From an uncultured Spirochaetota bacterium (GTDB lineage: Bacteria; Spirochaetota; Spirochaetia; SZUA-6; Fen-1364), in assembly GCA_963753085.1 (NCBI GenBank), contig CAVWBF010000025.1, positions 7,676 to 71,675 on the forward strand: a DNA stretch of 64,000 nucleotides, given 5' to 3'. This document shows, piece by piece, positions 1 to 64,000 of this stretch (positions within the stretch are counted from its first letter, which is position 1; each line of letters starts with the position of its first letter). Under the pieces are notes generated by a model that saw only the letters and a program-made list of their open reading frames with translations, was not told the DNA's origin and searched no databases. Made by a program: the position numbers and the translations under genes.

Positions 1-972
1 GTCATTGCCGTCGGCACCCGGCTGGGCGACTTCACAACCGGCTCGCGAAACCTCTTCCGCAACCCCAAGGCCGAGATCCTCTCCATCAACGTGAACGCCT
101 TCGACGCGGCCAAGATGAACGCCGCGGTAATCGTTGCGGATGCGCGGGAAAGCCTGCGGGTGCTCACCGCGGGGCTTCGCGCCGCCGGGTGGAAATCGGG
201 ATACAAGGGCGATGTGGAGAAGGTGCGCGCGGAATGGCGTAAGGAGGAGGATCGCCTGTACACGCAGGACGACCCGGCGGGGCTGTCGCAGGTGCGTCTC
301 CTGGGCGAGCTGAACGAAAGCCTCCTGCCGCGGGATGCCATTGTCGTGGGAGCCTCGGGGAGCCTGCCCGGCGACCTTCAGCGGGTGTGGCGCACGCGAG
401 CGCTCGATTCCTACCACATGGAGTACGGCTTTTCCTGCATGGGCTACGAGATAGCTGCTGCACTGGGGGCAAAGATGGCCGCTCCCCACCGGGAGGTGTT
501 CGCCCTCGTGGGAGACGGCTCCTACGTGATGCTTCACTCGGAGCTTCTCACGGCCATCCAGGAAGGGATCAAGATCCATATCGTGGTTTTCGACAACGCG
601 GGATACCAGTGCATCGACAACCTCCAGACCAGCCAGGGGATCGTGAAGTTCGGAAATGACCTTCGCCAGCGCGACCCGGCAACGGGCAGGCTCACCGGCC
701 GCCTGATGCCGCTGGACTTCGCGAAGAACGGGGAGAGCTACGGCGCCAAGGGCTATTCGCCGAAGACGCTCGGCGAGTTCCGCGAAGCGGTGAAAAGCGC
801 GCTGGCGGGCAGCGTCTCCACGGTGATCGACGTGAAGGTGACGCAGAAGTCCATGACCCACGACTACGAATCGTGGTGGCGGGTCGGGACCGCGCAGGTT
901 TCGGAAAACCCGAAGGTCGTCGAAGCGGCAAAGAAGATCAGCAAGGAAGTAGAATCGGCGAGGAAGTTTTAG
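1..972 (+). CDS. iolD: 3D-(3,5/4)-trihydroxycyclohexane-1,2-dione acylhydrolase, ThDP-dependent (5' truncated by window edge)
   Basis: The frame is open from base 1 (VIAVGTRLGDFTTGS). IolD motifs GSLPGDL, YHMEYGFSCMGYE, the ThDP motif GDGSY...DN and C-terminal YESWWRVG are present. Lies upstream of iolE. Confidence 0.95.
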   Translation, partial: VIAVGTRLGDFTTGSRNLFRNPKAEILSINVNAFDAAKMNAAVIVADARESLRVLTAGLRAAGWKSGYKGDVEKVRAEWRKEEDRLYTQDDPAGLSQVRLLGELNESLLPRDAIVVGASGSLPGDLQRVWRTRALDSYHMEYGFSCMGYEIAAALGAKMAAPHREVFALVGDGSYVMLHSELLTAIQEGIKIHIVVFDNAGYQCIDNLQTSQGIVKFGNDLRQRDPATGRLTGRLMPLDFAKNGESYGAKGYSPKTLGEFREAVKSALAGSVSTVIDVKVTQKSMTHDYESWWRVGTAQVSENPKVVEAAKKISKEVESARKF

Positions 973-995
973 GGATATTTGGAAAGGAACGTCGG

Positions 996-1889
996 ATGAA
1001 AGACAAAAGGGTACGCCTGGCCATCGCTCCCATCGCCTGGACCAACGACGACTTGCCCGAGCTGGGGGGCGGGAACACCTTCGAGCAGTGCATTTCGGAG
1101 ATGGCCCTTGCCGGCTATGAAGGCAGCGAGGTCGGCAACAAGTATCCCCGGGACCCGGCGGTCCTCAAGCATTACCTGGACTTGCGCGGCCTCACCATCT
1201 GCAACGCCTGGTTCAGCTCCTTCCTGACGACAAAACCGTACGCGGAGGTTGAAAAGGCATTCCTCGAGCACCGGGATTTTCTTCACGCCGTGGGGGCGCG
1301 CGTCATCGGCGCCGCGGAGCAGGGGCATTCCATCCAGGGAAGGCAGGATGTCCCCGTCCTGGAGGGGAAGCCGAGCTTCAGCAGCGAGGAATGGAAGAGG
1401 CTGGCCGAGGGACTCAACCGGCTGGGCGAGCGCGCCCGCGAGAAGGGAATGATCCTGACCTACCATCACCACATGGGGACGGGGGTCCAGACGGCGACGG
1501 AGGTGGACAAGCTCATGGAAATGACTGATCCTCTGCTCCTGTCCCTCCTGTACGACACGGGGCATCTGGCGTTCTCAGGAGAGGATTATCTGGCTGTCCT
1601 GGAACGCCACGTGGGGCGGGTCCGTCACGTGCATCTGAAGGACGTGCGCCTCGACGTGCTGGACCGGGTGAAAAAGGAGCGCATGAGCTTCCTCAGGGCC
1701 GTGAAGGAAGGCGTGTTCACCGTTCCCGGCGACGGGGGACTGAACTTTGAGCCGGTGTTCAAGCTGTTGTCGAAGAAGGGCTACCAGGGCTGGTACGTCG
1801 TGGAGGCGGAGCAGGACCCGGCCAAGGCAAATCCATTCGAGTACGCGCTGAAGGCGCGCACGTTCATCCGGGAGAAAGCCGGACTGTAA
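996..1889 (+). CDS. iolE: myo-inosose-2 dehydratase
   Basis: IAPIAWTNDDLPELGG, YHHHMGT, DTGHL, HVHLKD and VVEAEQDP motifs. ATG at 996 follows an AAGGA RBS. Confidence 0.95.
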   Translation: MKDKRVRLAIAPIAWTNDDLPELGGGNTFEQCISEMALAGYEGSEVGNKYPRDPAVLKHYLDLRGLTICNAWFSSFLTTKPYAEVEKAFLEHRDFLHAVGARVIGAAEQGHSIQGRQDVPVLEGKPSFSSEEWKRLAEGLNRLGERAREKGMILTYHHHMGTGVQTATEVDKLMEMTDPLLLSLLYDTGHLAFSGEDYLAVLERHVGRVRHVHLKDVRLDVLDRVKKERMSFLRAVKEGVFTVPGDGGLNFEPVFKLLSKKGYQGWYVVEAEQDPAKANPFEYALKARTFIREKAGL

Positions 1890-1893
1890 GGAG

Positions 1894-2985
1894 ATGACCA
1901 TGAACCAGGCGGTTGAGACGCGCTTGCATGTTATGACAAGGACGACATCCTCGGTGCTCTGGAACGATTCCTGCTCCCTGCAGGAGCTTGGGGACTCCAT
2001 TCAGAACAACGGCGCCGTGGGCGCCACCTGCAATCCTGTGATCGTTCTTACTGTTCTGAAGAAGGAGTGGGCGCTCTGGAAAGACCGGGTTGCAGCGCTC
2101 ATCCAGGAGATGCCCTGTGCTTCCGAGGGCGAGATTGCGTGGCGGCTCGTGGAGGAGATGTCCATCAAGGCAGCCGGGCTCCTCAAGCCGGTCTTCGACC
2201 GTGAGAAAGGGAGGAACGGACGTCTTTCCATTCAGACGGATCCCCGGCTGTTCCGCGACCCCCGGGCCATTGTGGAGCAGGCAGAGCGCTTTGCAGCTCT
2301 TGCACCAAACATGATCGTGAAGATCCCGGCCACCCGGGCCGGCATCGAGGCAATCGAGGAGGCCACCTGGAGGGGGATCAGCATCAACGCAACGGTCAGC
2401 TTCACGCTTCCGCAGGCAATTGCGGTTGCCGAGGCAGTGGAGAGGGGGCTCAAGCGACGGGAAAAGGAGAAGAAGGACATCACCCGCATGGGGCCGGTGT
2501 GCACGCTCATGGTCGGACGCCTGGACGACTGGCTCAAGGTGGTGGCGGAAAAACAGGGCATCATCGCGGATCCCTGGGCCCTGGACTGGGCGGGGGTTGC
2601 CGTGTTCAAGAAGGCGTACCGGATCTACCGGGAAAGAGGATACCGACTTCGCCTCCTGTCAGCAGCCTTTCGAAATCACCTCCACTGGAGCGAGCTCATT
2701 GGCGGTGACGTGGTGATCTCTCCGCCGTTCGAATGGCAGAAGCGGTTTAACGATTCCACCGTCAGCGTCGAGAACCGGATCGACAGGCCTGTGGATCCTC
2801 GTACGGTCGAAGAGCTGGAGAAGCGTTTCGCGGATTTCCGTCGGTCTTTCGATGAGAAGGGCATGACCCCGGAGGAGTTCGACACTTTCGGCGCGACCCG
2901 AAGGACTCTTCGGCAGTTCTGCAAGGCGGTCGACGACCTGAGCGGCGTGATCAGGGATCAGATGGTGCCTAACCCCGACGCCTGA
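1894..2985 (+). CDS. transaldolase-family protein with atypical catalytic residues, within the iol operon
   Basis: LWNDS, GATCNP, Schiff-base VKIPAT, INATVSF and VGRLDD motifs. Starts 4 nt after the iolE stop. Confidence 0.88.
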   Translation: MTMNQAVETRLHVMTRTTSSVLWNDSCSLQELGDSIQNNGAVGATCNPVIVLTVLKKEWALWKDRVAALIQEMPCASEGEIAWRLVEEMSIKAAGLLKPVFDREKGRNGRLSIQTDPRLFRDPRAIVEQAERFAALAPNMIVKIPATRAGIEAIEEATWRGISINATVSFTLPQAIAVAEAVERGLKRREKEKKDITRMGPVCTLMVGRLDDWLKVVAEKQGIIADPWALDWAGVAVFKKAYRIYRERGYRLRLLSAAFRNHLHWSELIGGDVVISPPFEWQKRFNDSTVSVENRIDRPVDPRTVEELEKRFADFRRSFDEKGMTPEEFDTFGATRRTLRQFCKAVDDLSGVIRDQMVPNPDA

Positions 2986-2997
2986 TTCTTTTTTCAC

Positions 2998-3028
2998 TTG
3001 ACAACTCGGGAGGGAGAGGTTTTATTAT
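2998..3028 (+). promoter_or_regulatory. sigma70-like promoter for the ABC operon
   Basis: TTGACA at 2998-3003 and TATTAT at 3023-3028 (19-nt spacer, slightly long), in an AT-rich gap. Confidence 0.5.
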
Positions 3029-3041
3029 TTCTGCATTAGGA

Positions 3042-3088
3042 GGAAGTGCTTCCGTTTTTTTTAAGCCCCACTATGCAAGCGTTTGCAT
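3042..3088. promoter_or_regulatory. two LacI/GalR-type operator-like palindromes
   Basis: GGAAGTGCTTCC (3042-3053) and ATGCAAGCGTTTGCAT (3073-3088), downstream of the promoter. Confidence 0.55.
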
Positions 3089-3121
3089 CGCAAACGCGAA
3101 AATCTTTCCGAGGAGGTGCGT

Positions 3122-4045
3122 ATGCGGAAGGTTCTAGTCTTTGCGCTAGTGGCTTTGATGGCGGCGCCGCTCATTGCGACGGCTGCGCCGAAGCTGAAGA
3201 TGGGCGTCACGATAGAAGATTTCAATGACGTTTTCATGCGGTACGCCCTGGACCAGCTGACCGCTGAGGCAACCAAGAACAACCTCGACATCATCGCGGC
3301 TGACGGGAAACGCGACCCGCAAGAGCAGCTCAAACAGGTCGAGAACTTCATCACGCAGGGCGTGGATGCCATCCTGATCCACGTCATCGACCAGACCCTT
3401 GCGCCGAACATCACGAAGGAATGCCTGGCCGCGAACATTCCCCTTGTTTACTTCAACCGCAAGCCGGATGACTCAGCGCTGGTTGCCGGCAAGGCCGTCG
3501 CAGTCGCCTCCCCCGAGGTGGTTGCAGGAAGCCTGGAGGCCGAGTTCGTGGCAAAGAAGCTGAACGGCAAGGGCAACGTCGGCATCCTGATGGGCACCAT
3601 GGGAAGCGCGCCGCAGATCGGCCGCACCCAGGGGTCCAAAGATGTGCTGGCGAAATACCCAGGCATCAAGGTGGTGCGTGAGCAGACTGCCAACTTCCAG
3701 AGGCCCGAAGCGCTCACGGTGGTTGAGAACTGGCTGGCCGGCGACGTGAAGCTCGACGCGATCATCGCCAACAACGACGAGATGGCCCTCGGCGCAGTGC
3801 TGGTCCTCGAAGAGAAGCACATGAAGGACAAGGTGATCGTGACCGGTGTTGATGCGACCTCGGACGCCTTGAAGTTCATCGCAGACAAGCGGCTCGACAT
3901 GACCGTGTTCCAGAACGGTGGAGCGCAGGGCCGCGGAGCTGTTCAGACCGCCTTGAAGCTGATCAAGCATCAGATGGTCCCCACGTTCACCGCAATCCCC
4001 TTCGAACCGGTGACGTACGACAACTACAAGAAGTACCTGAAGTAG
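3122..4045 (+). CDS. sugar (probably inositol) ABC transporter substrate-binding protein, CUT2/RbsB family
   Basis: Signal peptide MRKVLVFALVALMAAPLIATA; QVENFITQGVDAI, ANNDEMALGA and GVDAT motifs; AGGAGG RBS. Confidence 0.9.
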   Translation: MRKVLVFALVALMAAPLIATAAPKLKMGVTIEDFNDVFMRYALDQLTAEATKNNLDIIAADGKRDPQEQLKQVENFITQGVDAILIHVIDQTLAPNITKECLAANIPLVYFNRKPDDSALVAGKAVAVASPEVVAGSLEAEFVAKKLNGKGNVGILMGTMGSAPQIGRTQGSKDVLAKYPGIKVVREQTANFQRPEALTVVENWLAGDVKLDAIIANNDEMALGAVLVLEEKHMKDKVIVTGVDATSDALKFIADKRLDMTVFQNGGAQGRGAVQTALKLIKHQMVPTFTAIPFEPVTYDNYKKYLK

Positions 4046-4057
4046 GGTAGAATACGG

Positions 4058-4086
4058 CAGGGGCCGGATGAAAAGTCCGGCCCCTG
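4058..4086 (+). terminator. stem-loop after the SBP gene (mRNA stabiliser or partial terminator)
   Basis: Perfect 11-bp stem CAGGGGCCGGA/TCCGGCCCCTG with a 7-nt loop. Confidence 0.6.
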
Positions 4087-4127
4087 GATTTGTCCTCACG
4101 ACTTCCTCTGCAAGGAGCGAGCGCGCT

Positions 4128-5648
4128 GTGAGCGAGTTCATCCTGGAAATGGAAGGCATTCATAAAAGCTTCCCCGGCGTGCATGCGCTGAACGGTGTTC
4201 AGCTCCACGTGCGCCCGGGTACGGTCCACGGCGTCATGGGGGAGAACGGTGCCGGCAAATCCACCCTCATGAAAGTGGCAATCGGCCTGTACAGGCCGGA
4301 TTCCGGTACCCTCAAGCTCCGCGGCCAGCCGGTGAGCTTCGAGAACGTCCATGATGCCCTGACGCGGGGCATCTCCATGATCCACCAGGAAATGAGCCCG
4401 CTTCCCTACATGACCGTGGCTCAGAATATCTTTCTGGGCCGTGAGATCAAGAACCGCCTGGGCCTGATCGATCACCGCGCCATCGACCGTGAATCAGAGG
4501 GGATACTCAAAGAGCTGAAAGTCAATCTCACCCCCCGGCAGATCATGGGGAGGCTCAGCGTTGCCCAGATGCAGTTGGTGGAGATAGCGGAAGCAGTCTC
4601 CCGCAAAGCGGACCTCATCATCATGGACGAGCCGTCCTCTGCCCTGACTGAAAAGGAAGTCGGGCACCTGTTCTCCATCATCAAGGACCTGAAGCAGCGC
4701 GGCGTGGCAGTCATCTATATCACGCACAAGATGGACGAGGTTTTCGCCATTACTGACGAGGTGAGTGTCTACCGGGACGGGGAGTTCGTTGGCCGGGAGG
4801 ACAGCGTGAACCTCACCCGGGAGAAGCTGATCAAGATGATGGTGGGCCGAACCATTGATCAGTTCTTCCAGAAGGAAAAAGCGGAGGTCGGCAAGCCCGT
4901 CCTGGAGGTGGAAGGGCTCACGCGGCGCGGTTATTTCCATGACATCAGCTTTTCCGTGAAGGAAGGAGAGATCCTGGGGGTGGCGGGGCTGATCGGTGCG
5001 GGCAGGACCGAGGTGATGGAGTCGATGTTCGGCGTCACTCCCAAGCAGGCCGGCGTCGTGAAGGTTCTCGGGAAGCCGGTGAAGATCGAGACCCCGTATG
5101 ACGCCATCCGGCACGGGATGGCCTTCCTCACAGAAGACAGGAAGAGAAGCGGGCTGTACCTGAACCTGTCGGTGCGTGACAACATCACCATGCCGAGCCT
5201 GCGCAACAACCTGAACGCTCTTTTCATCAAGCACCGCGCGCTTCGAAAGCTCTGCGACGACGCCGTGGGTACGCTGCGGATCAAGACGCCCAGCCTGGAT
5301 CAGCTGGTGATGTTCCTGAGCGGCGGCAACCAGCAGAAAGTCCTCGTGTCGCGCTGGCTCGCCACCGTCCCGCGCCTCCTGATCCTGGACGAGCCGACGC
5401 GCGGGATCGATGTTGCGACGAAGAGCGAGATCTACCGGATCATGTCCAACCTCGCGAAGGAGGGGAAGGCAATCATCCTCATCTCCTCGGAAATGCCCGA
5501 GATCCTCGCGATGTCGGACAGGATCATGGTCATGCACGAGGGGCGGAAGGTCGGAGAGATCAGTCAGGCCGAGGCCACGCAGGAGAAGATCCTCCACATG
5601 GCCACCGGGGAGCCGCTGAGCACGTTCAAGGAAGTCCACTACTATTAG
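4128..5648 (+). CDS. sugar ABC transporter ATP-binding protein (RbsA/MglA type, two NBDs)
   Basis: GENGAGKST, MDEPSS, LSGGNQQK and LDEPTRGID motifs. GTG start after AAGGAG. Confidence 0.93.
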   Translation: MSEFILEMEGIHKSFPGVHALNGVQLHVRPGTVHGVMGENGAGKSTLMKVAIGLYRPDSGTLKLRGQPVSFENVHDALTRGISMIHQEMSPLPYMTVAQNIFLGREIKNRLGLIDHRAIDRESEGILKELKVNLTPRQIMGRLSVAQMQLVEIAEAVSRKADLIIMDEPSSALTEKEVGHLFSIIKDLKQRGVAVIYITHKMDEVFAITDEVSVYRDGEFVGREDSVNLTREKLIKMMVGRTIDQFFQKEKAEVGKPVLEVEGLTRRGYFHDISFSVKEGEILGVAGLIGAGRTEVMESMFGVTPKQAGVVKVLGKPVKIETPYDAIRHGMAFLTEDRKRSGLYLNLSVRDNITMPSLRNNLNALFIKHRALRKLCDDAVGTLRIKTPSLDQLVMFLSGGNQQKVLVSRWLATVPRLLILDEPTRGIDVATKSEIYRIMSNLAKEGKAIILISSEMPEILAMSDRIMVMHEGRKVGEISQAEATQEKILHMATGEPLSTFKEVHYY

Positions 5649-5668
5649 CCCACGACGGGAGGCATGCT

Positions 5669-6679
5669 GTGATTGAGGCAGTCAAAATAGCACCAAGAAG
5701 GGAATCCCGCGTCCTGTCGCTCATGAGCAAATACAGCATCCTGCTGATCCTCGTGGGACTCTGCATCGTGATCGCAATCCTTTCCGGCGGGCTGTTCCTT
5801 CGGATCAACAACCTCCTGAACGTTCTGCGCCAGATCAGCGTCATCGGCATCATCGCCCTGGGCGTCACCATGTGTATCATCACCGCGGGGATCGATCTTT
5901 CCTCGGGCGCGGTGGTGGCCGCTGTCGCGGTGGCCGTGGCCAGCCTCATGCAGAGCGCGGACGCGATGGACCGCTTGTTCACGGGAGGACACCCCTGGCC
6001 GATCATTCCCGTGCTCCTCATCGGCCTGGCGGTCGGAGCCGCAATCGGCTTCGTCAATGGCAGCATGATTGCCTGGCTAAGGATCCCTCCCTTTATCGCC
6101 ACCCTTGGAATGATGACTTTTGCGCGTGGGTGGGCATTCATCTACTCGCAGGGACGACCCCGCGGCAGCCTGATTGACGGGTTCCAGGCCATCGGGCAGG
6201 GCGATGTCCTGGGCGTCCCCAACCCCGCCATCGTGCTTATTGTCTGCGTGGTGATCACCTACGTGATTCTCCAGCACACCCTGTGGGGACGCTACACGTA
6301 TGCCCTGGGAAGCAACCTGCAGGCAGCCGTCGTCTCGGGGATCAAGACCAACCGCTACCTCATCCTCGTCTACACGTATGCTGGCTTCCTGGCAGGGGTA
6401 GCGGCAATCGTTCTGACCGCAAGGATCGGCTCCGGTCAGCCGGGGCTCGGCCTGGGCTACGAGCTTGATGCCATTGCGGCCTCGGTCATCGGCGGCACGA
6501 GCCTCGCCGGAGGTCTGGGGAGCGCCGGCGGCACGCTGATCGGCGCGCTCATTATCGGCGTCATGAAGAACGGGCTGGACCTCCTGAACGTCTCAGCGGA
6601 TTTCCAGCAGGTGGCGCGCGCCATCATCATCGTGGTGGCGGTGACCATCGACGTGCGAAAGAACGTCAGAAGGAACTAA
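5669..6679 (+). CDS. sugar ABC transporter permease (RbsC family)
   Basis: GIDLSSG, IPPFIATLGMM and YELDAIAASVIGGTS motifs; hydrophobic. Confidence 0.93.
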   Translation: MIEAVKIAPRRESRVLSLMSKYSILLILVGLCIVIAILSGGLFLRINNLLNVLRQISVIGIIALGVTMCIITAGIDLSSGAVVAAVAVAVASLMQSADAMDRLFTGGHPWPIIPVLLIGLAVGAAIGFVNGSMIAWLRIPPFIATLGMMTFARGWAFIYSQGRPRGSLIDGFQAIGQGDVLGVPNPAIVLIVCVVITYVILQHTLWGRYTYALGSNLQAAVVSGIKTNRYLILVYTYAGFLAGVAAIVLTARIGSGQPGLGLGYELDAIAASVIGGTSLAGGLGSAGGTLIGALIIGVMKNGLDLLNVSADFQQVARAIIIVVAVTIDVRKNVRRN

Positions 6680-6680
6680 C

Positions 6681-7517
6681 CTACTCCCCGAGATACGTCA
6701 TACTCGCCTTGAGCGCGGAGGCCAGCTCGCTGTGGCCCAGGCGCTGCACTTCCGCGGCAAACGGCTCGAAGGAGATGTCCCCCTTGTACCCCAGCCGGTC
6801 GTGGTGGGCTATCTGCGCCTTGCAGAACGTGTGGTCTTTCGGTCCCGGAAGCACGCGGTGCTCGTCGCGATACTTCTCTTTTGCGATTCCTGAGTCGACT
6901 CCCGATACATGGATGAGGCCGGTGCTTGCCACCTCGTAATGCGGCCCGATGTCATTCTCCGTGTCCGGCCCCAGGTAGTGGTGGAACGTGTCATACACGG
7001 TGCGATAGCAGCTGAGGCCCGAGCTCCTGATTGTCTCCACCGCGACGAGGATGGATGCAAGGGAGGACTCCGGGAAGCCCAACGGCTCGACCAGTCCCAG
7101 GATTCCCTTCTTCATGAAAGAGGGCCCGAACGCCTTCAAGGCATCCACGGTTTCCGAAACCTTTGCCCTGGCGTCACGCGTGTCCGCGGTGTCGTTGTTG
7201 GGGCAGAGCACCACCGCGGGGCACTGGATCTCCGCCGCGATGTCGAGGAGCCTTTCCAGGTCGTCTGAAGCCTTCTGCCGGGCCGTCTTCAGGTTGAACT
7301 TCTGCACGGCGTTGATCGAGATGACCTTGATCCCGCTTGCTTTCGCCAACGCCAAGGCACGGGAGCCGGAGAGACCGTCAATGACCTGAACGCCGGGAAG
7401 ATCGTTTCGAAGCTCGACCTTTGAAAGGCCTAGATCAGCTGTAAACCGGAAGAAATCCTCGAGCCCCAGCGACGGGCACGTGATCCTGTTCACGGCGAAT
7501 CGACGCTTTTCGATCAT
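6681..7517 (-). CDS. xylose-isomerase-like TIM barrel protein, IolI-like (putative 2-keto-myo-inositol isomerase)
   Basis: VELRNDL, ISINAVQKFN, LVEPLGF, DTFHH, IHVSG and SFEPFA motifs. CAGGAGG RBS before the ATG at 7517; iol context. Confidence 0.8.
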   Translation of the reverse strand: MIEKRRFAVNRITCPSLGLEDFFRFTADLGLSKVELRNDLPGVQVIDGLSGSRALALAKASGIKVISINAVQKFNLKTARQKASDDLERLLDIAAEIQCPAVVLCPNNDTADTRDARAKVSETVDALKAFGPSFMKKGILGLVEPLGFPESSLASILVAVETIRSSGLSCYRTVYDTFHHYLGPDTENDIGPHYEVASTGLIHVSGVDSGIAKEKYRDEHRVLPGPKDHTFCKAQIAHHDRLGYKGDISFEPFAAEVQRLGHSELASALKASMTYLGE

Positions 7518-7646
7518 GGCGGGCCTCCTGTTCTTTTGCCACAACCTTACCACTGTGAGTATATTTCTTCTACCACGTCGTGTGAGCCCGCCCATGCCGC
7601 AGACAGCCACAAAGACAACGCGGCTTCCTAAGCAAGGAGGATCGAC

Positions 7647-9170
7647 ATGATAACAGCTGTCGAGCCGAAGCAACTGAAATACTGGGTCGGTGGAGAGTGG
7701 AAGACCTCGAACACCGACCATTACATGGACTGCTATGACCCCTCCATAGGAGAGGTCGTAGCGCGCACTCCCCAGTGCACACCTGAGGAAGTCCGGGCGG
7801 CAATTGCCGCAGCCAAGGCGGCTTTTCCGGCCTGGGCGGACACGCCTCCCAGCAAGCGGGCGCAGGTGCTCTTCCGGATGAAAAGCATCCTCGACCGCCA
7901 CGTGGATGAGCTTACGCACCTGGTTGCCGAGGAGCACGGCAAGGTCTGGGACGAGGCCATGGGGGACGTGCTCAAGGTCATCGAAGTGGTGGAGTACGCT
8001 GCGGGGGTGCCCCACCTCCTCAAGGGCCCCGCCATCATGAACGCCACCCCCGGGTACGACACGACACAATACATTGAGCCCCTCGGGGTGTTCGCGGGAA
8101 TCTCCCCGTGGAACTTCCCGGCGATGATCCCCATGGGGTGGATGGCTCCGCTGTGCATTGCGACGGGCAATACCATGGTGCTCAAGGCGGCAAGCTTCGT
8201 CCCGAGGTCCTCCATGCGCATCATGGAGCTTTGGCAGGAGGCCGGCCTTCCCCCCGGCGTGCTGAACCTCGTGACCTGCTCGAGGGCGGAGGCAGAGATC
8301 CTCCTCACCCACCCGGACGTGATGGGAATCTCCTTTGTCGGTTCAACATCTGTGGGCAAGCACATCTACGCGACGGCTGCCGCCAACGGAAAGCGCGTGC
8401 AGGCGCTCACCGAGGCAAAGAACCACGCACTCGTCATGAGGGATGCCCCCCTGGAGCGCACGGCCAAGGGGATCGTGAACTCTGCCTGCGGGTGCGCGGG
8501 GGAGAGGTGCATGGCCCTCCCCGTGGCCGTGGTGGAAGATGCGATTGCAGATCAGCTCATCGAGGCGCTCGTGAAAGTGATGGAAGGCCTCAAGATCGGG
8601 CCGGCGTACGACAAGACAAGCCAGCTCGGTCCGCTGGTCAACGCGGATCATCGCGCAAGTGTCATTTCCTGGATCCAGAAAGGAATCGAAGAAGGCGCGG
8701 AGATGGTTCTCGACGGCCGTGACGTCTCCGTCCGCGGCTTCGAGAAGGGATTCTACCTGGGGCCAACGCTCTTCGATCACGTGAAGAAGGGCATGAGCGT
8801 CGGGGACCGCGAGATCTTCGGTCCGGTGCTCTGCATCAAGCGGGTGAAAAGCTTCGACGAGGGCGTCGAGCTGATGAACGAGAGCGAGTTCGGGAACGGG
8901 AGCGTGATCTACACGCAGAGCGGCTACTATGCCAGGGAGTTCAGCCGCCGCTCCCACGCCGGCATGGTCGGGGTGAATGTGGGCATTCCCGTTCCCCTTG
9001 CGATGTTCGGTTTCACCGGGCACAAGGCCTCGTTCTTCGGCGACCTTCACACCATGGGAACGGACGGGGTGCGGTTCTACACCGAGCTGAAGAGCGTCAC
9101 CTCGCACTGGTTCTCCGAGAAGGAAGGGCGCGAGGGTCGGGTCCGCAACAGCTGGGACGGAATGATCTGA
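7647..9170 (+). CDS. iolA: CoA-acylating (methyl)malonate-semialdehyde dehydrogenase
   Basis: PWNFPAMIP, SFVGST, EAKNHA, GERCMA, EIFGPVL and GMVGVNVGIPVP motifs; AAGGAGG RBS. Confidence 0.93.
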   Translation: MITAVEPKQLKYWVGGEWKTSNTDHYMDCYDPSIGEVVARTPQCTPEEVRAAIAAAKAAFPAWADTPPSKRAQVLFRMKSILDRHVDELTHLVAEEHGKVWDEAMGDVLKVIEVVEYAAGVPHLLKGPAIMNATPGYDTTQYIEPLGVFAGISPWNFPAMIPMGWMAPLCIATGNTMVLKAASFVPRSSMRIMELWQEAGLPPGVLNLVTCSRAEAEILLTHPDVMGISFVGSTSVGKHIYATAAANGKRVQALTEAKNHALVMRDAPLERTAKGIVNSACGCAGERCMALPVAVVEDAIADQLIEALVKVMEGLKIGPAYDKTSQLGPLVNADHRASVISWIQKGIEEGAEMVLDGRDVSVRGFEKGFYLGPTLFDHVKKGMSVGDREIFGPVLCIKRVKSFDEGVELMNESEFGNGSVIYTQSGYYAREFSRRSHAGMVGVNVGIPVPLAMFGFTGHKASFFGDLHTMGTDGVRFYTELKSVTSHWFSEKEGREGRVRNSWDGMI

Positions 9171-9207
9171 AGCCAGGGGGCCGCACCTCATGAAAACGTC
9201 GAAAGCT

Positions 9208-9987
9208 CTACGGCCCCCAGATCTTCGCCGCTGGGTCCATGACCCACTTGTGCTCCGGTACGAAGGTCGGCGTGCCATAGCGGGCGCCGTCGAGGTGCCG
9301 AATCACCCAGACATAGAACATTGCATAGCCGGGAGCGGCGGCGTGAGGGTGCACGGCGCCCGGGGGGATGATCACCGTGTCCCTGTTTCGAAGCAGGTAC
9401 GCCTCTTCCCCGATCTGACACAGGCCGAATCCCTCGGGCAGCTGGAAGCGATAATGGTAGATCTCCGGCTGCGGATGGTGATGCGGAGGGTAACTGGACC
9501 ATTTGCCGGGGAACGTGACCACCTCTCCGAGCACGAGGTTTGACGCGGAATCCCGGGGATCCTCCAGGATGGTTCGAACGATCCGGGTGGATGTCTCCTT
9601 CATCGTCCCCTTCCCGCGCTCTTCGCTTCGACATTCCTCCGGCGTGTAGAGGTGCACGGGAAAGGAACGCGGGTTTTCCGTTGCGTGCACGGAGATCTCC
9701 GCTCCGCCGTTGCCCGCCGTGAGGGTTGCCTCGGCTTTCGCCGGCAGGCTCAGGCACCACGGGGACTGCTCGAAGAGAGACTCCCGCGAAACGCGGTACT
9801 TTCTCCCTTCCCAGGCCATCTCCACGGAGCCGTCCAGGAGAAGGAAGGCCCTTTCCCTGCCAGGGCCCGAGCGGTGGGCCTGGCCGGCTTTCAGGCGCAG
9901 GATCCCGAAGTCCATCAGCGTCTCCGCGTGATGGGCTCCTATTTCCGTGTATCCGATGGGGAACTCGCGCTCGTTTCGTATCCGCAT
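9208..9987 (-). CDS. iolB: 5-deoxy-glucuronate isomerase
   Basis: LVLGEVVTFPGKWSSYPPHHH, EIYHYRF and HPHAAAPGYAMFYVW motifs. Confidence 0.9.
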   Translation of the reverse strand: MRIRNEREFPIGYTEIGAHHAETLMDFGILRLKAGQAHRSGPGRERAFLLLDGSVEMAWEGRKYRVSRESLFEQSPWCLSLPAKAEATLTAGNGGAEISVHATENPRSFPVHLYTPEECRSEERGKGTMKETSTRIVRTILEDPRDSASNLVLGEVVTFPGKWSSYPPHHHPQPEIYHYRFQLPEGFGLCQIGEEAYLLRNRDTVIIPPGAVHPHAAAPGYAMFYVWVIRHLDGARYGTPTFVPEHKWVMDPAAKIWGP

Positions 9988-10115
9988 GGTTTTCCCGCGG
10001 GGATTCTACATCCCTCTCCGCGGCGCCATCAAGTGAGAAAGGGGCTCGCTGTTTTTGCCTCCCGGCATTACTTTCTAGACGTAGCCATGAGAGCCATTCA
10101 TCGGAAGACCACACC

Positions 10116-11543
10116 ATGGGCATGAACACCCTGAGCGCGAACGACAAGGCGCTTCGCATCAACATCGATGCCGCGCGCTACGGGACCTTTGCCGAGATAG
10201 GCGCGGGCCAGGAAGTGGCGCGTTGGTTCTTCCACGTTGGCGGCGCCGCGGGGACGGTTGCCAAGACCATCTCCGCCTACGACATGGCCGTCTCGGACGC
10301 CATCTACGGCGCCACGGGGCGCTATGTCAGCAGACAGCGCCTCGTTGCCATGCTCGACCACGAATGGGCCCTGCTTCTGGAGCGGCTCGACGCCAAGCGG
10401 GCTGAGAAGACCAAGTGTTTCGTGTTCGCGGATACAGTGGCGACCAAAAGCCACATGAGGCAGGAGGACGGTCACGGCTGGCTGGGCATCAGGTTCCAGA
10501 CGGAGCCGCGCGGTCCGGCCTCGGAGATCATCATCCACGCGCGCATGTGGGACCTGGACAACGTGCGCCAGCAGGAGGCCCTTGGCCAATTGGGGGTCAA
10601 CCTCATCTACGGAGCGTTCTACCACTCGGCGTCCCCGGAAACGCTGATCGGGTCCCTCATGGACGAGCTCACACGGGACCGGATGGAAGTGGACATGCTG
10701 AAGTTTTCCGGGCCGGCATTCACCGCGGTGGACAACCGGCTCATGAGCCTGCAGCTGGTCCAGCAGAGGCTGACCAACGCCGCCATGTTTGCCCCCGACG
10801 GCGAGGTGGTGGAGCCGGCGGAGCTCCTGTACCATCAGCCGGTTCTCATCGAGCGCGGAAGCTTCCGCCCCATCACAAGGGTCACCCTGGACATGCTGGA
10901 GAGGTCCCTGGCCCAGCTTCGCGAGATGCCCGACATGGCCGGGAGGGAGCCCGTCATCCTCATGGAGATGACGCTCCGCAACCTTCTCACCCTGGGAGAG
11001 AAGGTCGAGCACGCGGACTTCCTGGCTCGCATGGATACCCTGCGGGCCCTCGGCAGGACGGTCATGGTGTCCAACTATTCGCGCTTTCACAACGTCACCG
11101 TGTACCTGCGCAGGTACACGCACGAGAGGATCGTCATGGTGCTCGGCATCCCGACGCTCCAGCAGGTCTTCGATGAGGAGCACTATCGGGATCTCGAAGG
11201 CGGCGTCCTGGAGGCCATGGGCCGTCTCATACGGGGGCCGGTTACGCTGTACGTCTATCCGTGGAAGAACAGCGAGACCGGAGAGGTCGTCACTGCCGGG
11301 ACGTTCAAGGCTCCGGCCGCGCTTCGCCATCTCTACGCCCATCTCCTTGAAAACCACGGCGTGGAGGCCGTGCGGGATACGGCGCCCGCCGACCTCTCCA
11401 TCCTGCCTCGGGACGTGCTTGCCCGGCTCCAGGAAGGAGACCCGACCTGGGAAGAGCTTGTGCCGGAAGTTGTTGCCCGCGTCATCAAGGCAGGAGGGCT
11501 GTTCGGTTTCCGCCAGCCGGCCCCGGCGCGGAGGAGAGCATGA
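10116..11543 (+). CDS. conserved protein with a CinA-like N-terminal region and a degenerate NadD/NMN-adenylyltransferase-like C-terminal domain
   Basis: YGTFAEIGAGQEVARWFF..GGAAGTVAK, then RGSFRPITRVT (degenerate GSFxPxHxGH) and a NadD-like end WEELVPEVVARVI. Start is 10116 or 10122. Confidence 0.7.
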   Translation: MGMNTLSANDKALRINIDAARYGTFAEIGAGQEVARWFFHVGGAAGTVAKTISAYDMAVSDAIYGATGRYVSRQRLVAMLDHEWALLLERLDAKRAEKTKCFVFADTVATKSHMRQEDGHGWLGIRFQTEPRGPASEIIIHARMWDLDNVRQQEALGQLGVNLIYGAFYHSASPETLIGSLMDELTRDRMEVDMLKFSGPAFTAVDNRLMSLQLVQQRLTNAAMFAPDGEVVEPAELLYHQPVLIERGSFRPITRVTLDMLERSLAQLREMPDMAGREPVILMEMTLRNLLTLGEKVEHADFLARMDTLRALGRTVMVSNYSRFHNVTVYLRRYTHERIVMVLGIPTLQQVFDEEHYRDLEGGVLEAMGRLIRGPVTLYVYPWKNSETGEVVTAGTFKAPAALRHLYAHLLENHGVEAVRDTAPADLSILPRDVLARLQEGDPTWEELVPEVVARVIKAGGLFGFRQPAPARRRA

Positions 11544-12445
11544 GCGCTGGAGTGAGCGGGCCGGCTGCCGCTCTTCGGCCCGGGCACGCCCGGGAGAGGG
11601 TCATCGCATACCTCGAGCTGACCAAGCCGCGGATCGCTCTCCTGGTGCTGACGGTCGCAATCGGTTCGTTCTACCTGGCTCTGCCGACCGCTGTGGACTG
11701 GGCAAGGCTGGTGGAGACCGCGGTCGGCGTCAGCCTGCTCGCCTTCGGGATTTTCGCTCTGAATCATTACCAGGAGCGGGAATTCGACGGGCTCATGCTC
11801 CGCACGGCCCACCGGCCCCTGCCGAGCAGGCGGCTTGCGCCGCGTGACGCGCTGGCATTCGGCGTTGTCCTCACGACGGCCGCCGTCGCCGGTATCACCG
11901 CTGTTCTCGGGCTCGTTGCCGGCTGCGTGGCTCTCTTCACTTTTGTAAGCTACATCTTCATCTACACGCCGTTGAAGCGGCGCACAATGCACCACACCAT
12001 TCCGGGAGCGCTCTCAGGGGCCATGCCCCCTCTCTTGGGCTGGGCAGCCGCCCGCGGGAGCCTGGACCTGAACGCGTGGGTCCTGTTCGGCATTCTTTTC
12101 TTCTGGCAGTTTCCCCATTTCCTTGCCCTCGAGCTGATGTACCGCGAGGACTACCAGCGGGGCGGCGTGCGCGTTGTCACGGCGTCTCCGGCTGCGGGCG
12201 CATGGGTGGTTACGGAGATAGTCCTGGCCATGATCCTCCTGGTGGCCGTGAGCCTCGCGCCGTACGTGACCGGTATGGCCGGCCCGGTGTACCTGGTGGG
12301 CGCCGCGATCCTGGGGTGGATCTTCCTGGTGCTTGCCGCCCGGGCGGCGGTGCGCAGGGACAAGGCCGGCGGACGGCTTCTTCTGCGCGCCTCGATTTCC
12401 TATCTTCCGCTCCTGTTCCTGCTTCTGGTTTTTGGTGTACACTGA
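11540..12445 (+). CDS. cyoE: protoheme IX farnesyltransferase (heme O synthase)
   Basis: YLELTKPRI, MLRTAHRPLP, YTPLKR, GAMPPLLGW, FWQFPHF and YREDY motifs. ATGA overlap with the upstream gene. Confidence 0.92.
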   Translation: MSAGVSGPAAALRPGHARERVIAYLELTKPRIALLVLTVAIGSFYLALPTAVDWARLVETAVGVSLLAFGIFALNHYQEREFDGLMLRTAHRPLPSRRLAPRDALAFGVVLTTAAVAGITAVLGLVAGCVALFTFVSYIFIYTPLKRRTMHHTIPGALSGAMPPLLGWAAARGSLDLNAWVLFGILFFWQFPHFLALELMYREDYQRGGVRVVTASPAAGAWVVTEIVLAMILLVAVSLAPYVTGMAGPVYLVGAAILGWIFLVLAARAAVRRDKAGGRLLLRASISYLPLLFLLLVFGVH

Positions 12446-12549
12446 AGACCTTCCTTGCCCCTTTTCAGGCATTTCAGTGAAATAAAACGGCGGCAAAGAC
12501 GTCATGATCCGGTGGGCGGGTTTCCGCTCCATCAGGTGTTGAAAGGGGC

Positions 12550-14409
12550 GTGGAAATGTTCCCGTCAGCTTCCAGGGTTCTGCGGGCCGCGACGCTGTGT
12601 GGCGTGCTGCTGGCGGCCGCCGTGCTGATCGTGTCATGTGTCGGAGCGCCTCCGGCGCGGGATCTGCAGCCCACACGGACAGCCGCGGCGCTCGAGTTCC
12701 ATTCCGGCAAAAGAACGGACCAGGACGGGATTCCGCTTCTGGATCTTTCAGGCTCTTCGTACGAGGTCGGACTGCAATACGGCGTGCTTCTTCGACCCGA
12801 GATCCGCGCCGTGCATGGAGAGTTCAAGGGCCTCCTTGATGAGCTGACCGGCGGAGGCCTGCGGCTGTTCTTCTTTCGTCATTCCCTGGACGGGAAGATC
12901 GACCAGATGCGTGCCGCCCTGCCGGCCGAGTTTCTTGAAGAGATTCGCGGCATTGCAGACGGCGCGCAGATTCCATTCGACGAGTACCTGTTTTTCGCGG
13001 TAGCGCCCGAGCTTCTTTTCGATCCCGGTTGCACCTCGATCGTGGTGAGGCGCGGGGACCAGATGGTCCACGGCCGCAATTTCGACTTCCCGAGGCCCGC
13101 CAACATCATGTCCCGGTATCCCGTCATCGTGAAGTCGGCCGTGGACGGGAAGGTCCCCTTCATCAACGTCGGCTTTGCCGGACTGCCCGGTGTCTACACT
13201 GGCTTCAACAGTCATGGCATCGCGGCCAGCGTCAACACGGCCTCATTCACGAAAAAAACCGAGCGAAACTTCGTTCCCGTGGGGTTCCTGGTCAAGTCTG
13301 TCCTGGAGGACTGCTCGTCCCTGGCGGAAGTGGACGCTCTGATGAGGCGCTCCGTCGCGTCCCACTACTTCATCACCGTTTCCTCGCGGGACGAACGAAG
13401 CGCCGCGCTCTACGAATCCCTCGGCGGTTCGGCAACGAAAGTGGAAATGACGCAGGACGTCCTTTCCGTGGCCAACGCCCCTCTTTCCACGGTCAATCGC
13501 CAGCGCAACGCGTCGATCCTCTCCCAGGCCGAATACAACCTTGCCCGCGAGAGGGAGGTGGGTCTGCTTGCTGCCCGCAGGCCGCAGGCCGGCCTTGCCG
13601 ACTACGTTCACGACATCCTCGGCAACCACGACTTCTACAGCTATCCGGACTTTCCCGCGCACCAGACGCCCATCCAGGATTCCCTGAAGACCATCAATAA
13701 CTACAACACGATCCAAAGCGTCATTATCGATTGGCCCGAGAACCTCCTCATCTTTTCCTATCGCTCCTCGTATGCGGGTTTCGGTTCTTTTCATGCATAT
13801 GACATTTCCTCCGGGCAGCTCAGCCTCTGGCGCCCGGAAGATCCCTTTTCGCTGACGAGCGGTTTTCGCGCGGACACCGGCTTCCTGGAGAGCGCATTCT
13901 CCCTGGTGCGGTCAAAAGGAATGAGCCTTGACAAGGATGGATGGGAGAAGATTCAGGGGATCCTCGCTGAGAGCGAGGGGCTGAACCCCCTGCTCAGAGC
14001 CGACTGGACATTCTCCGCCTCCATGGCCCTGAAGAGCTTCGATGAAGCCGGGCGCGCGGGTCGGGGAATCGATCGGGCTTTCCCGGACTACTACCTCGGC
14101 CCTCTGGACCAGGGCTTCGCGGCGTATGAAAAAGGGGATTGGCAGGAGGCGCGGGAATGTTTCCTCGAATCAGAGTCCCGTCCGATAAACTCTCCTGCCA
14201 CGCGCCTCCTTGCAATCGCATACGCTTCACTGGCGTCCGGCAGGCTGCATGACGGCGCGCAGGCGGCCCGGCTCCGGGAGCAGGCACGAGAGCTGTTGTC
14301 GCAATACTGGATCCCGCCCGACCTCGACCAGAGCTTGAAGAGCTACATCCGCGACGGCGAGGTGGCGGAGCTGCTGCACGGCATTGCGAGAGACGTGGAA
14401 AAGCGCTGA
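12550..14409 (+). CDS. C45-family Ntn-hydrolase (acid ceramidase/acyltransferase-like), probable lipoprotein with a C-terminal TPR-like region
   Basis: Lipobox-like LIVSC; GSSYEVGLQYG and EEIRGIADG motifs; autoproteolysis site GCTS followed by HGRNFDF; helical C-terminus. Confidence 0.8.
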   Translation: MEMFPSASRVLRAATLCGVLLAAAVLIVSCVGAPPARDLQPTRTAAALEFHSGKRTDQDGIPLLDLSGSSYEVGLQYGVLLRPEIRAVHGEFKGLLDELTGGGLRLFFFRHSLDGKIDQMRAALPAEFLEEIRGIADGAQIPFDEYLFFAVAPELLFDPGCTSIVVRRGDQMVHGRNFDFPRPANIMSRYPVIVKSAVDGKVPFINVGFAGLPGVYTGFNSHGIAASVNTASFTKKTERNFVPVGFLVKSVLEDCSSLAEVDALMRRSVASHYFITVSSRDERSAALYESLGGSATKVEMTQDVLSVANAPLSTVNRQRNASILSQAEYNLAREREVGLLAARRPQAGLADYVHDILGNHDFYSYPDFPAHQTPIQDSLKTINNYNTIQSVIIDWPENLLIFSYRSSYAGFGSFHAYDISSGQLSLWRPEDPFSLTSGFRADTGFLESAFSLVRSKGMSLDKDGWEKIQGILAESEGLNPLLRADWTFSASMALKSFDEAGRAGRGIDRAFPDYYLGPLDQGFAAYEKGDWQEARECFLESESRPINSPATRLLAIAYASLASGRLHDGAQAARLREQARELLSQYWIPPDLDQSLKSYIRDGEVAELLHGIARDVEKR

Positions 14410-14493
14410 TGCGCGGCGGCGAAGACTGAAGGCCGGCCGTCCGGGGAACCGGTTGCCGCAGACCGCAATTCCGCGTATACATTCCGCACACAG

Positions 14494-14961
14494 ATGGGAA
14501 CTGACAACGCGCGCGCATTCGTCGTGAAACGAACACAGGCAGGCCTCGGGCTTTTCACAGCCAGGACATTTGCCCGCGGGGATCTTGTCATCGAATATAC
14601 GGGTGTGCTTCTCTCCACGGAAGCGGCGGACCGCAGGGGAGGCAGGTACCTCTTTCGGGTGAACTCCCGGTGGACCATCGACGGTCAGGGCCGGGAGAAC
14701 CTGAGCCGCTATATCAACCATTCCTGCAAGCCCAATTGCGTGGCTTACACGCGCGGCAGGCGCGTCCTCATCTACTCGCGAAGAAAGATCGAGCCGGGCG
14801 AGGAGCTTTGCTACAATTACGGAAAGGAATATTTCAACGCCTTCATCAAGCCGCGGGGATGCCTCTGCTTTGCGTGCCGCGACGGCGGAGGCGGAAACGG
14901 CGGGGGTCGAAACGGCGGAGGCGGAAACGGTAACGGGGGGCGCCAGAGGCCACGCCGCTGA
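14494..14961 (+). CDS. SET-domain protein-lysine methyltransferase
   Basis: GLGLFT, IEYTG, RYINHSCKPN, GEELCYNYG and post-SET CLCFAC motifs, followed by a G/N/R-rich tail. Confidence 0.9.
   Translation: MGTDNARAFVVKRTQAGLGLFTARTFARGDLVIEYTGVLLSTEAADRRGGRYLFRVNSRWTIDGQGRENLSRYINHSCKPNCVAYTRGRRVLIYSRRKIEPGEELCYNYGKEYFNAFIKPRGCLCFACRDGGGGNGGGRNGGGGNGNGGRQRPRR
14884..14929 (+). repeat. degenerate tandem repeat encoding the Gly/Asn tail of the SET protein
   Basis: GGCGGAGGCGGAAACGG occurs twice, separated by a degenerate copy; the repeat encodes GGGGN-GGGRN-GGGGN. Confidence 0.7.
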
Positions 14962-14982
14962 CGGCGCAGCCTCCGCTTGGGG

Positions 14983-16425
14983 TCACTTCCCCGCGGCGGA
15001 CCCCGCGTCCGCAAGCCAGATGGGAGCGCCCGTTGCCTGCTTCAACGCATACTCGCTCAGCACCTCTCGGTACTGCGACTGCAGGCTTCCCAGCTCGGCG
15101 CGCTCCATGGCAGCCTGCGCGTCCAGGTATTCCAGGTTGGTAAGCATTCCCAGGTCGTACTGGAGCTTGACCACGTCCAGCATCTCTTTGGCCTGATCCA
15201 GCTGAGTCTGCGAGGTTTCAACCTGACGGCGCCCGGCCTCCACGTCCTGGACGGCTTGGAGCACCTGGGTGGCCACGCTGCGCTTGACCGCCAGGGAGCT
15301 CTCGCGGGCCGCCTGGAGCTTCTTCTCCGCCTCTTCCCCCTGCCGTGCAATGAGGAAACCCTCGAAGATGGGCACGTTCACCTGGACGCCGGCCACCCAG
15401 TTCAGCACGGGGGTGTTGATGTCGGGCAGTATCCCGTTCTTGTAGCCGATCGAGGCGTGCCCTGAGACCGTGGGCCAGGCGCCGATGTCCGCGAGGCGGC
15501 GGCCCAGCTCGGCGGCGCGTTCCGCATCCGCGGCCTGGCGGACCTCCGTCCGATGCGTCAGCGCGGATGCAAGCAGAGACTGCTCGTCCGGAGAAGCCCC
15601 TGCGCCTGCGGCGAACGCGCCGCTCAGGTCAAGCGGCTCTGATTCACCCATGCCCATGAGCTGTTTCAGCCCGACGGTCTGCTTGTTCAGCTGGTTCTCC
15701 GCCTCGATGCGTTGGCTTTGAAGCGCGCTGACGCGGACCTCCGTGGAAAGCTCGTCGTAACGGGTGGCGGAGCCGGTCTGGGTCCGGACCTCGACGGCCT
15801 GCAGGTGCTCGTTGAGGTTCGCGACCTGGCTGTCCAGGGCTGCAAGCTGCCCCTTGAGGAAGAGCACCGTGTAGAAGCCCTGGGCCGCCTGGAACGCGAG
15901 GCTCGTCCTGATCTGCTCCACGCCGATCTCGGCAGCCGACACGCCGCTCTCAGCAAGCTTGACCTGGATCCCTCGCTTGCCGAACTGGAAGATCACCTGG
16001 CTGAGCCCGACGTTGAAGTCCCACATGTTCACCGGAACAAGGGACAAGGGGGACTCGAGGAGAGGCGCGACGTTCGAAGGGATGGAAATGCCCAGCTGCG
16101 ACAGGACGGAAGCAGGAGGGAGGAGGGAGGCGATAGCGAAGCTCTGGTCCGAAATCCTGTTGTACGACGCCGTGCCGGCGACAAAGGGGTAGTATGCACT
16201 GTTGGCTTCCCCGACCCGGGCGCGCGCTGCTTCCACGGCCGCCTGGGCCTGCTGGATCAGAGGCTGGTTGGCGAGCGCCCGCGAGATCACCTGGTCCACG
16301 GTCAACCGAGCGGCAGCCGGCTGCGGGGATGCGGCGGGCGCCGGTGCCGCGGTCTCCTCCGCACGGAGGCCGGTTGCGCCAAGAAGCAGGAGCACCGCGG
16401 CCGCGGCGCCAAATCCGGCCCTCAT
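14983..16425 (-). CDS. TolC-family outer membrane efflux protein
   Basis: Signal peptide; LTVDQVISRALANQP and YDLGMLTNLEYLDAQ OEP repeat patterns; last gene of the efflux operon. Confidence 0.88.
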   Translation of the reverse strand: MRAGFGAAAAVLLLLGATGLRAEETAAPAPAASPQPAAARLTVDQVISRALANQPLIQQAQAAVEAARARVGEANSAYYPFVAGTASYNRISDQSFAIASLLPPASVLSQLGISIPSNVAPLLESPLSLVPVNMWDFNVGLSQVIFQFGKRGIQVKLAESGVSAAEIGVEQIRTSLAFQAAQGFYTVLFLKGQLAALDSQVANLNEHLQAVEVRTQTGSATRYDELSTEVRVSALQSQRIEAENQLNKQTVGLKQLMGMGESEPLDLSGAFAAGAGASPDEQSLLASALTHRTEVRQAADAERAAELGRRLADIGAWPTVSGHASIGYKNGILPDINTPVLNWVAGVQVNVPIFEGFLIARQGEEAEKKLQAARESSLAVKRSVATQVLQAVQDVEAGRRQVETSQTQLDQAKEMLDVVKLQYDLGMLTNLEYLDAQAAMERAELGSLQSQYREVLSEYALKQATGAPIWLADAGSAAGK

Positions 16426-17567
16426 CGGGCCACCTCCATCCCGTCCTGCAGCGCTTCCACGTTGGAGGTTGCGACCATCTCGCCAGCCTGCAACCCGGAC
16501 AGCGCCTGGGCATCGGCATCGTTTCTCATTCCCAACGTGACTTGCGTCTTGTGGACCTTGCCCCCCGCCACGACGAAGACGAAAGCCTGGCCGTCCTCAC
16601 CCGAAGCCACCGCGGACAACGGCACCATGATTCCCGAGGCTCCCGTGATGGTGAAGGACGCCTTGGCGGTCATGCCGGCAAGGAGCTTCGCGTCGTTCGT
16701 GAGCAGGACCACAACGGGGAAGTACTGGCCCGTGGCCGCGGCAATCGGGCCCACCTGCTCAACTCGGCCGGCGTAGGACTTGCCGGGCATCGCGTCCACG
16801 GAGACTTTCACCTTGTCACCCACGGACAGATGCACGATGTCTTCCTGCGAAATGTTGCCCTGCAGCTTCAGCGTGGCCGTATCCGCGACTGACATCAGGG
16901 GTGAGGAGGTGGATGTGATCTCCCCCGGATTGATGTTCCGATTCGTGATGATGCCGGAGATCGGGCTCGTAATGGTGCTGTTTGAGATCTGCACCTTGAT
17001 GAAGTTGACCTGGGCCTCTGCCTGGGCCACTCCAGACCCGCTGACCGTCTGGTACTGGCGGCTGGCGTTGTCAAATGCGCTCTTGGCCAGGTCCAGCTTC
17101 GTCTGCGCGTCATCGAGCTGGCTCTGCGTGACGACCTTGCTGTCAAGCAATGTCTTTGTCCGATCGTATGCGCGCTGGGCCAGGTCGAGGTTCAGCCGCG
17201 CCGTCTCCACGCCGATCTTGGCCTGCTGGGCCTGGTCGGAAACGCCGGCGAGCTGGGCCTCGGCAACCTTCAGCTGGGCGTTCATCTCCTTGGTGTCGAT
17301 CTGTACGAGAAGCTGGCCGGCTTTCACCGCGGTGCCGACGTCACCGCCCACGTATGTGGCTTGACCGCCGATCTTGGCAAAGATGTTGACCGTGTGATTG
17401 GGAACCAGGACCCCGGAAAACTCCACGTTCTTGAGGATGGGCCCCGCGCGGACAGTCGATGTCTTCACGGTGACGCGCAAAGGGGGCTTCGGCTGGCAGG
17501 CAATGATGGTCACGGAAAGCGCCGCGATGGAGAGGAAAAGGGCTACAGTAGAGAATCGATTCTTCAC
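16422..17567 (-). CDS. efflux periplasmic adaptor (MFP) with an alpha-hairpin, possible lipoprotein
   Basis: GTG start after AAGGAG; IIAC lipobox-like site; VKAGQLLVQID, a coiled coil and ITSPISGII. Confidence 0.88.
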   Translation of the reverse strand: MKNRFSTVALFLSIAALSVTIIACQPKPPLRVTVKTSTVRAGPILKNVEFSGVLVPNHTVNIFAKIGGQATYVGGDVGTAVKAGQLLVQIDTKEMNAQLKVAEAQLAGVSDQAQQAKIGVETARLNLDLAQRAYDRTKTLLDSKVVTQSQLDDAQTKLDLAKSAFDNASRQYQTVSGSGVAQAEAQVNFIKVQISNSTITSPISGIITNRNINPGEITSTSSPLMSVADTATLKLQGNISQEDIVHLSVGDKVKVSVDAMPGKSYAGRVEQVGPIAAATGQYFPVVVLLTNDAKLLAGMTAKASFTITGASGIMVPLSAVASGEDGQAFVFVVAGGKVHKTQVTLGMRNDADAQALSGLQAGEMVATSNVEALQDGMEVAR

Positions 17568-17586
17568 GAATCTGCTCCTTGCAATT

Positions 17587-18282
17587 TCAGTTGATGTGAA
17601 TCTTGATAAATGCATTCATTCCGACCATGAGCCGCGCGTCCCCCGGGTCCAGGATGCTCACCTTGATGGGGATCACCTGGATCACCTTGGTGTAGTTGCC
17701 CCCGCTGTTCTGCGCGGGCAGGAGGGAAAAGGTGGATGAGGTGGCACGGCCGATGGTCTGCACCCGCCCGTGGAATGTCCTTCCGTGGAACGCGTCCACC
17801 TCTATGTCCACCTGCTCACCGACCTTCACCCGTGTGATGTCACCTTCCTTGATGTTCGCGCTCAGGTACAGGTTGTCCGTGTCCGCGATCATTGCCAGGG
17901 ACATCCCAGGGGTGGCAAGCTCCCCTACCACGGCGGAGGAGAGGATCACCTGGCCGCCAATCGGCGCCTTCAGCACCGCTTTTTCCGCGACCACCCCTGC
18001 CACGGAGCCCATGGTCTGCGGGTTGAGGGCGCCCGAGGTGAGCGCAGAGCCGAGGTCCTGCCTGCCCAGCACATCGTCCTTGGCCACCTTGTCTCCTTCC
18101 TTGACCCGCCACTCCAGCAGCTTGCCGACGATCTCGGGGCTCACCGAGACAACGTCTGCCGCCACCCGGGCGTCATCCGTGGCAACGTAGTGGGCTCCCT
18201 GGTACGAGTAGTAGCCCACGATGCCGGCCACGGCTACAACCGCGATTGCAAGGACAATGATGATGACATTTCTTCGTGACAT
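17587..18282 (-). CDS. short HlyD/EmrA-family adaptor lacking the long alpha-hairpin
   Basis: N-terminal TM helix; VATDDARV, VKEGDKV, LKAPIGG and FSLLPAQNSGGNYTKVIQVIPIK motifs; only 231 aa. Confidence 0.88.
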   Translation of the reverse strand: MSRRNVIIIVLAIAVVAVAGIVGYYSYQGAHYVATDDARVAADVVSVSPEIVGKLLEWRVKEGDKVAKDDVLGRQDLGSALTSGALNPQTMGSVAGVVAEKAVLKAPIGGQVILSSAVVGELATPGMSLAMIADTDNLYLSANIKEGDITRVKVGEQVDIEVDAFHGRTFHGRVQTIGRATSSTFSLLPAQNSGGNYTKVIQVIPIKVSILDPGDARLMVGMNAFIKIHIN

Positions 18283-18312
18283 GAAAATTCCTTCCGTAGA
18301 TGTGTTGAAGAG

Positions 18313-19923
18313 CTATTCGGCCGCCGCTCCCATGCGCCGCCCGCCCCCGTTGCCTTTCTTCAGGAAGAAGGCGGGGATGATTGCCACGGCGGTGATGACC
18401 GCGGAGATGATGAACACGTCATCGATTGCGTTGACGAATGCCGTCTTCATGGCCATTCCATTGATGAACGCGAGCGCCATGCGCATGCCCTTTGCTCCTC
18501 CTCCCATCAGGGCGCCGGCATGGGAAAGTGCGTTCATGGCAGCGGGGTTCGCGGGGGAGACTGTCCATGCGAGCCAGTTCCCGTGGAGGACCTGGCGCGT
18601 GGTCAGAATTGTCGTGAGAACGGCAATCCCGAACGAGCTGGACACCCTCTGGATGATGTTCGTAATGGCCGAAGCCCTGCCGACGAGGTGGGTGGGAATC
18701 TCCACCATTGCAGCCGTCTGCGCAGGCATCATGGTGAGCGGCATGACGAATCCGCGGAGGACCGTCCAGAGAACGATTGTCGATGTGGCAGTGGCGAGGT
18801 TCAGGTAATGGAACAGCCAGGTGATGAACATGAGCATCACGACACCCGTGAGCGCGAGCGGCCGCGGGCCCACCTTGTCGAACAGGCGGCCGGACACGGG
18901 CATCATCAGGCCGGAGATCAGGGCCCCAGGCATCATCAGCATGCCCGTTTCCATGGCCCCGAGACCTCGAAAGTTCTGCAGGAACAGGGGGAGGAAGAAC
19001 AGCCCCGAAAACATCACGATGTTGGTGACGATGACCATGAGGTTGGCCATCGTGAAGGACCTGTACTTGAACACGCTCAGGTCGAGGAGCGGGTTGTCCG
19101 CCGTGAGCTCGAGGTAGATGAACAGCACAAAGAGGAAGAAGCTCACGACAAACAGCAGGACCGTCTGCTCCGCGCCCCAGCCCCAGTCTGCCCCCTTGGT
19201 GAGCGCCAGGAGGAGGCAGAACAGCCCTCCGGCGGAGGTGACTCCTCCCGCGATATCCAGCTTCCCCGGATGTTTCGACTGGAACTCCGGCAGGACAAAG
19301 AGTGAAAGCAGGATCCCGATGGCCCCGACCGGCAGGTTGATCGTGAAGATCCATCTCCAGTCCACGTACTCCACGAGGTAGCCGCCCAGCGTGGGGCCGA
19401 TGGCGGGGGCCACGAGGAGGGCAATCCCGAATATGCCCATGGCGGCTCCGAACTGCGTCTTGGGAACCATGCGGAATATCATGGCCATGGTTGTCGGCAT
19501 GATCATGCCACCGCCCACCGCCTGGATGACCCGGGCGAAGATCAGGGAGTTCATGCTCCACGCGAGGCTGCAGAACAGCGAGCCCACGACGAAGACGCCC
19601 ATGGACAGGATGTAGAGGCGCTTGAACCCTATCCTGTCCCCCAGCCATCCCGAGAAGGGGACCACCACGCCCAGGGCAAGCATGTAGATGGTGCTTACCC
19701 ATTGCACCTCGGATGTGCCGACGTTGAACACGTTCATGATGGTCGGGATGGCCACGTTCACGATGCTCGTGTCCAGGATGGACATGAACGCACCGATCAG
19801 GGCCACGAGGACCGGCGCGATCCAGTGGGACATTGGCCGCTCTGACACCTCTTCTCCGTGGGCGGCGGCCACGGGGGGGCGGGGTATCTGCGCGCCCGGC
19901 TGGACGCGCGCCTGTTCGCTCAT
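18313..19923 (-). CDS. DHA2-family MFS efflux pump (EmrB/QacA)
   Basis: FMSILDTSIVNVAIP, GWLGDRIGFKR, APAIGPTLGG and WRWIFTINLPVG motifs. Confidence 0.93.
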   Translation of the reverse strand: MSEQARVQPGAQIPRPPVAAAHGEEVSERPMSHWIAPVLVALIGAFMSILDTSIVNVAIPTIMNVFNVGTSEVQWVSTIYMLALGVVVPFSGWLGDRIGFKRLYILSMGVFVVGSLFCSLAWSMNSLIFARVIQAVGGGMIMPTTMAMIFRMVPKTQFGAAMGIFGIALLVAPAIGPTLGGYLVEYVDWRWIFTINLPVGAIGILLSLFVLPEFQSKHPGKLDIAGGVTSAGGLFCLLLALTKGADWGWGAEQTVLLFVVSFFLFVLFIYLELTADNPLLDLSVFKYRSFTMANLMVIVTNIVMFSGLFFLPLFLQNFRGLGAMETGMLMMPGALISGLMMPVSGRLFDKVGPRPLALTGVVMLMFITWLFHYLNLATATSTIVLWTVLRGFVMPLTMMPAQTAAMVEIPTHLVGRASAITNIIQRVSSSFGIAVLTTILTTRQVLHGNWLAWTVSPANPAAMNALSHAGALMGGGAKGMRMALAFINGMAMKTAFVNAIDDVFIISAVITAVAIIPAFFLKKGNGGGRRMGAAAE

Positions 19924-20354
19924 TTCTCTCTCTCTTCCTGTTCGAGGCACTCGAGGACCGATGCCAGGTCGCTGGCCAGCCGGTCTTTTGTGCTTGGCGG
20001 GAGGTCACGCATTACCTTTTCCATGATACGTGAGCTTGCATGGCGGATGTTGCGGATCAGCTCGTTCAGCTTCTCGGTTCCCTTCATCACCACTCCCCGA
20101 CGGTCGTCGGGATCACGATCCCGTTCCAGCCAGCCGCCATCCACAAGGCGATCGAGCATTCCGGTGAGCGTGCTCGGGGGAACGCCAAGCTCTTCGGCCA
20201 GCGCGGTCACACGGCGCGAGCCGGCGTGATGCGTCTTCCAGAGCAGCATGATCTCCGACATCGAAAGGCCCTCCGCATCGACGAGGGGCGCGAGACGCTT
20301 CCCGATCTTCTTGTTGACGTTCCACAAGAGCTCGACCAAGCCGATCTCATTCAT
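19920..20354 (-). CDS. MarR-family transcriptional regulator
   Basis: LAEELGVPPSTLTGMLDRLVDGGWLER...DRR winged HTH. Start is 20354 or 20360. Confidence 0.9.
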   Translation of the reverse strand: MNEIGLVELLWNVNKKIGKRLAPLVDAEGLSMSEIMLLWKTHHAGSRRVTALAEELGVPPSTLTGMLDRLVDGGWLERDRDPDDRRGVVMKGTEKLNELIRNIRHASSRIMEKVMRDLPPSTKDRLASDLASVLECLEQEEREK

Positions 20355-20377
20355 GTGCATCTCCCGCTGGGAACGAA

Positions 20378-20431
20378 CTGTTCGAAACAGCATTATTCGA
20401 AAATAATAATATTCGCTTTCGAATTAGTCAA
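20378..20431 (-). promoter_or_regulatory. sigma70 promoter with overlapping putative MarR operators
   Basis: Minus strand TTGACT-17-TATTAT (20431..20403). Inverted repeats CTGTT-CGA-AACAG, ATTATT-CGAA-AATAAT and ATTCG-CTTT-CGAAT. Confidence 0.7.
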
Positions 20432-20557
20432 GAGGGCCCGACCCGCACGATCGCGGCCTGCAATCCACGGAGCTCCACACGGGCCCGCGTTTGTCCCTGA
20501 AGCGGGAAATCCGTATCATTGGTTTGAGCCGCTCGACATGAAAAGGAGAGGACCCGC

Positions 20558-21391
20558 ATGAGCCAGCCTCGCGCCGGAGGGGCTTTCCGCATGACCGTAA
20601 CGCGTCTCTTCTTCATCCTCCTGGGAGCAACACTGTTCTGGCCCGCGGCAGGCTTTGCGGACAGCCCCGCCGCCCCGGGAGACGTGGTGGGTATCTACGA
20701 GAATCTCGGCGGCGTCGTTCCCCTTGACGCGGGCTTCCGTGATGAAACGGGCGCCCCTGTCAGCCTTCGGGAGCTCATTCACACGCCGACCATCCTCGCT
20801 CTCGTGTATTACACCTGCTCCAACGTCTGCGACTACCTTCTCCTCGGAGTGGCGGGGGCGGTGAAGTCGCTGCAGGCGGCTCCGGGCTCCGACTACAACG
20901 TGATCACCATCAGCATCGATGAGACGGAGGGTCCCAAAGATGCGCGCAAGGCCCGCAGGATCGCCCTGGAGTCCATAGAAAGGCCCTTTCCTCCCGCCGC
21001 GTGGCGCTTCCTCACGGGAGACACAACGAGCATTAACCGGGTTGCCCGCGCCGTGGGGTACAATTTTGTCCGCCGGGCGACGGGAATCGATCACCCCGTC
21101 GGGATCATCATTCTTTCCCCCCAGGGGAAGATCATCCGCTATATGAACGGGGACGAGTTCCTCCCGGCGGACCTGAAGCTTTCCCTCCTCGAGGCCTCCC
21201 AGGGCCGCGTCGGGCCGACCATCGCGAGGGTCCTCCGGTTCTGCTTCAGCACGGATCCGAAAAGTCACCAGCTGGTATTCAATCTTCTCAAAATCATCGG
21301 GACTATCACGATTCTCGGCGCCTGCCTGCTCGTGGGCTTCCTGATCCTTGCCACGGTGAAGCGCAGGCGAGGCGGCCACAGGTCTGCCTGA
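20558..21391 (+). CDS. SCO1/SenC-family copper chaperone (cytochrome c oxidase assembly)
   Basis: YYTCSNVC (CxxxC), WRFLTG, IDHP His ligand, CFSTDP and a C-terminal TM helix. Confidence 0.88.
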   Translation: MSQPRAGGAFRMTVTRLFFILLGATLFWPAAGFADSPAAPGDVVGIYENLGGVVPLDAGFRDETGAPVSLRELIHTPTILALVYYTCSNVCDYLLLGVAGAVKSLQAAPGSDYNVITISIDETEGPKDARKARRIALESIERPFPPAAWRFLTGDTTSINRVARAVGYNFVRRATGIDHPVGIIILSPQGKIIRYMNGDEFLPADLKLSLLEASQGRVGPTIARVLRFCFSTDPKSHQLVFNLLKIIGTITILGACLLVGFLILATVKRRRGGHRSA

Positions 21392-21611
21392 GGCGGACGG
21401 GGCCGCGGCAAAGCCGGAGAAAAAGATGGCCGGCTCAGTTCCTCTCGATCAAGGGCGCTCTGAGAGGCCTGCGGCCGGCCGTGGAAAGGGATGTGCGAGA
21501 GGCACGCGGAACGGGGCCCGCGCTTTCACCTTCCTCCCGCGCGCTGTTCAGAACTCTAGGGAGGCCGACAGCGCCACAATGGTGACACTAAGCTATACCC
21601 CTTCTTCGTCT

Positions 21612-21672
21612 CCCGGTTGCGGGGGGTCGGAGAAACCCGCCGGCCCCCCGGGGACCGGGTATGCCCTTTTTT
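21612..21672 (+). terminator. long GC stem-loop with T-tract upstream of the ECF sigma gene
   Basis: CGGGGGGTCGG/CCGGCCCCCCG inner stem, CCCGGT/ACCGGG outer stem, and TTTTTT at 21667-21672. Confidence 0.5.
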
Positions 21673-21689
21673 GAGCGGCAGGTGATACA

Positions 21690-22289
21690 TTGGGACCAGT
21701 GGAAGAGATTCGCGCCGAGGGCACCGGACGCGCTGACGAGCTTGCCGCCATTGGCGAGGTTCTTCGGGGGAACACGGATGCCTTTCGGCTTATCGTTGAT
21801 CGATACAAGGGCCTCGTTCTCCGCCTTGCCCTGTCCTTCCTCGGAAACCGTGAGGAGGCGGAGGAGGCGGCCCAGGAGATATTCCTCCGTGCATTCCGGT
21901 CGCTCCACCGCTTCAGCCTGGACAAGAAGCTCCTCCCCTGGCTGTACAGCATCGCGGTCAATCACCTGCGAAGCGCGTACGGACGCCTGCGCAGGCGCGA
22001 GGATCATGTTGCCTCCGTGGAAGTCGAGCTTGCCGCCGGAGGGGAATCCGACCCCCAGAGGCTCGTCCTGGACGAGATGGAGCGAAGCGCCCTGCGGCAG
22101 GCCGTGGACTCCCTCCCGCCGACCCTACGGGAGGTCATCGTCCTGTATTACTACGAGGAGCTGCGCGTCGAGACCATCGGCGCCGTGCTCAACATCGGCG
22201 TGGAGAACGTGAAGTCCCGGCTTTTCCGCGGTCGGCAGAAATTGAGGGAGATTCTGCAGAAAAACGCAACGATGGAAGACCTTCAATAG
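21690..22289 (+). CDS. ECF RNA polymerase sigma factor (SigW/RpoE-like)
   Basis: AEEAAQEIFLRAFRSL, WLYSIAVN and NVKSRLFRGRQKLR (regions 2 and 4.2). Start is 21690 (TTG) or 21699 (GTG). Confidence 0.92.
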   Translation: MGPVEEIRAEGTGRADELAAIGEVLRGNTDAFRLIVDRYKGLVLRLALSFLGNREEAEEAAQEIFLRAFRSLHRFSLDKKLLPWLYSIAVNHLRSAYGRLRRREDHVASVEVELAAGGESDPQRLVLDEMERSALRQAVDSLPPTLREVIVLYYYEELRVETIGAVLNIGVENVKSRLFRGRQKLREILQKNATMEDLQ

Positions 22290-22312
22290 TATAGTAACGA
22301 GCAGGACACAGA

Positions 22313-22948
22313 ATGAACGACACATGCGAGCGAGTGGACGCTGCAGTCAGTGAGTGGGAACGGGGGCTCGCCTCCGACGCGCAGAGTCTTTTCTTCATCA
22401 TCAACCATGCCCGCGGCTGCGCGCGGTGCGGTCGGAATTACAGCGCGTTGGTACCACTTCTCCGTCGGGACGCGGGGGAATCTTCCGGACTGACGGGTGT
22501 CGACGAGGCACCCTCGACGGGGTTCGCGGACGCCGTCATGCGGAGAGCCACCCGGACACGGGTGTGGCATGTTTCAGGGTCCACGATGCGCGCTGTTCGG
22601 TGGGCGCTCCCCCTCGCGGGAGGGGTTGCCCTTCTCATCGGCGTCGGGGCCTTCGTGCTTCGAGGGCTGCCTCCGGCGGCCACCGAGGTCATGGTGCATT
22701 TCTCACTTGAAGCTCCCGCGGCATCCCAGGTCAGTCTCGTGGGGGACTTCAATGGCTGGCGGCCGGGTCAACTGGCCCTGAAGAATATCGGCCAGAAAGG
22801 CACGTGGGAGATCACCGTCCCCCTCCGCAAAGGGGCGGTCTATACGTACGACTTCCTGATCGACGGTCAACGCTGGGTCCCTGACCCGCGTTCGGAGACA
22901 CAGGTGGACGACGACTTCGGAGGCTTGAGCTCCGTGCTCAGGTTGTGA
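22313..22948 (+). CDS. putative zinc-binding anti-sigma factor with a TM helix and a C-terminal CBM48/AMPK-type glycogen-binding domain
   Basis: HARGCARC (HxxxCxxC), TM WALPLAGGVALLIGVGAFVL, then VSLVGDFNGW, GTWEITVPL and YDFLIDGQRWVPDP. Confidence 0.82.
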   Translation: MNDTCERVDAAVSEWERGLASDAQSLFFIINHARGCARCGRNYSALVPLLRRDAGESSGLTGVDEAPSTGFADAVMRRATRTRVWHVSGSTMRAVRWALPLAGGVALLIGVGAFVLRGLPPAATEVMVHFSLEAPAASQVSLVGDFNGWRPGQLALKNIGQKGTWEITVPLRKGAVYTYDFLIDGQRWVPDPRSETQVDDDFGGLSSVLRL

Positions 22949-23793
22949 TGGGGGACCCGATGCGAAGAGCGATCATGCGGAGGGAAACCTCTCCCGCCTC
23001 CCTGTCGTATGCCGCAGCTGTCCTCCTGTCGTCGGCCCTCATCCTCACCGCGGGTGCCGGGTCGGCCTGGGGCGATGAGCTGGGCGCATGGTACGGCTCG
23101 GATGCGCGCGCCTCGAGCTACTCGGCGGCGCGGAGCGAACTTTCAGTCATTTTCCAGGAGGCGCGGCAGCAGGGCGTTGCACGGCGGCTCCTCGTTGACA
23201 GGCTCAGGGAAGGGGCGGCGAAGAACGTCCCCCCCAGCGTGCTCACGAACGGGCTTCGCGTGGAGCTCGGCCGGCTCGAGCGCGCTCACCTCATCATCGA
23301 CAAGGCCCGTCTGAGCGGAAGCATCCCGTCCGGCATGCAGGAGGTGACTCTGAAGGAAGTCGGCATATTCCTTCGCGCAGGCCTGCCCGACACGCTTATT
23401 GGCGAGCTTCTGGCAGCCGGAGCGAGCGTGCGCGGCGGCCGCGAGTCCGCTCTTGCCGCGTGCGGCGCCATCATGGATCTGCGCGCGGTGGCCCCCGTTG
23501 CGGATGCGGACTCCCTGCAGATCGGCAGGCTCCTCATGACAAGCGGCATGGAGCCCTCGGGGTACGGCTCTCTTGCACTCGTCTATGACAGGGGGAGGAG
23601 CCGCGGGCTGAGCCATGATCGCCTCGTACGGGAAGTCATCATCAATACCCTGACCGCGGGCGGCGGGCTTTCCGCCATGAACCAGAAGATCGAAAGCACG
23701 CCCATCGCTGAGCCCATCGGACCGACGCCACCGCCTGCCGCAAAGCATCCGGCCCCCCGGGCCCCTGGCTCGCGTGAACAGCATAAAAAGTAG
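22945..23793 (+). CDS. hypothetical secreted alpha-helical protein of the ECF operon
   Basis: Overlaps the anti-sigma stop (GTGA); hydrophobic signal ending GSAWG; LVDRLREGAAKNVPP; Pro-rich tail. Start is uncertain. Confidence 0.65.
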   Translation: MMGDPMRRAIMRRETSPASLSYAAAVLLSSALILTAGAGSAWGDELGAWYGSDARASSYSAARSELSVIFQEARQQGVARRLLVDRLREGAAKNVPPSVLTNGLRVELGRLERAHLIIDKARLSGSIPSGMQEVTLKEVGIFLRAGLPDTLIGELLAAGASVRGGRESALAACGAIMDLRAVAPVADADSLQIGRLLMTSGMEPSGYGSLALVYDRGRSRGLSHDRLVREVIINTLTAGGGLSAMNQKIESTPIAEPIGPTPPPAAKHPAPRAPGSREQHKK

Positions 23794-23853
23794 GGCAAGA
23801 AGGCGGGCCAGAAGGAAAGATGGAGGACCGGGGCGGAGAGCGGGGCGGCGCGG

Positions 23854-24588
23854 TCAGCGGGCCGTGAGCCCCGCCCCGCCCAGGTAGGCCTCCTGGATCC
23901 GCTTGTCCGACTGCAGCTCTTCCGAGGTGCCATTCGCCGATATCCGTCCCGTCTCCAGAACATACCCGCGCCGCGCAAGGACGAGCGCCTGGTGGGCATT
24001 CTGCTCCACGAGGAGGATCGCGATACCCTGGCGGTTTATCTCCTGGATGATGTCGAATATCAGGTGCACGAGGATGGGCGCGAGGCCCAGGGAGGGCTCA
24101 TCGAGGAGGAGGATGCGGGGAGTGCTCATGAGAGCGCGGCCGATGGCGAGCATCTGCTGCTCTCCGCCGGAGAGCGTCCCCGCCAGCTGGCGCCTGCGGT
24201 CCGAAAGCAGCGGGAAAAGGCCGAACACACGCTCCCGCGCCCGGGAGACCTCCTGCCTGCGGCCGCGCCGGGTGAACGCCCCGAGGTTGAGGTTCTCTTC
24301 CACCGTGAGCGTGGAGAAAACCTTCCGTCCTTCCGGTGCATGGGAGATACCTTTCACGACGATGTCATAGGCGGGCGTACGCGAAAGGGAGGCGCCATCC
24401 AGAAGGATTTCCCCTCCTTCTCGGGGAAGAAGGCCGGAAATCGCGCGAAGGAGGGTGCTCTTTCCGGCGCCGTTGGCGCCGAGCACGGTGACGATCTCGC
24501 CATCCTCCACGGACAGGCTCACCCCCTTGAGGGCCTCGAGCGCGCCGTATCGGATGTGCAGGTCGTTCACCTGGAGGAGGGCGCTCAT
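23854..24588 (-). CDS. livF: branched-chain amino acid ABC transporter ATP-binding protein
   Basis: GANGAGKST, PEGRKVF, LSGGEQQMLAIGRAL and LDEPSLGLAP motifs. Confidence 0.93.
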   Translation of the reverse strand: MSALLQVNDLHIRYGALEALKGVSLSVEDGEIVTVLGANGAGKSTLLRAISGLLPREGGEILLDGASLSRTPAYDIVVKGISHAPEGRKVFSTLTVEENLNLGAFTRRGRRQEVSRARERVFGLFPLLSDRRRQLAGTLSGGEQQMLAIGRALMSTPRILLLDEPSLGLAPILVHLIFDIIQEINRQGIAILLVEQNAHQALVLARRGYVLETGRISANGTSEELQSDKRIQEAYLGGAGLTAR

Positions 24589-25394
24589 CCCCGCGAGCTC
24601 CCGCCGAGGTACGCCTCGATGACGCGGGGATCATGGTAGATCTGCCGCGGGTGACCTTCCGCGATCTTCCTGCCGCCGTCCATCACTGTGACCCAGTCCG
24701 AGATGCCCATCACCACGTTCATGTCGTGCTCGATGAGGAGGATGGTGAGGTGCTCGTCCCTGATGATCCGCCGGATGAAATCCATGAGATCTTCCGTCTC
24801 GCGGGGGTTCAGCCCGCTCGACGGCTCATCGAGGACGATGAGCCGGGGGGATGTGGCCAGAGCGCGCGCGATCTCCAGCTTGCGCTGACTGCCGTAGGCG
24901 ATGTTTCGCGCCAGCTCGTTCCGAACCTCCCACAAGCCGACCTGGGACAAACGGTCTTCGGCTGCGCTCCGCGCCGCTTTTTCCTCCTCCACCTGGGAGC
25001 GCGGCCGAAACAGAGCGGCGGCAAGGCCGCTTTTCATCCGGCAGTGCCGCCCGGCCATGACGTTTTCCAGGCAGGTGAGGTTGGAAAACAGGCGGATGTT
25101 CTGAAAGGTCCTGGCAATCCCCTTTTCAACGATCTGGTGCGGCTTCTGGCCCGTGATGTCGTGTCCCTGAAAGAGCACCGTCCCGTGTTCGGGCCTGTAG
25201 ATGCCTGTAACCACGTTGAAGACGGTGGTTTTCCCGGCGCCGTTGGGGCCAATCAGGCTGGAGATCTCCCCCCGATGGACACGCAGGTCCAGAGCATCGA
25301 CGGCAGTGAGCCCGCCGAAGGTCTTGGTGAGGGCCGCCGTCTCCAGGACGATCTCCGCGTTTTTCTCCGCCACGGCGGACGCCGGCTCACCCAT
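24585..25394 (-). CDS. livG: branched-chain amino acid ABC transporter ATP-binding protein
   Basis: FGGLTAV, GPNGAGKTT, GIARTFQNIRLF and IEHDM motifs. Confidence 0.92.
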   Translation of the reverse strand: MGEPASAVAEKNAEIVLETAALTKTFGGLTAVDALDLRVHRGEISSLIGPNGAGKTTVFNVVTGIYRPEHGTVLFQGHDITGQKPHQIVEKGIARTFQNIRLFSNLTCLENVMAGRHCRMKSGLAAALFRPRSQVEEEKAARSAAEDRLSQVGLWEVRNELARNIAYGSQRKLEIARALATSPRLIVLDEPSSGLNPRETEDLMDFIRRIIRDEHLTILLIEHDMNVVMGISDWVTVMDGGRKIAEGHPRQIYHDPRVIEAYLGGSSRG

Positions 25395-26367
25395 GGGACC
25401 TCCAGAGCCGGCGCAGCAGGTCCTGCGCCTCGGTTCCGCCGCGGCGTCGAGGCCATGCGCCGCCGGGACGGAACATCATCATGAGGATCATCACCACGCC
25501 GAAGATGACCATGCGGTAATTCGCGAAGGACCGGAAGATCTCCGGGAACAGGCTGATGGCCGCCGCCCCGATGATGACTCCCGGCACGGAGCCCATGCCG
25601 CCAATGAGAACAATGCTGAACATGAGGCAGGACTCCCAGAACGTGAAGCTCTCCGGCGAGACCACCATGAGCTTGCCGGCGTACAGGTTCCCAGCCACTC
25701 CCGCCAGGGCTGCTCCGAGCACGAAGGCGAGCAGCTTGTGCGCGCGGACGTTGATGCCGGTTGCCTGCGCCGCCACCTCGTCCTCCCGGATGCAGTTCCA
25801 TGCCCGGCCGATGCGCGAACGCTGCAGGCGGTACAGGGCAAAGGCGGCAAGGCCGACCACGACCCAGATGAGATAGTAGGAGCCCATCGAGGAGTCGAGC
25901 TTGAGGAAGCCGAGGGTGGGCGAATCGATCCCGTACACCCCGTTGGGGCCGCCGGTGAGGTCCAGCGGGTTGTTGATGAGCCCCAGGCGGACAATCTCCC
26001 CCATCCCGATGGTCACGATGCACAGGTAGTCGCCGCGAAGATGGATGATAGGGGAGGTCACGAGGAAAGCGAAGAGCCCTGCCGCGATGGCAGCCACCGG
26101 AAGGAGGAGGAGCACCGGTATGCCGAACTTCGTGTTGAGGATGGCCGTGGCGTACGCGCCGATGGCGTAGAAGCCGGCATGGCCCAGGTCGTACAACCCG
26201 ACTTCCCCGAGGACTATGTTGAGGCTGAGCCCGAGAAGAACGTAGATTCCGAAGAAGAACGTCACGTCCAGCAGATAATCGCTGGCAAGAAAGGGAAAGA
26301 CCACTACGACAGCGAGGGCCAGCAGAGGCAGTGCCAGCCTGAGACGCGGCATCGATATCCCGGGCAT
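25387..26367 (-). CDS. livM: branched-chain amino acid ABC transporter permease
   Basis: LGHAGFYAIGAY, LRGDYLCIVT, TGGPNG and IREDEVAA motifs. Start is 26367 or 26352. Confidence 0.9.
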   Translation of the reverse strand: MPGISMPRLRLALPLLALAVVVVFPFLASDYLLDVTFFFGIYVLLGLSLNIVLGEVGLYDLGHAGFYAIGAYATAILNTKFGIPVLLLLPVAAIAAGLFAFLVTSPIIHLRGDYLCIVTIGMGEIVRLGLINNPLDLTGGPNGVYGIDSPTLGFLKLDSSMGSYYLIWVVVGLAAFALYRLQRSRIGRAWNCIREDEVAAQATGINVRAHKLLAFVLGAALAGVAGNLYAGKLMVVSPESFTFWESCLMFSIVLIGGMGSVPGVIIGAAAISLFPEIFRSFANYRMVIFGVVMILMMMFRPGGAWPRRRGGTEAQDLLRRLWRSHG

Positions 26368-26371
26368 CTCC

Positions 26372-27283
26372 CTAAACCTTCTCCGCTGTTTTTTCGCCGA
26401 AAAGGCCATTGGGCCGGAAGATCAGCACCAGGATCAGGATGAGGAAGACAAAGACGTCCTTCCAGGCCGTCGAAACGTAGGCGCTGCCCAGCATTTCCAG
26501 CACGCCGAGGATCAGCCCGCCGAACATGGCGCCGGGCAGGTTTCCGATCCCGCCCAGGATGGTGGCGGTGAAGGCTTTCAATCCGTAGTTCCAGCCCATC
26601 GTGAAGCTGATCTGTCGGTAGTACATCCCCACCATGACTCCCGTCAAAGCGCCGAGGGCGGGACCGAGGGTGAAGATGAACCGGATCACCCGGGTGAAGT
26701 TGATCCCCATGAGCGCCGCGGTGTCCCGGTCCAGGGCGGTAGCCCGCACCGCGGCGCCCCAGGTGGTCTTCTGAATCACAAGGTAGAGCACCGCCATGAG
26801 GAGGAAGGAAACGCACAGGATGAGCAGCTGCAGCCCTGTGAGATTGAGCCCCCCCACATGGATCTGGAAGTTGGGGATGAGCGCGGCCGGGTAGGCCTGG
26901 TAGCGGGGACCCCAGATGATCATGATGAGGTTCTGCAGGATGATGGATGCCCCGAGGGCGGAGACCACGGCGGGCAGGCGCCCCGCGGGGTAGATGGGAC
27001 GGTAGGCCACCCGCTCCACCACCACCCCGACAACGGCAAGACAGAGGGCGGCCACGATCACGGTGACCGCGAGGCCGCCCCACAGACCGAAGTGGGTTGT
27101 CACGAAACCCGCCCCGAATACAAGCAGCGTGTAGCCGACGTACGAGCCGAGGGCAAAGAAATCGCCGTGAGCAAAGTTGATCAACTTGAGCACCCCGTAC
27201 ACCATGGAGTACCCGAGGGCGATCAGGCCGTAGAAGCTCCCGATGGTCAGCCCGTTGATCAACTGCTCGAGGAAAACCCGCAT
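26372..27283 (-). CDS. livH: branched-chain amino acid ABC transporter permease
   Basis: QLINGLTIGSFYGLIALGYSMVYGVLKLINFAHG and KAFTATILGGIG motifs. Confidence 0.92.
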   Translation of the reverse strand: MRVFLEQLINGLTIGSFYGLIALGYSMVYGVLKLINFAHGDFFALGSYVGYTLLVFGAGFVTTHFGLWGGLAVTVIVAALCLAVVGVVVERVAYRPIYPAGRLPAVVSALGASIILQNLIMIIWGPRYQAYPAALIPNFQIHVGGLNLTGLQLLILCVSFLLMAVLYLVIQKTTWGAAVRATALDRDTAALMGINFTRVIRFIFTLGPALGALTGVMVGMYYRQISFTMGWNYGLKAFTATILGGIGNLPGAMFGGLILGVLEMLGSAYVSTAWKDVFVFLILILVLIFRPNGLFGEKTAEKV

Positions 27284-27292
27284 CCCGTCGGA

Positions 27293-28444
27293 CTACTTGG
27301 AGATGACGATCTTCCCCTGGTCGTCCACGACGTACAGGAACATGGGCACGCCCTCGCGGTCACCCTTGTCCGTGAACCCGATCTTGCCGGTGATCCCCGG
27401 AACGCCGTTCACCTTGTTCCTGAGGTAGTCCGCCAGCACTGTCCCGTCTGTGGAACCGGTCTTGTCGACGGCGTAGGCAATGATGTTCACCGCGTCCGCG
27501 GCGTAGACGGGCCAGGGGCTCGAAGGGATGTCACCGAACTTGTCCTTGTAGGCCTTGAGGAACTCCGCGGCCTCTCCGGTGGGGAGGTCCGCCGGCAAGG
27601 GCTCGTTGGTCATGTAGCAGCCCTTGGCAATGTCCAGTCCGGCGATTTTCACAAACTCGTCGTTGATGGCGGCGTTGCCGCCCACGAACGGGCAGGTGAT
27701 CCCGATCTCCCGCGCCTGGGTGACCAGGAGCGCGGCTTCCGCATAGTAGCCGGTGTAGTACCACACGTCGGGTTTGGTCTCCCGCATCTTGGTGAGAGGC
27801 ACGTGGAAGTCTTTCTCCCCCGGAGTGATGGCATCGTAATAGACGATCTGGATCTTGCCGGCGTCGATCTGGGACTTCAAGGCGTCACGGGTGTTCTCCG
27901 CAAGTCCTTTCCCGAAAGCGGTGTTGTCGTGCATGATGGCGATCTTGCGGGCGGAGAACTTCTGGGGCACAAAGTCCGCAAAGAACTTGCCCTGGGAATC
28001 ATCACGGCCGCAGGTGCGGAAGAAGTACTTCAAGCCGCGCTCGGTCAGGCGGACTGCGGTGGCTCCGTAGGCAATGTTCACCATCCGGCGCTTCTCGTAG
28101 ATGTTGGAAGCGGGCTCGGTGATGGAAGAGCCGTACGAGGAGATGGAAGCCACAATGCCCTTTTGCCCGGCGATCTTGGTGGCGGCAAGAGCTCCTGTCT
28201 GCGGCTGGCCGGCATCATCTTCCACGATAACCTGGACCTGCCTGCCGCCCAGTATGCCGCCTTTCTGGTTGATGAGCGCAGCGGCAATCTCCGTGGCCTG
28301 CTTTGCCATCTGGCCCTCGTATGCCCAGGGACCGGTGATGGGTCCCTGGAGGCCGATCACCACGGGGGGCCGGGAGTCGGCGGCAAACCCGGCAAACGCG
28401 CAGACGAGAAGAAGCGCGCTCGCAATTGCAACGAGTCGTTTCAC
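27293..28444 (-). CDS. branched-chain amino acid ABC transporter substrate-binding protein (LivJ/K family)
   Basis: GTG start after AAGGAGG; signal peptide; GPITGPWAYEG, INQKGGILG and FFRTCGRDDSQG motifs. Confidence 0.9.
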   Translation of the reverse strand: MKRLVAIASALLLVCAFAGFAADSRPPVVIGLQGPITGPWAYEGQMAKQATEIAAALINQKGGILGGRQVQVIVEDDAGQPQTGALAATKIAGQKGIVASISSYGSSITEPASNIYEKRRMVNIAYGATAVRLTERGLKYFFRTCGRDDSQGKFFADFVPQKFSARKIAIMHDNTAFGKGLAENTRDALKSQIDAGKIQIVYYDAITPGEKDFHVPLTKMRETKPDVWYYTGYYAEAALLVTQAREIGITCPFVGGNAAINDEFVKIAGLDIAKGCYMTNEPLPADLPTGEAAEFLKAYKDKFGDIPSSPWPVYAADAVNIIAYAVDKTGSTDGTVLADYLRNKVNGVPGITGKIGFTDKGDREGVPMFLYVVDDQGKIVISK

Positions 28445-28486
28445 GGCGGTTTCCTCCTTATACATGGAATGCAAAAAGATACGGAA

Positions 28487-28516
28487 GTTATAGTCTCCAG
28501 CCGCCGAAGGTGTCAA
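28487..28516 (-). promoter_or_regulatory. sigma70 promoter of the liv operon
   Basis: Minus strand TTGACA (28516-28511), 18-nt spacer, TATAAC (28492-28487). Confidence 0.65.
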
Positions 28517-28553
28517 GGAAAGAGCCCGTGCGGAAAGCGCCGACCGCAGGCTG

Positions 28554-29408
28554 CTAACCCTTGACTGCTCCCGCGGTGAGCCCTTCGACGATATAGCGGT
28601 GCGCAAGCATGAAAGCGATCAGGACAGGCAGGACGGTGACGGTTGCGCCGGCGGTCAGCTCACCCCAGTAGGTTCCCCAGCTCCCGATGAGCCGGCTCAC
28701 CTCCACGGTGAGAGTGCGGGCCGTGATGGAGGAGGTAAAGGTGTTGGCGAACAGGAAGTCGTTCCATGACAGAAGGAATGCATAAATGCCGGTCGTTGCC
28801 AGCCCGGGCGCCGAAAGGGGCACGGCAATCTGCAGCAGTGCCTGCAGCCGGGTGGACCCGTCGATGAATGCGCTCTCGAAAAGCTCGTGGGGAATGCTTC
28901 TATAATATGAGGACGCCAGAAGGAAGCAGAAGGGGATGGTGAAGGTCGTGTAACTGACAATGAGCCCCCAGTAGGTGTCCAGGAGCCGGTAGTCTTTCAG
29001 GATGGCATACAGGGGGACCACGAGCATGATGCCCGGGATCATCTGGAGGGAAAGTACGAACCGGGTGATGATCACGGACCCCGGCAGGCGCAGGATGCTG
29101 ATTGCAAACGCCGCGGGGGTGATCACGACCAGGCAGGCCAGGATGGTGGAAGCGGATATGACGGACGTGTTGAAAAAGATCCGCCCCAGGTGCGCGCTTG
29201 CAAACACGTTGACATAATGATTGAAGGTGACAGCCGGAGGAAGAAGGTACATCGTGAGGCTGATGATGTTCTTGTCGAGCTTCACCGAGGTGGTCAGCAT
29301 CCAGAAGAAAGGAAAGACCACGAAGAGCATCAGGAGCACCATGAGGACAATCGCCGCCGCTCGCGCGGCACCTTGACCTTTGTGGAGGCGATGCGCCCGG
29401 GCTCTCAT
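28554..29408 (-). CDS. carbohydrate ABC transporter permease (MalG type)
   Basis: PFFWMLTTSVK, EAA-like ESAFIDG, WNDFLFA and EGLTAGAVKG motifs. ATG overlaps the upstream stop. Confidence 0.9.
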   Translation of the reverse strand: MRARAHRLHKGQGAARAAAIVLMVLLMLFVVFPFFWMLTTSVKLDKNIISLTMYLLPPAVTFNHYVNVFASAHLGRIFFNTSVISASTILACLVVITPAAFAISILRLPGSVIITRFVLSLQMIPGIMLVVPLYAILKDYRLLDTYWGLIVSYTTFTIPFCFLLASSYYRSIPHELFESAFIDGSTRLQALLQIAVPLSAPGLATTGIYAFLLSWNDFLFANTFTSSITARTLTVEVSRLIGSWGTYWGELTAGATVTVLPVLIAFMLAHRYIVEGLTAGAVKG

Positions 29409-30276
29409 TTGTTCAACCAGCTGTACAGCGGACCCGCCGTGAGGCTGAGGACCAGGAAGAGGAAGACGCCCATGGCAGCGGCGTACCCCATGTCGAAGTT
29501 TACGAACGCCTGTTGATACAGGAACGTGGGGATCACTTCCGTGGCGTGCAAGGGACCACCTCCCGTGAGAAGGTAGATGACGTCGAAGTTCGTGAAAGTC
29601 CAGATGAGGTGGAACACCACGATGACTGCGGACACATGCCGTATGCCCGGAGGGTAATGGTGCGAAACCTCCTGACCCACCCCGCCCCGTCAACCTCCGC
29701 CGCCTCATAGAGCTCCCGAGGGATGGTGGCAAGCCCCGCTGTCAGCGTGATGGTATAGAAGGGGAAGCTTCGCCACACGTTGACGAACAGCACGGTAGGC
29801 ATGACGAGGGCCAGGTCACCAAGCCAGTTCTCGTTGACCAGGCTATGGAAGCCGAGGATGTTCAGGAACTGGTCAATGAAGCCGTACCCGCCGGAAAGGA
29901 GGAATCTCCAGATCAGGGAATTGATTGCAATTGGCACTGCCCACGGGAGCAGCACGAGCGCCTTGGGAAGGTTTTTCATCCTGATGAAGGTGCTGTTCAG
30001 AAGAAGCGCTGAGGCCAGTCCGACGATATATTCGAAGACCACGGAGCCAAGGGTGAAGACGAGGGAGTTGCGCGCCGTTACCCCCAGAAGGGGCTCCTTG
30101 AACACAAGCCTGGCAAAGTTGGCCAGGCCAATGAAGGGCCGGCTGCCCGGGCGCAGGTAATTGACGTCGTGGAGGCTCAGACCGATTGCGCTGAGAAACG
30201 GGTACAGGTAGACCGCCGCGATGAAAAGAAAAAGGGGGAGAAAGTAAGCGTAACCGGAGACAGTGCCCTTCTTCAC
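29405..30276 (-). pseudogene. carbohydrate ABC transporter permease (MalF type), frameshifted near 29650 (probably a sequencing error)
   Basis: The N-terminal frame ends ...ELYEAAEVDGAGWVRRFRTITL and a second frame continues GIRHVSAV...LLTGGGP. One added C (CTC CCG GGC) gives a 290-aa intact permease. Confidence 0.85.
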
Positions 30277-30299
30277 TCCCCCTCCATACCAGGGTCCGT

Positions 30300-31583
30300 C
30301 TATTTGTTGACGGACGTGTCCAGGTAGCTTTTCACGCCGTTCCAGAAATCCTGCGCTGCCTGATCAGGGCTCGCCTTTTTGTACAGCACCTGCTGCACTT
30401 CGTCCATTGTCAGCTTCAGGGCAGGCCCGAAAGGAATGGACGGCATTGAGTGCCCAGCGGAAACGGTGTCGAGGAAGGTCCCGCGCCAGACGGGGTCATT
30501 CTTCCAGAACGGGGAGTCCTTGGAGTCGGAACGGGAAGGCAGGTTGTCGAACTGGGTCACGAAGACCATGTTGTCCCGGCTGTAGAGCCATTTCATGAAG
30601 CCGATCGTTTCTTGCTTGTGCTTGGCAAACTTGCTGATTCCTTCCACTTTGACTTCGAGGTAGGTGGCGGGCACCTTGTCGTAAGGGAAGGGAGCCGTCT
30701 TCCAGGATTTTCCGGTGTCGGCCTGGTCCGCCCGGCCTCTCATCCATGAGCCGTCCTGAACCATGGCAACCTGGCCTGCCTGGTAAGCGGGGTCCAGCTG
30801 ATCCCACTCCCAGCCGATGCTGTCCGGCGGCATGGACTGATCGGTGAACATCATGTCGTAGTAGAGCTGGAAGACTTCCTTTGCCTGGTCAACGGTGAAA
30901 CCGGGGACCCATCTGCCGTTTTCCAGCTTCACAAGCTCCGCTCCCGTGGACCAGAGCAGGACGGCAAACTCCTGCGGGCCGCGGACCGCCTTGCTGGATG
31001 AGCAGAATGCCATTCCGTACTGGCTGGGGGCCGACGTAAGCTTCCTGGCAGCGTCCCGCAAATCCGCCCAGGTCTTCGGGACGGCGATGCCGGCCTTCGA
31101 GAACAGGTCGTCACGGTACACGAGCACCCGGGTGGATGCTATGCTCGGAACGCCGTAGATCCTGCCGTTGACGCTGGCAACCTTCCACGTGCTTTCAGGG
31201 AACTTGTCGTAATCAGTCCATGCCTTCATGGGGGAGGTGATGTCCTCCAGGAAGCCCATGCTGACGAAATCAGGGACCCACTCCCCGAGCATGTGAATCA
31301 CATCAGGCCCCTCCTGGGCCTGGCCGGCGACAATGAACTTCTGCCGCAGCTGATCGTACTGCATGATGTTGTGTTGGATCGTGATCCCAGGATGGAGCTT
31401 CGAGTACTCCGCGTACTTCTGCTCGTGTTCCTTGCCGTCCCCGGGAAGCGCGGGGTCGAAAACGTTCCAGACCTGCAGCGTGATCGGCTGGGCCGACGCC
31501 CCGGGCTTTTCCTGCCCGCCGGCGGCAAAGGCGCCCGTGGCGATCATCGTCAAGGCAAATGCCAGAAAGAGGATTCGTCTCAT
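30300..31583 (-). CDS. carbohydrate ABC transporter substrate-binding protein (CUT1)
   Basis: Signal MRRILFLAFALTMIATGAFAAGGQEK; GPDV, GRIYGVP and VPKTWADL motifs; GGAGG RBS. Confidence 0.9.
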   Translation of the reverse strand: MRRILFLAFALTMIATGAFAAGGQEKPGASAQPITLQVWNVFDPALPGDGKEHEQKYAEYSKLHPGITIQHNIMQYDQLRQKFIVAGQAQEGPDVIHMLGEWVPDFVSMGFLEDITSPMKAWTDYDKFPESTWKVASVNGRIYGVPSIASTRVLVYRDDLFSKAGIAVPKTWADLRDAARKLTSAPSQYGMAFCSSSKAVRGPQEFAVLLWSTGAELVKLENGRWVPGFTVDQAKEVFQLYYDMMFTDQSMPPDSIGWEWDQLDPAYQAGQVAMVQDGSWMRGRADQADTGKSWKTAPFPYDKVPATYLEVKVEGISKFAKHKQETIGFMKWLYSRDNMVFVTQFDNLPSRSDSKDSPFWKNDPVWRGTFLDTVSAGHSMPSIPFGPALKLTMDEVQQVLYKKASPDQAAQDFWNGVKSYLDTSVNK

Positions 31584-31686
31584 ACCGTGGTCACCTCCGT
31601 TTCAGGATTTCTGCGGCGGAGCGGCGGAGCGACGGCCCGCCGAACGCCACCCACCTGAACAGTAGCGCCGCGGCATTGGCGGTGTA

Positions 31687-31723
31687 AATGTGAGCGTTGT
31701 GCTCTCGATAGCATTCTTGTGCT
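31687..31723 (-). promoter_or_regulatory. putative AraC-family tandem binding site, SBP side
   Basis: AGCACAA repeated at 20-bp spacing; 24/37 identity with 32612-32648. Confidence 0.55.
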
Positions 31724-31729
31724 TCCCTG

Positions 31730-32611
31730 TCAGAGGGCGCTGCGTCGGTATTCGCCGGGTGACATCCCCGTGTGCTTTCGGAAAAGACGGCAGAAGTAAT
31801 TCACATCCGGTATGCCGCAGGAATACGCGATTTCTTTCACGGTCAGGGTTCGGGAATACAGGAGCGAGAGCGCCCGCCGCAGCCGCAGGTCCTCCAGGTA
31901 GTCCCGCGGTGACATTCCCTCCATCTCTTTGAAGAGCCGTGCAAAGTGGGACCTGCTCAGCCCCGCCATGTCGGCCATGGCGGAGACGCTCACGTCATTC
32001 TGCAGATTCTCCCGCAGGTGCTTTTTCAGCGCTTCGAAGCGCGAGGCGTCCTCACGGGCGGCTGAGGCGTAGGATTCCTGCAGCAGCGCCATGGAAAGGC
32101 TGTACGCCAGGGTGGAGTTCTGGAACGCCCCAAGAGGCCGTCCCGAGAAGAGCACTTTGAGAGTTTCATGGAATTCACTGGGAATTCCTGACACTTCCCC
32201 CATGGGCATCACGTTCCCGACGCGCCGCTCGATGCCGGAGATGATCCGCAGGAGCTCGCTGCCGTACACGACAAGGAAGACAAACTCCCACTGAGGCGAG
32301 CCGCGGGGGAGGAAGTAGCGGTGCGGGCTGGGAATGTCGACCACCATGAGGGTTCTCTCCGTCAGGTCCAAGGAACCGGATCGGGTCTCCAGGCAGCCCT
32401 GGCCGGCGAGGGTGAGCTGGAGGACCGCGAAGTTTGCGCTTCCGCGCGCAAGACCGTCCCAGCTGTAGCTCTCCGAGGTTTCAATGGAATGGCCCCCGCT
32501 GGAGATCATTGCATGAAGAGGGATGCGCCGCTCGCGTCGGAAGACCGAGGTGGAACGGAGGGGAAGCCGCTTGAGACGGGTGTAAGTATCCATGCCCGCC
32601 GCCGGCGGCAT
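31730..32611 (-). CDS. AraC-family transcriptional regulator
   Basis: Cupin-like N-terminus; SRSHFARLFK and VKEIAYSCGIPDVNYFCRLFRKHTGMSPGEYR. Start is 32611 or 32593. Confidence 0.92.
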   Translation of the reverse strand: MPPAAGMDTYTRLKRLPLRSTSVFRRERRIPLHAMISSGGHSIETSESYSWDGLARGSANFAVLQLTLAGQGCLETRSGSLDLTERTLMVVDIPSPHRYFLPRGSPQWEFVFLVVYGSELLRIISGIERRVGNVMPMGEVSGIPSEFHETLKVLFSGRPLGAFQNSTLAYSLSMALLQESYASAAREDASRFEALKKHLRENLQNDVSVSAMADMAGLSRSHFARLFKEMEGMSPRDYLEDLRLRRALSLLYSRTLTVKEIAYSCGIPDVNYFCRLFRKHTGMSPGEYRRSAL

Positions 32612-32648
32612 GGTACATCATTGCTATTGTTAGCACAATTGACATATT
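32612..32648 (+). promoter_or_regulatory. putative AraC-family binding site, GH4 side
   Basis: GGTACATCATTGCTATTGTTAGCACAATTGACATATT resembles the reverse complement of 31687-31723. Confidence 0.55.
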
Positions 32649-32721
32649 CTGCCTGGCCTCTGCCGGGGATATGTTTTCAGGGCGAACACGCCACACCGCA
32701 CGCAACAAGGAGCACGCGAAA

Positions 32722-34092
32722 ATGGGACTGCGAATAGCGTTTATCGGCGCGGGGAGCATTGAGTTCACCCGCAAGCTGGTGGCTGACCTGCTCACCGTGC
32801 CTCAGTTTGACAACGCCGAGATCCGGCTCATGGACATCGACAATGGGAACCTGGAACGGGTGAGCGGCCTGATTGCCCGGGACCTCGGCGCAAACGGCAA
32901 GGACCGGGTGAAGCTCACGAACACGCTGGACCAGAGGGAAGCGGTCCGCGGCGCCTCCTACATCCTGAGCGTGGCTCGTATCGGCGGTCTGGAGGCGTTC
33001 CGGCACGATGTGGAGATTCCGCTCCGCTACGGCGTGGACCAGTGCGTCGGGGACACGATCTGCGCCGGGGGCGTCATGTACGGGCAGCGCACCATCCCCT
33101 TCATTCTTGACCTGTGCCGCGACATCCGTGAGGAGGGCGCGCCCGGGGCCATTCTCCTGAATTACGTGAACCCGATGGCCATGAACACCTGGGCGGCCAA
33201 CGCCTACGGCGGCGTGAAAACGATCGGCCTCTGCCACGGCGTTCAGCACGGCCACTCTCAGATTGCCAGGGCGCTCGGTCTGCCCAAGGCGGAGGTGGAC
33301 ATCGTCTGTGCCGGAATCAATCACCAGACGTGGTACATCAAGGTCCTTCACCAGGGAAAGGACATGACGGGGAAGCTCCTTTCGGCATTCGAGCGGGACC
33401 CCGAGCTCAGTCGTCAGGAGAAAGTCAGGATCGACATGCTGCGGAGGTTCGGCTATTACAGCACGGAGTCCAACGGCCACCTGAGCGAGTACGTGCCGTG
33501 GTACCGAAAGAGGCGCGCTGAGATCGAGGGTTGGATCGACCACAGCGAATGGATTCACGGGGAGACGGGAGGCTACCTCAGGCACTGCGAAGAGCAGCGC
33601 GCCCACTTCGACGGGGATTACGACACCTGGAAAAAAGAGCCGCCCCGTCTGTACGAGCCGGCGGCCCGCTCGGAAGAGCACGGATCGTTCATCATCGAGG
33701 CGCTGGAGACCGGACGCCGCTACCGCGGCCACTTCAACACGGTGAACGGGGGCTGCATCACGAACCTCCCTCCCGACTCGATCATCGAGGCGCCGGGCTA
33801 CGTGGATGCCACTGGGATCTGGATGCCCGTCCTCGGAGATCTGCCGCTCGGGCCGGCGGCGGTCTGCAATGCCAGCATCTCGGTGCAGAGACTCGCCGTG
33901 CAGGCTGCCGTGCGCGGGGACGACATGCTGCTTCGGCAGGCAATGATGATGGATCCCCTTGTTGGAGCGGTCTGCAATCCTCCCGAGATCTGGCGGATGG
34001 TAGACGACATGCTTGTTGCTGAAAAGGAATGGCTGCCCCAGTACTCCAAGGCGATAGCAGATGCGGAGAAGAGGCTGGCAGTCAAGCGATAG
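32722..34092 (+). CDS. melA: GH4 NAD+/Mn2+-dependent glycoside hydrolase (MelA-like alpha-galactosidase/alpha-glucosidase)
   Basis: IGAGSIEF, YGVDQCVGDT, NYVNPMA, GLCHGV, AGINHQTW and TESNGHLSEY motifs; AAGGAG RBS. Substrate specificity is uncertain. Confidence 0.85.
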   Translation: MGLRIAFIGAGSIEFTRKLVADLLTVPQFDNAEIRLMDIDNGNLERVSGLIARDLGANGKDRVKLTNTLDQREAVRGASYILSVARIGGLEAFRHDVEIPLRYGVDQCVGDTICAGGVMYGQRTIPFILDLCRDIREEGAPGAILLNYVNPMAMNTWAANAYGGVKTIGLCHGVQHGHSQIARALGLPKAEVDIVCAGINHQTWYIKVLHQGKDMTGKLLSAFERDPELSRQEKVRIDMLRRFGYYSTESNGHLSEYVPWYRKRRAEIEGWIDHSEWIHGETGGYLRHCEEQRAHFDGDYDTWKKEPPRLYEPAARSEEHGSFIIEALETGRRYRGHFNTVNGGCITNLPPDSIIEAPGYVDATGIWMPVLGDLPLGPAAVCNASISVQRLAVQAAVRGDDMLLRQAMMMDPLVGAVCNPPEIWRMVDDMLVAEKEWLPQYSKAIADAEKRLAVKR

Positions 34093-34109
34093 CGCCGACC
34101 GCCGGCCTT

Positions 34110-35918
34110 CTACCCGTTCGGAGTGTCCGCCGCTCCCGCCCGCGCCTGCGACCGTTTCCCGGCGAGGCGCCGAAGCTCAGTGAAGGTCATCTCCGCAAGC
34201 ACGTACAGGAGCACGGCCATCTGCGGGGCGAATGTCTCCCAGGTCGGGTACATCCCAAAGACCCCTGTCGAGGGCAGCGCGGGAAGGGAATGGGCAGGCA
34301 GCACGGCTGCAACCTGCAGGGAGTGGATGCTCTCCCCCGCGATCTTGAATGCCAGGTAGTAGATCAGAAGCGTTGCGACCAGGAAGAACCAGTGCAGGGG
34401 GAGACGCACGCTGAAGCGGATGATCAGGTAGCCAATGACCAGGAGGATGAAGAGCGCGACCCCGATCCCGAGGAGCAGATGCGCAAGGGAAATGGCCGGC
34501 GCAATGCCGATGTAGAACACCACGGACTCCGCCCCCTCGCGCAGAACGGCCAGAAGCGCCAGGGCGAAGATGGACCACATGCTCCCCGTGGCCAGCGCCC
34601 CACCCACCTTTTTCCGGATGAACGTGTTCCACGACTGGAGACTCGAGCGCCGATGCAGCCACGCGCCGACGGTCACCATGAGGGCGACTGACGCCAGCCC
34701 GACGAACCCTTCCAGCTGCTCCCGCGCGCTTCCAGCGGTTGCCGCGGTGAGCACGAACCCGAGGATCACGGCCAGGATCCCGCTCAGGAGCAGCCCCGAG
34801 CCCGCCCCCGACCAGACCCAGATCTCTCTTCGTCTGCCCTCTGCCTTCCTCAACATTGCCAGGAGCGCGGCGAGCACGAGAAGCGCCTCCATTCCCTCGC
34901 GGAGGAGGATCATCCCCGCATCCCAGGCCGTGTAGCTGGTCAGCTCCTTGAGGCCGGTGAGCTGGGAGGTCATCTGTGAAATGATCTGCGCGGCGCGGTC
35001 GCGGCTGGCGGGCCCCGAGAGGAGAAGCCCGCCGGCGTCCGTCATCTCGTTCTCCACTTGCGCATAGACCGTGGCGGATCTTGCTTTGACCTCTCCCTCG
35101 GCAAGAGGCCACATGCTCATGAAAGCCTGCATACTGCCCGACGCGTCGCGGGGTTTTCCGGCGCTCAGGGCTGCATTGGCCTGGCCGAGGAGCTTGAGGA
35201 GGTCGGGGATGCCGTGGGCCACCGTGGGGGCATTGGCCGCTGGGGTCGCCCCGCTTGCCCTGCTCTGGGTCGCCGAAAGCAGGTCAGTCAGCGCCTCTTT
35301 GGCCGCGGCAAAGTCCGCTGGCTGCGCCTTCAGCGCAGAAAGCGAGTTGTCGATCCCGGCTTCGATCCGCGCGTACGACGCCGGGTCTTTCTCCTGCACC
35401 GAGTTCTCCGCCACTCCCCAGAGCGCGTCGAAGATCTGGACTCTCCCCGCGGCCAGGCCCGGCCGGGAGTCCTGCGCGGCATCCAGGCTCTCCGCGGCAA
35501 TCGACCCCAGGGCAGTGAAAAACTGCGCGCTTGCGGGGTCGCCCTCCGCGCGCGCGGAGGTCAGGAAGGCGCTGAGCGCGGACCCCAGGTCGGCCAGAGC
35601 AGGCTGCACGCGCGCGGGAGCGACGGACGCCTCCAGGAGCGCGCGGGCCGCGGTGTTCAAAGCTGCCTCAATTTTTCGCGTGGATTCCGAGGGGGCGGGG
35701 TTGCGCATATGCCAGCGCATGGCGAACTGTTCAAGCAGGTCGACGGAGCTTTTCCATTCTCCTGCCGAGGCCTGCGTGTAAGAGCGCTCCAGGGGGAGGA
35801 GCATCTCATCGAGTTTCGACGGAGCCGGGCTTTGCCCCCACAGGGAAGGTCCGATGACAACAAAGGCCGCCATGAGCGCGGCCGCGGAAAGGGTCCACCC
35901 GCGGAATGGAAGCTTCAT
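34110..35918 (-). CDS. FTR1/EfeU-family iron permease with a large N-terminal periplasmic helical region
   Basis: Two REGxE motifs (LREGMEA, LREGAES) and a multi-TM C-terminal half; signal-like N-terminus. Start is uncertain. Confidence 0.88.
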   Translation of the reverse strand: MKLPFRGWTLSAAALMAAFVVIGPSLWGQSPAPSKLDEMLLPLERSYTQASAGEWKSSVDLLEQFAMRWHMRNPAPSESTRKIEAALNTAARALLEASVAPARVQPALADLGSALSAFLTSARAEGDPASAQFFTALGSIAAESLDAAQDSRPGLAAGRVQIFDALWGVAENSVQEKDPASYARIEAGIDNSLSALKAQPADFAAAKEALTDLLSATQSRASGATPAANAPTVAHGIPDLLKLLGQANAALSAGKPRDASGSMQAFMSMWPLAEGEVKARSATVYAQVENEMTDAGGLLLSGPASRDRAAQIISQMTSQLTGLKELTSYTAWDAGMILLREGMEALLVLAALLAMLRKAEGRRREIWVWSGAGSGLLLSGILAVILGFVLTAATAGSAREQLEGFVGLASVALMVTVGAWLHRRSSLQSWNTFIRKKVGGALATGSMWSIFALALLAVLREGAESVVFYIGIAPAISLAHLLLGIGVALFILLVIGYLIIRFSVRLPLHWFFLVATLLIYYLAFKIAGESIHSLQVAAVLPAHSLPALPSTGVFGMYPTWETFAPQMAVLLYVLAEMTFTELRRLAGKRSQARAGAADTPNG

Positions 35919-35976
35919 CGAATATATATGAGTGTTTCTGTCAGGTATTGTCAAGAGTTTATATGCATTAATTCAT

Positions 35977-36705
35977 TCAGGAAGCGGGCGTCTCGTACCG
36001 GATATGCTGGGATTTTTCCAGTGGGACTTTGACCTCCGCCGGGGCTTCCCGGCCGCTATCCGTGTGCCTGCCATCGGGTCGGTTGCCGCCAAGCAGGATA
36101 GTCTCCCCCTGCCTCTCCAGAACGTTGAAAGTTGCCCCCGGCTTGATTCCACTCTCGTGACAGAAATCGAGCATGCGGGGGATCTGCTCCCCCTCCTCGG
36201 TGATCCTGATGATTCTTACACGCGCGCCTGGCGGGGCATCGCTCAGCCGGGGGGCGCTCAGGAGCTTTGCTTCCACGGCTGACCCCGGCATGGGATTTCC
36301 ATGGGGACAGGTCTGCGGAGATCCAAGCCTCGTGTAGAGGTGCTCGGTCAGGTCATCGGAGATCTCGCTCTGCAGCCTCTTTGCCTCGTCATCCGCCTTC
36401 TCCCAGGGATAGTCGAGGACGCGCACCAGCAGGTGCTCCAGGAGGTAGTGGCGCCTGAGGACCTTCCTGGCGAAGGCACGGCCCTGCTCGGTGAGCTCGA
36501 TGCTCTCGTAACGGATGTATCGCGCCAGCCCAAGCCGCTTGAGCCGGCCCAGCGCCTGCGTGACGGCGGAGCCGCTCACGCCCGTCCAGGCAGCCAGGCG
36601 GGAGTTGCTCACGCGTCCATAGTCACGGGCAAGAATGTAGATTCCGCTCACGTACTCCGCCGCGGCCGGGAAGCGCTTGCGCACGAGGGCCGCATCGATT
36701 TCCAC
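35977..36705 (-). CDS. DtxR/IdeR-family metal-dependent repressor with a C-terminal FeoA/SH3-like domain
   Basis: EYVSGIY, SAVTQALGRL, LRRHYLLEHLL and PQTCPHGNPMP motifs. TATATT lies 6 nt before the GTG (possibly leaderless). Confidence 0.9.
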   Translation of the reverse strand: MEIDAALVRKRFPAAAEYVSGIYILARDYGRVSNSRLAAWTGVSGSAVTQALGRLKRLGLARYIRYESIELTEQGRAFARKVLRRHYLLEHLLVRVLDYPWEKADDEAKRLQSEISDDLTEHLYTRLGSPQTCPHGNPMPGSAVEAKLLSAPRLSDAPPGARVRIIRITEEGEQIPRMLDFCHESGIKPGATFNVLERQGETILLGGNRPDGRHTDSGREAPAEVKVPLEKSQHIRYETPAS

Positions 36706-36752
36706 CCACTGAATATACTGCGTCGGCGCGCTCCGTGGCCGCAGCGCCGCTC

Positions 36753-37847
36753 CTACTCCATCATCCTGGCGAAGAAGAAGTGGTTCTTGTAGAGGTCCTT
36801 GTTCTCGTTGAGGACCACGCTGTGGACGATGGTGATCTGCCGCACCTCAGGCGGATGCCCGGATTCAAGGAGGTTCTCCAGGGTCTTCACCGCGTAATAC
36901 CCCTGGAGGATGGGGTTCTGGTAGATGACTGCCGTCAGAAGGTTCTTCCCCAGGAGGTGGTTCGAGGAGGAGTCCAGGTCATGGAGGACCGCAACCCGCC
37001 GGGCGCCCGACCGCCTCTCCAGGGCCCTGATGAACTGCGAGTTGTAGGCCGGGATCAGGTAGACTGCATCGAAACTTCCCTCCCTGGCTTTCAGGAGGTT
37101 CGCGATGTGGCCCTCCGCGTCGGGGGAGCGCATTCCTTTCGTGATGTGCGCCGTATCGTGAACGAGCCCGGGAAACTGCTTCTCCATGACCTCCCGAAAT
37201 CCCTCGTAGCGCAGCTTGTTGATGTCCGGCGCGCGCAAGGCCTCGCGGCTGTCCGGCAGCGTGGTCAGCACGAGCACGCGCGGGCTGCGTTTGAAGAGGA
37301 GCGTCTTGCCGATGTACTCGGCGGCAAGACCGCCGCCTGCCCGGTAGTCCGGGCCGATGTAGCACAGCCGTCCGCTCTCCGGCGCATCAACGTTCAGTGT
37401 CACGAAAGGCACACCCGCCCGAGTGATGCGGGAAATGATCTCATCCATCCTGTAGATCCACTGATTGACGAAGGCAATGGCCTCCACACCGTCGCGGATC
37501 TCCTCCTCCAGGAGCTGGAGGTACTGGCGGGAGTCCCTGTCCGCCACCATGTGGTAGTTGACCCGGTAGTCCAGGGCCTGGATCTGCTCCGCTGCAATGG
37601 AGATCCCCGTTCGGATGTCGTTCCAGAAGTACCGCGGCAGGGAGGATGAGAAAACGGCGATCTTGCGGACCTTGTTGCGCTTCAGGACCTGGGAGGCTTT
37701 GTGAGGCACGTAGCGCACCGCCCGGGCATACGCGAGGATCCGTCCCTTCAGGTCCTTGGACACGTACCCTGAGCTGTTGAGAGCCCTGTGCACGGTGATC
37801 AGGGGAAGATTCAGGGCGTTGGCGATCTCTTTCTGCGTTATTCCCAT
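36753..37847 (-). CDS. LacI-family transcriptional regulator
   Basis: ITQKEIANALNLPLITVHRALN HTH, hinge YVPHKASQVL and a periplasmic-binding-fold C-terminus. Confidence 0.88.
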   Translation of the reverse strand: MGITQKEIANALNLPLITVHRALNSSGYVSKDLKGRILAYARAVRYVPHKASQVLKRNKVRKIAVFSSSLPRYFWNDIRTGISIAAEQIQALDYRVNYHMVADRDSRQYLQLLEEEIRDGVEAIAFVNQWIYRMDEIISRITRAGVPFVTLNVDAPESGRLCYIGPDYRAGGGLAAEYIGKTLLFKRSPRVLVLTTLPDSREALRAPDINKLRYEGFREVMEKQFPGLVHDTAHITKGMRSPDAEGHIANLLKAREGSFDAVYLIPAYNSQFIRALERRSGARRVAVLHDLDSSSNHLLGKNLLTAVIYQNPILQGYYAVKTLENLLESGHPPEVRQITIVHSVVLNENKDLYKNHFFFARMME

Positions 37848-37875
37848 TGCCGCTTCGCATTCTGGCGCATCTTTG

Positions 37876-37913
37876 TTGACAGCGCTACTCCGGTATGATA
37901 AACGTACATCATA
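37876..37913 (+). promoter_or_regulatory. promoter and LacI-type operator for the ABC/GH31 operon
   Basis: TTGACA at 37876; CG-centred palindrome TATGAT-AAACGTAC-ATCATA (37894-37913) in the divergent gap. Confidence 0.65.
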
Positions 37914-37960
37914 TCCGGGCAGACCGCCCGCGAAAAGACCCCTCGAGAAGGAGGAAGGAA

Positions 37961-39190
37961 ATGAAGAGATATCTTCTGGCCGCGGCGTTCATTGTCGTGT
38001 GCGCCGCGCTGGTTTCCGGCCAGGGCAAGACCCTCAAGCTGTTTTTCTACAGCCCCGAGCTCACCGACCAGTACAACGATATGGCCAAGGCGTACCAGGC
38101 GGATACGGGGAACACCCTGGACATCACGGTGAACCAGGCGGACTATGTGACGCTCCTCAAGTCAAGGCTCAACTCCGGAGACATTCCTGATGTCTTCATG
38201 AGCAGCGCATACGCGGACAATTCGACGTACAAGGATTTCGTGTACGACCTGACGGACGCCGACTTCATCAAGCAGATCGAGCCTTCCGCGCTGTCCGGCG
38301 TCACGGTGAGCGGCCGGATCACCGGCTATCCCTTCCTGGTGCAGTCGCATTCCTTCATCTACAACAAGAAGGTCTTTGCTGACGCCGGCATCAAAACCCT
38401 GCCCCGGACCCTCGGTGAGTATGAGACGGTTGCTCGCAAGCTGCAGGCCCGCGGCCTCCAGCCGTTTGCCACGGGATACAAGGAGTGGTGGGTCCTGCCC
38501 CAGACCGCGTGGCAGGTGCTTGCGCCGGTGGGCCGCTCCTACGGCGGCTTCGCCGGCATGGTGGACAAGCTGAACAGCGGCGAGCTCAAGTTCAAGGACA
38601 TCAAGGGGATGAGCACCGTGTTCGACGTGCTGGACATGATCAAGAAGTACGGTGGCACCAAGCCCATGGAGTCGGACTTCAACGACCAGTGCTCGGCCCT
38701 TGCCACCGGCAAGGCGGCCATCATCCACCAGGGCAACTGGGCGGAAGACACCATCCGCAAGACCACCCCGGACATCGAAATCGGCTTCCTGCGGGGACCC
38801 GTGGCCGGCACTGCGAACGAAGCCGGGATCATGTATGACTCCAACCAGACCATCAGGGTGGCCAAGGACGGCCAGGTGGAGCTTGCCCTCTCATGGCTGA
38901 AGTGGCTGACCACCTCCGATTACGGAAAGACGTGGATACCGGACAAGATCAAGCAGATGTCACCCATCATCGGCGCGAAGGCCCCGGCGGCGCAGCTTGC
39001 CCAGGCCACTGCCGCCCTGCTTGCGGCCAGGGTCCCCAGCTATCCCTGGTATTACCAGATGTTTCCCAACGGGACGGAGCAGGGACTCGGCATCATCCTC
39101 CAGGGATACTGCGCGGGGCAGACCACCAGGAGCCAGACCCTGGACGCGCTTGACGCCAAGTACACCCAGATCGTGAACGCCTCCAAGTAG
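37961..39190 (+). CDS. oligosaccharide ABC transporter substrate-binding protein (MsmE-like)
   Basis: Signal MKRYLLAAAFIVVCAALVSG; SGDIPDVF, YNKKVFADAGI and ATGKAAIIHQGNW motifs; AGGAGG RBS. Confidence 0.9.
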   Translation: MKRYLLAAAFIVVCAALVSGQGKTLKLFFYSPELTDQYNDMAKAYQADTGNTLDITVNQADYVTLLKSRLNSGDIPDVFMSSAYADNSTYKDFVYDLTDADFIKQIEPSALSGVTVSGRITGYPFLVQSHSFIYNKKVFADAGIKTLPRTLGEYETVARKLQARGLQPFATGYKEWWVLPQTAWQVLAPVGRSYGGFAGMVDKLNSGELKFKDIKGMSTVFDVLDMIKKYGGTKPMESDFNDQCSALATGKAAIIHQGNWAEDTIRKTTPDIEIGFLRGPVAGTANEAGIMYDSNQTIRVAKDGQVELALSWLKWLTTSDYGKTWIPDKIKQMSPIIGAKAPAAQLAQATAALLAARVPSYPWYYQMFPNGTEQGLGIILQGYCAGQTTRSQTLDALDAKYTQIVNASK

Positions 39191-39211
39191 CGCGGGCTTC
39201 GGGCAAAGGAC

Positions 39212-39245
39212 AATGGCCGGGGGGCGTGGCTCCCCGGCCGTTTTG
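39212..39245 (+). terminator. stem-loop after the SBP gene
   Basis: AATGGCCGGGGG...TCCCCGGCCGTT stem followed by a short T-run. Confidence 0.55.
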
Positions 39246-39259
39246 AAAGGACGCGGTCC

Positions 39260-40153
39260 ATGACAGCTGGGCGCAGAAGGGCGCGCGTGCGGCGCGGCAT
39301 CGAGTTTCTCTGGATGACGGCCCCGGCCTTGATTGCAATCCTGCTCTTTGTCGAGATCCCCTTCCTGATGAGCATCACGTACTCCTTCACGAGGTGGAAC
39401 GGGCTCGACAAGGTCGCGAAGTTCATCGGACTGGCCAACTACAAGGAGCTTTTGACGGGCGACCCTGCCTTCGGCAGCTCCATGGCCTTTACCATCGTTT
39501 TCACTGTCCTCACGGTCGTGGCGATCAACGCCATTGCCCTCCTGCTCGCGGTGATCCTTGACATGAAGATTCGCGGGAAAAACGTCCTGCGGGCGGCATT
39601 CTACATCCCTAACATCATCAGCCTCATCGTCATCGGGTACGTGTGGCGGTTCATCTTCTCCCGGGGGTTCGACTCACTGGGCTCCCTCACCCACATGGGC
39701 ATCTTCCAGCTCAGCTGGCTGGGCGACACGCACCTGGTATTCTTCAGCGTGGTCCTCGTATCGGTGTGGCAGTCAATCGGGTTCTACATGGTGATTTACA
39801 TCGCAGGCCTGCAGACGGTGCCCCGCGAACAGCTTGAGGCGGCGGTGATCGACGGCACCAGCCCGACGAGCCGGTTTTTTCGAATCACGCTTCCCCTGAT
39901 CATGCCGTCGGTGACAGTGGCGGTCTTCTATTCCGTTTCGAACGCGCTCAAGACCTTTGACGTCATCTTCAGCCTGACGTTCGGCGGACCCGGGACCGCG
40001 TCAACGAGCATTGCCCTGGACATCTACAAAACCGCATTCAGCGATGATCGCTTCGGCTACGGATCAGCCAAATCGGTTGTTCTGTTTCTGCTCATCCTCG
40101 TGGTGACGGTCACCCAGCTCAACGCCTTCAAGCGCAGGGAGGTGCAGGCGTGA
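39260..40153 (+). CDS. carbohydrate ABC transporter permease (MalF/MsmF type)
   Basis: FIGLANY, YIAGLQTVP, EAAVIDG and TFGGPG motifs. Confidence 0.92.
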   Translation: MTAGRRRARVRRGIEFLWMTAPALIAILLFVEIPFLMSITYSFTRWNGLDKVAKFIGLANYKELLTGDPAFGSSMAFTIVFTVLTVVAINAIALLLAVILDMKIRGKNVLRAAFYIPNIISLIVIGYVWRFIFSRGFDSLGSLTHMGIFQLSWLGDTHLVFFSVVLVSVWQSIGFYMVIYIAGLQTVPREQLEAAVIDGTSPTSRFFRITLPLIMPSVTVAVFYSVSNALKTFDVIFSLTFGGPGTASTSIALDIYKTAFSDDRFGYGSAKSVVLFLLILVVTVTQLNAFKRREVQA

Positions 40154-40977
40154 GACGACCGCGCGGGGCCGCCGCAATTTCCCTCCTTATGGCTGTCATC
40201 GCCCTGGTGTATATCTACCCGTTGATCCTGGTGGCCATCAATTCCCTGAAGACCTTTGCCCAGATCATGGAGAACGTCATGGCGTTTCCTTCCCAGCCGC
40301 GCTGGGAGAACTTTGCAAATGCGTTCACCCTCATGCGATACCCCAACCTGTTCCTCAACACTCTCATCGTGACGTGCATGGGCACCGCGGGGGTCGTGCT
40401 CCTGGCATCTCTTGCCGGGTTCAAGCTTTCCCGCACGAAGACCCGCGTCAGCTGGTTCATCTTCCTCCTGTGCGTGGCGCCCATGATGATTCCTTTCCAT
40501 TCATTCATGATCGCGCTGGTGAAAGTGGCCAAGACCATCCACCTCACGAACTCCATCTGGGGCCTCGGCGTGGTCTACTGGGGACTCGGCGTCCCGCTTT
40601 CCCTTTTCATGTATCATGGGTTTGCCAAAACCGTGCCCACGGAGCTCGATGACTGCGCCGCTATTGACGGAGCGCGGCCTCTGCGGGCGTTCTTCCAGGT
40701 GACCTTTCCGCTGCTGCAGCCGGTGACTGTTTCCGTCATTGTGATCAACGCGATGTGGATGTGGAACGACTTTCTCCTGCCCCTTCTCATCCTGGGCGGA
40801 TCGAAGACGTCGCAGACCCTGCAGCTTGCCGCGTACAATTTCTTCGGACTGTACAAGATCGAATGGCAGAACGCCATGGCGGGCGTGCTCCTGACCATCA
40901 CGCCGGCAATCATTTTCTATCTGATCCTGCAGCGACACATCATCAAGGGCATGGTGGCCGGTGCGGTCAAAGGCTGA
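40150..40977 (+). CDS. carbohydrate ABC transporter permease (MalG/MsmG type)
   Basis: AAIDGA, WNDFLLPL and GMVAGAVKG motifs; GTGA overlap. Confidence 0.92.
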   Translation: MRRPRGAAAISLLMAVIALVYIYPLILVAINSLKTFAQIMENVMAFPSQPRWENFANAFTLMRYPNLFLNTLIVTCMGTAGVVLLASLAGFKLSRTKTRVSWFIFLLCVAPMMIPFHSFMIALVKVAKTIHLTNSIWGLGVVYWGLGVPLSLFMYHGFAKTVPTELDDCAAIDGARPLRAFFQVTFPLLQPVTVSVIVINAMWMWNDFLLPLLILGGSKTSQTLQLAAYNFFGLYKIEWQNAMAGVLLTITPAIIFYLILQRHIIKGMVAGAVKG

Positions 40978-40985
40978 GGAGACCC

Positions 40986-43307
40986 ATGAAGTTCACAAGC
41001 GGCTACTGGGGGCTCAGGGAAGGGGTGCGGCTGTTCACCCCGGCGGAGGCGCGAGATGTGCGCGTGGAGCCCTCCCAGCTGACGGTCTTTGCGCCGTGCA
41101 AACCCATCCGTCACCGGGGCGACACCCTGAACACACCGCAGCTCACGTTCACATTCACTTCCCCCCGCGAAGACGTGATCGCGTTGAACATCTGCCACTG
41201 GAAGGGCGGCCGAGTGCGCGGCCCTGCTTTCGACCTGCTTTCCGCTGAGGGCTTTGTCCCGCTGATCGAAAGCACCCCTGAGGCCGCCACCCTTACATCG
41301 GGACGGCTCTCCGTCCGGGTGGGCCTGACCGGGGAGTGGGCGGTGGATTTCTTCTTCGAGGGAAAGCGCATCACGGGAAGCGCAAAGGGGTCGGCTGGAT
41401 ACATCATGGATTCCGACGGGACTGCATACATGCGGGAGCAGCTTTCACTCGGGGTGGGGGAGTGCATCTACGGCCTCGGGGAGCGCTTCACGCCGTTCGT
41501 GAAGAATGGCCAGGCGGTGGAGATGTGGAACGAGGACGGCGGGACCTCGAGCGAGCTGGCCTACAAGAACATTCCCTTCTACCTGAGCAGCGCCGGCTAC
41601 GGCGTTCTTGTGGCTCATCCCGAGAAGGTCTCCTTCGAGATCGCCTCTGAGGTTGTCTCCCGCGCGCAGTTTTCCGTGCCCGGGGAGGAGCTGCAGTACT
41701 GCGTCATCGGCGCCTCCTCCCCGAAGGATGTGCTTCGCAGGTACACCGAGCTCACCGGGCGGCCCGCCCTTCCCCCCGCGTGGTCGTTCGGCCTGTGGCT
41801 CACCACGTCCTTCACGACCACCTACGACGAGGCCACGGTGAACAGCTTCATCGAGGGAATGAGGGAGCGCCGTGTCCCCCTCCATGTCTTCCACTTCGAC
41901 TGCTTCTGGATGAAGGAGTTCCAGTGGTGCGACTTCGAGTGGGACGCGGACCAGTTCCCTGACCCGCGGGCCACTCTGCAAAGATTGAAGGACAAGGGCC
42001 TGCGGATCAGCGTCTGGATCAATCCGTACGTCGCCCAGAAGTCACGCCTCTTCGACGAAGGGATGGAGAAAGGGTACCTCGTCAGGCGGCCTGATGGGAG
42101 CGTGTGGCAGTGGGACCGCTGGCAGGCGGGCATGGGCCTCGTGGATTTCACGAACCCCGATGCGGCCCGGTGGTTCCAGGACAAGCTCAGGAACCTTCTT
42201 GCCGCAGGAGTGGATTGCTTCAAGACTGACTTCGGAGAGCGTATCCCGACCGACGTGGTCTGGCACGACGGATCCGACCCCTTTCGGATGCACAACTATT
42301 ACACCTACCTGTACAACAGGACGGTGTTCGAGGTCCTGAGGGAAACGCGGGGAGAAGGGGACGCCCTCGTGTTCGCGCGCTCGGCTACGACGGGAAGTCA
42401 GAAGTTCCCCGTGCACTGGGGCGGCGACTCTTCCGCCACCTTCGAGTCCATGGCGGAAAGTCTCCGCGGGGGTCTTTCCCTCGGTCTTTCGGGGTTCGGG
42501 TTCTGGAGCCATGACATCAGCGGGTTCGAGAAGACCGCCACTCCGGACCTCTACCGGCGCTGGACTGCGTTCGGCCTGCTTTCCTCCCACAGCCGGCTTC
42601 ACGGAAACGAATCCTACCGGGTCCCCTGGCTCTTCGGGGAGGAGTCAACGGATGTCCTTCGGTTCTTCGTCCAGCTGAAATGCCGGCTCATGCCGTACCT
42701 CTTTGCCGCGGCCGCGGAGGCTTCTCGGGATGGAATCCCAATGATGCGCGCCATGGTCCTGGAGTTCCCGACGGATCCCGCCTGCGCATGGCTGGACAGG
42801 CAGTACATGCTCGGACCTTCGCTCCTGGTGGCCCCGGTCTTCAGCAGCGACGGGACGGTCTCCTACTACCTCCCTCCGGGCAGGTGGACGAGCCTTCTCA
42901 GCGGCAACGTGACGGAAGGGGGCTCGTGGCGGAAGGAAAGCCACGGGTACATGAGCCTTCCCCTCATGGTTCGGCCCGGCAGCGTCATCGCAATAGGGAC
43001 GAATGAGAGCAGGCCCGACTACGATTACGCCGATGGGGTCGTTTTCCACGCGTTCGAGCCCCTCGAGGGCGCCGAGAGCGCGGCCACGGTCACCTCTCCG
43101 GGGGGCCGTGAGGAAGCCACAGTCGGCGTGAGCCGTGAGGCAGGCGTACTGACCATCAGGAAAGAGGGCGTACGCAAGCCCTGGAGCGTCTGCCTCAGAA
43201 ACGTGACTGAAGTGAAGGCCGTTGAGAACGGGTCTTCTGAACGCCTTCCGGAGGGCACGCTGATTCTCCCGGCAAAAGGAGCTGAAAGAATAATCGTGAG
43301 ACTCTGA
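40986..43307 (+). CDS. yicI: alpha-xylosidase (GH31)
   Basis: MKFTSGYW start; YGLGERFT, WSFGLWLTTSF, nucleophile motif FKTDFGERIP, HWGGD and WSHDISGF. Confidence 0.93.
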   Translation: MKFTSGYWGLREGVRLFTPAEARDVRVEPSQLTVFAPCKPIRHRGDTLNTPQLTFTFTSPREDVIALNICHWKGGRVRGPAFDLLSAEGFVPLIESTPEAATLTSGRLSVRVGLTGEWAVDFFFEGKRITGSAKGSAGYIMDSDGTAYMREQLSLGVGECIYGLGERFTPFVKNGQAVEMWNEDGGTSSELAYKNIPFYLSSAGYGVLVAHPEKVSFEIASEVVSRAQFSVPGEELQYCVIGASSPKDVLRRYTELTGRPALPPAWSFGLWLTTSFTTTYDEATVNSFIEGMRERRVPLHVFHFDCFWMKEFQWCDFEWDADQFPDPRATLQRLKDKGLRISVWINPYVAQKSRLFDEGMEKGYLVRRPDGSVWQWDRWQAGMGLVDFTNPDAARWFQDKLRNLLAAGVDCFKTDFGERIPTDVVWHDGSDPFRMHNYYTYLYNRTVFEVLRETRGEGDALVFARSATTGSQKFPVHWGGDSSATFESMAESLRGGLSLGLSGFGFWSHDISGFEKTATPDLYRRWTAFGLLSSHSRLHGNESYRVPWLFGEESTDVLRFFVQLKCRLMPYLFAAAAEASRDGIPMMRAMVLEFPTDPACAWLDRQYMLGPSLLVAPVFSSDGTVSYYLPPGRWTSLLSGNVTEGGSWRKESHGYMSLPLMVRPGSVIAIGTNESRPDYDYADGVVFHAFEPLEGAESAATVTSPGGREEATVGVSREAGVLTIRKEGVRKPWSVCLRNVTEVKAVENGSSERLPEGTLILPAKGAERIIVRL

Positions 43308-43345
43308 AGCCTTCGATTGAGTATTTTTCACCTGACGGAGGCTCC

Positions 43346-43963
43346 ATGGGCACTCTCTCCAGAATTGGCTGGGTTCTTCTCCTCTTTGCCGCGTCGACTG
43401 CCGGCGCAGCAGGCTTCACCGTGTCATCTCCCGCGGTTTCCGGTCCGCCGGAGACGGGGTTCGACAGCGGGCTCAGCTCGGCCGGAAGGCTCGACGCGGT
43501 CTATGCCGCAAAAAGCGGCGGGCCGGCCAATCCCCGGTCATTTCCCTTCTCGTGGTCCAACATCCCCGCGGGGACGAAGGCCCTCGCGCTGATCCTGGAC
43601 GACCCGGATGCGCGGCTCATCCTTGCGTCCAGCGGGATCAAGGCGCCCTCTTTTCTCCACTGGATTGCGGCGGACATCGATCCCTCCCTTGGCGGGCTGC
43701 CGGCGAATGCTTCCTCCGAGATCCATTCCTTTGTGCAGGGAAAGAACGGCGCTGGACAGGTGGGCTACCGAGGCCCTCAACCGCCGTCGGATTTCCCGCC
43801 CGATACGGGCAAGCGGCTGATTCACGTTTATCGGCTGGCCCTGTACGCGCTTTCCTCCCCGACGGGGTTGTCGGAAGGCTTCAGCCTCGATGACCTGCGA
43901 AAGGCTATCAAGGACAAGGTGATCGGAGAGGCGCGCCTGAACATCAGCTACAGCAACGACTGA
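43346..43963 (+). CDS. secreted YbhB/YbcL (PEBP)-family protein
   Basis: Signal peptide; WSNIPAGTKALALILDDPDA, FLHW, GYRGPQPP and HVYRLALYAL motifs. Confidence 0.88.
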   Translation: MGTLSRIGWVLLLFAASTAGAAGFTVSSPAVSGPPETGFDSGLSSAGRLDAVYAAKSGGPANPRSFPFSWSNIPAGTKALALILDDPDARLILASSGIKAPSFLHWIAADIDPSLGGLPANASSEIHSFVQGKNGAGQVGYRGPQPPSDFPPDTGKRLIHVYRLALYALSSPTGLSEGFSLDDLRKAIKDKVIGEARLNISYSND

Positions 43964-44032
43964 GCACGGGCCCCGCTCGGAAAAACAGCGCCACCGCGGC
44001 TGAAAAGCCAGGCGCCCGCGGCTGGTACGGCT

Positions 44033-44980
44033 TTACGCCCTCTGCCCTCTCTGGCTGAACGCGCTCACGGCGAGGGAGACGATGATGAGCGCGCCAATGG
44101 CCACGTCCTGGAAATATGCGTTCACCTGGAGCATGTTCAGCGCGTTGGAGATGATCCCCGTCAGGAGCACACCGAAGAAGGTCCCGATGACCTTGCCCCT
44201 GCCTCCGGTCATGGGCGTTCCTCCGATGACCACGGCGCCGATGGCCTGAAGCTCGATCCCGCTTCCCGTGGAAGGCTGCGCGGCGCCTATCCGGGACAGG
44301 AGAAGCATGGCTGCCGCGCCCACGAGCAGGCCGTTGATGATGAAGAAGATAAGCTTGTTCAGGTTGATCGGGATGCCCGCCAGGTAGGTGGCCTGCGCGT
44401 TGCTGCCGATGGCAAAGGCCCTCCGCCCCAGCTTCATGTATTTCAGGATGAAGTGGATGACGAGGTACCCGGCGATGCTGATGATGAAAAGGAGCGGGAT
44501 GATGTTGAAGAACCTCTTTGTCCCGAGGAACTCGAACTTTCCGTAGATCAGCTGGAGCACGCCTTTCGTCAGGGCCAGGGCAATGCCGCGGAAGATCCCA
44601 ATGCAGGCCAGCGAGATGATGAACGACGGCGCCTTGAACAGGATGGAGCTTGCCCCGACGAAGAACGCGTTGAACGTGGCAAGGAGGATGCCGACGATGA
44701 CGGAGGGAGCGTAGCCATACCCGGCCTTGATCATCATGGCCATGATGCAGGCAGAGATGCCGATGTTCGCCCCGACGGATATGTCGAAGTTGCCCGAGAT
44801 CATGAGGAGGGTCGCCCCCGCTGCCACGAGGCCGAGCACGGACACCTGCTCCAGGATGTTTTCGATGTTGTTCAGCCCGAAGAATCGGGGGTTGATGAGA
44901 CCCGTCACGATGGCGAGGGCGGCCTCGACGACGAGGAGGAAAAACCACTGGCTGCGGAAAAGAGCGGCGGTTCTTTGCAT
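44033..44980 (-). CDS. monosaccharide ABC transporter permease (RbsC family)
   Basis: GNFDISVG, AIGSN and ELQAIGAVVIGGT motifs. Confidence 0.92.
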   Translation of the reverse strand: MQRTAALFRSQWFFLLVVEAALAIVTGLINPRFFGLNNIENILEQVSVLGLVAAGATLLMISGNFDISVGANIGISACIMAMMIKAGYGYAPSVIVGILLATFNAFFVGASSILFKAPSFIISLACIGIFRGIALALTKGVLQLIYGKFEFLGTKRFFNIIPLLFIISIAGYLVIHFILKYMKLGRRAFAIGSNAQATYLAGIPINLNKLIFFIINGLLVGAAAMLLLSRIGAAQPSTGSGIELQAIGAVVIGGTPMTGGRGKVIGTFFGVLLTGIISNALNMLQVNAYFQDVAIGALIIVSLAVSAFSQRGQRA

Positions 44981-44981
44981 G

Positions 44982-46463
44982 TCAGACTCCGATGAAGTGT
45001 TTGATAAGCGTCTCTTCCGTGATGCCGCGCCTGTCCAGGACGTGGGTGAGCCGGCCTCCCCGCATGACCCCGATGCGGTCGCTCATCGATATCAGCTCGG
45101 GCATGTCGGATGACACCATGATGATGCTCTTTCCCGCCTTTGCCAGCTCTACCATGAGCCGGAAGATCTCGGCGCGCGCCCCGACGTCCACGCCCTTGGT
45201 CGGCTCATCGAAGATGTACAGGGTGGCCTCGCTCAGGAGCCACCTCCCAATGACGGCTTTCTGCTGGTTTCCCCCGGAAAGCTCCGCGATGGTCTGGTTG
45301 TCCTGGTCGGTTACCGCGATCGAAAGGCGCTTCACCATCTCCCGCACACGCCTGCGCTCAGCGCCGAGGTTGAGGACGGGAGGCTCGTAGCGCTCGTTGT
45401 GAACGATGGCGATGTTCTCCGCCACGCTGCGGGGGGAGAACATGGCGAGCTTCTTCCTGTCCTCCGTGATGAGGCAGATGCCCGCCCGGACGGCATCGTA
45501 CGGGGAGCGGACGGTGATCCGCCGGCCGCCTATCAGGATCTCTCCGCTTTCTTTCCTGTCCGCGCCGAAGATCAGGTTCACCAGCTCGCTGCGGCCCGAG
45601 CCCACCAGCCCGCCGAGGCCGAAGATCTCCCCGGCGCGCACCTCGAAGCTCACGTCCTCCACGGCGCCCCGCCGGCCCAGGTGGCGCACCTCGACCTGCA
45701 CGGGTCCCGGCTCCACCGTCTCCTTGGTGTAGAAGAGGGATGCGTCCCTTCCCACCATCTTCCTGATGACGGTATCCAGGTCGATCTGCCCGATGGGGAA
45801 TGTGCCCATGCTCTCCCCGTCCTTGAGGATGGTGATCGTATCCCCGATCTCGAAGACCTCCTCCAGGTAGTGCGAGATGTAGATGATGCCGATCCCTTTT
45901 GCCTTGAGGTCCCGGATGAGACCCATCAGGGAGTTTGTCTCCTCGAGCCCCAGGGAGCTGGTCGGCTCGTCCATGATGATGATCCTGGCGTCCCGGTAGA
46001 GAGCCTTCAGGATCTGCAGCATCTGCTTCTGCGCGGTAGAGAGAGTCTCCACCACCGCGTCTTCCTTCAGGTTGAGGTGGAGGGACCGGATGAGCTCGCC
46101 CGCCTTCTCGTTCTGCGCCCGCGTGTCCACGACGAGCGGGAAACCGGCCGATTTCTCATCCCCGAGGAAGATGTTGTCCGCCACGGAGAGGCTTTCGATC
46201 AGCTCGGCCTCCTGGTAGACGGTGGAGACTCCCAGCTCGATGGCGCGCCGCGGCGTGAGGCCCTTGTACTCCGTCCCGCTCAGGAGGATGGCGCCTGACT
46301 CCGGGGTGATGGCGCCCGAGAGGATTTTGGTCAGGGTCGATTTGCCGGCCCCGTTCTCTCCGACCAGGCAGTGCACTTCCCCTTCTGCCAGCTCAAAGCT
46401 GACGTTGTTGAGCGCCCGGTGCTGGCCGTAGATTTTCGTGGCGTTGCGGATGGATGCTAACAC
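44982..46463 (-). CDS. monosaccharide ABC transporter ATP-binding protein (RbsA type)
   Basis: GENGAGKST, MDEPTSSL, LSGGNQQK and FDEPTKGVDVGA motifs; probable GTG start. Confidence 0.92.
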   Translation of the reverse strand: MLASIRNATKIYGQHRALNNVSFELAEGEVHCLVGENGAGKSTLTKILSGAITPESGAILLSGTEYKGLTPRRAIELGVSTVYQEAELIESLSVADNIFLGDEKSAGFPLVVDTRAQNEKAGELIRSLHLNLKEDAVVETLSTAQKQMLQILKALYRDARIIIMDEPTSSLGLEETNSLMGLIRDLKAKGIGIIYISHYLEEVFEIGDTITILKDGESMGTFPIGQIDLDTVIRKMVGRDASLFYTKETVEPGPVQVEVRHLGRRGAVEDVSFEVRAGEIFGLGGLVGSGRSELVNLIFGADRKESGEILIGGRRITVRSPYDAVRAGICLITEDRKKLAMFSPRSVAENIAIVHNERYEPPVLNLGAERRRVREMVKRLSIAVTDQDNQTIAELSGGNQQKAVIGRWLLSEATLYIFDEPTKGVDVGARAEIFRLMVELAKAGKSIIMVSSDMPELISMSDRIGVMRGGRLTHVLDRRGITEETLIKHFIGV

Positions 46464-46484
46464 TGCGCGTTCCAGGCGTCTTGC

Positions 46485-46521
46485 AAAAAAGCGCCGCGCG
46501 GGATTTCCCACGCGGCTTTTT
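46485..46521 (-). terminator. intrinsic terminator-like stem-loop between the SBP and ATPase genes
   Basis: Minus strand GCCGCGTGGGA-AA-TCCCGCGCGGC followed by GCTTTTTT, with A/T runs on both sides. Confidence 0.65.
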
Positions 46522-46535
46522 CGCCTTGAGAGATC

Positions 46536-47573
46536 TTAGTACAGCCCGGTGTACTGGGGGAAGTTCGTCTTGGTCAGCTGGAGCCAGACCGGGTCAACTT
46601 CCCAGGGGATGACCTTGGTCTTGTCATCGATCGTCTTGGGCGTGATGGGGGCGATGGGCAGGAGAATCTGCTGGTTCTTCGTCGTGACCTTCCCGTTCAC
46701 GTACGAATGCAGCGCGAGGAAAGAGATCATTCCTTCCCACCCGGGGGAGCTGGAAACGGAATACTTGATCCCGCCTTCCTTCATGGCCTCGATGCCCGAG
46801 GGAGAGCCGTTTGTCGTGATGACCTTGATGGGGTTGTTGAGAAGCCCGCGGGTCTTCAGCATGCGGACCACCGCAACGCCCATGTCGTCGTTGAATATGA
46901 AGAGAACGGAGAACTTCTGGCCGGACTGGATGAGGTCCTGGGCCTGGTTTACTGCCTCGTTCGGGTCATAGCGGCCGTCACGCACGGCGACAATCTTGTT
47001 CTTGCCCAGCTGGGCAACGGTGGGCTCGAAGGACGCGCGGAACATCTGAACGGGGATATGCTCGAACAAGCCCATAATGACCGCTATGTTCTGTCCGGAG
47101 TAGGTCTTGGCGATGTACTGGGCCACGTCCTTGCCCATTGCGTTCCAGTCGAAGTCGATTGCGGCTACCACGTCGTAGCCTGACTTCAGGACCTGGCCCA
47201 CGTTGTCCGTGACTACCAGTGGGATGTTCGCCGCGGCGCATTTCTTTGCCGCGATGTTCGCCCCGTTCTGGTTGAACGTGAAGATGCACATTCCGTCAAC
47301 GCCCTGGTTGATCAGGGAGTCGATGTTCGCGATCTCCTTTTCCGCGTTGTAGTCGGAGTTCAGGACGATCACCTTCGCTCCCGCTTTCTGCGCGGCGTAG
47401 ACGAACCCGTCCACGTCCCTCTTGTACCAGGTGTCGGGTCCGGGGGTGACGTAGCCGTAGACAAGCTGTTTGCCCGCGGGGGCGGCGAACAGCGTCATGT
47501 CTCCGATCACGATTGCCGCGAAGGCAAACGCGATCGCCAGCACTTTTGGTCCGATGAGCCATCTTCTGGCCAT
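46536..47573 (-). CDS. monosaccharide ABC transporter substrate-binding protein (CUT2)
   Basis: Signal peptide; EIANIDSLINQGVDG and FNDDMG motifs; AGGAGG RBS. Confidence 0.88.
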   Translation of the reverse strand: MARRWLIGPKVLAIAFAFAAIVIGDMTLFAAPAGKQLVYGYVTPGPDTWYKRDVDGFVYAAQKAGAKVIVLNSDYNAEKEIANIDSLINQGVDGMCIFTFNQNGANIAAKKCAAANIPLVVTDNVGQVLKSGYDVVAAIDFDWNAMGKDVAQYIAKTYSGQNIAVIMGLFEHIPVQMFRASFEPTVAQLGKNKIVAVRDGRYDPNEAVNQAQDLIQSGQKFSVLFIFNDDMGVAVVRMLKTRGLLNNPIKVITTNGSPSGIEAMKEGGIKYSVSSSPGWEGMISFLALHSYVNGKVTTKNQQILLPIAPITPKTIDDKTKVIPWEVDPVWLQLTKTNFPQYTGLY

Positions 47574-47604
47574 GAGATACCTCCTCTTCGATTTCTCCGG
47601 GGAG

Positions 47605-48477
47605 CTATCGCTCCTCGGGGATGCCGAGATCTTTGAGAGTGCGGCGCAGCCAGGCAAGGGACTTCTCGATGAGAGGCCCGCCCTGGCCTTCGCATTCCAT
47701 GCTGAGAACGCCGTTGTACCCGCTGTCGCGCAGCAGGCTGATGATCTTCGTGATGTTGTCCGCGTTCACACCGTCACCAATTGCGCACTGGCTGACCGCA
47801 ATGCCGGTCTCCTTGCCGCGCGCCGCCGCTGCAAGGCTTTCCGATACGTCCTTGATGTGCACGTGATTGATCCGCTTGATGAAGCGCCGGCAGAACTCCA
47901 CGGGGTCCTGCCCGGCGATGAAAGAATTGCCCGTATCGAAGTTCAGCCCGAAATGGCTGCTCTTCGTGAAATCCAGCATCTTCGCGATCATGTCGGGCTG
48001 CGTGGTGAAGTAGCCGTGGATCTCGATGTTGATGTTGATCCCGTAGACATCCGCCGTCTCCACGATGGTGCCGTAGCTTTGCTTCATCAGCTCCATGGCC
48101 TGGGTATCGCTCAGCCCCTCGGGCTTCAAAAGGCCGTCCGTGGTTGCGATGTTCGGGCAGCCTGCAACCCGCGCCCAGGGCAGCGTTTTCAGGACATAGG
48201 GAACGCCGAGGTACGGCCCGTCCTTGCCGGACAGGGGGTAGGCGGCGTCCACCTGGGAGAAACGCACGCCGTAGCGCTGCTCCATCTTGCGGAAGAGCAC
48301 GAGCGGATCTTCCGTGAGAGAAACATGGGGAAAGTATCCCAGGCCGTGGATCCAGGAAACTCCCTCGATGATGCCGGGTTCGATGAAGTGAACGTCGTTC
48401 TTCTTTGCCCACTGGAGGGCCTTCTCGAAGCTGAATGCCGCCGAGTTGAAGGCGTCGGTGTGGAAGCCAATCTTCAT
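47605..48477 (-). CDS. sugar phosphate isomerase/epimerase-family TIM barrel protein
   Basis: Metal-ligand motifs EIHG, NFDTGN, HVHIKD and SMECE; first gene of the ABC operon. Confidence 0.85.
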   Translation of the reverse strand: MKIGFHTDAFNSAAFSFEKALQWAKKNDVHFIEPGIIEGVSWIHGLGYFPHVSLTEDPLVLFRKMEQRYGVRFSQVDAAYPLSGKDGPYLGVPYVLKTLPWARVAGCPNIATTDGLLKPEGLSDTQAMELMKQSYGTIVETADVYGININIEIHGYFTTQPDMIAKMLDFTKSSHFGLNFDTGNSFIAGQDPVEFCRRFIKRINHVHIKDVSESLAAAARGKETGIAVSQCAIGDGVNADNITKIISLLRDSGYNGVLSMECEGQGGPLIEKSLAWLRRTLKDLGIPEER

Positions 48478-48549
48478 CGAAGAATCCTTTCTGGGCATGA
48501 CTCGCCCAGGAGGTGAACAGTCTCCATGGGTGATTTTTGTTGAGAGGAC

Positions 48550-49293
48550 TTATCCTACCGGAGGGACCGCATTCCCGTCAAGGCCGCGAATGATCGAAGT
48601 GGTGGACCATCCGGTCACCATGGGGAGCCGGATCACCTTTCCTCCGTAGCCTGACACCACGCGCGCGCCCACGATCCGGCTCACGGGATATTCGCTTCCC
48701 TTCGCAAGGACGTCGGGCCGCACGATATCCAGGACGCGCATGGGATCCTTTTCCGTGAAGATGAAGCATGCGTCCACGGGGCGCAGGCCGGCAAGGAGCT
48801 GGGCGCGCGCGAACTGGGGGATCACGGGCCGGCCCCGGCCTTTGATGGAGCGGGTCGAGTCGTCGCTGTTGATCGCGACTATCAGCGCATCCCCCAGCGC
48901 GCGCGCCTCACGGAGCAGCCGCAGGTGCCCCGCGTGAAGCAGATCGAAGACGCCGTTGGTGAGCACGATCCTCGCCCCGGGCCGTCGCCTGCGGAGTGCC
49001 TGGACAAATCGGCTGAGTCGTTCGTGGTCCACGATGATCCTCGACGATGCCTCTGCGCGTGCGATCTTCCGCAGGGCGCCGCGGCTGCCGCGCGGGTCGC
49101 GCGGCAGAACGCCAAGAAACCCGATGTCGGGGGCTTTCCCGACGTACCAGGACGCGTACCATTCGATCGCGTTCTCACTGATGTACGAGCCGACGCAGTC
49201 CCGCGGGATCCGCGCGGCAACGGGCGGCCGGTCGGCGGGTGGGGCAGGCTGCCGCATGGGCGCTCGGGCGGGCGTACGGTCTCCCCTGGCCAC
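48550..49293 (-). CDS. rfaE2: RfaE2/HldC-like adenylyltransferase with an N-terminal extension
   Basis: TNGVFDLLHAGH, INSDDS, KGRGRPV, PDVLAKG and STTSII motifs. Start is uncertain. Confidence 0.8.
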   Translation of the reverse strand: MARGDRTPARAPMRQPAPPADRPPVAARIPRDCVGSYISENAIEWYASWYVGKAPDIGFLGVLPRDPRGSRGALRKIARAEASSRIIVDHERLSRFVQALRRRRPGARIVLTNGVFDLLHAGHLRLLREARALGDALIVAINSDDSTRSIKGRGRPVIPQFARAQLLAGLRPVDACFIFTEKDPMRVLDIVRPDVLAKGSEYPVSRIVGARVVSGYGGKVIRLPMVTGWSTTSIIRGLDGNAVPPVG

Positions 49294-49406
49294 CAGAACG
49301 ATTCGAAAACAGCGGGAGAGTCCGCGTACTGCATCCGCGAGGTCTGCTGCTTTCTCTTCGATAAAGATCGCGCGGCAGGTGGAGAGAGTGTCCGCCAGGG
49401 TGTCTC

Positions 49407-49826
49407 CTATCCGATCGCCTTCTCGATCTGCTCCAGGTGATGCGCCCTGTCCAGCTTCGGCTGACCGTTGGCTTCCATGCGGGCCAGCATCTCAGGGTCC
49501 AGGGAGTCGATCTCCCTGTCGATGGCCTGGGCCGCTTCCAGGGCCAGCTCAGCTGCCTTGTGCGGCGGCACCGCGAGGAGGAAGGGCAGCACTGCATCGT
49601 TGATGACGTCAACATCGCCCGCGGGGCTTCCCGTTCCGCCTGCTTTCCACCTGCGCATCAGGACGAGCGCCCTCTGATCCCAGAAGGCGATATGCGCAAG
49701 AAGGCCGCTCACGGTCCAGCCCTTGCCGCCGGCGGGGCGGGTCATCAGCGTTTCGCTGAGGCGGGATACGACTTTCTGAAGATGCTCACGCTCGGCCTTG
49801 TTGCGAGCGGAATACGCGGCCCCCAT
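49407..49826 (-). CDS. DinB/maleylpyruvate isomerase N-terminal-like protein
   Basis: GWTVSGLLAHIAFWD and C-terminal HHLEQI DinB-type His motifs; AAGGAGGAG RBS. Confidence 0.75.
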   Translation of the reverse strand: MGAAYSARNKAEREHLQKVVSRLSETLMTRPAGGKGWTVSGLLAHIAFWDQRALVLMRRWKAGGTGSPAGDVDVINDAVLPFLLAVPPHKAAELALEAAQAIDREIDSLDPEMLARMEANGQPKLDRAHHLEQIEKAIG

Positions 49827-49839
49827 GGGCTCCTCCTTC

Positions 49840-50949
49840 TCAGGCGATGTAGCGCTCCTTCGAGAGCTTCCCGTGGGCGATCTTCAGCTTGCGGTCGATG
49901 TCGATACCGTACGGGCAAAGCCGGGACAGCTCGCTGTAGTCGTGCCCGGGATCCACCTTGGGCGAAAGTCTCGCGTATTCTTCCCGGGCGAGATCCTGCT
50001 GCTGGAACCAGTTTCGAAGCCTTTCCCGCAAAGCGTACAGGGCCGTGTCAGTGACGCGCATGTCATCCATCTGCCTGTCGAACACGCCTTCCAGGAGGAA
50101 GACGGTCTGCGGGTCGAAGCCGTTCACCTTGCATTTGCCGCAGAGGCGGCACACGTAGTCTCCCAGCTCGGGGGCTGCCCGGTACAGGTCCTCTTTCTCC
50201 CCGTCCGTCATGGGCGCAAAATCGGAAACGATCTGCAGGTCGGTATCGAGCATCCGGCGGGAATTGATCCCCGCAACTACGGTGGTGACGGGCAGGCCCA
50301 GCGTGTATCGAATGGCCTGCTTCGGCGACCTGTACAGCCAGCCGTCCGCCAGGGACTTCATGGCCAGGACGCCGACCCCTTTCTCGATGCACAGAGGGAG
50401 GAGCTTCCCTTCGGTGGAAGGGTAGTTGAACCTGTCATAGTAATTGAAGCCGGTCATCAGCACGTCGAAGGGAAACCGCTCCAGCGCGCACAGTCCCGCG
50501 TCGGGCCTCCCGTGGAAGCTCACGGCAATGAAACGAGCCTTGCCGGCCTTCTTTGCCGCGACGGCCGCTTCCAGCGCCCCGCCGGGGGCGAGCACCTGCT
50601 CGGCCTCCTCCCGCCTCTGCAGCGCGTGGATGAAGATCACGTCCACGTGGTCCGTCCTCAGGTTTCTCAGGCTCCCCTCGAGCTCTGAGGTGAATCCCTG
50701 CCGGGCGCGCTGCGTGGATTTCGTGGCAAGGAAGAAGTCCCCGCGGCGATGTGAAACGGCCCTTCCGATCTTTGTCTCCGAGATCCCGTCCCCGTAGCTC
50801 GCGGCAGTCTCCAGGTAGTTTCCGCCGGCGTCGAGGTAGGCGCCAAGGAGGCGCGTGGCCTCCGCCGCGTCGATCTCCACGAGGTGAAAGCCGCCGAATC
50901 CCAGAAGAGAAAGCCGGAGCCCCGTCTTTCCCAGAGGTCTTCTTTCCAT
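49840..50949 (-). CDS. aldo/keto reductase with a C-terminal Fe-S-binding motif
   Basis: RPLGKTGL, ETAASYG, ATK and SLRNLRTDHVD motifs; CRLCGKC...CPYGIDI. Confidence 0.88.
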   Translation of the reverse strand: MERRPLGKTGLRLSLLGFGGFHLVEIDAAEATRLLGAYLDAGGNYLETAASYGDGISETKIGRAVSHRRGDFFLATKSTQRARQGFTSELEGSLRNLRTDHVDVIFIHALQRREEAEQVLAPGGALEAAVAAKKAGKARFIAVSFHGRPDAGLCALERFPFDVLMTGFNYYDRFNYPSTEGKLLPLCIEKGVGVLAMKSLADGWLYRSPKQAIRYTLGLPVTTVVAGINSRRMLDTDLQIVSDFAPMTDGEKEDLYRAAPELGDYVCRLCGKCKVNGFDPQTVFLLEGVFDRQMDDMRVTDTALYALRERLRNWFQQQDLAREEYARLSPKVDPGHDYSELSRLCPYGIDIDRKLKIAHGKLSKERYIA

Positions 50950-50967
50950 ACCGTTCCTCCGCTTCCG

Positions 50968-52746
50968 TCACCCGCCCGCTGCTGCAACAGCAGGCGTGAA
51001 GTCCTCTCCTTCGAGGCCCTGCTGCTGCCACAGAGTGTAATACAGGCCGCCGATCCGCAGAAGCTCCTGGTGGGAACCCTGCTCCATCACACGGCCCTTC
51101 TTCAGCACCACGATCCTGTCCGCGGCGGCAACGGTTGAAAGCCTGTGAGCAATCAGGAGCGTGACGAAGCGCGGCCGGGTCCGGATAATCTGGTCGATGG
51201 TCCTCGTGATCTCCTTTTCCGTCTCCGTGTCCAGTGAGCTGGTGGCCTCGTCGAAAATCAGGATGTCAGGCCTCCTGAGCAGGGCACGGGCGATGGCAAG
51301 GCGCTGCCTTTCACCGCCGGAGAGCTTCAAGCCCCCTTCACCGATCCTCGTGTCCAGCCCCTGGCGGCTCCTTTCCAGGAGGCCATGCAGTTGCGCGGCC
51401 TTGAGGCTCTCCACGCACTCCGCGTCCGTTGCTTCCCGGCGGACGAAGCGCAGGTTGTCGCGGATGGTCCCCGCGAAAAGCTCGATGGACTGGGGGACGA
51501 ACCCGACGCGCATGCGCAGGAGGTCGTAGTTCACCTCCCGGGAATCGACCCCGTTGAAGAGGATGCGTCCCGAGTCCGGCTGGTACAGCCCGAGGAGGCA
51601 CTTGATGAGCGTGCTTTTGCCGGCGCCCGAGGGGCCGACGAACGCCACGCTCTCTCCCGCCCGGGCCTCGAAGCTGACCTCGGTGAGGGCCGCCTCCCGG
51701 GCGCCCGGGTGCCGGTAGGTGACCCGGGAGAACTCGAGGGACTCGACCCCGTCGGGAACCGCGCCGCCGGGGTTCTGGGGCGCCGCCTCCTGGGCCAGGA
51801 TCCGCTGGAGGTTGTCGAGGCTGGCCCGCGTCTCCTGGTATTTCGCTATCACCGCCCCGATCTCTCCCAGGGGACCGAAGATGAAGAACGAGTACATCAT
51901 GAGGGAGAAGAACTCCCCCAGCGTGATGAGCTTCATGGAGACGAGGACCAGCATGAGGAGGAGCAGGACCGCGCGGGAGAAGTTCAGCGCGGTGCCCTGG
52001 AAGAACATGAGCATGCGGACCGTTTTCACCTTGGCCAGCTCGAGGTCCAGGATCTTCTGGTTGGCGGAGTTCAACCGCTCGATCTCCTGGGTTTCCAGTC
52101 CCAGGCTCTTGATCAGCTCGATGTTGCGCAGGCTCTCCGTCGTGGAGCCGGCCAGCGCGTTGGTTTCCCCGAAGATCCGCGTCTGGACCGCCTTTATGCG
52201 CCTCCCCAGGATGGACAGCAGCACTCCGAGGATGGGTGCCATGATCAGGAGGGCCGCCCCGATGGACCAGTGCACGAAGAAGGAGTAGCCCAGCACGAGG
52301 AGGAAGGTGAGGGTGGACACGAAGATCGTGTTGATGGACTGGCCGATCATGTCGCGGGCATCCGTGCGGACTTTCTGCAGCTGCTGGAGCACGGCTCCGC
52401 TTTGCTGGTCCTCGAAGGCGCGGTAGGGCAGGCGCATCGAGTGGGCCACGCCATCCGCGTACATGCCGGCCCCCACCGACTGGGAGGCCACGTTGATGAA
52501 ATAGTCCTGGAAGTTCTTCGCAAGCCTGCTCACCATGGCCACTCCCACGAAGCCGAGGATCAGGAGACCGACGCCCTGGATGAAGTCCGCCCGGGGCATG
52601 GTCCCGATGTGGGAGACGTACTTGTCCACGATGATGCGGAAGATCTGCGGGTCCAGCAGGGAGAAAACCTGGTTGACGATGGCCAGGAATATCGCAAGGA
52701 CGATCATCCCTCGGTAGGGTCTGAGGTATGCGAAAAGAAGCTTCAT
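50968..52746 (-). CDS. ABC exporter, fused permease/ATPase (MsbA/MdlB-like)
   Basis: Multi-TM N-terminal half; GPSGAGKST, LSGGERQR, DEATSSLD and AHRLST motifs. Confidence 0.92.
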   Translation of the reverse strand: MKLLFAYLRPYRGMIVLAIFLAIVNQVFSLLDPQIFRIIVDKYVSHIGTMPRADFIQGVGLLILGFVGVAMVSRLAKNFQDYFINVASQSVGAGMYADGVAHSMRLPYRAFEDQQSGAVLQQLQKVRTDARDMIGQSINTIFVSTLTFLLVLGYSFFVHWSIGAALLIMAPILGVLLSILGRRIKAVQTRIFGETNALAGSTTESLRNIELIKSLGLETQEIERLNSANQKILDLELAKVKTVRMLMFFQGTALNFSRAVLLLLMLVLVSMKLITLGEFFSLMMYSFFIFGPLGEIGAVIAKYQETRASLDNLQRILAQEAAPQNPGGAVPDGVESLEFSRVTYRHPGAREAALTEVSFEARAGESVAFVGPSGAGKSTLIKCLLGLYQPDSGRILFNGVDSREVNYDLLRMRVGFVPQSIELFAGTIRDNLRFVRREATDAECVESLKAAQLHGLLERSRQGLDTRIGEGGLKLSGGERQRLAIARALLRRPDILIFDEATSSLDTETEKEITRTIDQIIRTRPRFVTLLIAHRLSTVAAADRIVVLKKGRVMEQGSHQELLRIGGLYYTLWQQQGLEGEDFTPAVAAAGG

Positions 52747-52852
52747 ACCTAAAAATACTACTCTACGGCCGCCCCGGCAGTCTTTCCCTTGCGTTCGGTG
52801 TGCTGGTGAATCAGATGATGCGGGTGACGAAGCGGCGCCGTGGGATCCCGAG

Positions 52853-53230
52853 TTATTCTCCCGACTTGCGCGCCGTGGACCGGAGGAAGGAAATGACCTC
52901 CGCGATATTCTTCTCCGAAAGCCCAAGGGTGGGCATCACGTAGCCGTCGAATTGCGCGACAAGTCGGACCGCGGTAGCGTCCTTCTCCCGGACCATCCGG
53001 GCGGGGTCGCGAATGAAATTGTTCAGCCATCCCGCGCTGCGGCGTTCGGTGACCCCTTTCAGGTCCGGCCCGACGACCACCCCGGCGCCGATGGAGTGGC
53101 ACGCGGCACAATAGGCTTTGAAGACCCTCTCCCCCTGTACGACGCTGGTGGTCTCCTGGGCGCTCGACAAAGAAGCGGTCAGCAGGAGTATTGAAAGTGA
53201 GGAAAAAAACATCTTCGAGGCCCTCGACAT
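52853..53230 (-). CDS. monoheme class I cytochrome c, exported
   Basis: Signal peptide, CAACH heme motif, VGPDLKGV and distal Met in YVMP; GAGGAGG RBS. Confidence 0.88.
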   Translation of the reverse strand: MSRASKMFFSSLSILLLTASLSSAQETTSVVQGERVFKAYCAACHSIGAGVVVGPDLKGVTERRSAGWLNNFIRDPARMVREKDATAVRLVAQFDGYVMPTLGLSEKNIAEVISFLRSTARKSGE

Positions 53231-53314
53231 CTGGAACCTCCTCAGTCTTTGAATGGCAGTGCGATTTTCGCACAGGGCGGCGGGAAGGTCAAGAAAAAGC
53301 GAATCACCTCCAGC

Positions 53315-54139
53315 TTACTTGATGGCCCCGGCAGTCAGCCCGCGGACGATCTGGCGCTGGGATACCCATCCCGCGATGATGACGGGCAGCGCGGAGACGG
53401 TGGCGGCAGCGGACATCTTGGCCCAGAAGAGGCCTTCCGAGGTCTTGAAGCCCACGATGTACACCGTCAGGGGCGGAACTTTCGTGATGGTGAGGTTGAA
53501 GGCAAGGAAGAACTCGTTCCACGTGAAGATCACGCACAGGAGGATGGTGGAAACCAGCCCCGGCAGCGCCATGGGGAGCATCACCAGCATCAACTCCTGC
53601 CAGAGGCCCGCGCCGTCAATGCGCGCGGCCTCGATTGTCTCATACGGAAGGTCTTGCAGGAAGGACCTCATCATCCAGATCACCAGGGGGAGGTTGATTG
53701 CCGTGTAGAGGACAATGAGGCCGTGATATGTGTCGAACCAGTGGAGGTTCTTGAAGATGATGTACAGCGGCACGATTACGCCGACGGCGGGAAGCATGCG
53801 CGTGGACATCACCCACATGAGGGTGAAATCGCTGCGCCTGGTCGGGTAGAAGGCAAGCTTGTACGCCGCTGGCACCCCCAGGAGGAGGGCGATCAGCGTG
53901 GAGAGGCCGGTGATGAGGATCGTGTTGGCAAGGTAGTGGAAGTATCCAGAGGCCCCCAGGGCCACCTCGTACTGATCCAGCGTCGGATGGAAGAAGAGGG
54001 GAGGCGGGAAGGTGAAGGCGTCGGCCTCCGATTTGAAGGACGTGAGGATCATCCAGAAGATGGGAAAGAACATGATGAGGGCCAGGATGATCGTGAGGAC
54101 GGAGAGGAAATGCCCGACCCCCTTCCCGTGGCCTCTCAT
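53315..54139 (-). CDS. polyol ABC transporter permease (SmoG/MtlG-like)
   Basis: PIFWMILTSFK, EAARIDGA, SEGLFWAKMSAA and GLTAGAIK motifs. Confidence 0.9.
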   Translation of the reverse strand: MRGHGKGVGHFLSVLTIILALIMFFPIFWMILTSFKSEADAFTFPPPLFFHPTLDQYEVALGASGYFHYLANTILITGLSTLIALLLGVPAAYKLAFYPTRRSDFTLMWVMSTRMLPAVGVIVPLYIIFKNLHWFDTYHGLIVLYTAINLPLVIWMMRSFLQDLPYETIEAARIDGAGLWQELMLVMLPMALPGLVSTILLCVIFTWNEFFLAFNLTITKVPPLTVYIVGFKTSEGLFWAKMSAAATVSALPVIIAGWVSQRQIVRGLTAGAIK

Positions 54140-55025
54140 GCTGCCTCCCCGCTTCCGCCCTGGCGCCGGATGACGCGCAGGAAAAGAAGGGTGATGACGT
54201 TGGCAAAGATCACCGCGATCACCGCGTATGCGCTGGCGCGTCCCACGTTCCACCTCTTGAACGCCTCCAGGTAGATGTTGAAGGTGAGAGTCGTGGTGTA
54301 GTCGGCCGGTCCGCCTGTCGTGGTGGTGAAGATCTCCCCGAAGATATTCAGCACGAACAGCGTCTCCAGGAGCACGCCGATCTCGATGTAGCGGGTCAGG
54401 TGGGGCAGGATGATGGAGCGGAAGGTGGTCAACGCCGATGCCCCGTCTATCTGAGCCGCCTCCAGGTGTTCTTTCGCCAGCCCCTGGAGCCCTGACAGGA
54501 GGATCAGCATCATGAACGGCGTCCATTCCCACGTCACGATCACGATGATGGAGGCCAGGGCGAACTGGTTGATCCAGTCGATCCGGGGGCCGCCAAGGGC
54601 CGCCAGGGTTGAGCTGATCAGGCCGAATGCCGGGTTGAAGAGCATGTTCTTCCACATGACGGCCGACACGGTGGGCATGATCAGGAACGGGGTGATCATC
54701 AGCGTTCGGGCAAAGTTGCGGCCGCGGAACTCACGCGACAAGAGGAGCGCAAGGCACATCCCGAAGACGAGGGAGAGGGCCACGACGGCACATGAGAAGA
54801 TGACCGTGTTGAGCATGATCCGGCCGGTGTCGCGGGCCACGAAGAAGTCGAGGTAGTTCAGCAGTCCGATGAACCGGGCCGCCGGTCCGGACGGAGGAGG
54901 TTCCAGTTGGTGGTGCTGTAGTACAGGGTCAGGAGAACGGGCGTCTGCGTGAGGACGATCAGGTAGATGATTCCCGGCCGCAGCAGCCAGGGATGGGCAC
55001 TCCGCACTGTTCGCGCTCCGCTCAT
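54136..55025 (-). pseudogene. polyol ABC transporter permease (SmoF/MtlF-like), frameshifted near 54887
   Basis: The ATG 55025 frame reads MSGART...WNLLRP and another frame continues GPAARFIGLLNY...EAAQIDGA...TTGGP. One extra G restores 296 aa. Confidence 0.85.
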
Positions 55026-55047
55026 GGCGCTCCCTTCCCGGAAAAGC

Positions 55048-55075
55048 CCGCCCCCGCCCGGACGGGCGGAGGCGG
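55048..55075 (-). terminator. stem-loop after the polyol SBP gene
   Basis: GC-rich inverted repeat CCGCCCCCGCCCG/CGGGCGGAGGCGG, followed by GCTTTT on the minus strand. Confidence 0.55.
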
Positions 55076-55097
55076 TTCGAGCTCGATAATCTCTGTT

Positions 55098-56457
55098 CTA
55101 CTTGAGGTAGCCGGCGTCCGTCATCGCCTTGGTGACGATGTCCTGGCTTGCCGAGAGGGCCTGCTCCACGGTCTGCGTGCCGGCAATAGCCGCGGAGATC
55201 TGCTTGGACACGTCAGTGCCGAAGCCCTGGAACTCCGGGATGCCGACGAACTGCACGCCGGTGTAGGGCACCTTGTCGCGCGTGGCATCAGTCGGGTCAG
55301 CGCTCTCGATGGACTTGAGGGTCACATCCGCAAAGGCCTTGGCCGCCTTGATGTAGTTGGGGTTCTTGTACGTCGAATAGCGCGTGCCCGGCGGGACTGA
55401 CGCCCAGCCGTAGGTCTTTCCGACAAGGTCGATGTAGTCCTTGCTCGTGCACCAGGTGAGGAACTGCAGCGCTTCAGCCTGGTGCTGGCTTGTTGTCGGG
55501 ATGGCGTATGCCCAGCTCCACAGCCAGTGATAGCCTTTCTTCACTTTTTCGTAGGGCGCCATCACGAAGCCCACGTTGCCGACGATCTTCGACTGCTTGG
55601 GATCCTCCAGGAAGCCCGCGGCCACCGTGGCATCCACCCACATCGCCGCCTGCCCCTGCGCCAGCATGGTGAGGCTCTCCGAGAAGCCGTTGTTCGCGGC
55701 GCCGGGCACCCCGTAGTCCTGGATGAGCTTCACGTAGAAGCTCACCGCGTCCTCGAACTCCGGGGAGGTGAGCTGGGGCTGCCAGTTCTCATCGAACCAT
55801 TTGCCTCCCCACGTGTTGATCACGGTGTCCAGCGGGGCCATGACCTCGCCCCAGCCCGGGAGGCCGCGTAGCGCGATCCCGTACTGCTTCTTGGCCGGCT
55901 TGTGCAGCTTGCGGGCGAACTCGCGGACCTGGTCCCAGGTGGGCTCGGCCGGCATCTTCAGCCCGGCTGCCGCGAACATCTTCTTGTTGTAGAAGAGCAT
56001 GCTCGACTCGCCGTAGAACGGGGCCGCGTAGAGCTTGCCGTCGTAGGACAGGCCGAGACGTATTCCCTTGATCAGGTCATCGACGTTGTAGTTCTTCTGG
56101 ACATTGTCGGGATATTGCGACATCAGGTCGTCCAGGGAGGCAAGCCACTCGTTCTTCCCCCAGATGGGGGTCTCATATGTGCCGATCTGGACTATGTCGA
56201 ACGATCCCGCCTTGGTCGTGACATCGGTGGTCACCCGGTCGCGAAGCTCGTTCTCGGGGAGCATGACAAAGGACAGCTTGATGCTCGGATGCTCAGCTTG
56301 GAACTGGTCAGAGAGCTGCAGAAGCCGCCTCTGGTCCGGGTTGTTCACGACCGCGATGGTAATAGTGGTGCTTTCCTGGGCTGCCGCCATCATCGCCGGT
56401 ACAGTGAGGCCGGCGATGAACGGCAAGCACGACCAGGAGAAAGAGTTTTCTCTTCAT
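55098..56457 (-). CDS. polyol ABC transporter substrate-binding protein (SmoE/MtlE-like), apparent frameshift in the signal peptide near 56421
   Basis: LPENELR, IGTYETPIW, PFYGESS, LRGLPGWG and VPPGTR motifs. GGAGGGAG-ATG MKRKLFLLVVLA lies in a different frame from FIAGLTVPAMMAAA. Confidence 0.85.
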
Positions 56458-56637
56458 TCTGACTCCCTCCTCGCAGAGATATGCTGGGTCAAACGCCGCA
56501 GAGCGTTCGACGTTCGAAGAAATGACGCATTCCCTCCTTTCCGGCGCCAGCCTGCCACGCCACAGGCGACGTGGAAAACGGGAGTGCTGCAGGCGCCTCG
56601 CATCGCCCGCAATAGTAGCAAGACAGCGAACGGGGAA

Positions 56638-56681
56638 GGAAGTTACCCGGGTACCGAAATTGGCAGGAATTGTACTAGTAC
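56638..56681 (-). promoter_or_regulatory. conserved upstream element, copy 1 (putative response-regulator site)
   Basis: GTACTAGTAC-N17-GTACCCGGGTAACTTCC on the minus strand, followed 20 nt later by TACTAT in an extended -10 (TGcTACTAT). Confidence 0.7.
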
Positions 56682-56713
56682 CCGCGCTGTGGTATTCTTG
56701 AGCAGCAGACCCT

Positions 56714-57943
56714 GTGTGCCGTATGCAGACACGGATGTGGATTGCTGTGCGCGCGCCCAGTCTTGTCACCACTCTCGCGGGTCATGGGGTGGCGGGGCTC
56801 GTGTTTTTCCTGTCCTTCCAGTCCTCCCTCAGGTCGGTCTGGCTTCCCCAGTTTTTCATCCTCCTCGTCCTTGCAACCGGCCTCCTTCTCTTCGTCCTTC
56901 TGTGCAGGAGGAACGCATACCGCATCATCGCGCTGCTCGCGGTGATGCTCATCGAGATCGTCCTGGGAATCCCCCAGGGCAGCGACCTGGCTCTCCAGGC
57001 CATCCTCGGCACCGTTTTCGTGTTCCTCACGATGACCGAGGTCACGGGCTCCGCGGCGTTCATCCTTTGCGTCGGATACGCGCTGGCCGTTTCGTCCGCT
57101 CACTGGCCTCTCATGGCGTGGGGAATCCGAGTTGAGGGAGCCGCGCCGCTGGCCGCGGTGCTCCTGGGGATGTACCTCCTCTTTCTCACGTGGCTCGTGG
57201 GGCTTGTCGGCAGCCGCGGGCAGCAGATCAGGCGCCAGAACGAGGAGCTCCAGCGGATCGACAGGACCGTTCGGGCGCTCTCGGAGGCGAACCTCGATTT
57301 CCAGGAGCTTGCGACGCGGGTGCAGCGGGAGACGGAGGAGCAGGAGCGCCGACGGATCACCCGGGAGATCCATGATATCGTCGGATACACTTTGACGAAC
57401 ATCCAGATGATGATGGAGGCGGCGACGGACCTGGTGCGCCGGGACTCCGCCGGGCTGGAGGACCTCCTCGTGAAGTCCCGCGACCAGGCGCAGAGGGGCC
57501 TCATGGAGACCCGGCGCGCCATGCGGAACCTCAGGACCGGCTCCGGGTTGAAGACCAGCGGACTGGGGAGAGTGGAGGAGGTGGCGCGGATCTTCGAGAG
57601 GGCCACAAAGACGCGGGTGAGACTGAACCTCGGCAACGCTCCGGAGAGCTTTGGCCCGCGCATCGACGATGTTGTCTACAGGATGGTCCAGGAATCTCTC
57701 ACCAACTCCCTGCGCCACGGCAACGCGACGGAGATCTCCGTCAGTTTCTGGGTCGTGGAGAGAGCGCTGAGGGTCAGCATTGCGGACAATGGCGCAGGGT
57801 CCGGCGAGATCGTTCCCGGGATCGGGCTGGCCGGAATGGCGGAACGGCTTGCTCACGTGGGAGGGACCATGAAGGCGGAGAGCACGCCCTTTGGCTTTCT
57901 CGTGTTCAGCGAGATCCCGCTCCGCCGCGAGGAGGGAATGTGA
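56714..57943 (+). CDS. membrane sensor histidine kinase (HisKA_3/NarX-DesK class)
   Basis: About 6 TM segments; ERRRITREIHDIVG H-box, QESLTNSLRH N-box, DNGAG and GIGLAGMAER. Start is uncertain. Confidence 0.9.
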   Translation: MCRMQTRMWIAVRAPSLVTTLAGHGVAGLVFFLSFQSSLRSVWLPQFFILLVLATGLLLFVLLCRRNAYRIIALLAVMLIEIVLGIPQGSDLALQAILGTVFVFLTMTEVTGSAAFILCVGYALAVSSAHWPLMAWGIRVEGAAPLAAVLLGMYLLFLTWLVGLVGSRGQQIRRQNEELQRIDRTVRALSEANLDFQELATRVQRETEEQERRRITREIHDIVGYTLTNIQMMMEAATDLVRRDSAGLEDLLVKSRDQAQRGLMETRRAMRNLRTGSGLKTSGLGRVEEVARIFERATKTRVRLNLGNAPESFGPRIDDVVYRMVQESLTNSLRHGNATEISVSFWVVERALRVSIADNGAGSGEIVPGIGLAGMAERLAHVGGTMKAESTPFGFLVFSEIPLRREEGM

Positions 57944-57947
57944 CCAA

Positions 57948-58682
57948 TTGTCCCCGGGGAGCAGCGCGTTGAGCGCCGCAAGCGGTGATCACCGGATCAG
58001 GGTCCTCCTTGCGGACGACCAGGTCCTGTTCGTGGAGAGCCTGCGGACCGTGCTGGAGACCCGCGCGGAGGATTTCGAGGTAGTCGGTGTTGCGTTCAAC
58101 GGCCGTGAAGCCCTCCAGCTGGTCATGGAGAAGCACCCTGACATCATCCTCATGGACGTCCGCATGCCGGAGATGGACGGGGTGGAGGCGACGAAGATCA
58201 TCCATGCAACCTACCCCGACATCCACGTCCTCATGCTCACTACCTTCGACGATGACGAGTACGTGGTGGAGGCCCTGAACCACGGCGCCGCCGGCTACAT
58301 GTTGAAGGACATTCCCCCCGCTGACCTTATCGTGTCCCTGCGGGCGGTCTGCAAGGGCTCCATCATCATCTCCCCTCAGGTTGCCAACAAGCTTCTTCGT
58401 ATCAGAGAGGGAGAGGGCAAGCCTGAAGACTCCGGGGAGTCGCGGCCCCGTCCCATTCCCGACGGGTCGTTCCTGCGGTACCTGAGCAAGCGGGAGATCG
58501 AGATCCTTGGCCTTATTGGCACGGGCGCGGACAACGTCCGTATTGCCCGCAAGCTCTCCATCGCGGAGCAGACCGTCAAGAACCACGTCAGCGTCATCTA
58601 TTCAAAGCTGCACATCCACAACAGGATGCAGGCCATGAAGCTCGCCAACTCTCTCAAGGAATATTTCGGAAGCGACGCCTGA
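57948..58682 (+). CDS. NarL/LuxR-family response regulator
   Basis: LLADD, MDVRMPEMDG, LTTFD, YMLKD and LSKREIEIL...TVKNHVSVIYSKL. Probable TTG start. Confidence 0.92.
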   Translation: MSPGSSALSAASGDHRIRVLLADDQVLFVESLRTVLETRAEDFEVVGVAFNGREALQLVMEKHPDIILMDVRMPEMDGVEATKIIHATYPDIHVLMLTTFDDDEYVVEALNHGAAGYMLKDIPPADLIVSLRAVCKGSIIISPQVANKLLRIREGEGKPEDSGESRPRPIPDGSFLRYLSKREIEILGLIGTGADNVRIARKLSIAEQTVKNHVSVIYSKLHIHNRMQAMKLANSLKEYFGSDA

Positions 58683-58699
58683 GACTCGAAGCACTGAAA

Positions 58700-58743
58700 G
58701 TACTAGTACTAATCCTCCCCGCGGCAGTACCGCGGTAACTTCC
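58700..58743 (+). promoter_or_regulatory. conserved upstream element, copy 2 (putative response-regulator site)
   Basis: GTACTAGTAC-N17-GTACCGCGGTAACTTCC, followed 19 nt later by TAGGAT (-10-like). Confidence 0.7.
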
Positions 58744-58755
58744 CTGGAAGCACCG

Positions 58756-60171
58756 GTGCCTGTAGGATCAAGCGCACAGGCCGTGATGACACGAGGCGTC
58801 GTATCAGGATTTCTTTTCCTCCTTTGCTTCCTGTTTGCGGGTGCCGCTGCGTTTGGCGGCGGAACGCGCGAAACGGCAGGGGGCGCTCAGCTCACCGTTG
58901 CCACGGTGAATAACCCCGACATGGCAATCATGCAGCAGCTGTCGGGAGACTTCACGGCATCAACGGGCATCAGGCTCAACTTCGTGGTCCTTCCGGAGAA
59001 CGAGCTTCGGCAGAAAGTCACGGAGGACGTGGGCCTGGGCTCGGGCAAGTACGACGTGGTGACAATCGGCACCTACGACACCCCGATCTGGGGCCACAAC
59101 GGCTGGCTCGTCTCCCTGGAGCCTCTTTTCACCGGCATGAGCGTAGCGGAGCGCGACGGGTATGCGCGGGACGACCTGCTTCCGACCATCAGGGCGGCCT
59201 TGTCGCACAGTGATGAACAGTACGCTCTTCCCTTCTATGGCGAGAGCAGCATGATGTTCTACCGCACGGACCTCTTTGCCAGGGCGGGAATCACCATGCC
59301 CGGAAAGCCGACCTGGCAGCAGGTGTACGACTTTGCCGTGAAGCTCAAGGGCATGGACGGCTGCTACGGTATTGTGCTTCGGGGTCTGCCGGGATGGGGG
59401 GAGGTCCTTGCTCCGTTCAATACCGTGATCAACGCGTTCGGCGGCAGATGGTTCGACGAGGGCTGGAACCCGGCGTTCGGCGAGCCTGCCATGGCCGAGG
59501 CGTGGCGATTTTACAAAAGGCTGCTTGTCGACGCGGGGGAGCCGAACCCCACAACGGACGGATACACCGAGTGCCTTGCCATCATGGAGAGCGGCAAGGC
59601 GGCCATGTGGTATGACGCCACCGTGTCCGCCGGCGCGCTGTCGGCGCGAGACTCGAAGGTGGCCGGCCGCATCGGGTACGCCCTGGCCCCCTCGGCGCGC
59701 AAGGGCAACACGGGTTGGCTGTGGGCCTGGGCCCTTGGCATCGAATCCTCATCAAAACATCCCGCGGAGGCCTTCCGCTTCATCACGTGGGCAACGGACA
59801 GGAAATACGTTTCCCTCGTGGGAGGACGCATCGGCTGGGCGCAGGTCCCGCCCGGAACAAGGGTCTCCACGTACAACAACCCGGCATACCTTGCGGCGGC
59901 CCCGTTCGCCGGGATCGTCCTCCATTCCATCCAGAGCGCCGACTATGAGAGGCCCACCCTGCTGCCGGTCCCCTACCAGGGGATCCAGTACGTGTCCATC
60001 CCGGAGTTCCAGAGCCTGGGGGAGGCGGTCTCCCAGCAGCTGGCGGCCTACATTGCCGGGCAGAAGTCCCTCCCGCAGGCCCTTTCGGATTCCCAGGCCG
60101 CGGCGTTGAAGGTGGCGCGCGAGGGGGGCTACCTCTCGGGAGCGCCGCGGCGTGAGCCGCGGCAGCGGTGA
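58756..60171 (+). CDS. polyol ABC transporter substrate-binding protein (paralog of 55098-56457)
   Basis: Signal ...FAGAAAFGGG; LPENELR, IGTYDTPIW, PFYGESS and VPPGTR motifs. The start may be 58783 or 58786. Confidence 0.9.
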   Translation: MPVGSSAQAVMTRGVVSGFLFLLCFLFAGAAAFGGGTRETAGGAQLTVATVNNPDMAIMQQLSGDFTASTGIRLNFVVLPENELRQKVTEDVGLGSGKYDVVTIGTYDTPIWGHNGWLVSLEPLFTGMSVAERDGYARDDLLPTIRAALSHSDEQYALPFYGESSMMFYRTDLFARAGITMPGKPTWQQVYDFAVKLKGMDGCYGIVLRGLPGWGEVLAPFNTVINAFGGRWFDEGWNPAFGEPAMAEAWRFYKRLLVDAGEPNPTTDGYTECLAIMESGKAAMWYDATVSAGALSARDSKVAGRIGYALAPSARKGNTGWLWAWALGIESSSKHPAEAFRFITWATDRKYVSLVGGRIGWAQVPPGTRVSTYNNPAYLAAAPFAGIVLHSIQSADYERPTLLPVPYQGIQYVSIPEFQSLGEAVSQQLAAYIAGQKSLPQALSDSQAAALKVAREGGYLSGAPRREPRQR

Positions 60172-60174
60172 CAC

Positions 60175-61065
60175 GTGAGCGCATCCCTCGACCGCCGCAA
60201 GCGCAGGCGATCTGCGCTTCTCTCGCTGCCCGCCATTGTCATCGTGGCGGTAGTCACGCAGGCCCCCATCCTTGCCACCCTTGGATTGTCCCTCGTGCGA
60301 TGGATCGTCGTGCGGCCCGATCTCGGGATCATGTTCATCGGCCTGGACAACTACGCGGACATCTTCGGCTCGTGGGATTTCTACCAGGTGGTCCTGAACA
60401 CGGCGCTCATCACGGTGGTCTCCCTCACCGCCTGTACGCTGCTGGGGATTCTCTTCGGCCTCATGCTCCACCGGGACTTTCCCGGGGTGAACGTCGTGCG
60501 CACGCTCATCATCTCTCCGTTTTTCATGATGGACGCAGTGGCGGGAATCGTCTGGCGCACGACCTTGCTCAATTCCTCCTTCGGATGGAACGGGTACTTC
60601 GCTTCGCTCCTCGGCGTGCGGCCATTCGATTTCTTTGGCGTGCATTCCCTCCTCACCATCATCATCCTTATCGTCTGGCAGTGGACACCCTTCTTCGTGC
60701 TGATCATCCTGGCCGGATTCCAGAACATCCCCGAGGAGATCATGGACAGCGCCCGGGTGGACGGGACGGGCTGGTTCAAGGAGCTTGCGTTCATCCGCCT
60801 GCCGGTGATCATGAACCACATCGAGGTGGCCGTCCTCCTGGGGCTCATATTCGTGCTCAAGGTGTTCGGGCTCATCTTTGTGACCACGCGCGGGGGCCCG
60901 GGGTATTCCTCCGCGAACCTCCCCTATTACGTGTACAAGACGGCTTTCCTCGGGTGGGACGTCGGCCGGGCGGCGGCGGTTGCCGTTGTGACGGTGGTCA
61001 TCACCCTCCTGGCCATCATGGCGCTCTTCCGCTGGTTTCGGCGGCGCATGAGCGAGGCCGGCTGA
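60175..61065 (+). CDS. polyol ABC transporter permease
   Basis: FIGLDNY, WQWTPF, SARVDG and TRGGPG motifs. Confidence 0.9.
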   Translation: MSASLDRRKRRRSALLSLPAIVIVAVVTQAPILATLGLSLVRWIVVRPDLGIMFIGLDNYADIFGSWDFYQVVLNTALITVVSLTACTLLGILFGLMLHRDFPGVNVVRTLIISPFFMMDAVAGIVWRTTLLNSSFGWNGYFASLLGVRPFDFFGVHSLLTIIILIVWQWTPFFVLIILAGFQNIPEEIMDSARVDGTGWFKELAFIRLPVIMNHIEVAVLLGLIFVLKVFGLIFVTTRGGPGYSSANLPYYVYKTAFLGWDVGRAAAVAVVTVVITLLAIMALFRWFRRRMSEAG

Positions 61066-61892
61066 TGGGTATCCGCGCCTGGAATCATCACCGCTCCCCG
61101 GTGACCATCGTGCTCATCTGGATTGCCGCCATCCTGTGGTGCTTTCCCCTCCTGTACATGCTTCTCACGAGCTTCAAGGGGGAAGTGGACGTCCTTCCTC
61201 CGTCGCTGTGGATTGCACATCCCACGCTGGAGAACTACGCCACGGTCCTCCGGCACGAGATCGTCCGCTACATCCTGGACTCGGCGGTCATCTCACTGAC
61301 CTCCGTTGCGGCATGCCTGTCCCTGGGGGTGCCGGTTGCCTACGTAGTGGTGTTCGGCCGGCTTCGTAACTCCGACAGCCTCTTCTTCTGGTTCCTCTCC
61401 ACCACGCTCCTTCCCCCGGTGGCCGTCATCGTTCCCGTCTTCCTCCTGTTCCGTCTCACGGGCCTCCTGGACACCCTGGGCGGCATGGTCCTGATCTACA
61501 CGGGGGTCAACATCCCCATCGTGATCTGGATGACGCGCTCGTTCCTCCTCGACGTGCCTCGGGAGATCCTGGAGTCCTCCGACATCGACGGCTCGTCCCC
61601 CCTGCGGTCCTTCTTCAGCATCGTCCTGCCTCTTGCGCGCCAGGGGATCATCTCGACGGGGCTTCTCGTGTTTATCTTCGTGTGGAACGAGTTTTTTTTC
61701 TCCATCAACCTGACCTACGTGCACGCGGCGCCGGTGCCGGTGTACATGGCGGGCTTCATGACCCAGCAGGGTCTCTTCTGGGCCAAGCTGTGCGCCATCT
61801 CGACCCTCGTGGTCCTTCCGCCGATGGTCCTCGGCTGGCTGGTGCAGCGGTCGCTCGTGAAGGGACTGACAATGGGGGCAGTGAAGGGATGA
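61065..61892 (+). CDS. polyol ABC transporter permease
   Basis: TGATG overlap; PLLYMLLTSFK, WNEFFF, QQGLFWAKL and GLTMGAVKG motifs. Confidence 0.9.
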   Translation: MGIRAWNHHRSPVTIVLIWIAAILWCFPLLYMLLTSFKGEVDVLPPSLWIAHPTLENYATVLRHEIVRYILDSAVISLTSVAACLSLGVPVAYVVVFGRLRNSDSLFFWFLSTTLLPPVAVIVPVFLLFRLTGLLDTLGGMVLIYTGVNIPIVIWMTRSFLLDVPREILESSDIDGSSPLRSFFSIVLPLARQGIISTGLLVFIFVWNEFFFSINLTYVHAAPVPVYMAGFMTQQGLFWAKLCAISTLVVLPPMVLGWLVQRSLVKGLTMGAVKG

Positions 61893-61908
61893 GCCTCAGG
61901 GAGGGCAT

Positions 61909-62925
61909 ATGAAAGACGGGATCACAGCCGCGATCATCGAAAAGCCGCTTGCCATCCGCGTTCGGCAGGTGGAGGCGCCGCGGGTCACGCGCCCGGACCA
62001 CGTTCTCGTGAAAGTCATGGCCAGCGGCATCTGCGGGACCGACGTGCACATCTATCACGGCGAATACATCGGCTCTTACCCGATGACGCCCGGCCACGAG
62101 TTCTCGGGCGTCGTGGAGGCGGTCGGGGACGCGGTCACCCGGTTCCGCCCCGGCTCCCGGGTGTCCGTGGAGCCCAATATCTCCTGCGACAACTGCCCCG
62201 CCTGCCTGAGCAACCGGCAGAACTTCTGCGAGAACTGGCAGGCCGTCGGCGTAACGCTCCCCGGAGCCATGGCCCAGCTCGTGCTGGCCCCCGAGAAAGT
62301 CGTCTTCGATGCCGGGGAGATCCCCTTCGGCCAGGCGGCCTTCATGGAGCCGCTTTCCTGCGTCATTCATGGGATCCAGTCCGTTGGCATCCGCCTGGGG
62401 GAGAACGTGGCGGTGATCGGCACGGGTCCCATCGGGATGCTCCTCATCAGGACGGCCCGGGCATGGGGGGCGGCGCGCTTCACCGTGGCCGAGCTTAGCG
62501 AGGAGCGCCTTGCCGCTGCCCGGCGCGACGGGGTTGCCGAGGCCACAACCGATGTCGCTTCCCTGCCCGCGGACCGCTTCGATGTCGTGATCGACGCCAC
62601 CGGTGCGCCGCCCATGCTTTCCCAGGCAGTGCGCCTGGCGTGCCCCGGCGGCCGCATCCTGATGTTCGGCGTCGCCCCGCAGGGAAAGACCGCCTCCATC
62701 GAGCCGTTCCAGGTCTTCCGCAAGGGACTGTCGATTTTTGCCTCCTACACGTCGCGCAGGAACAGCCTGCAGGCTCTCACGCTCATCGGGTCGGGAAAGG
62801 TAAGGGTGGACGATCTTGTTTCGCATCGTCTTCCCCTGGAAGGGCTTGAGGCGGGGATCAGGAAGATCGAGGACAGGAGTGAAAATGCAATGAAGGTCAT
62901 GGTTTTCCCCAACGGGACATCCTGA
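61909..62925 (+). CDS. zinc-dependent (MDR) polyol dehydrogenase
   Basis: GICGTD, GHEFSG, structural Zn motif CDNCPAC..NFC, EPLSC and GTGPIG. Confidence 0.9.
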
Positions 62926-62936
62926 AGGAGGAGCAC

Positions 62937-63719
62937 ATGGCGGTGTTGGACAGGTTTCGGCTCTCGGGCCGGGTCGCGCTGGTCACGGGAGCGGGACAGG
63001 GGATAGGCCGGGGATATGCGCATGCCCTCGGGGAGGCGGGAGCTGCCGTGGCGGTTGTGGACATTGCCGAGGACAAGGCGCGCGAGGTGGCGCAGGAGCT
63101 CTCCCGGACGGGGATCGACTCCATGGCGCTGGCCGCTGACGTGACTGCCCGGGCGGATGTGCAGCGAATGGTGGAGGCGATCGTGAAGAAGTGGGGGAAG
63201 CTCACCATCGGGGTCAATAACGCCGGCATCGGGCAGTGGGTGGATGCCCAGGACATCACCGATGAGATCTGGCAGAAGGTGATGCGGTTGAACCTGGACG
63301 CCGTCCTGTACTGCGCCCAGGCGGAGGCCCGTGAGATGAGAAAAGCCGGCTACGGGAAGATCATCAACACCGCATCCATGTCAGGGCACATCGTCAACAC
63401 CCCGCAGAACCAGACCCCGTACAACGTCTCCAAGGCGGGCGTCCTGCACATGACCAGGAGCCTGGCGGCGGAGTGGGCGTCGGACGGAATCCGGGTGAAC
63501 TCGATCAGCCCCGGCTATACACGAACCGCGCTCGTGGAGACCCTGGTGTCAACGCCGGCGGGCCAAAAGATGCTCGACGCCTGGCTTCCCATGATTCCGA
63601 TGCGCCGTATGGCGGAGGTATCAGACCTGCAGGGAGCGGTGGTTTACCTGGCAAGCGAGGCTTCAGACTACATGACAGGCTCCGACCTCATCATCGACGG
63701 GGGCTATTGCGTGTGGTAG
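62937..63719 (+). CDS. SDR oxidoreductase (polyol dehydrogenase/ketose reductase-like)
   Basis: [35 protein letters not shown] (YxxxK) and NSISPG motifs. Confidence 0.9.
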
Positions 63720-64000
63720 CTCGGAACCTCACGGGCGTGTAAGCGGGAAGCTTCTTGTCCACGAACCTGATGTCAAACCGCGCGAACCTTTGAAGGCCGT
63801 TTTCCCGGGGGACCGCCGGATCCTCATTTCCGATCAGCGGCGCGGCATAGCGTACGAAGTCATCCGTGACATCCAGCCCGTCTTTTGTGATCCAGCTTGC
63901 CGGCAGGAACCGCGAGGAGTTGGCTACTTTCTCCAGGGGGACCTTGTCGTAGAACACGCGGTAGGAGCTGCCGGGCTTTCGAAGGATGGTAGCCATCCAG
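63691..64000 (-). CDS. pfp: C-terminus of PPi-dependent phosphofructokinase (5' part outside the window)
   Basis: [45 protein letters not shown] matches the Pfp C-terminus; only a fragment is visible. Confidence 0.75.

Follow-up and report, generated by a model that had tools for sequence, protein, structure and literature searches.

A Gln/Met-type transaldolase-family protein in a spirochaete inositol operon and a candidate kinase-free ending of inositol catabolism

Phytate and plant lipids release myo-inositol, a major source of carbon in soil and gut, which bacteria break down by a textbook pathway. In the canonical route, IolC and IolJ (or a class I aldolase of the DUF2090 or Cgl0159 type) take the IolB product, 5-dehydro-2-deoxy-D-gluconate (DKG), to malonate semialdehyde and a glycolytic three-carbon unit. 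The iol operon of an uncultured soil bacterium of the Spirochaetota raises the question of how this part of the pathway could proceed where neither iolC nor iolJ is found and a transaldolase-family gene directly follows iolE. We analysed the locus in a window of 64,000 nucleotides, by which we mean the whole stretch of DNA under study, together with its contig, the genome (a 77% complete MAG) and related loci from other bacteria.

The iol operon and the steps missing from it

The open reading frame at 1894–2985 (+ strand) encodes a transaldolase-family protein of 363 residues, which we name TALx (about 361–363 residues, depending on the start). The iolE stop codon lies at 1887–1889 and the first ATG of TALx at 1894, which leaves the gap of 4 nt given in the preliminary description. 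Because GGAG at 1890–1893 directly abuts this ATG, the second ATG, at 1900, is the likelier start, and the length of the closest homologue (P0002, 361 residues) agrees with it. TALx lies 4–10 nt 3′ of iolE.

The gene order is LacI-iolG-iolG-iolD-iolE-TALx-ABC importer, with no terminator-like site within the run from LacI to the permease, and iolA and an iolB-like gene adjoin. The 7.7 kb upstream of the window hold LacI and the two iolG genes, the first of which is iolG-like, with unrelated genes of the ABC-2 and UbiA families ahead of them. The window opens within iolD (1–972, + strand), which encodes the 3D-(3,5/4)-trihydroxycyclohexane-1,2-dione acylhydrolase; this 3′ part scores 386 bits against TIGR04377, and the full gene, which begins 894 nt upstream of the window (L009, 6782–8647), reaches 916 bits (cut-off 715). 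The myo-inosose-2 dehydratase gene iolE (873–1889, + strand; TIGR04379, 418 bits, cut-off 290) is given here from its first GTG and, as the profile match opens at residue 47, its real start may lie near 1000. Downstream of TALx, the sugar importer comprises a periplasmic binding protein (3083–4045, + strand; Pfam Peripla_BP_4, 182.7 bits), whose gene is kept 3′ of TALx in related spirochaete clusters, a two-domain ATPase (4068–5648, + strand; about 560 bits against RbsA/AraG/XylG-type models, all below their cut-offs) and a permease (5669–6679, + strand; Pfam BPD_transp_2, 145.9 bits). A xylose-isomerase-like TIM-barrel protein with an IolH/IolI-like fold follows on the opposite strand (6681–7601, − strand; Pfam AP_endonuc_2, 58 bits); it matches no NCBIfam family at E ≤ 1e-8, and its gene is kept in 12 related spirochaete loci. 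A longer version of this reading frame, reaching 8312, runs into iolA and probably extends too far. The CoA-acylating malonate/methylmalonate-semialdehyde dehydrogenase is encoded by iolA (7647–9170, + strand; TIGR01722 (MMSDH), 556.7 bits, cut-off 448.5), and a putative 5-deoxy-glucuronate isomerase of the KduI/IolB cupin type by the iolB-like gene (9208–9987, − strand; Pfam KduI, 198 bits).

Profile scores thus bear out the earlier reading of the window as holding iolD, iolE, iolB and iolA with neither iolC nor iolJ: IolG (482 bits, cut-off 355), IolD, IolE and IolA all exceed their equivalog or subfamily cut-offs, and the iolB-like product stays under that of TIGR04378 (112 bits, equivalog cut-off 205). 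IolD, IolE and IolB are each encoded once in the genome. That reading had allowed for an iolC just outside the window, which is ruled out by the content of the 7.7 kb upstream, and neither gene was found on the contig or in the 77% complete genome. No PfkB protein of this MAG reaches the IolC cut-off, the best scoring 147 bits against 300 and lying on another contig, C14; the 130-kb contig of the window, C25, carries no PfkB and no class II aldolase (PF01116), and the MAG contains no DUF2090 (PF09863) and no Cgl0159-type aldolase (PF22649). The C14 PfkB, whose 147 bits are against IolC_N, belongs to another ABC-type sugar operon, which has a ROK regulator and in which a class II ketose-bisphosphate aldolase is its neighbour; an action in trans is conceivable, and we retain this PfkB as a caveat, not as a candidate. 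In the same 77% complete MAG, we found no canonical transaldolase and two Dak1 (dihydroxyacetone kinase) genes.

Family, active-site residues and fold of TALx

TAL_FSA (PF00923) is the sole Pfam match of TALx and scores 140.9 bits over residues 22–325 (cut-off 27); the protein is not a member of PF01116, PF09863 or PF22649. It falls under every NCBIfam cut-off for transaldolases and fructose-6-phosphate aldolases (FSA), with the best score against PRK03343 (124 bits, cut-off 367), followed by TIGR00876 (89 bits, cut-off 234), TIGR00874 (63 bits, cut-off 396) and the FSA model TIGR00875 (37.6 bits, cut-off 246). Identity to the classical transaldolases, among them TalB and the long 'mycobacterial-type' enzymes of Corynebacterium glutamicum (3r5e) and Neisseria gonorrhoeae (3clm), is 21–23%, and the TIM-barrel fold is common to all of them.

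We mapped the active site by alignment to TalB and FsaA of E. coli K-12 and checked the map against solved transaldolases. The Schiff-base lysine, Asp17, Asn35, Asn154, Thr156 and both phosphate-site arginines of the classical enzymes are kept, such that D17, N35, K132, N154, T156, R181 and R228 of TalB correspond to D25, N47, K143, N165, T167, R209 and R260 of TALx. Three positions differ. Glu96 of TalB is replaced by Gln114, matching Gln59 of FsaA; Phe178 (Tyr131 in FsaA) is replaced by Met206; and Ser226 is replaced by Ala258. The transaldolase phosphate site consists of R181, S226 and R228 (PMC3962226), of which TALx retains the two arginines, as R209 and R260, and has alanine in place of the serine. 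The alignment agrees with the residue assignments of the preliminary description, with the qualification that the Met206 column is aligner-dependent: a small insertion adjoins it and MAFFT gave two placements, whereas HMMER alignment to 3r5e and 3clm gives the Phe-to-Met replacement. The signature D-N-Q-K-N-T-M-R-A-R is present in 35 of 35 genomic relatives, with TalB having E, F and S at the three divergent positions. In one locus, L033, a canonical short transaldolase with the Glu/Phe pair adjoins a TALx.

As had been proposed, the Gln/Met pair fits neither known group. TALx lacks the Glu96/Phe178 pair of the classical transaldolases (EC 2.2.1.2), having Gln114 and Met206 instead. It shares the superfamily and the glutamine with FSA/TalC, but the acid-base residue Tyr131 of FsaA is a methionine in TALx, and the protein has 363 residues rather than about 220. 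The same Glu-to-Gln exchange appears, by their entry titles, in engineered TalB E96Q and E96Q/F178Y (4rz5, 4rz6) and in N. gonorrhoeae E93Q (7oey), which are laboratory mutants, whereas TALx is a natural protein with Met at the position equivalent to 178. These mutants were reportedly constructed to probe aldolase activity or to introduce it, and those that are active aldolases are said to carry Tyr at 178 as well.

An AlphaFold2 model of TALx (pLDDT 95.8) adopts the transaldolase fold. In this model, Lys143 is inside strand 140–145, the position of the Schiff-base lysine on β-strand 4 of the TIM barrel; Gln114, Thr167 and Met206 end strands 110–114, 164–167 and 202–206; and Ala258 follows strand 253–257. 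The top structural matches from Foldseek are all transaldolases (TM 0.78–0.84). Model and matches speak for the generic fold, and together with the conserved residues they assign TALx to the class I (Schiff-base lysine) carbon–carbon enzymes with this fold. We assume its catalytic competence, in a family that lacks both known acid-base residues, the transaldolase Glu and the FSA Tyr.

Relatives of TALx within and outside inositol clusters

Relatives of TALx occur in iol clusters of at least five phyla, in keeping with the earlier expectation that homologues would be enriched beside iol genes. Among 20 genome loci of close relatives, TALx stands beside IolD, IolE or IolB in 12 and beside IolG- and IolA-type genes in two more; iolC and iolJ are missing from 19 of these 20 genomes, IolC exceeding its cut-off in the remaining one. 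The linkage is also strong in 80 Acidobacteriota-type loci gathered with a single TALx protein query, where IolD lies within 10 kb in 59, IolE in 56 and IolB in 61, and where the same 10 kb contain no IolC, PfkB, class II or Cgl0159 aldolase, or DhaK in any locus. No kinase of any family is encoded in the 12 related spirochaete TALx loci. In several proteins called as single chains, TALx is fused to IolE (P0278, P0134 and P0280, with IolE over its cut-off), to IolB (P0276, with IolB over its cut-off, P0283 and P0281) or to IolG (P0279); in P0272 the partner is IolO-like, a 5-keto-L-gluconate epimerase. Neighbouring genes in high-GC loci were called with a GC3 filter, and the calls are rough in L022, L028 and L031. 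The family comprises 357 clusters at 50% identity (E ≤ 1e-30), and one Acidobacteriota query alone retrieves at least 557 genome loci.

To approach the same relation from the side of the pathway, we collected 80 loci from an IolD alignment, scored all of them at the cluster level by tblastn and searched 50 of the genomes in full. TALx scores in these 50 genomes are bimodal (430–498 bits versus at most 141 bits), with TALx present in 13. TALx and IolC occur together in three genomes, TALx without IolC in ten, IolC without TALx in 34 and neither in three (Fisher p = 6e-6, uncorrected for relatedness). Scoring as IolC-positive the ambiguous genome G333, in which a 247-bit PfkB adjoins IolD and IolB, gives p = 5e-5, likewise uncorrected for relatedness. 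All the genomes encountered with TALx and no IolC are MAGs. The anticorrelation suggested in the preliminary description therefore stands as a tendency and fails as a strict exclusion, for in six genomes IolC and an aldolase accompany TALx. They are Actinomyces bovis, A. timonensis and Propionibacterium ruminifibrarum, together with G013, in which TALx and the IolC set are on different contigs, G305, in which all lie in one cluster, and G313, in which they lie in two. TALx is thus not simply a replacement for the canonical pair.

The family extends to two further kinase-free sugar contexts. A paralogue in the same genome, TALx2 (70% identical, on C15), closes a gene set with an ABC importer, a fucose-isomerase-like protein and an aldehyde:ferredoxin oxidoreductase, and this set includes no kinase; Bacillota loci bring together a fucose-isomerase-like protein, TALx and an iron-containing alcohol dehydrogenase (Fe-ADH). 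In each context an aldose–ketose isomerase and an aldehyde oxidoreductase accompany TALx, the same logic as IolB-TALx-IolA. Because of these two other settings, the specificity of TALx for the inositol intermediate is one that we infer.

A candidate reaction and its alternatives

On the basis of these sequence comparisons, TALx probably splits the six-carbon inositol intermediate without prior phosphorylation. More specifically, we propose, with a probability of roughly 55%, that it cleaves unphosphorylated DKG and passes the three-carbon unit to glyceraldehyde-3-phosphate (GAP); substrate, product and acceptor are those that we infer. DKG would serve as the ketose donor since no other intermediate of the pathway has a CH2OH-CO-CHOH head. 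Lys143 would form an imine at its C5, and the C3–C4 bond would be broken, releasing malonate semialdehyde for oxidation by IolA, while the enzyme-bound dihydroxyacetone (DHA) unit would be transferred to GAP to give fructose-6-phosphate (F6P). With such an enzyme, IolC and IolJ would not be needed. The upstream enzymes IolG, IolE, IolD and IolB and the downstream IolA are common to the canonical route and the TALx cluster, and the net conversion of DKG would be alike; TALx would do the work of two enzymes with one ATP fewer and no phosphorylated intermediate, and would yield F6P (or DHA) in place of DHAP. The classical transaldolase likewise transfers a DHA unit; it acts in the pentose-phosphate pathway rather than in an inositol context, and the proposed donor differs from the classical one in being an unphosphorylated keto-acid.

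A precedent for this chemistry is the 6-deoxy-6-sulfofructose transaldolase (SF-TAL) of the sulfo-TAL pathway, a short, decameric-type enzyme. TALx lies outside the clade of BmSF-TAL (8bc3), which it matches weakly over residues 107–179 (31 bits, E = 1.7e-6). From an unphosphorylated ketose, SF-TAL moves a three-carbon glycerone unit to GAP, yielding F6P and an acidic aldehyde (Frommeyer et al. 2020, PMC7491151). As described there, its pathway runs from an isomerase-made, acidic-tailed ketose through the transaldolase to an aldehyde dehydrogenase or reductase. The gene logic, with no kinase, equals that of IolB-TALx-IolA.

A retro-aldolase of the FSA kind would instead cut DKG to malonate semialdehyde and free DHA, to be phosphorylated by a DHA kinase. 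Gln114 corresponds to the FSA state at the Glu96 position (Gln59 in FsaA), and free DHA could be handled here by the two Dak1 homologues and in other TALx genomes by at least one (16 of 27), although Dak1 was not found in the other 11. We nevertheless prefer transfer to plain cleavage, because the FSA tyrosine position is occupied by Met (in 35 of 35 relatives), because none of the family's three genomic contexts shows a change in either arginine of the acceptor phosphate site, and because no DHA kinase gene accompanies TALx: DhaK is absent from the 10 kb around TALx or IolD in 104 loci and the window, as it is in the 80 further TALx loci. The tyrosine is a known switch to aldolase activity, which TalB gained through F178Y (PMC3962226). 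Release of free DHA is thus an unlikely outcome, if the most plausible of the alternatives to transfer.

Somewhat less likely still is a role for TALx outside the main inositol route, as a co-transcribed pentose-phosphate transaldolase or an enzyme for another ketose, such as the product of another cyclitol or sugar acid. The lack of a canonical transaldolase among the genes found in this genome would suit such a role, as would the IolO-like fusion partner, the six genomes with complete canonical sets and the members beyond iol clusters (L020, L022, L033–L035 and the C15 paralogue). These members, however, are scattered among iol-linked sequences on the tree. Moreover, 15 of 27 TALx genomes also hold a canonical transaldolase (11 at 240 bits or more and four short ones at 176–189 bits), TALx has lost the catalytic Glu, and its linkage to IolD, IolE and IolB across at least five phyla, its anticorrelation with IolC and its fusions to IolE and IolB all tie it to inositol. 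That TALx merely takes the place of IolJ as a class I aldolase, acting on 6-phospho-5-dehydro-2-deoxygluconate made by a non-orthologous kinase and producing DHAP and malonate semialdehyde, is the least supported reading, given that the conserved clusters hold no kinase, and we regard it as improbable. Class I aldolases do serve for IolJ in other lineages, a Cgl0159-like gene following IolC in most actinomycete loci, and PfkB proteins are available, on C14 here and at 215–237 bits in many related spirochaetes. We rejected the latter as a hidden IolC: they score equally as fructokinases, sit outside the cluster between HtrA/RecQ and NuoEF-like genes, and have no match in this genome. Where IolC is present, so is a class II or Cgl0159-like aldolase, and TALx is no stand-in there. 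The chemistry also weighs against it, for the known transaldolase-family donors have a free C1 hydroxyl, the carbon on which phosphorylated DKG carries its phosphate. The cleavage or transfer of unphosphorylated DKG foreseen in the preliminary description is supported by the genomic evidence, and none of the in-silico checks refuted it.

A full-text search of non-subscription literature retrieved no work that connects inositol catabolism with an enzyme of the transaldolase family, so that a kinase-free transaldolase ending of inositol breakdown is apparently undescribed in the literature searched. A wider and more tentative proposal, which we hold to be somewhat less than an even bet, is that the Gln/Met-type transaldolases are a large, undescribed family at the core of a general kinase-free module of isomerase, DHA-transferring transaldolase and aldehyde oxidoreductase. 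IolB-TALx-IolA would be its most widespread use and the main finish of inositol breakdown in soil Acidobacteriota, Spirochaetota and Chloroflexota, and the sulfo-TAL pathway would be one case of a general strategy in which GAP serves as a catalytic carrier and unphosphorylated ketoses reach glycolysis as F6P.

In genome surveys, iolB, iolC, iolD and iolE serve as the markers of inositol use, and the lack of a core gene is put down to assembly (PMC9430895). If the proposed reaction is correct, many soil bacteria without iolC would be real inositol users that are currently miscounted, and the inositol pathway would have an ending that yields F6P directly and dispenses with a dedicated kinase. 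The transaldolase fold would then offer, in a natural enzyme, a third catalytic solution in which the acid-base residue is neither Glu nor Tyr. This would matter for the enzymology of transaldolase-fold proteins and for biocatalysis that starts from donors without a phosphate.

The iol cluster and its transaldolase-family gene

The iol cluster starts with a LacI regulator in the 7.7 kb upstream of the window, where an iolG-like gene (344 bits, just below the cut-off), iolG (482 bits) and the start of iolD (916 bits) also lie; the earlier caution that iolC might sit just upstream did not hold for this stretch. Between iolD and TALx, the Gln/Met-type transaldolase-family gene at 1894–2985 on the forward strand, stands iolE (418 bits), and TALx is followed by the binding protein, ATPase and permease of a sugar ABC importer, with no terminator-like site found in the run from LacI to permease. 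Next come a xylose-isomerase-like TIM barrel (6681–7601, reverse strand), iolA (557 bits) and, on the strand opposite to iolA, an iolB-like cupin (198 bits with Pfam; 112 versus 205 for TIGR04378). The TIM-barrel gene is kept in 12 related spirochaete iol–TALx loci and had no NCBIfam match at E ≤ 1e-8; its product may be an epimerase or an IolH/IolI-like protein. On another contig of the host (C19:57589–59082), the cluster iolA has a second IolA/MMSDH paralogue with 78% identity.

A search of the upstream region, the contig and the genome confirmed the central observation of the preliminary description, namely a transaldolase-family gene after iolE in an iol cluster with iolD, iolA and an iolB-like gene, but with neither IolC, the kinase of the IolB product 5-dehydro-2-deoxy-D-gluconate (DKG), nor an IolJ-type aldolase. 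Against the whole host metagenome-assembled genome (MAG; 3.64 Mb, 77% complete), the IolC model scores at most 147 bits relative to a cut-off of 300, with no match on C25, the contig whose positions 7676–71675 form the window. DUF2090 was not found in this 77% complete genome, a Cgl0159-type aldolase query gave no match to it, and none of its five class II aldolases lies on C25. The absence of IolC from one incomplete genome is not proof by itself; in 12 related spirochaetes that share the cluster, IolC above the cut-off is likewise missing from the genome. The best IolC_N score in the host, the 147 bits, belongs to a PfkB kinase that adjoins a class II ketose-bisphosphate aldolase (C14:457964–459964; locus L041 8950–10964); a ROK-family regulator is encoded in the same operon, together with ABC sugar permeases. 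The kinase and the aldolase might act in trans, a possible caveat to the kinase-free reading.

TALx is a 363-aa open frame, which our residue numbers follow. The iolE stop codon occupies 1887–1889 and the first TALx ATG is at 1894. Because the GGAG at 1890–1893 abuts this ATG and lies 6 nt ahead of ATG 1900, the latter is probably the real start, giving 361 aa, in agreement with the length of the closest homologue (P0002, 361 aa). The protein matches Pfam TAL_FSA with 140.9 bits and falls under the curated cut-off of all NCBIfam transaldolase and fructose-6-phosphate aldolase (FSA) models (top, PRK03343, 124 versus 367). Among solved structures, its AlphaFold2 model (built on 24 relatives, pLDDT 95.8) comes closest to the long transaldolases from N. 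gonorrhoeae and C. glutamicum, with TM scores of 0.78–0.84 at 21–23% identity.

Aligned with E. coli K-12 talB and fsaA, both taken from the annotated record, TALx and its relatives bear out the residue map proposed earlier. D25, N47, K143, N165, T167, R209 and R260 are retained and correspond to TalB D17, N35, K132, N154, T156, R181 and R228, respectively. TalB Glu96 is replaced by Gln114, Phe178 by Met206 and Ser226 by Ala258; at the first two of these positions, FsaA has Gln59 and Tyr131. The Met206 column borders a small insertion and was placed differently by two MAFFT runs, and HMMER alignments with 3r5e and 3clm pair FF(V/I)SR with LMVGR of TALx. For TalB, PMC3962226 describes two arginines and a serine as binding the acceptor phosphate, and F178Y as making the enzyme an aldolase by itself. 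The signature D-N-Q-K-N-T-M-R-A-R is present in all 35 relatives cut from genome loci, and in 24 aligned sequences with identities as low as 30%, D25, N47, Q114, K143 and R209 never vary. The Gln/Met signature is a trait of the family rather than a local mutation. At locus L033, a TALx stands next to a short transaldolase of the canonical type, which has the Glu and the Phe.

Linkage to iol genes and the distribution of IolC

The TALx family spans 357 clusters at 50% identity (E ≤ 1e-30), and close relatives carry only the name 'transaldolase family protein'. In a first set of 20 genome loci (query P0001, a TALx protein), TALx lies beside IolD, IolE or IolB in 12: ten spirochaete loci (L016, L018, L019, L021, L023–L027 and L032), a Propionibacteriaceae MAG (L028) and a Limnocylindrales MAG (L031). 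Two others place it beside IolG (L017, L030), in one case with an IolA-type gene, five show other contexts (L020, L022, L033–L035) and one is a 1.4-kb contig. IolC exceeds the cut-off in one of the 20 genomes (G013), where GntR–IolC–Cgl0159 aldolase–IolB occupies a contig other than that of TALx. In two of the spirochaete MAG loci (L023, at 5682–7071, and L024), the iol cluster is rearranged, and TALx–IolA is directly preceded by split genes for transketolase, the gene of an IclR regulator and one for a TIM-barrel protein.

An Acidobacteriota TALx served as query for a second set. Its relatives are encoded in at least 557 stretches, and the set comprises the 80 best loci, all of them from MAGs and mostly from Acidobacteriota. 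Within 10 kb of TALx, these best 80 hold IolD in 59, IolE in 56, IolB in 61 and IolA in 11; none was found to hold IolC or another PfkB, an aldolase of class II or Cgl0159 type, or the dihydroxyacetone (DHA) kinase DhaK. Nine, some on very short contigs, are without any of IolD, IolE, IolB and IolA in that range. In several of 14 longer proteins (E ≤ 1e-40), TALx is fused with an IolE domain above the cut-off (P0278, P0134, P0280), with weaker IolE-like domains (P0273, P0274), with IolB (P0276, above the cut-off, P0283 and P0281) or with IolG (P0279); outside this group, P0155 also combines TALx with KduI/IolB. Some fusions may have arisen when neighbouring genes were merged in gene calling, but they show at least adjacency in further, independent genomes. 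P0272 (664 aa), also one of the 14, combines an IolO-like 5-keto-L-gluconate epimerase domain (335 bits, above the cut-off) with a C-terminal half 68% identical to TALx, a fusion that suggests other keto-sugar acids as possible substrates of some TALx enzymes.

With an IolD alignment as the query, we obtained 80 loci from many phyla, labelled at the cluster level by best tblastn query and not by curated cut-offs. In 11 of them (L067, L069, L084, L088, L092, L094, L100, L101, L114, L115 and L130), TALx and IolD are no more than 10 kb apart, and three of these 11 also hold an IolC-like gene and a Cgl0159-like aldolase (L088, L094, L100); an IolC-like gene is present in 50 of the 69 loci without TALx. 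Across the first 50 of the 80 IolD-anchored genomes, the TALx profile is bimodal, with 430–498 bits in 13 versus at most 141 for ordinary transaldolases, and IolC exceeds its cut-off in 37. Three genomes carry both (Actinomyces bovis, A. timonensis and Propionibacterium ruminifibrarum), ten TALx only, 34 IolC only (including G339, locus L071, flagged unpublished) and three neither, for which Fisher's test gives p = 6e-6, a significance that is overstated since relatedness is ignored. One of the ten, G333, has a 247-bit PfkB adjoining IolD and IolB; scoring it as IolC-positive gives p = 5e-5, likewise overstated with relatedness ignored. Both the enrichment beside iol genes and the anticorrelation with IolC, which the preliminary description had named as tests, were found.

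Of 301 genomes sampled evenly from the window's phylum, 14 have IolD, the host among them. The 13 others include three with TALx and nine with IolC above the cut-off: TALx stands without IolC in G259 (96% complete), and both are present in G305 and G313, which belong to one genus. IolD is also found with neither IolC nor TALx, above the cut-off in G195 and G270 (the latter of the same class, with a complete genome of 2.8 Mb), and in G325, G331 and G332 of the 50 IolD-anchored genomes; these genomes may point to yet another pathway ending. Seven loci from gut or rumen Clostridia MAGs (L054, L056–L061) hold compact iol clusters of IolD with varying IolE, IolG and IolB (IolB in three of the seven); IolC was not found within 10 kb in them, and six of these genomes carry it above the cut-off in another place.

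Mode of action and contexts beyond inositol

The iol linkage, the absence of IolC and the anticorrelation make the kinase- and aldolase-independent route put forward in the preliminary description the best-supported explanation. On this genomic basis, we give slightly better than even odds (roughly 0.55) that TALx would act on unphosphorylated DKG, with transfer to GAP as the favoured mode. Within the full-text collection searched, no paper was found that links inositol breakdown to an enzyme of the transaldolase family.

Transfer of the DHA unit to a phosphorylated acceptor is favoured over cleavage by the Met at the FSA Tyr position and by both phosphate-site arginines, invariant across all three TALx contexts. 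It is further favoured by the absence of DhaK near TALx or IolD in 104 loci and the window, and in 80 more, and with the failure to find Dak1 in 11 of 27 TALx genomes. However, the Gln in place of Glu is shared with FSA, the host has two Dak1 genes, and TALx has neither known acid–base residue of the fold, a role that might, speculatively, be taken by the substrate carboxylate or by conserved E155, K239 or Y319. As for a housekeeping function, 23 of the 27 TALx genomes have at least two TAL_FSA matches, and 11 of those 23 encode a canonical enzyme of at least 240 bits and four more a short one of 176–189 bits, which argues against it. The host and several related spirochaetes, however, show only TALx-range TAL_FSA scores (about 100–140 bits), so a side role in the pentose-phosphate pathway is conceivable in the host. 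Six spirochaete genomes (G001, G003, G004, G011, G012 and G017) have three to five TAL_FSA matches each, at 57–140 bits and nearly all at 100–140, with none found in the canonical range (at least 240 bits); they may reflect a lineage-specific expansion of the Gln-type family.

The host also encodes a second Gln/Met-type protein, TALx2 (70% identical), in an operon at C15:40009–49842 (locus L135 2010–11843) with a sugar ABC importer, a fucose-isomerase-like protein, an aldehyde:ferredoxin oxidoreductase and a 395-aa protein without a Pfam match; no kinase was found in this operon. In three Bacillota loci, TALx occurs with a fucose-isomerase-like protein and, as in L023 and L024, with split genes for transketolase; there is a short canonical transaldolase in L033 and L035 and an Fe-alcohol dehydrogenase in L034 and L035. 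Both settings join a maker of an unphosphorylated ketose, TALx and an aldehyde-disposing enzyme, as in IolB–TALx–IolA, and the layout parallels that of the sulfo-TAL pathway, in which, according to PMC7491151, sulfofructose and GAP give F6P and sulfolactaldehyde. In L020 and L022, TALx is accompanied by an SDR, a Zn-dependent dehydrogenase and either an aldo-keto reductase or an aldehyde:ferredoxin oxidoreductase; no isomerase was found in them, and the ketose would have to come from a dehydrogenase. Sequences from non-iol contexts are interspersed with iol-linked ones in a maximum-likelihood tree (49 sequences).

Coexistence with the canonical route

A single locus holds TALx, IolC, a Cgl0159-like aldolase, IolB, IolD and IolA in Actinomyces bovis, A. 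timonensis and P. ruminifibrarum. G305 carries the single cluster class II aldolase–IolC–IolB–TALx–IolA–ABC–IolD–IolE–IolG–IolG, and G313 has one TALx-type and one canonical cluster. Because TALx and IolC share clusters or genomes in these organisms, TALx is not merely a substitute arising on IolC loss and can run beside the canonical route. We infer that a parallel branch giving F6P directly, which would serve gluconeogenesis on a C3/C2 substrate, could explain this coexistence.
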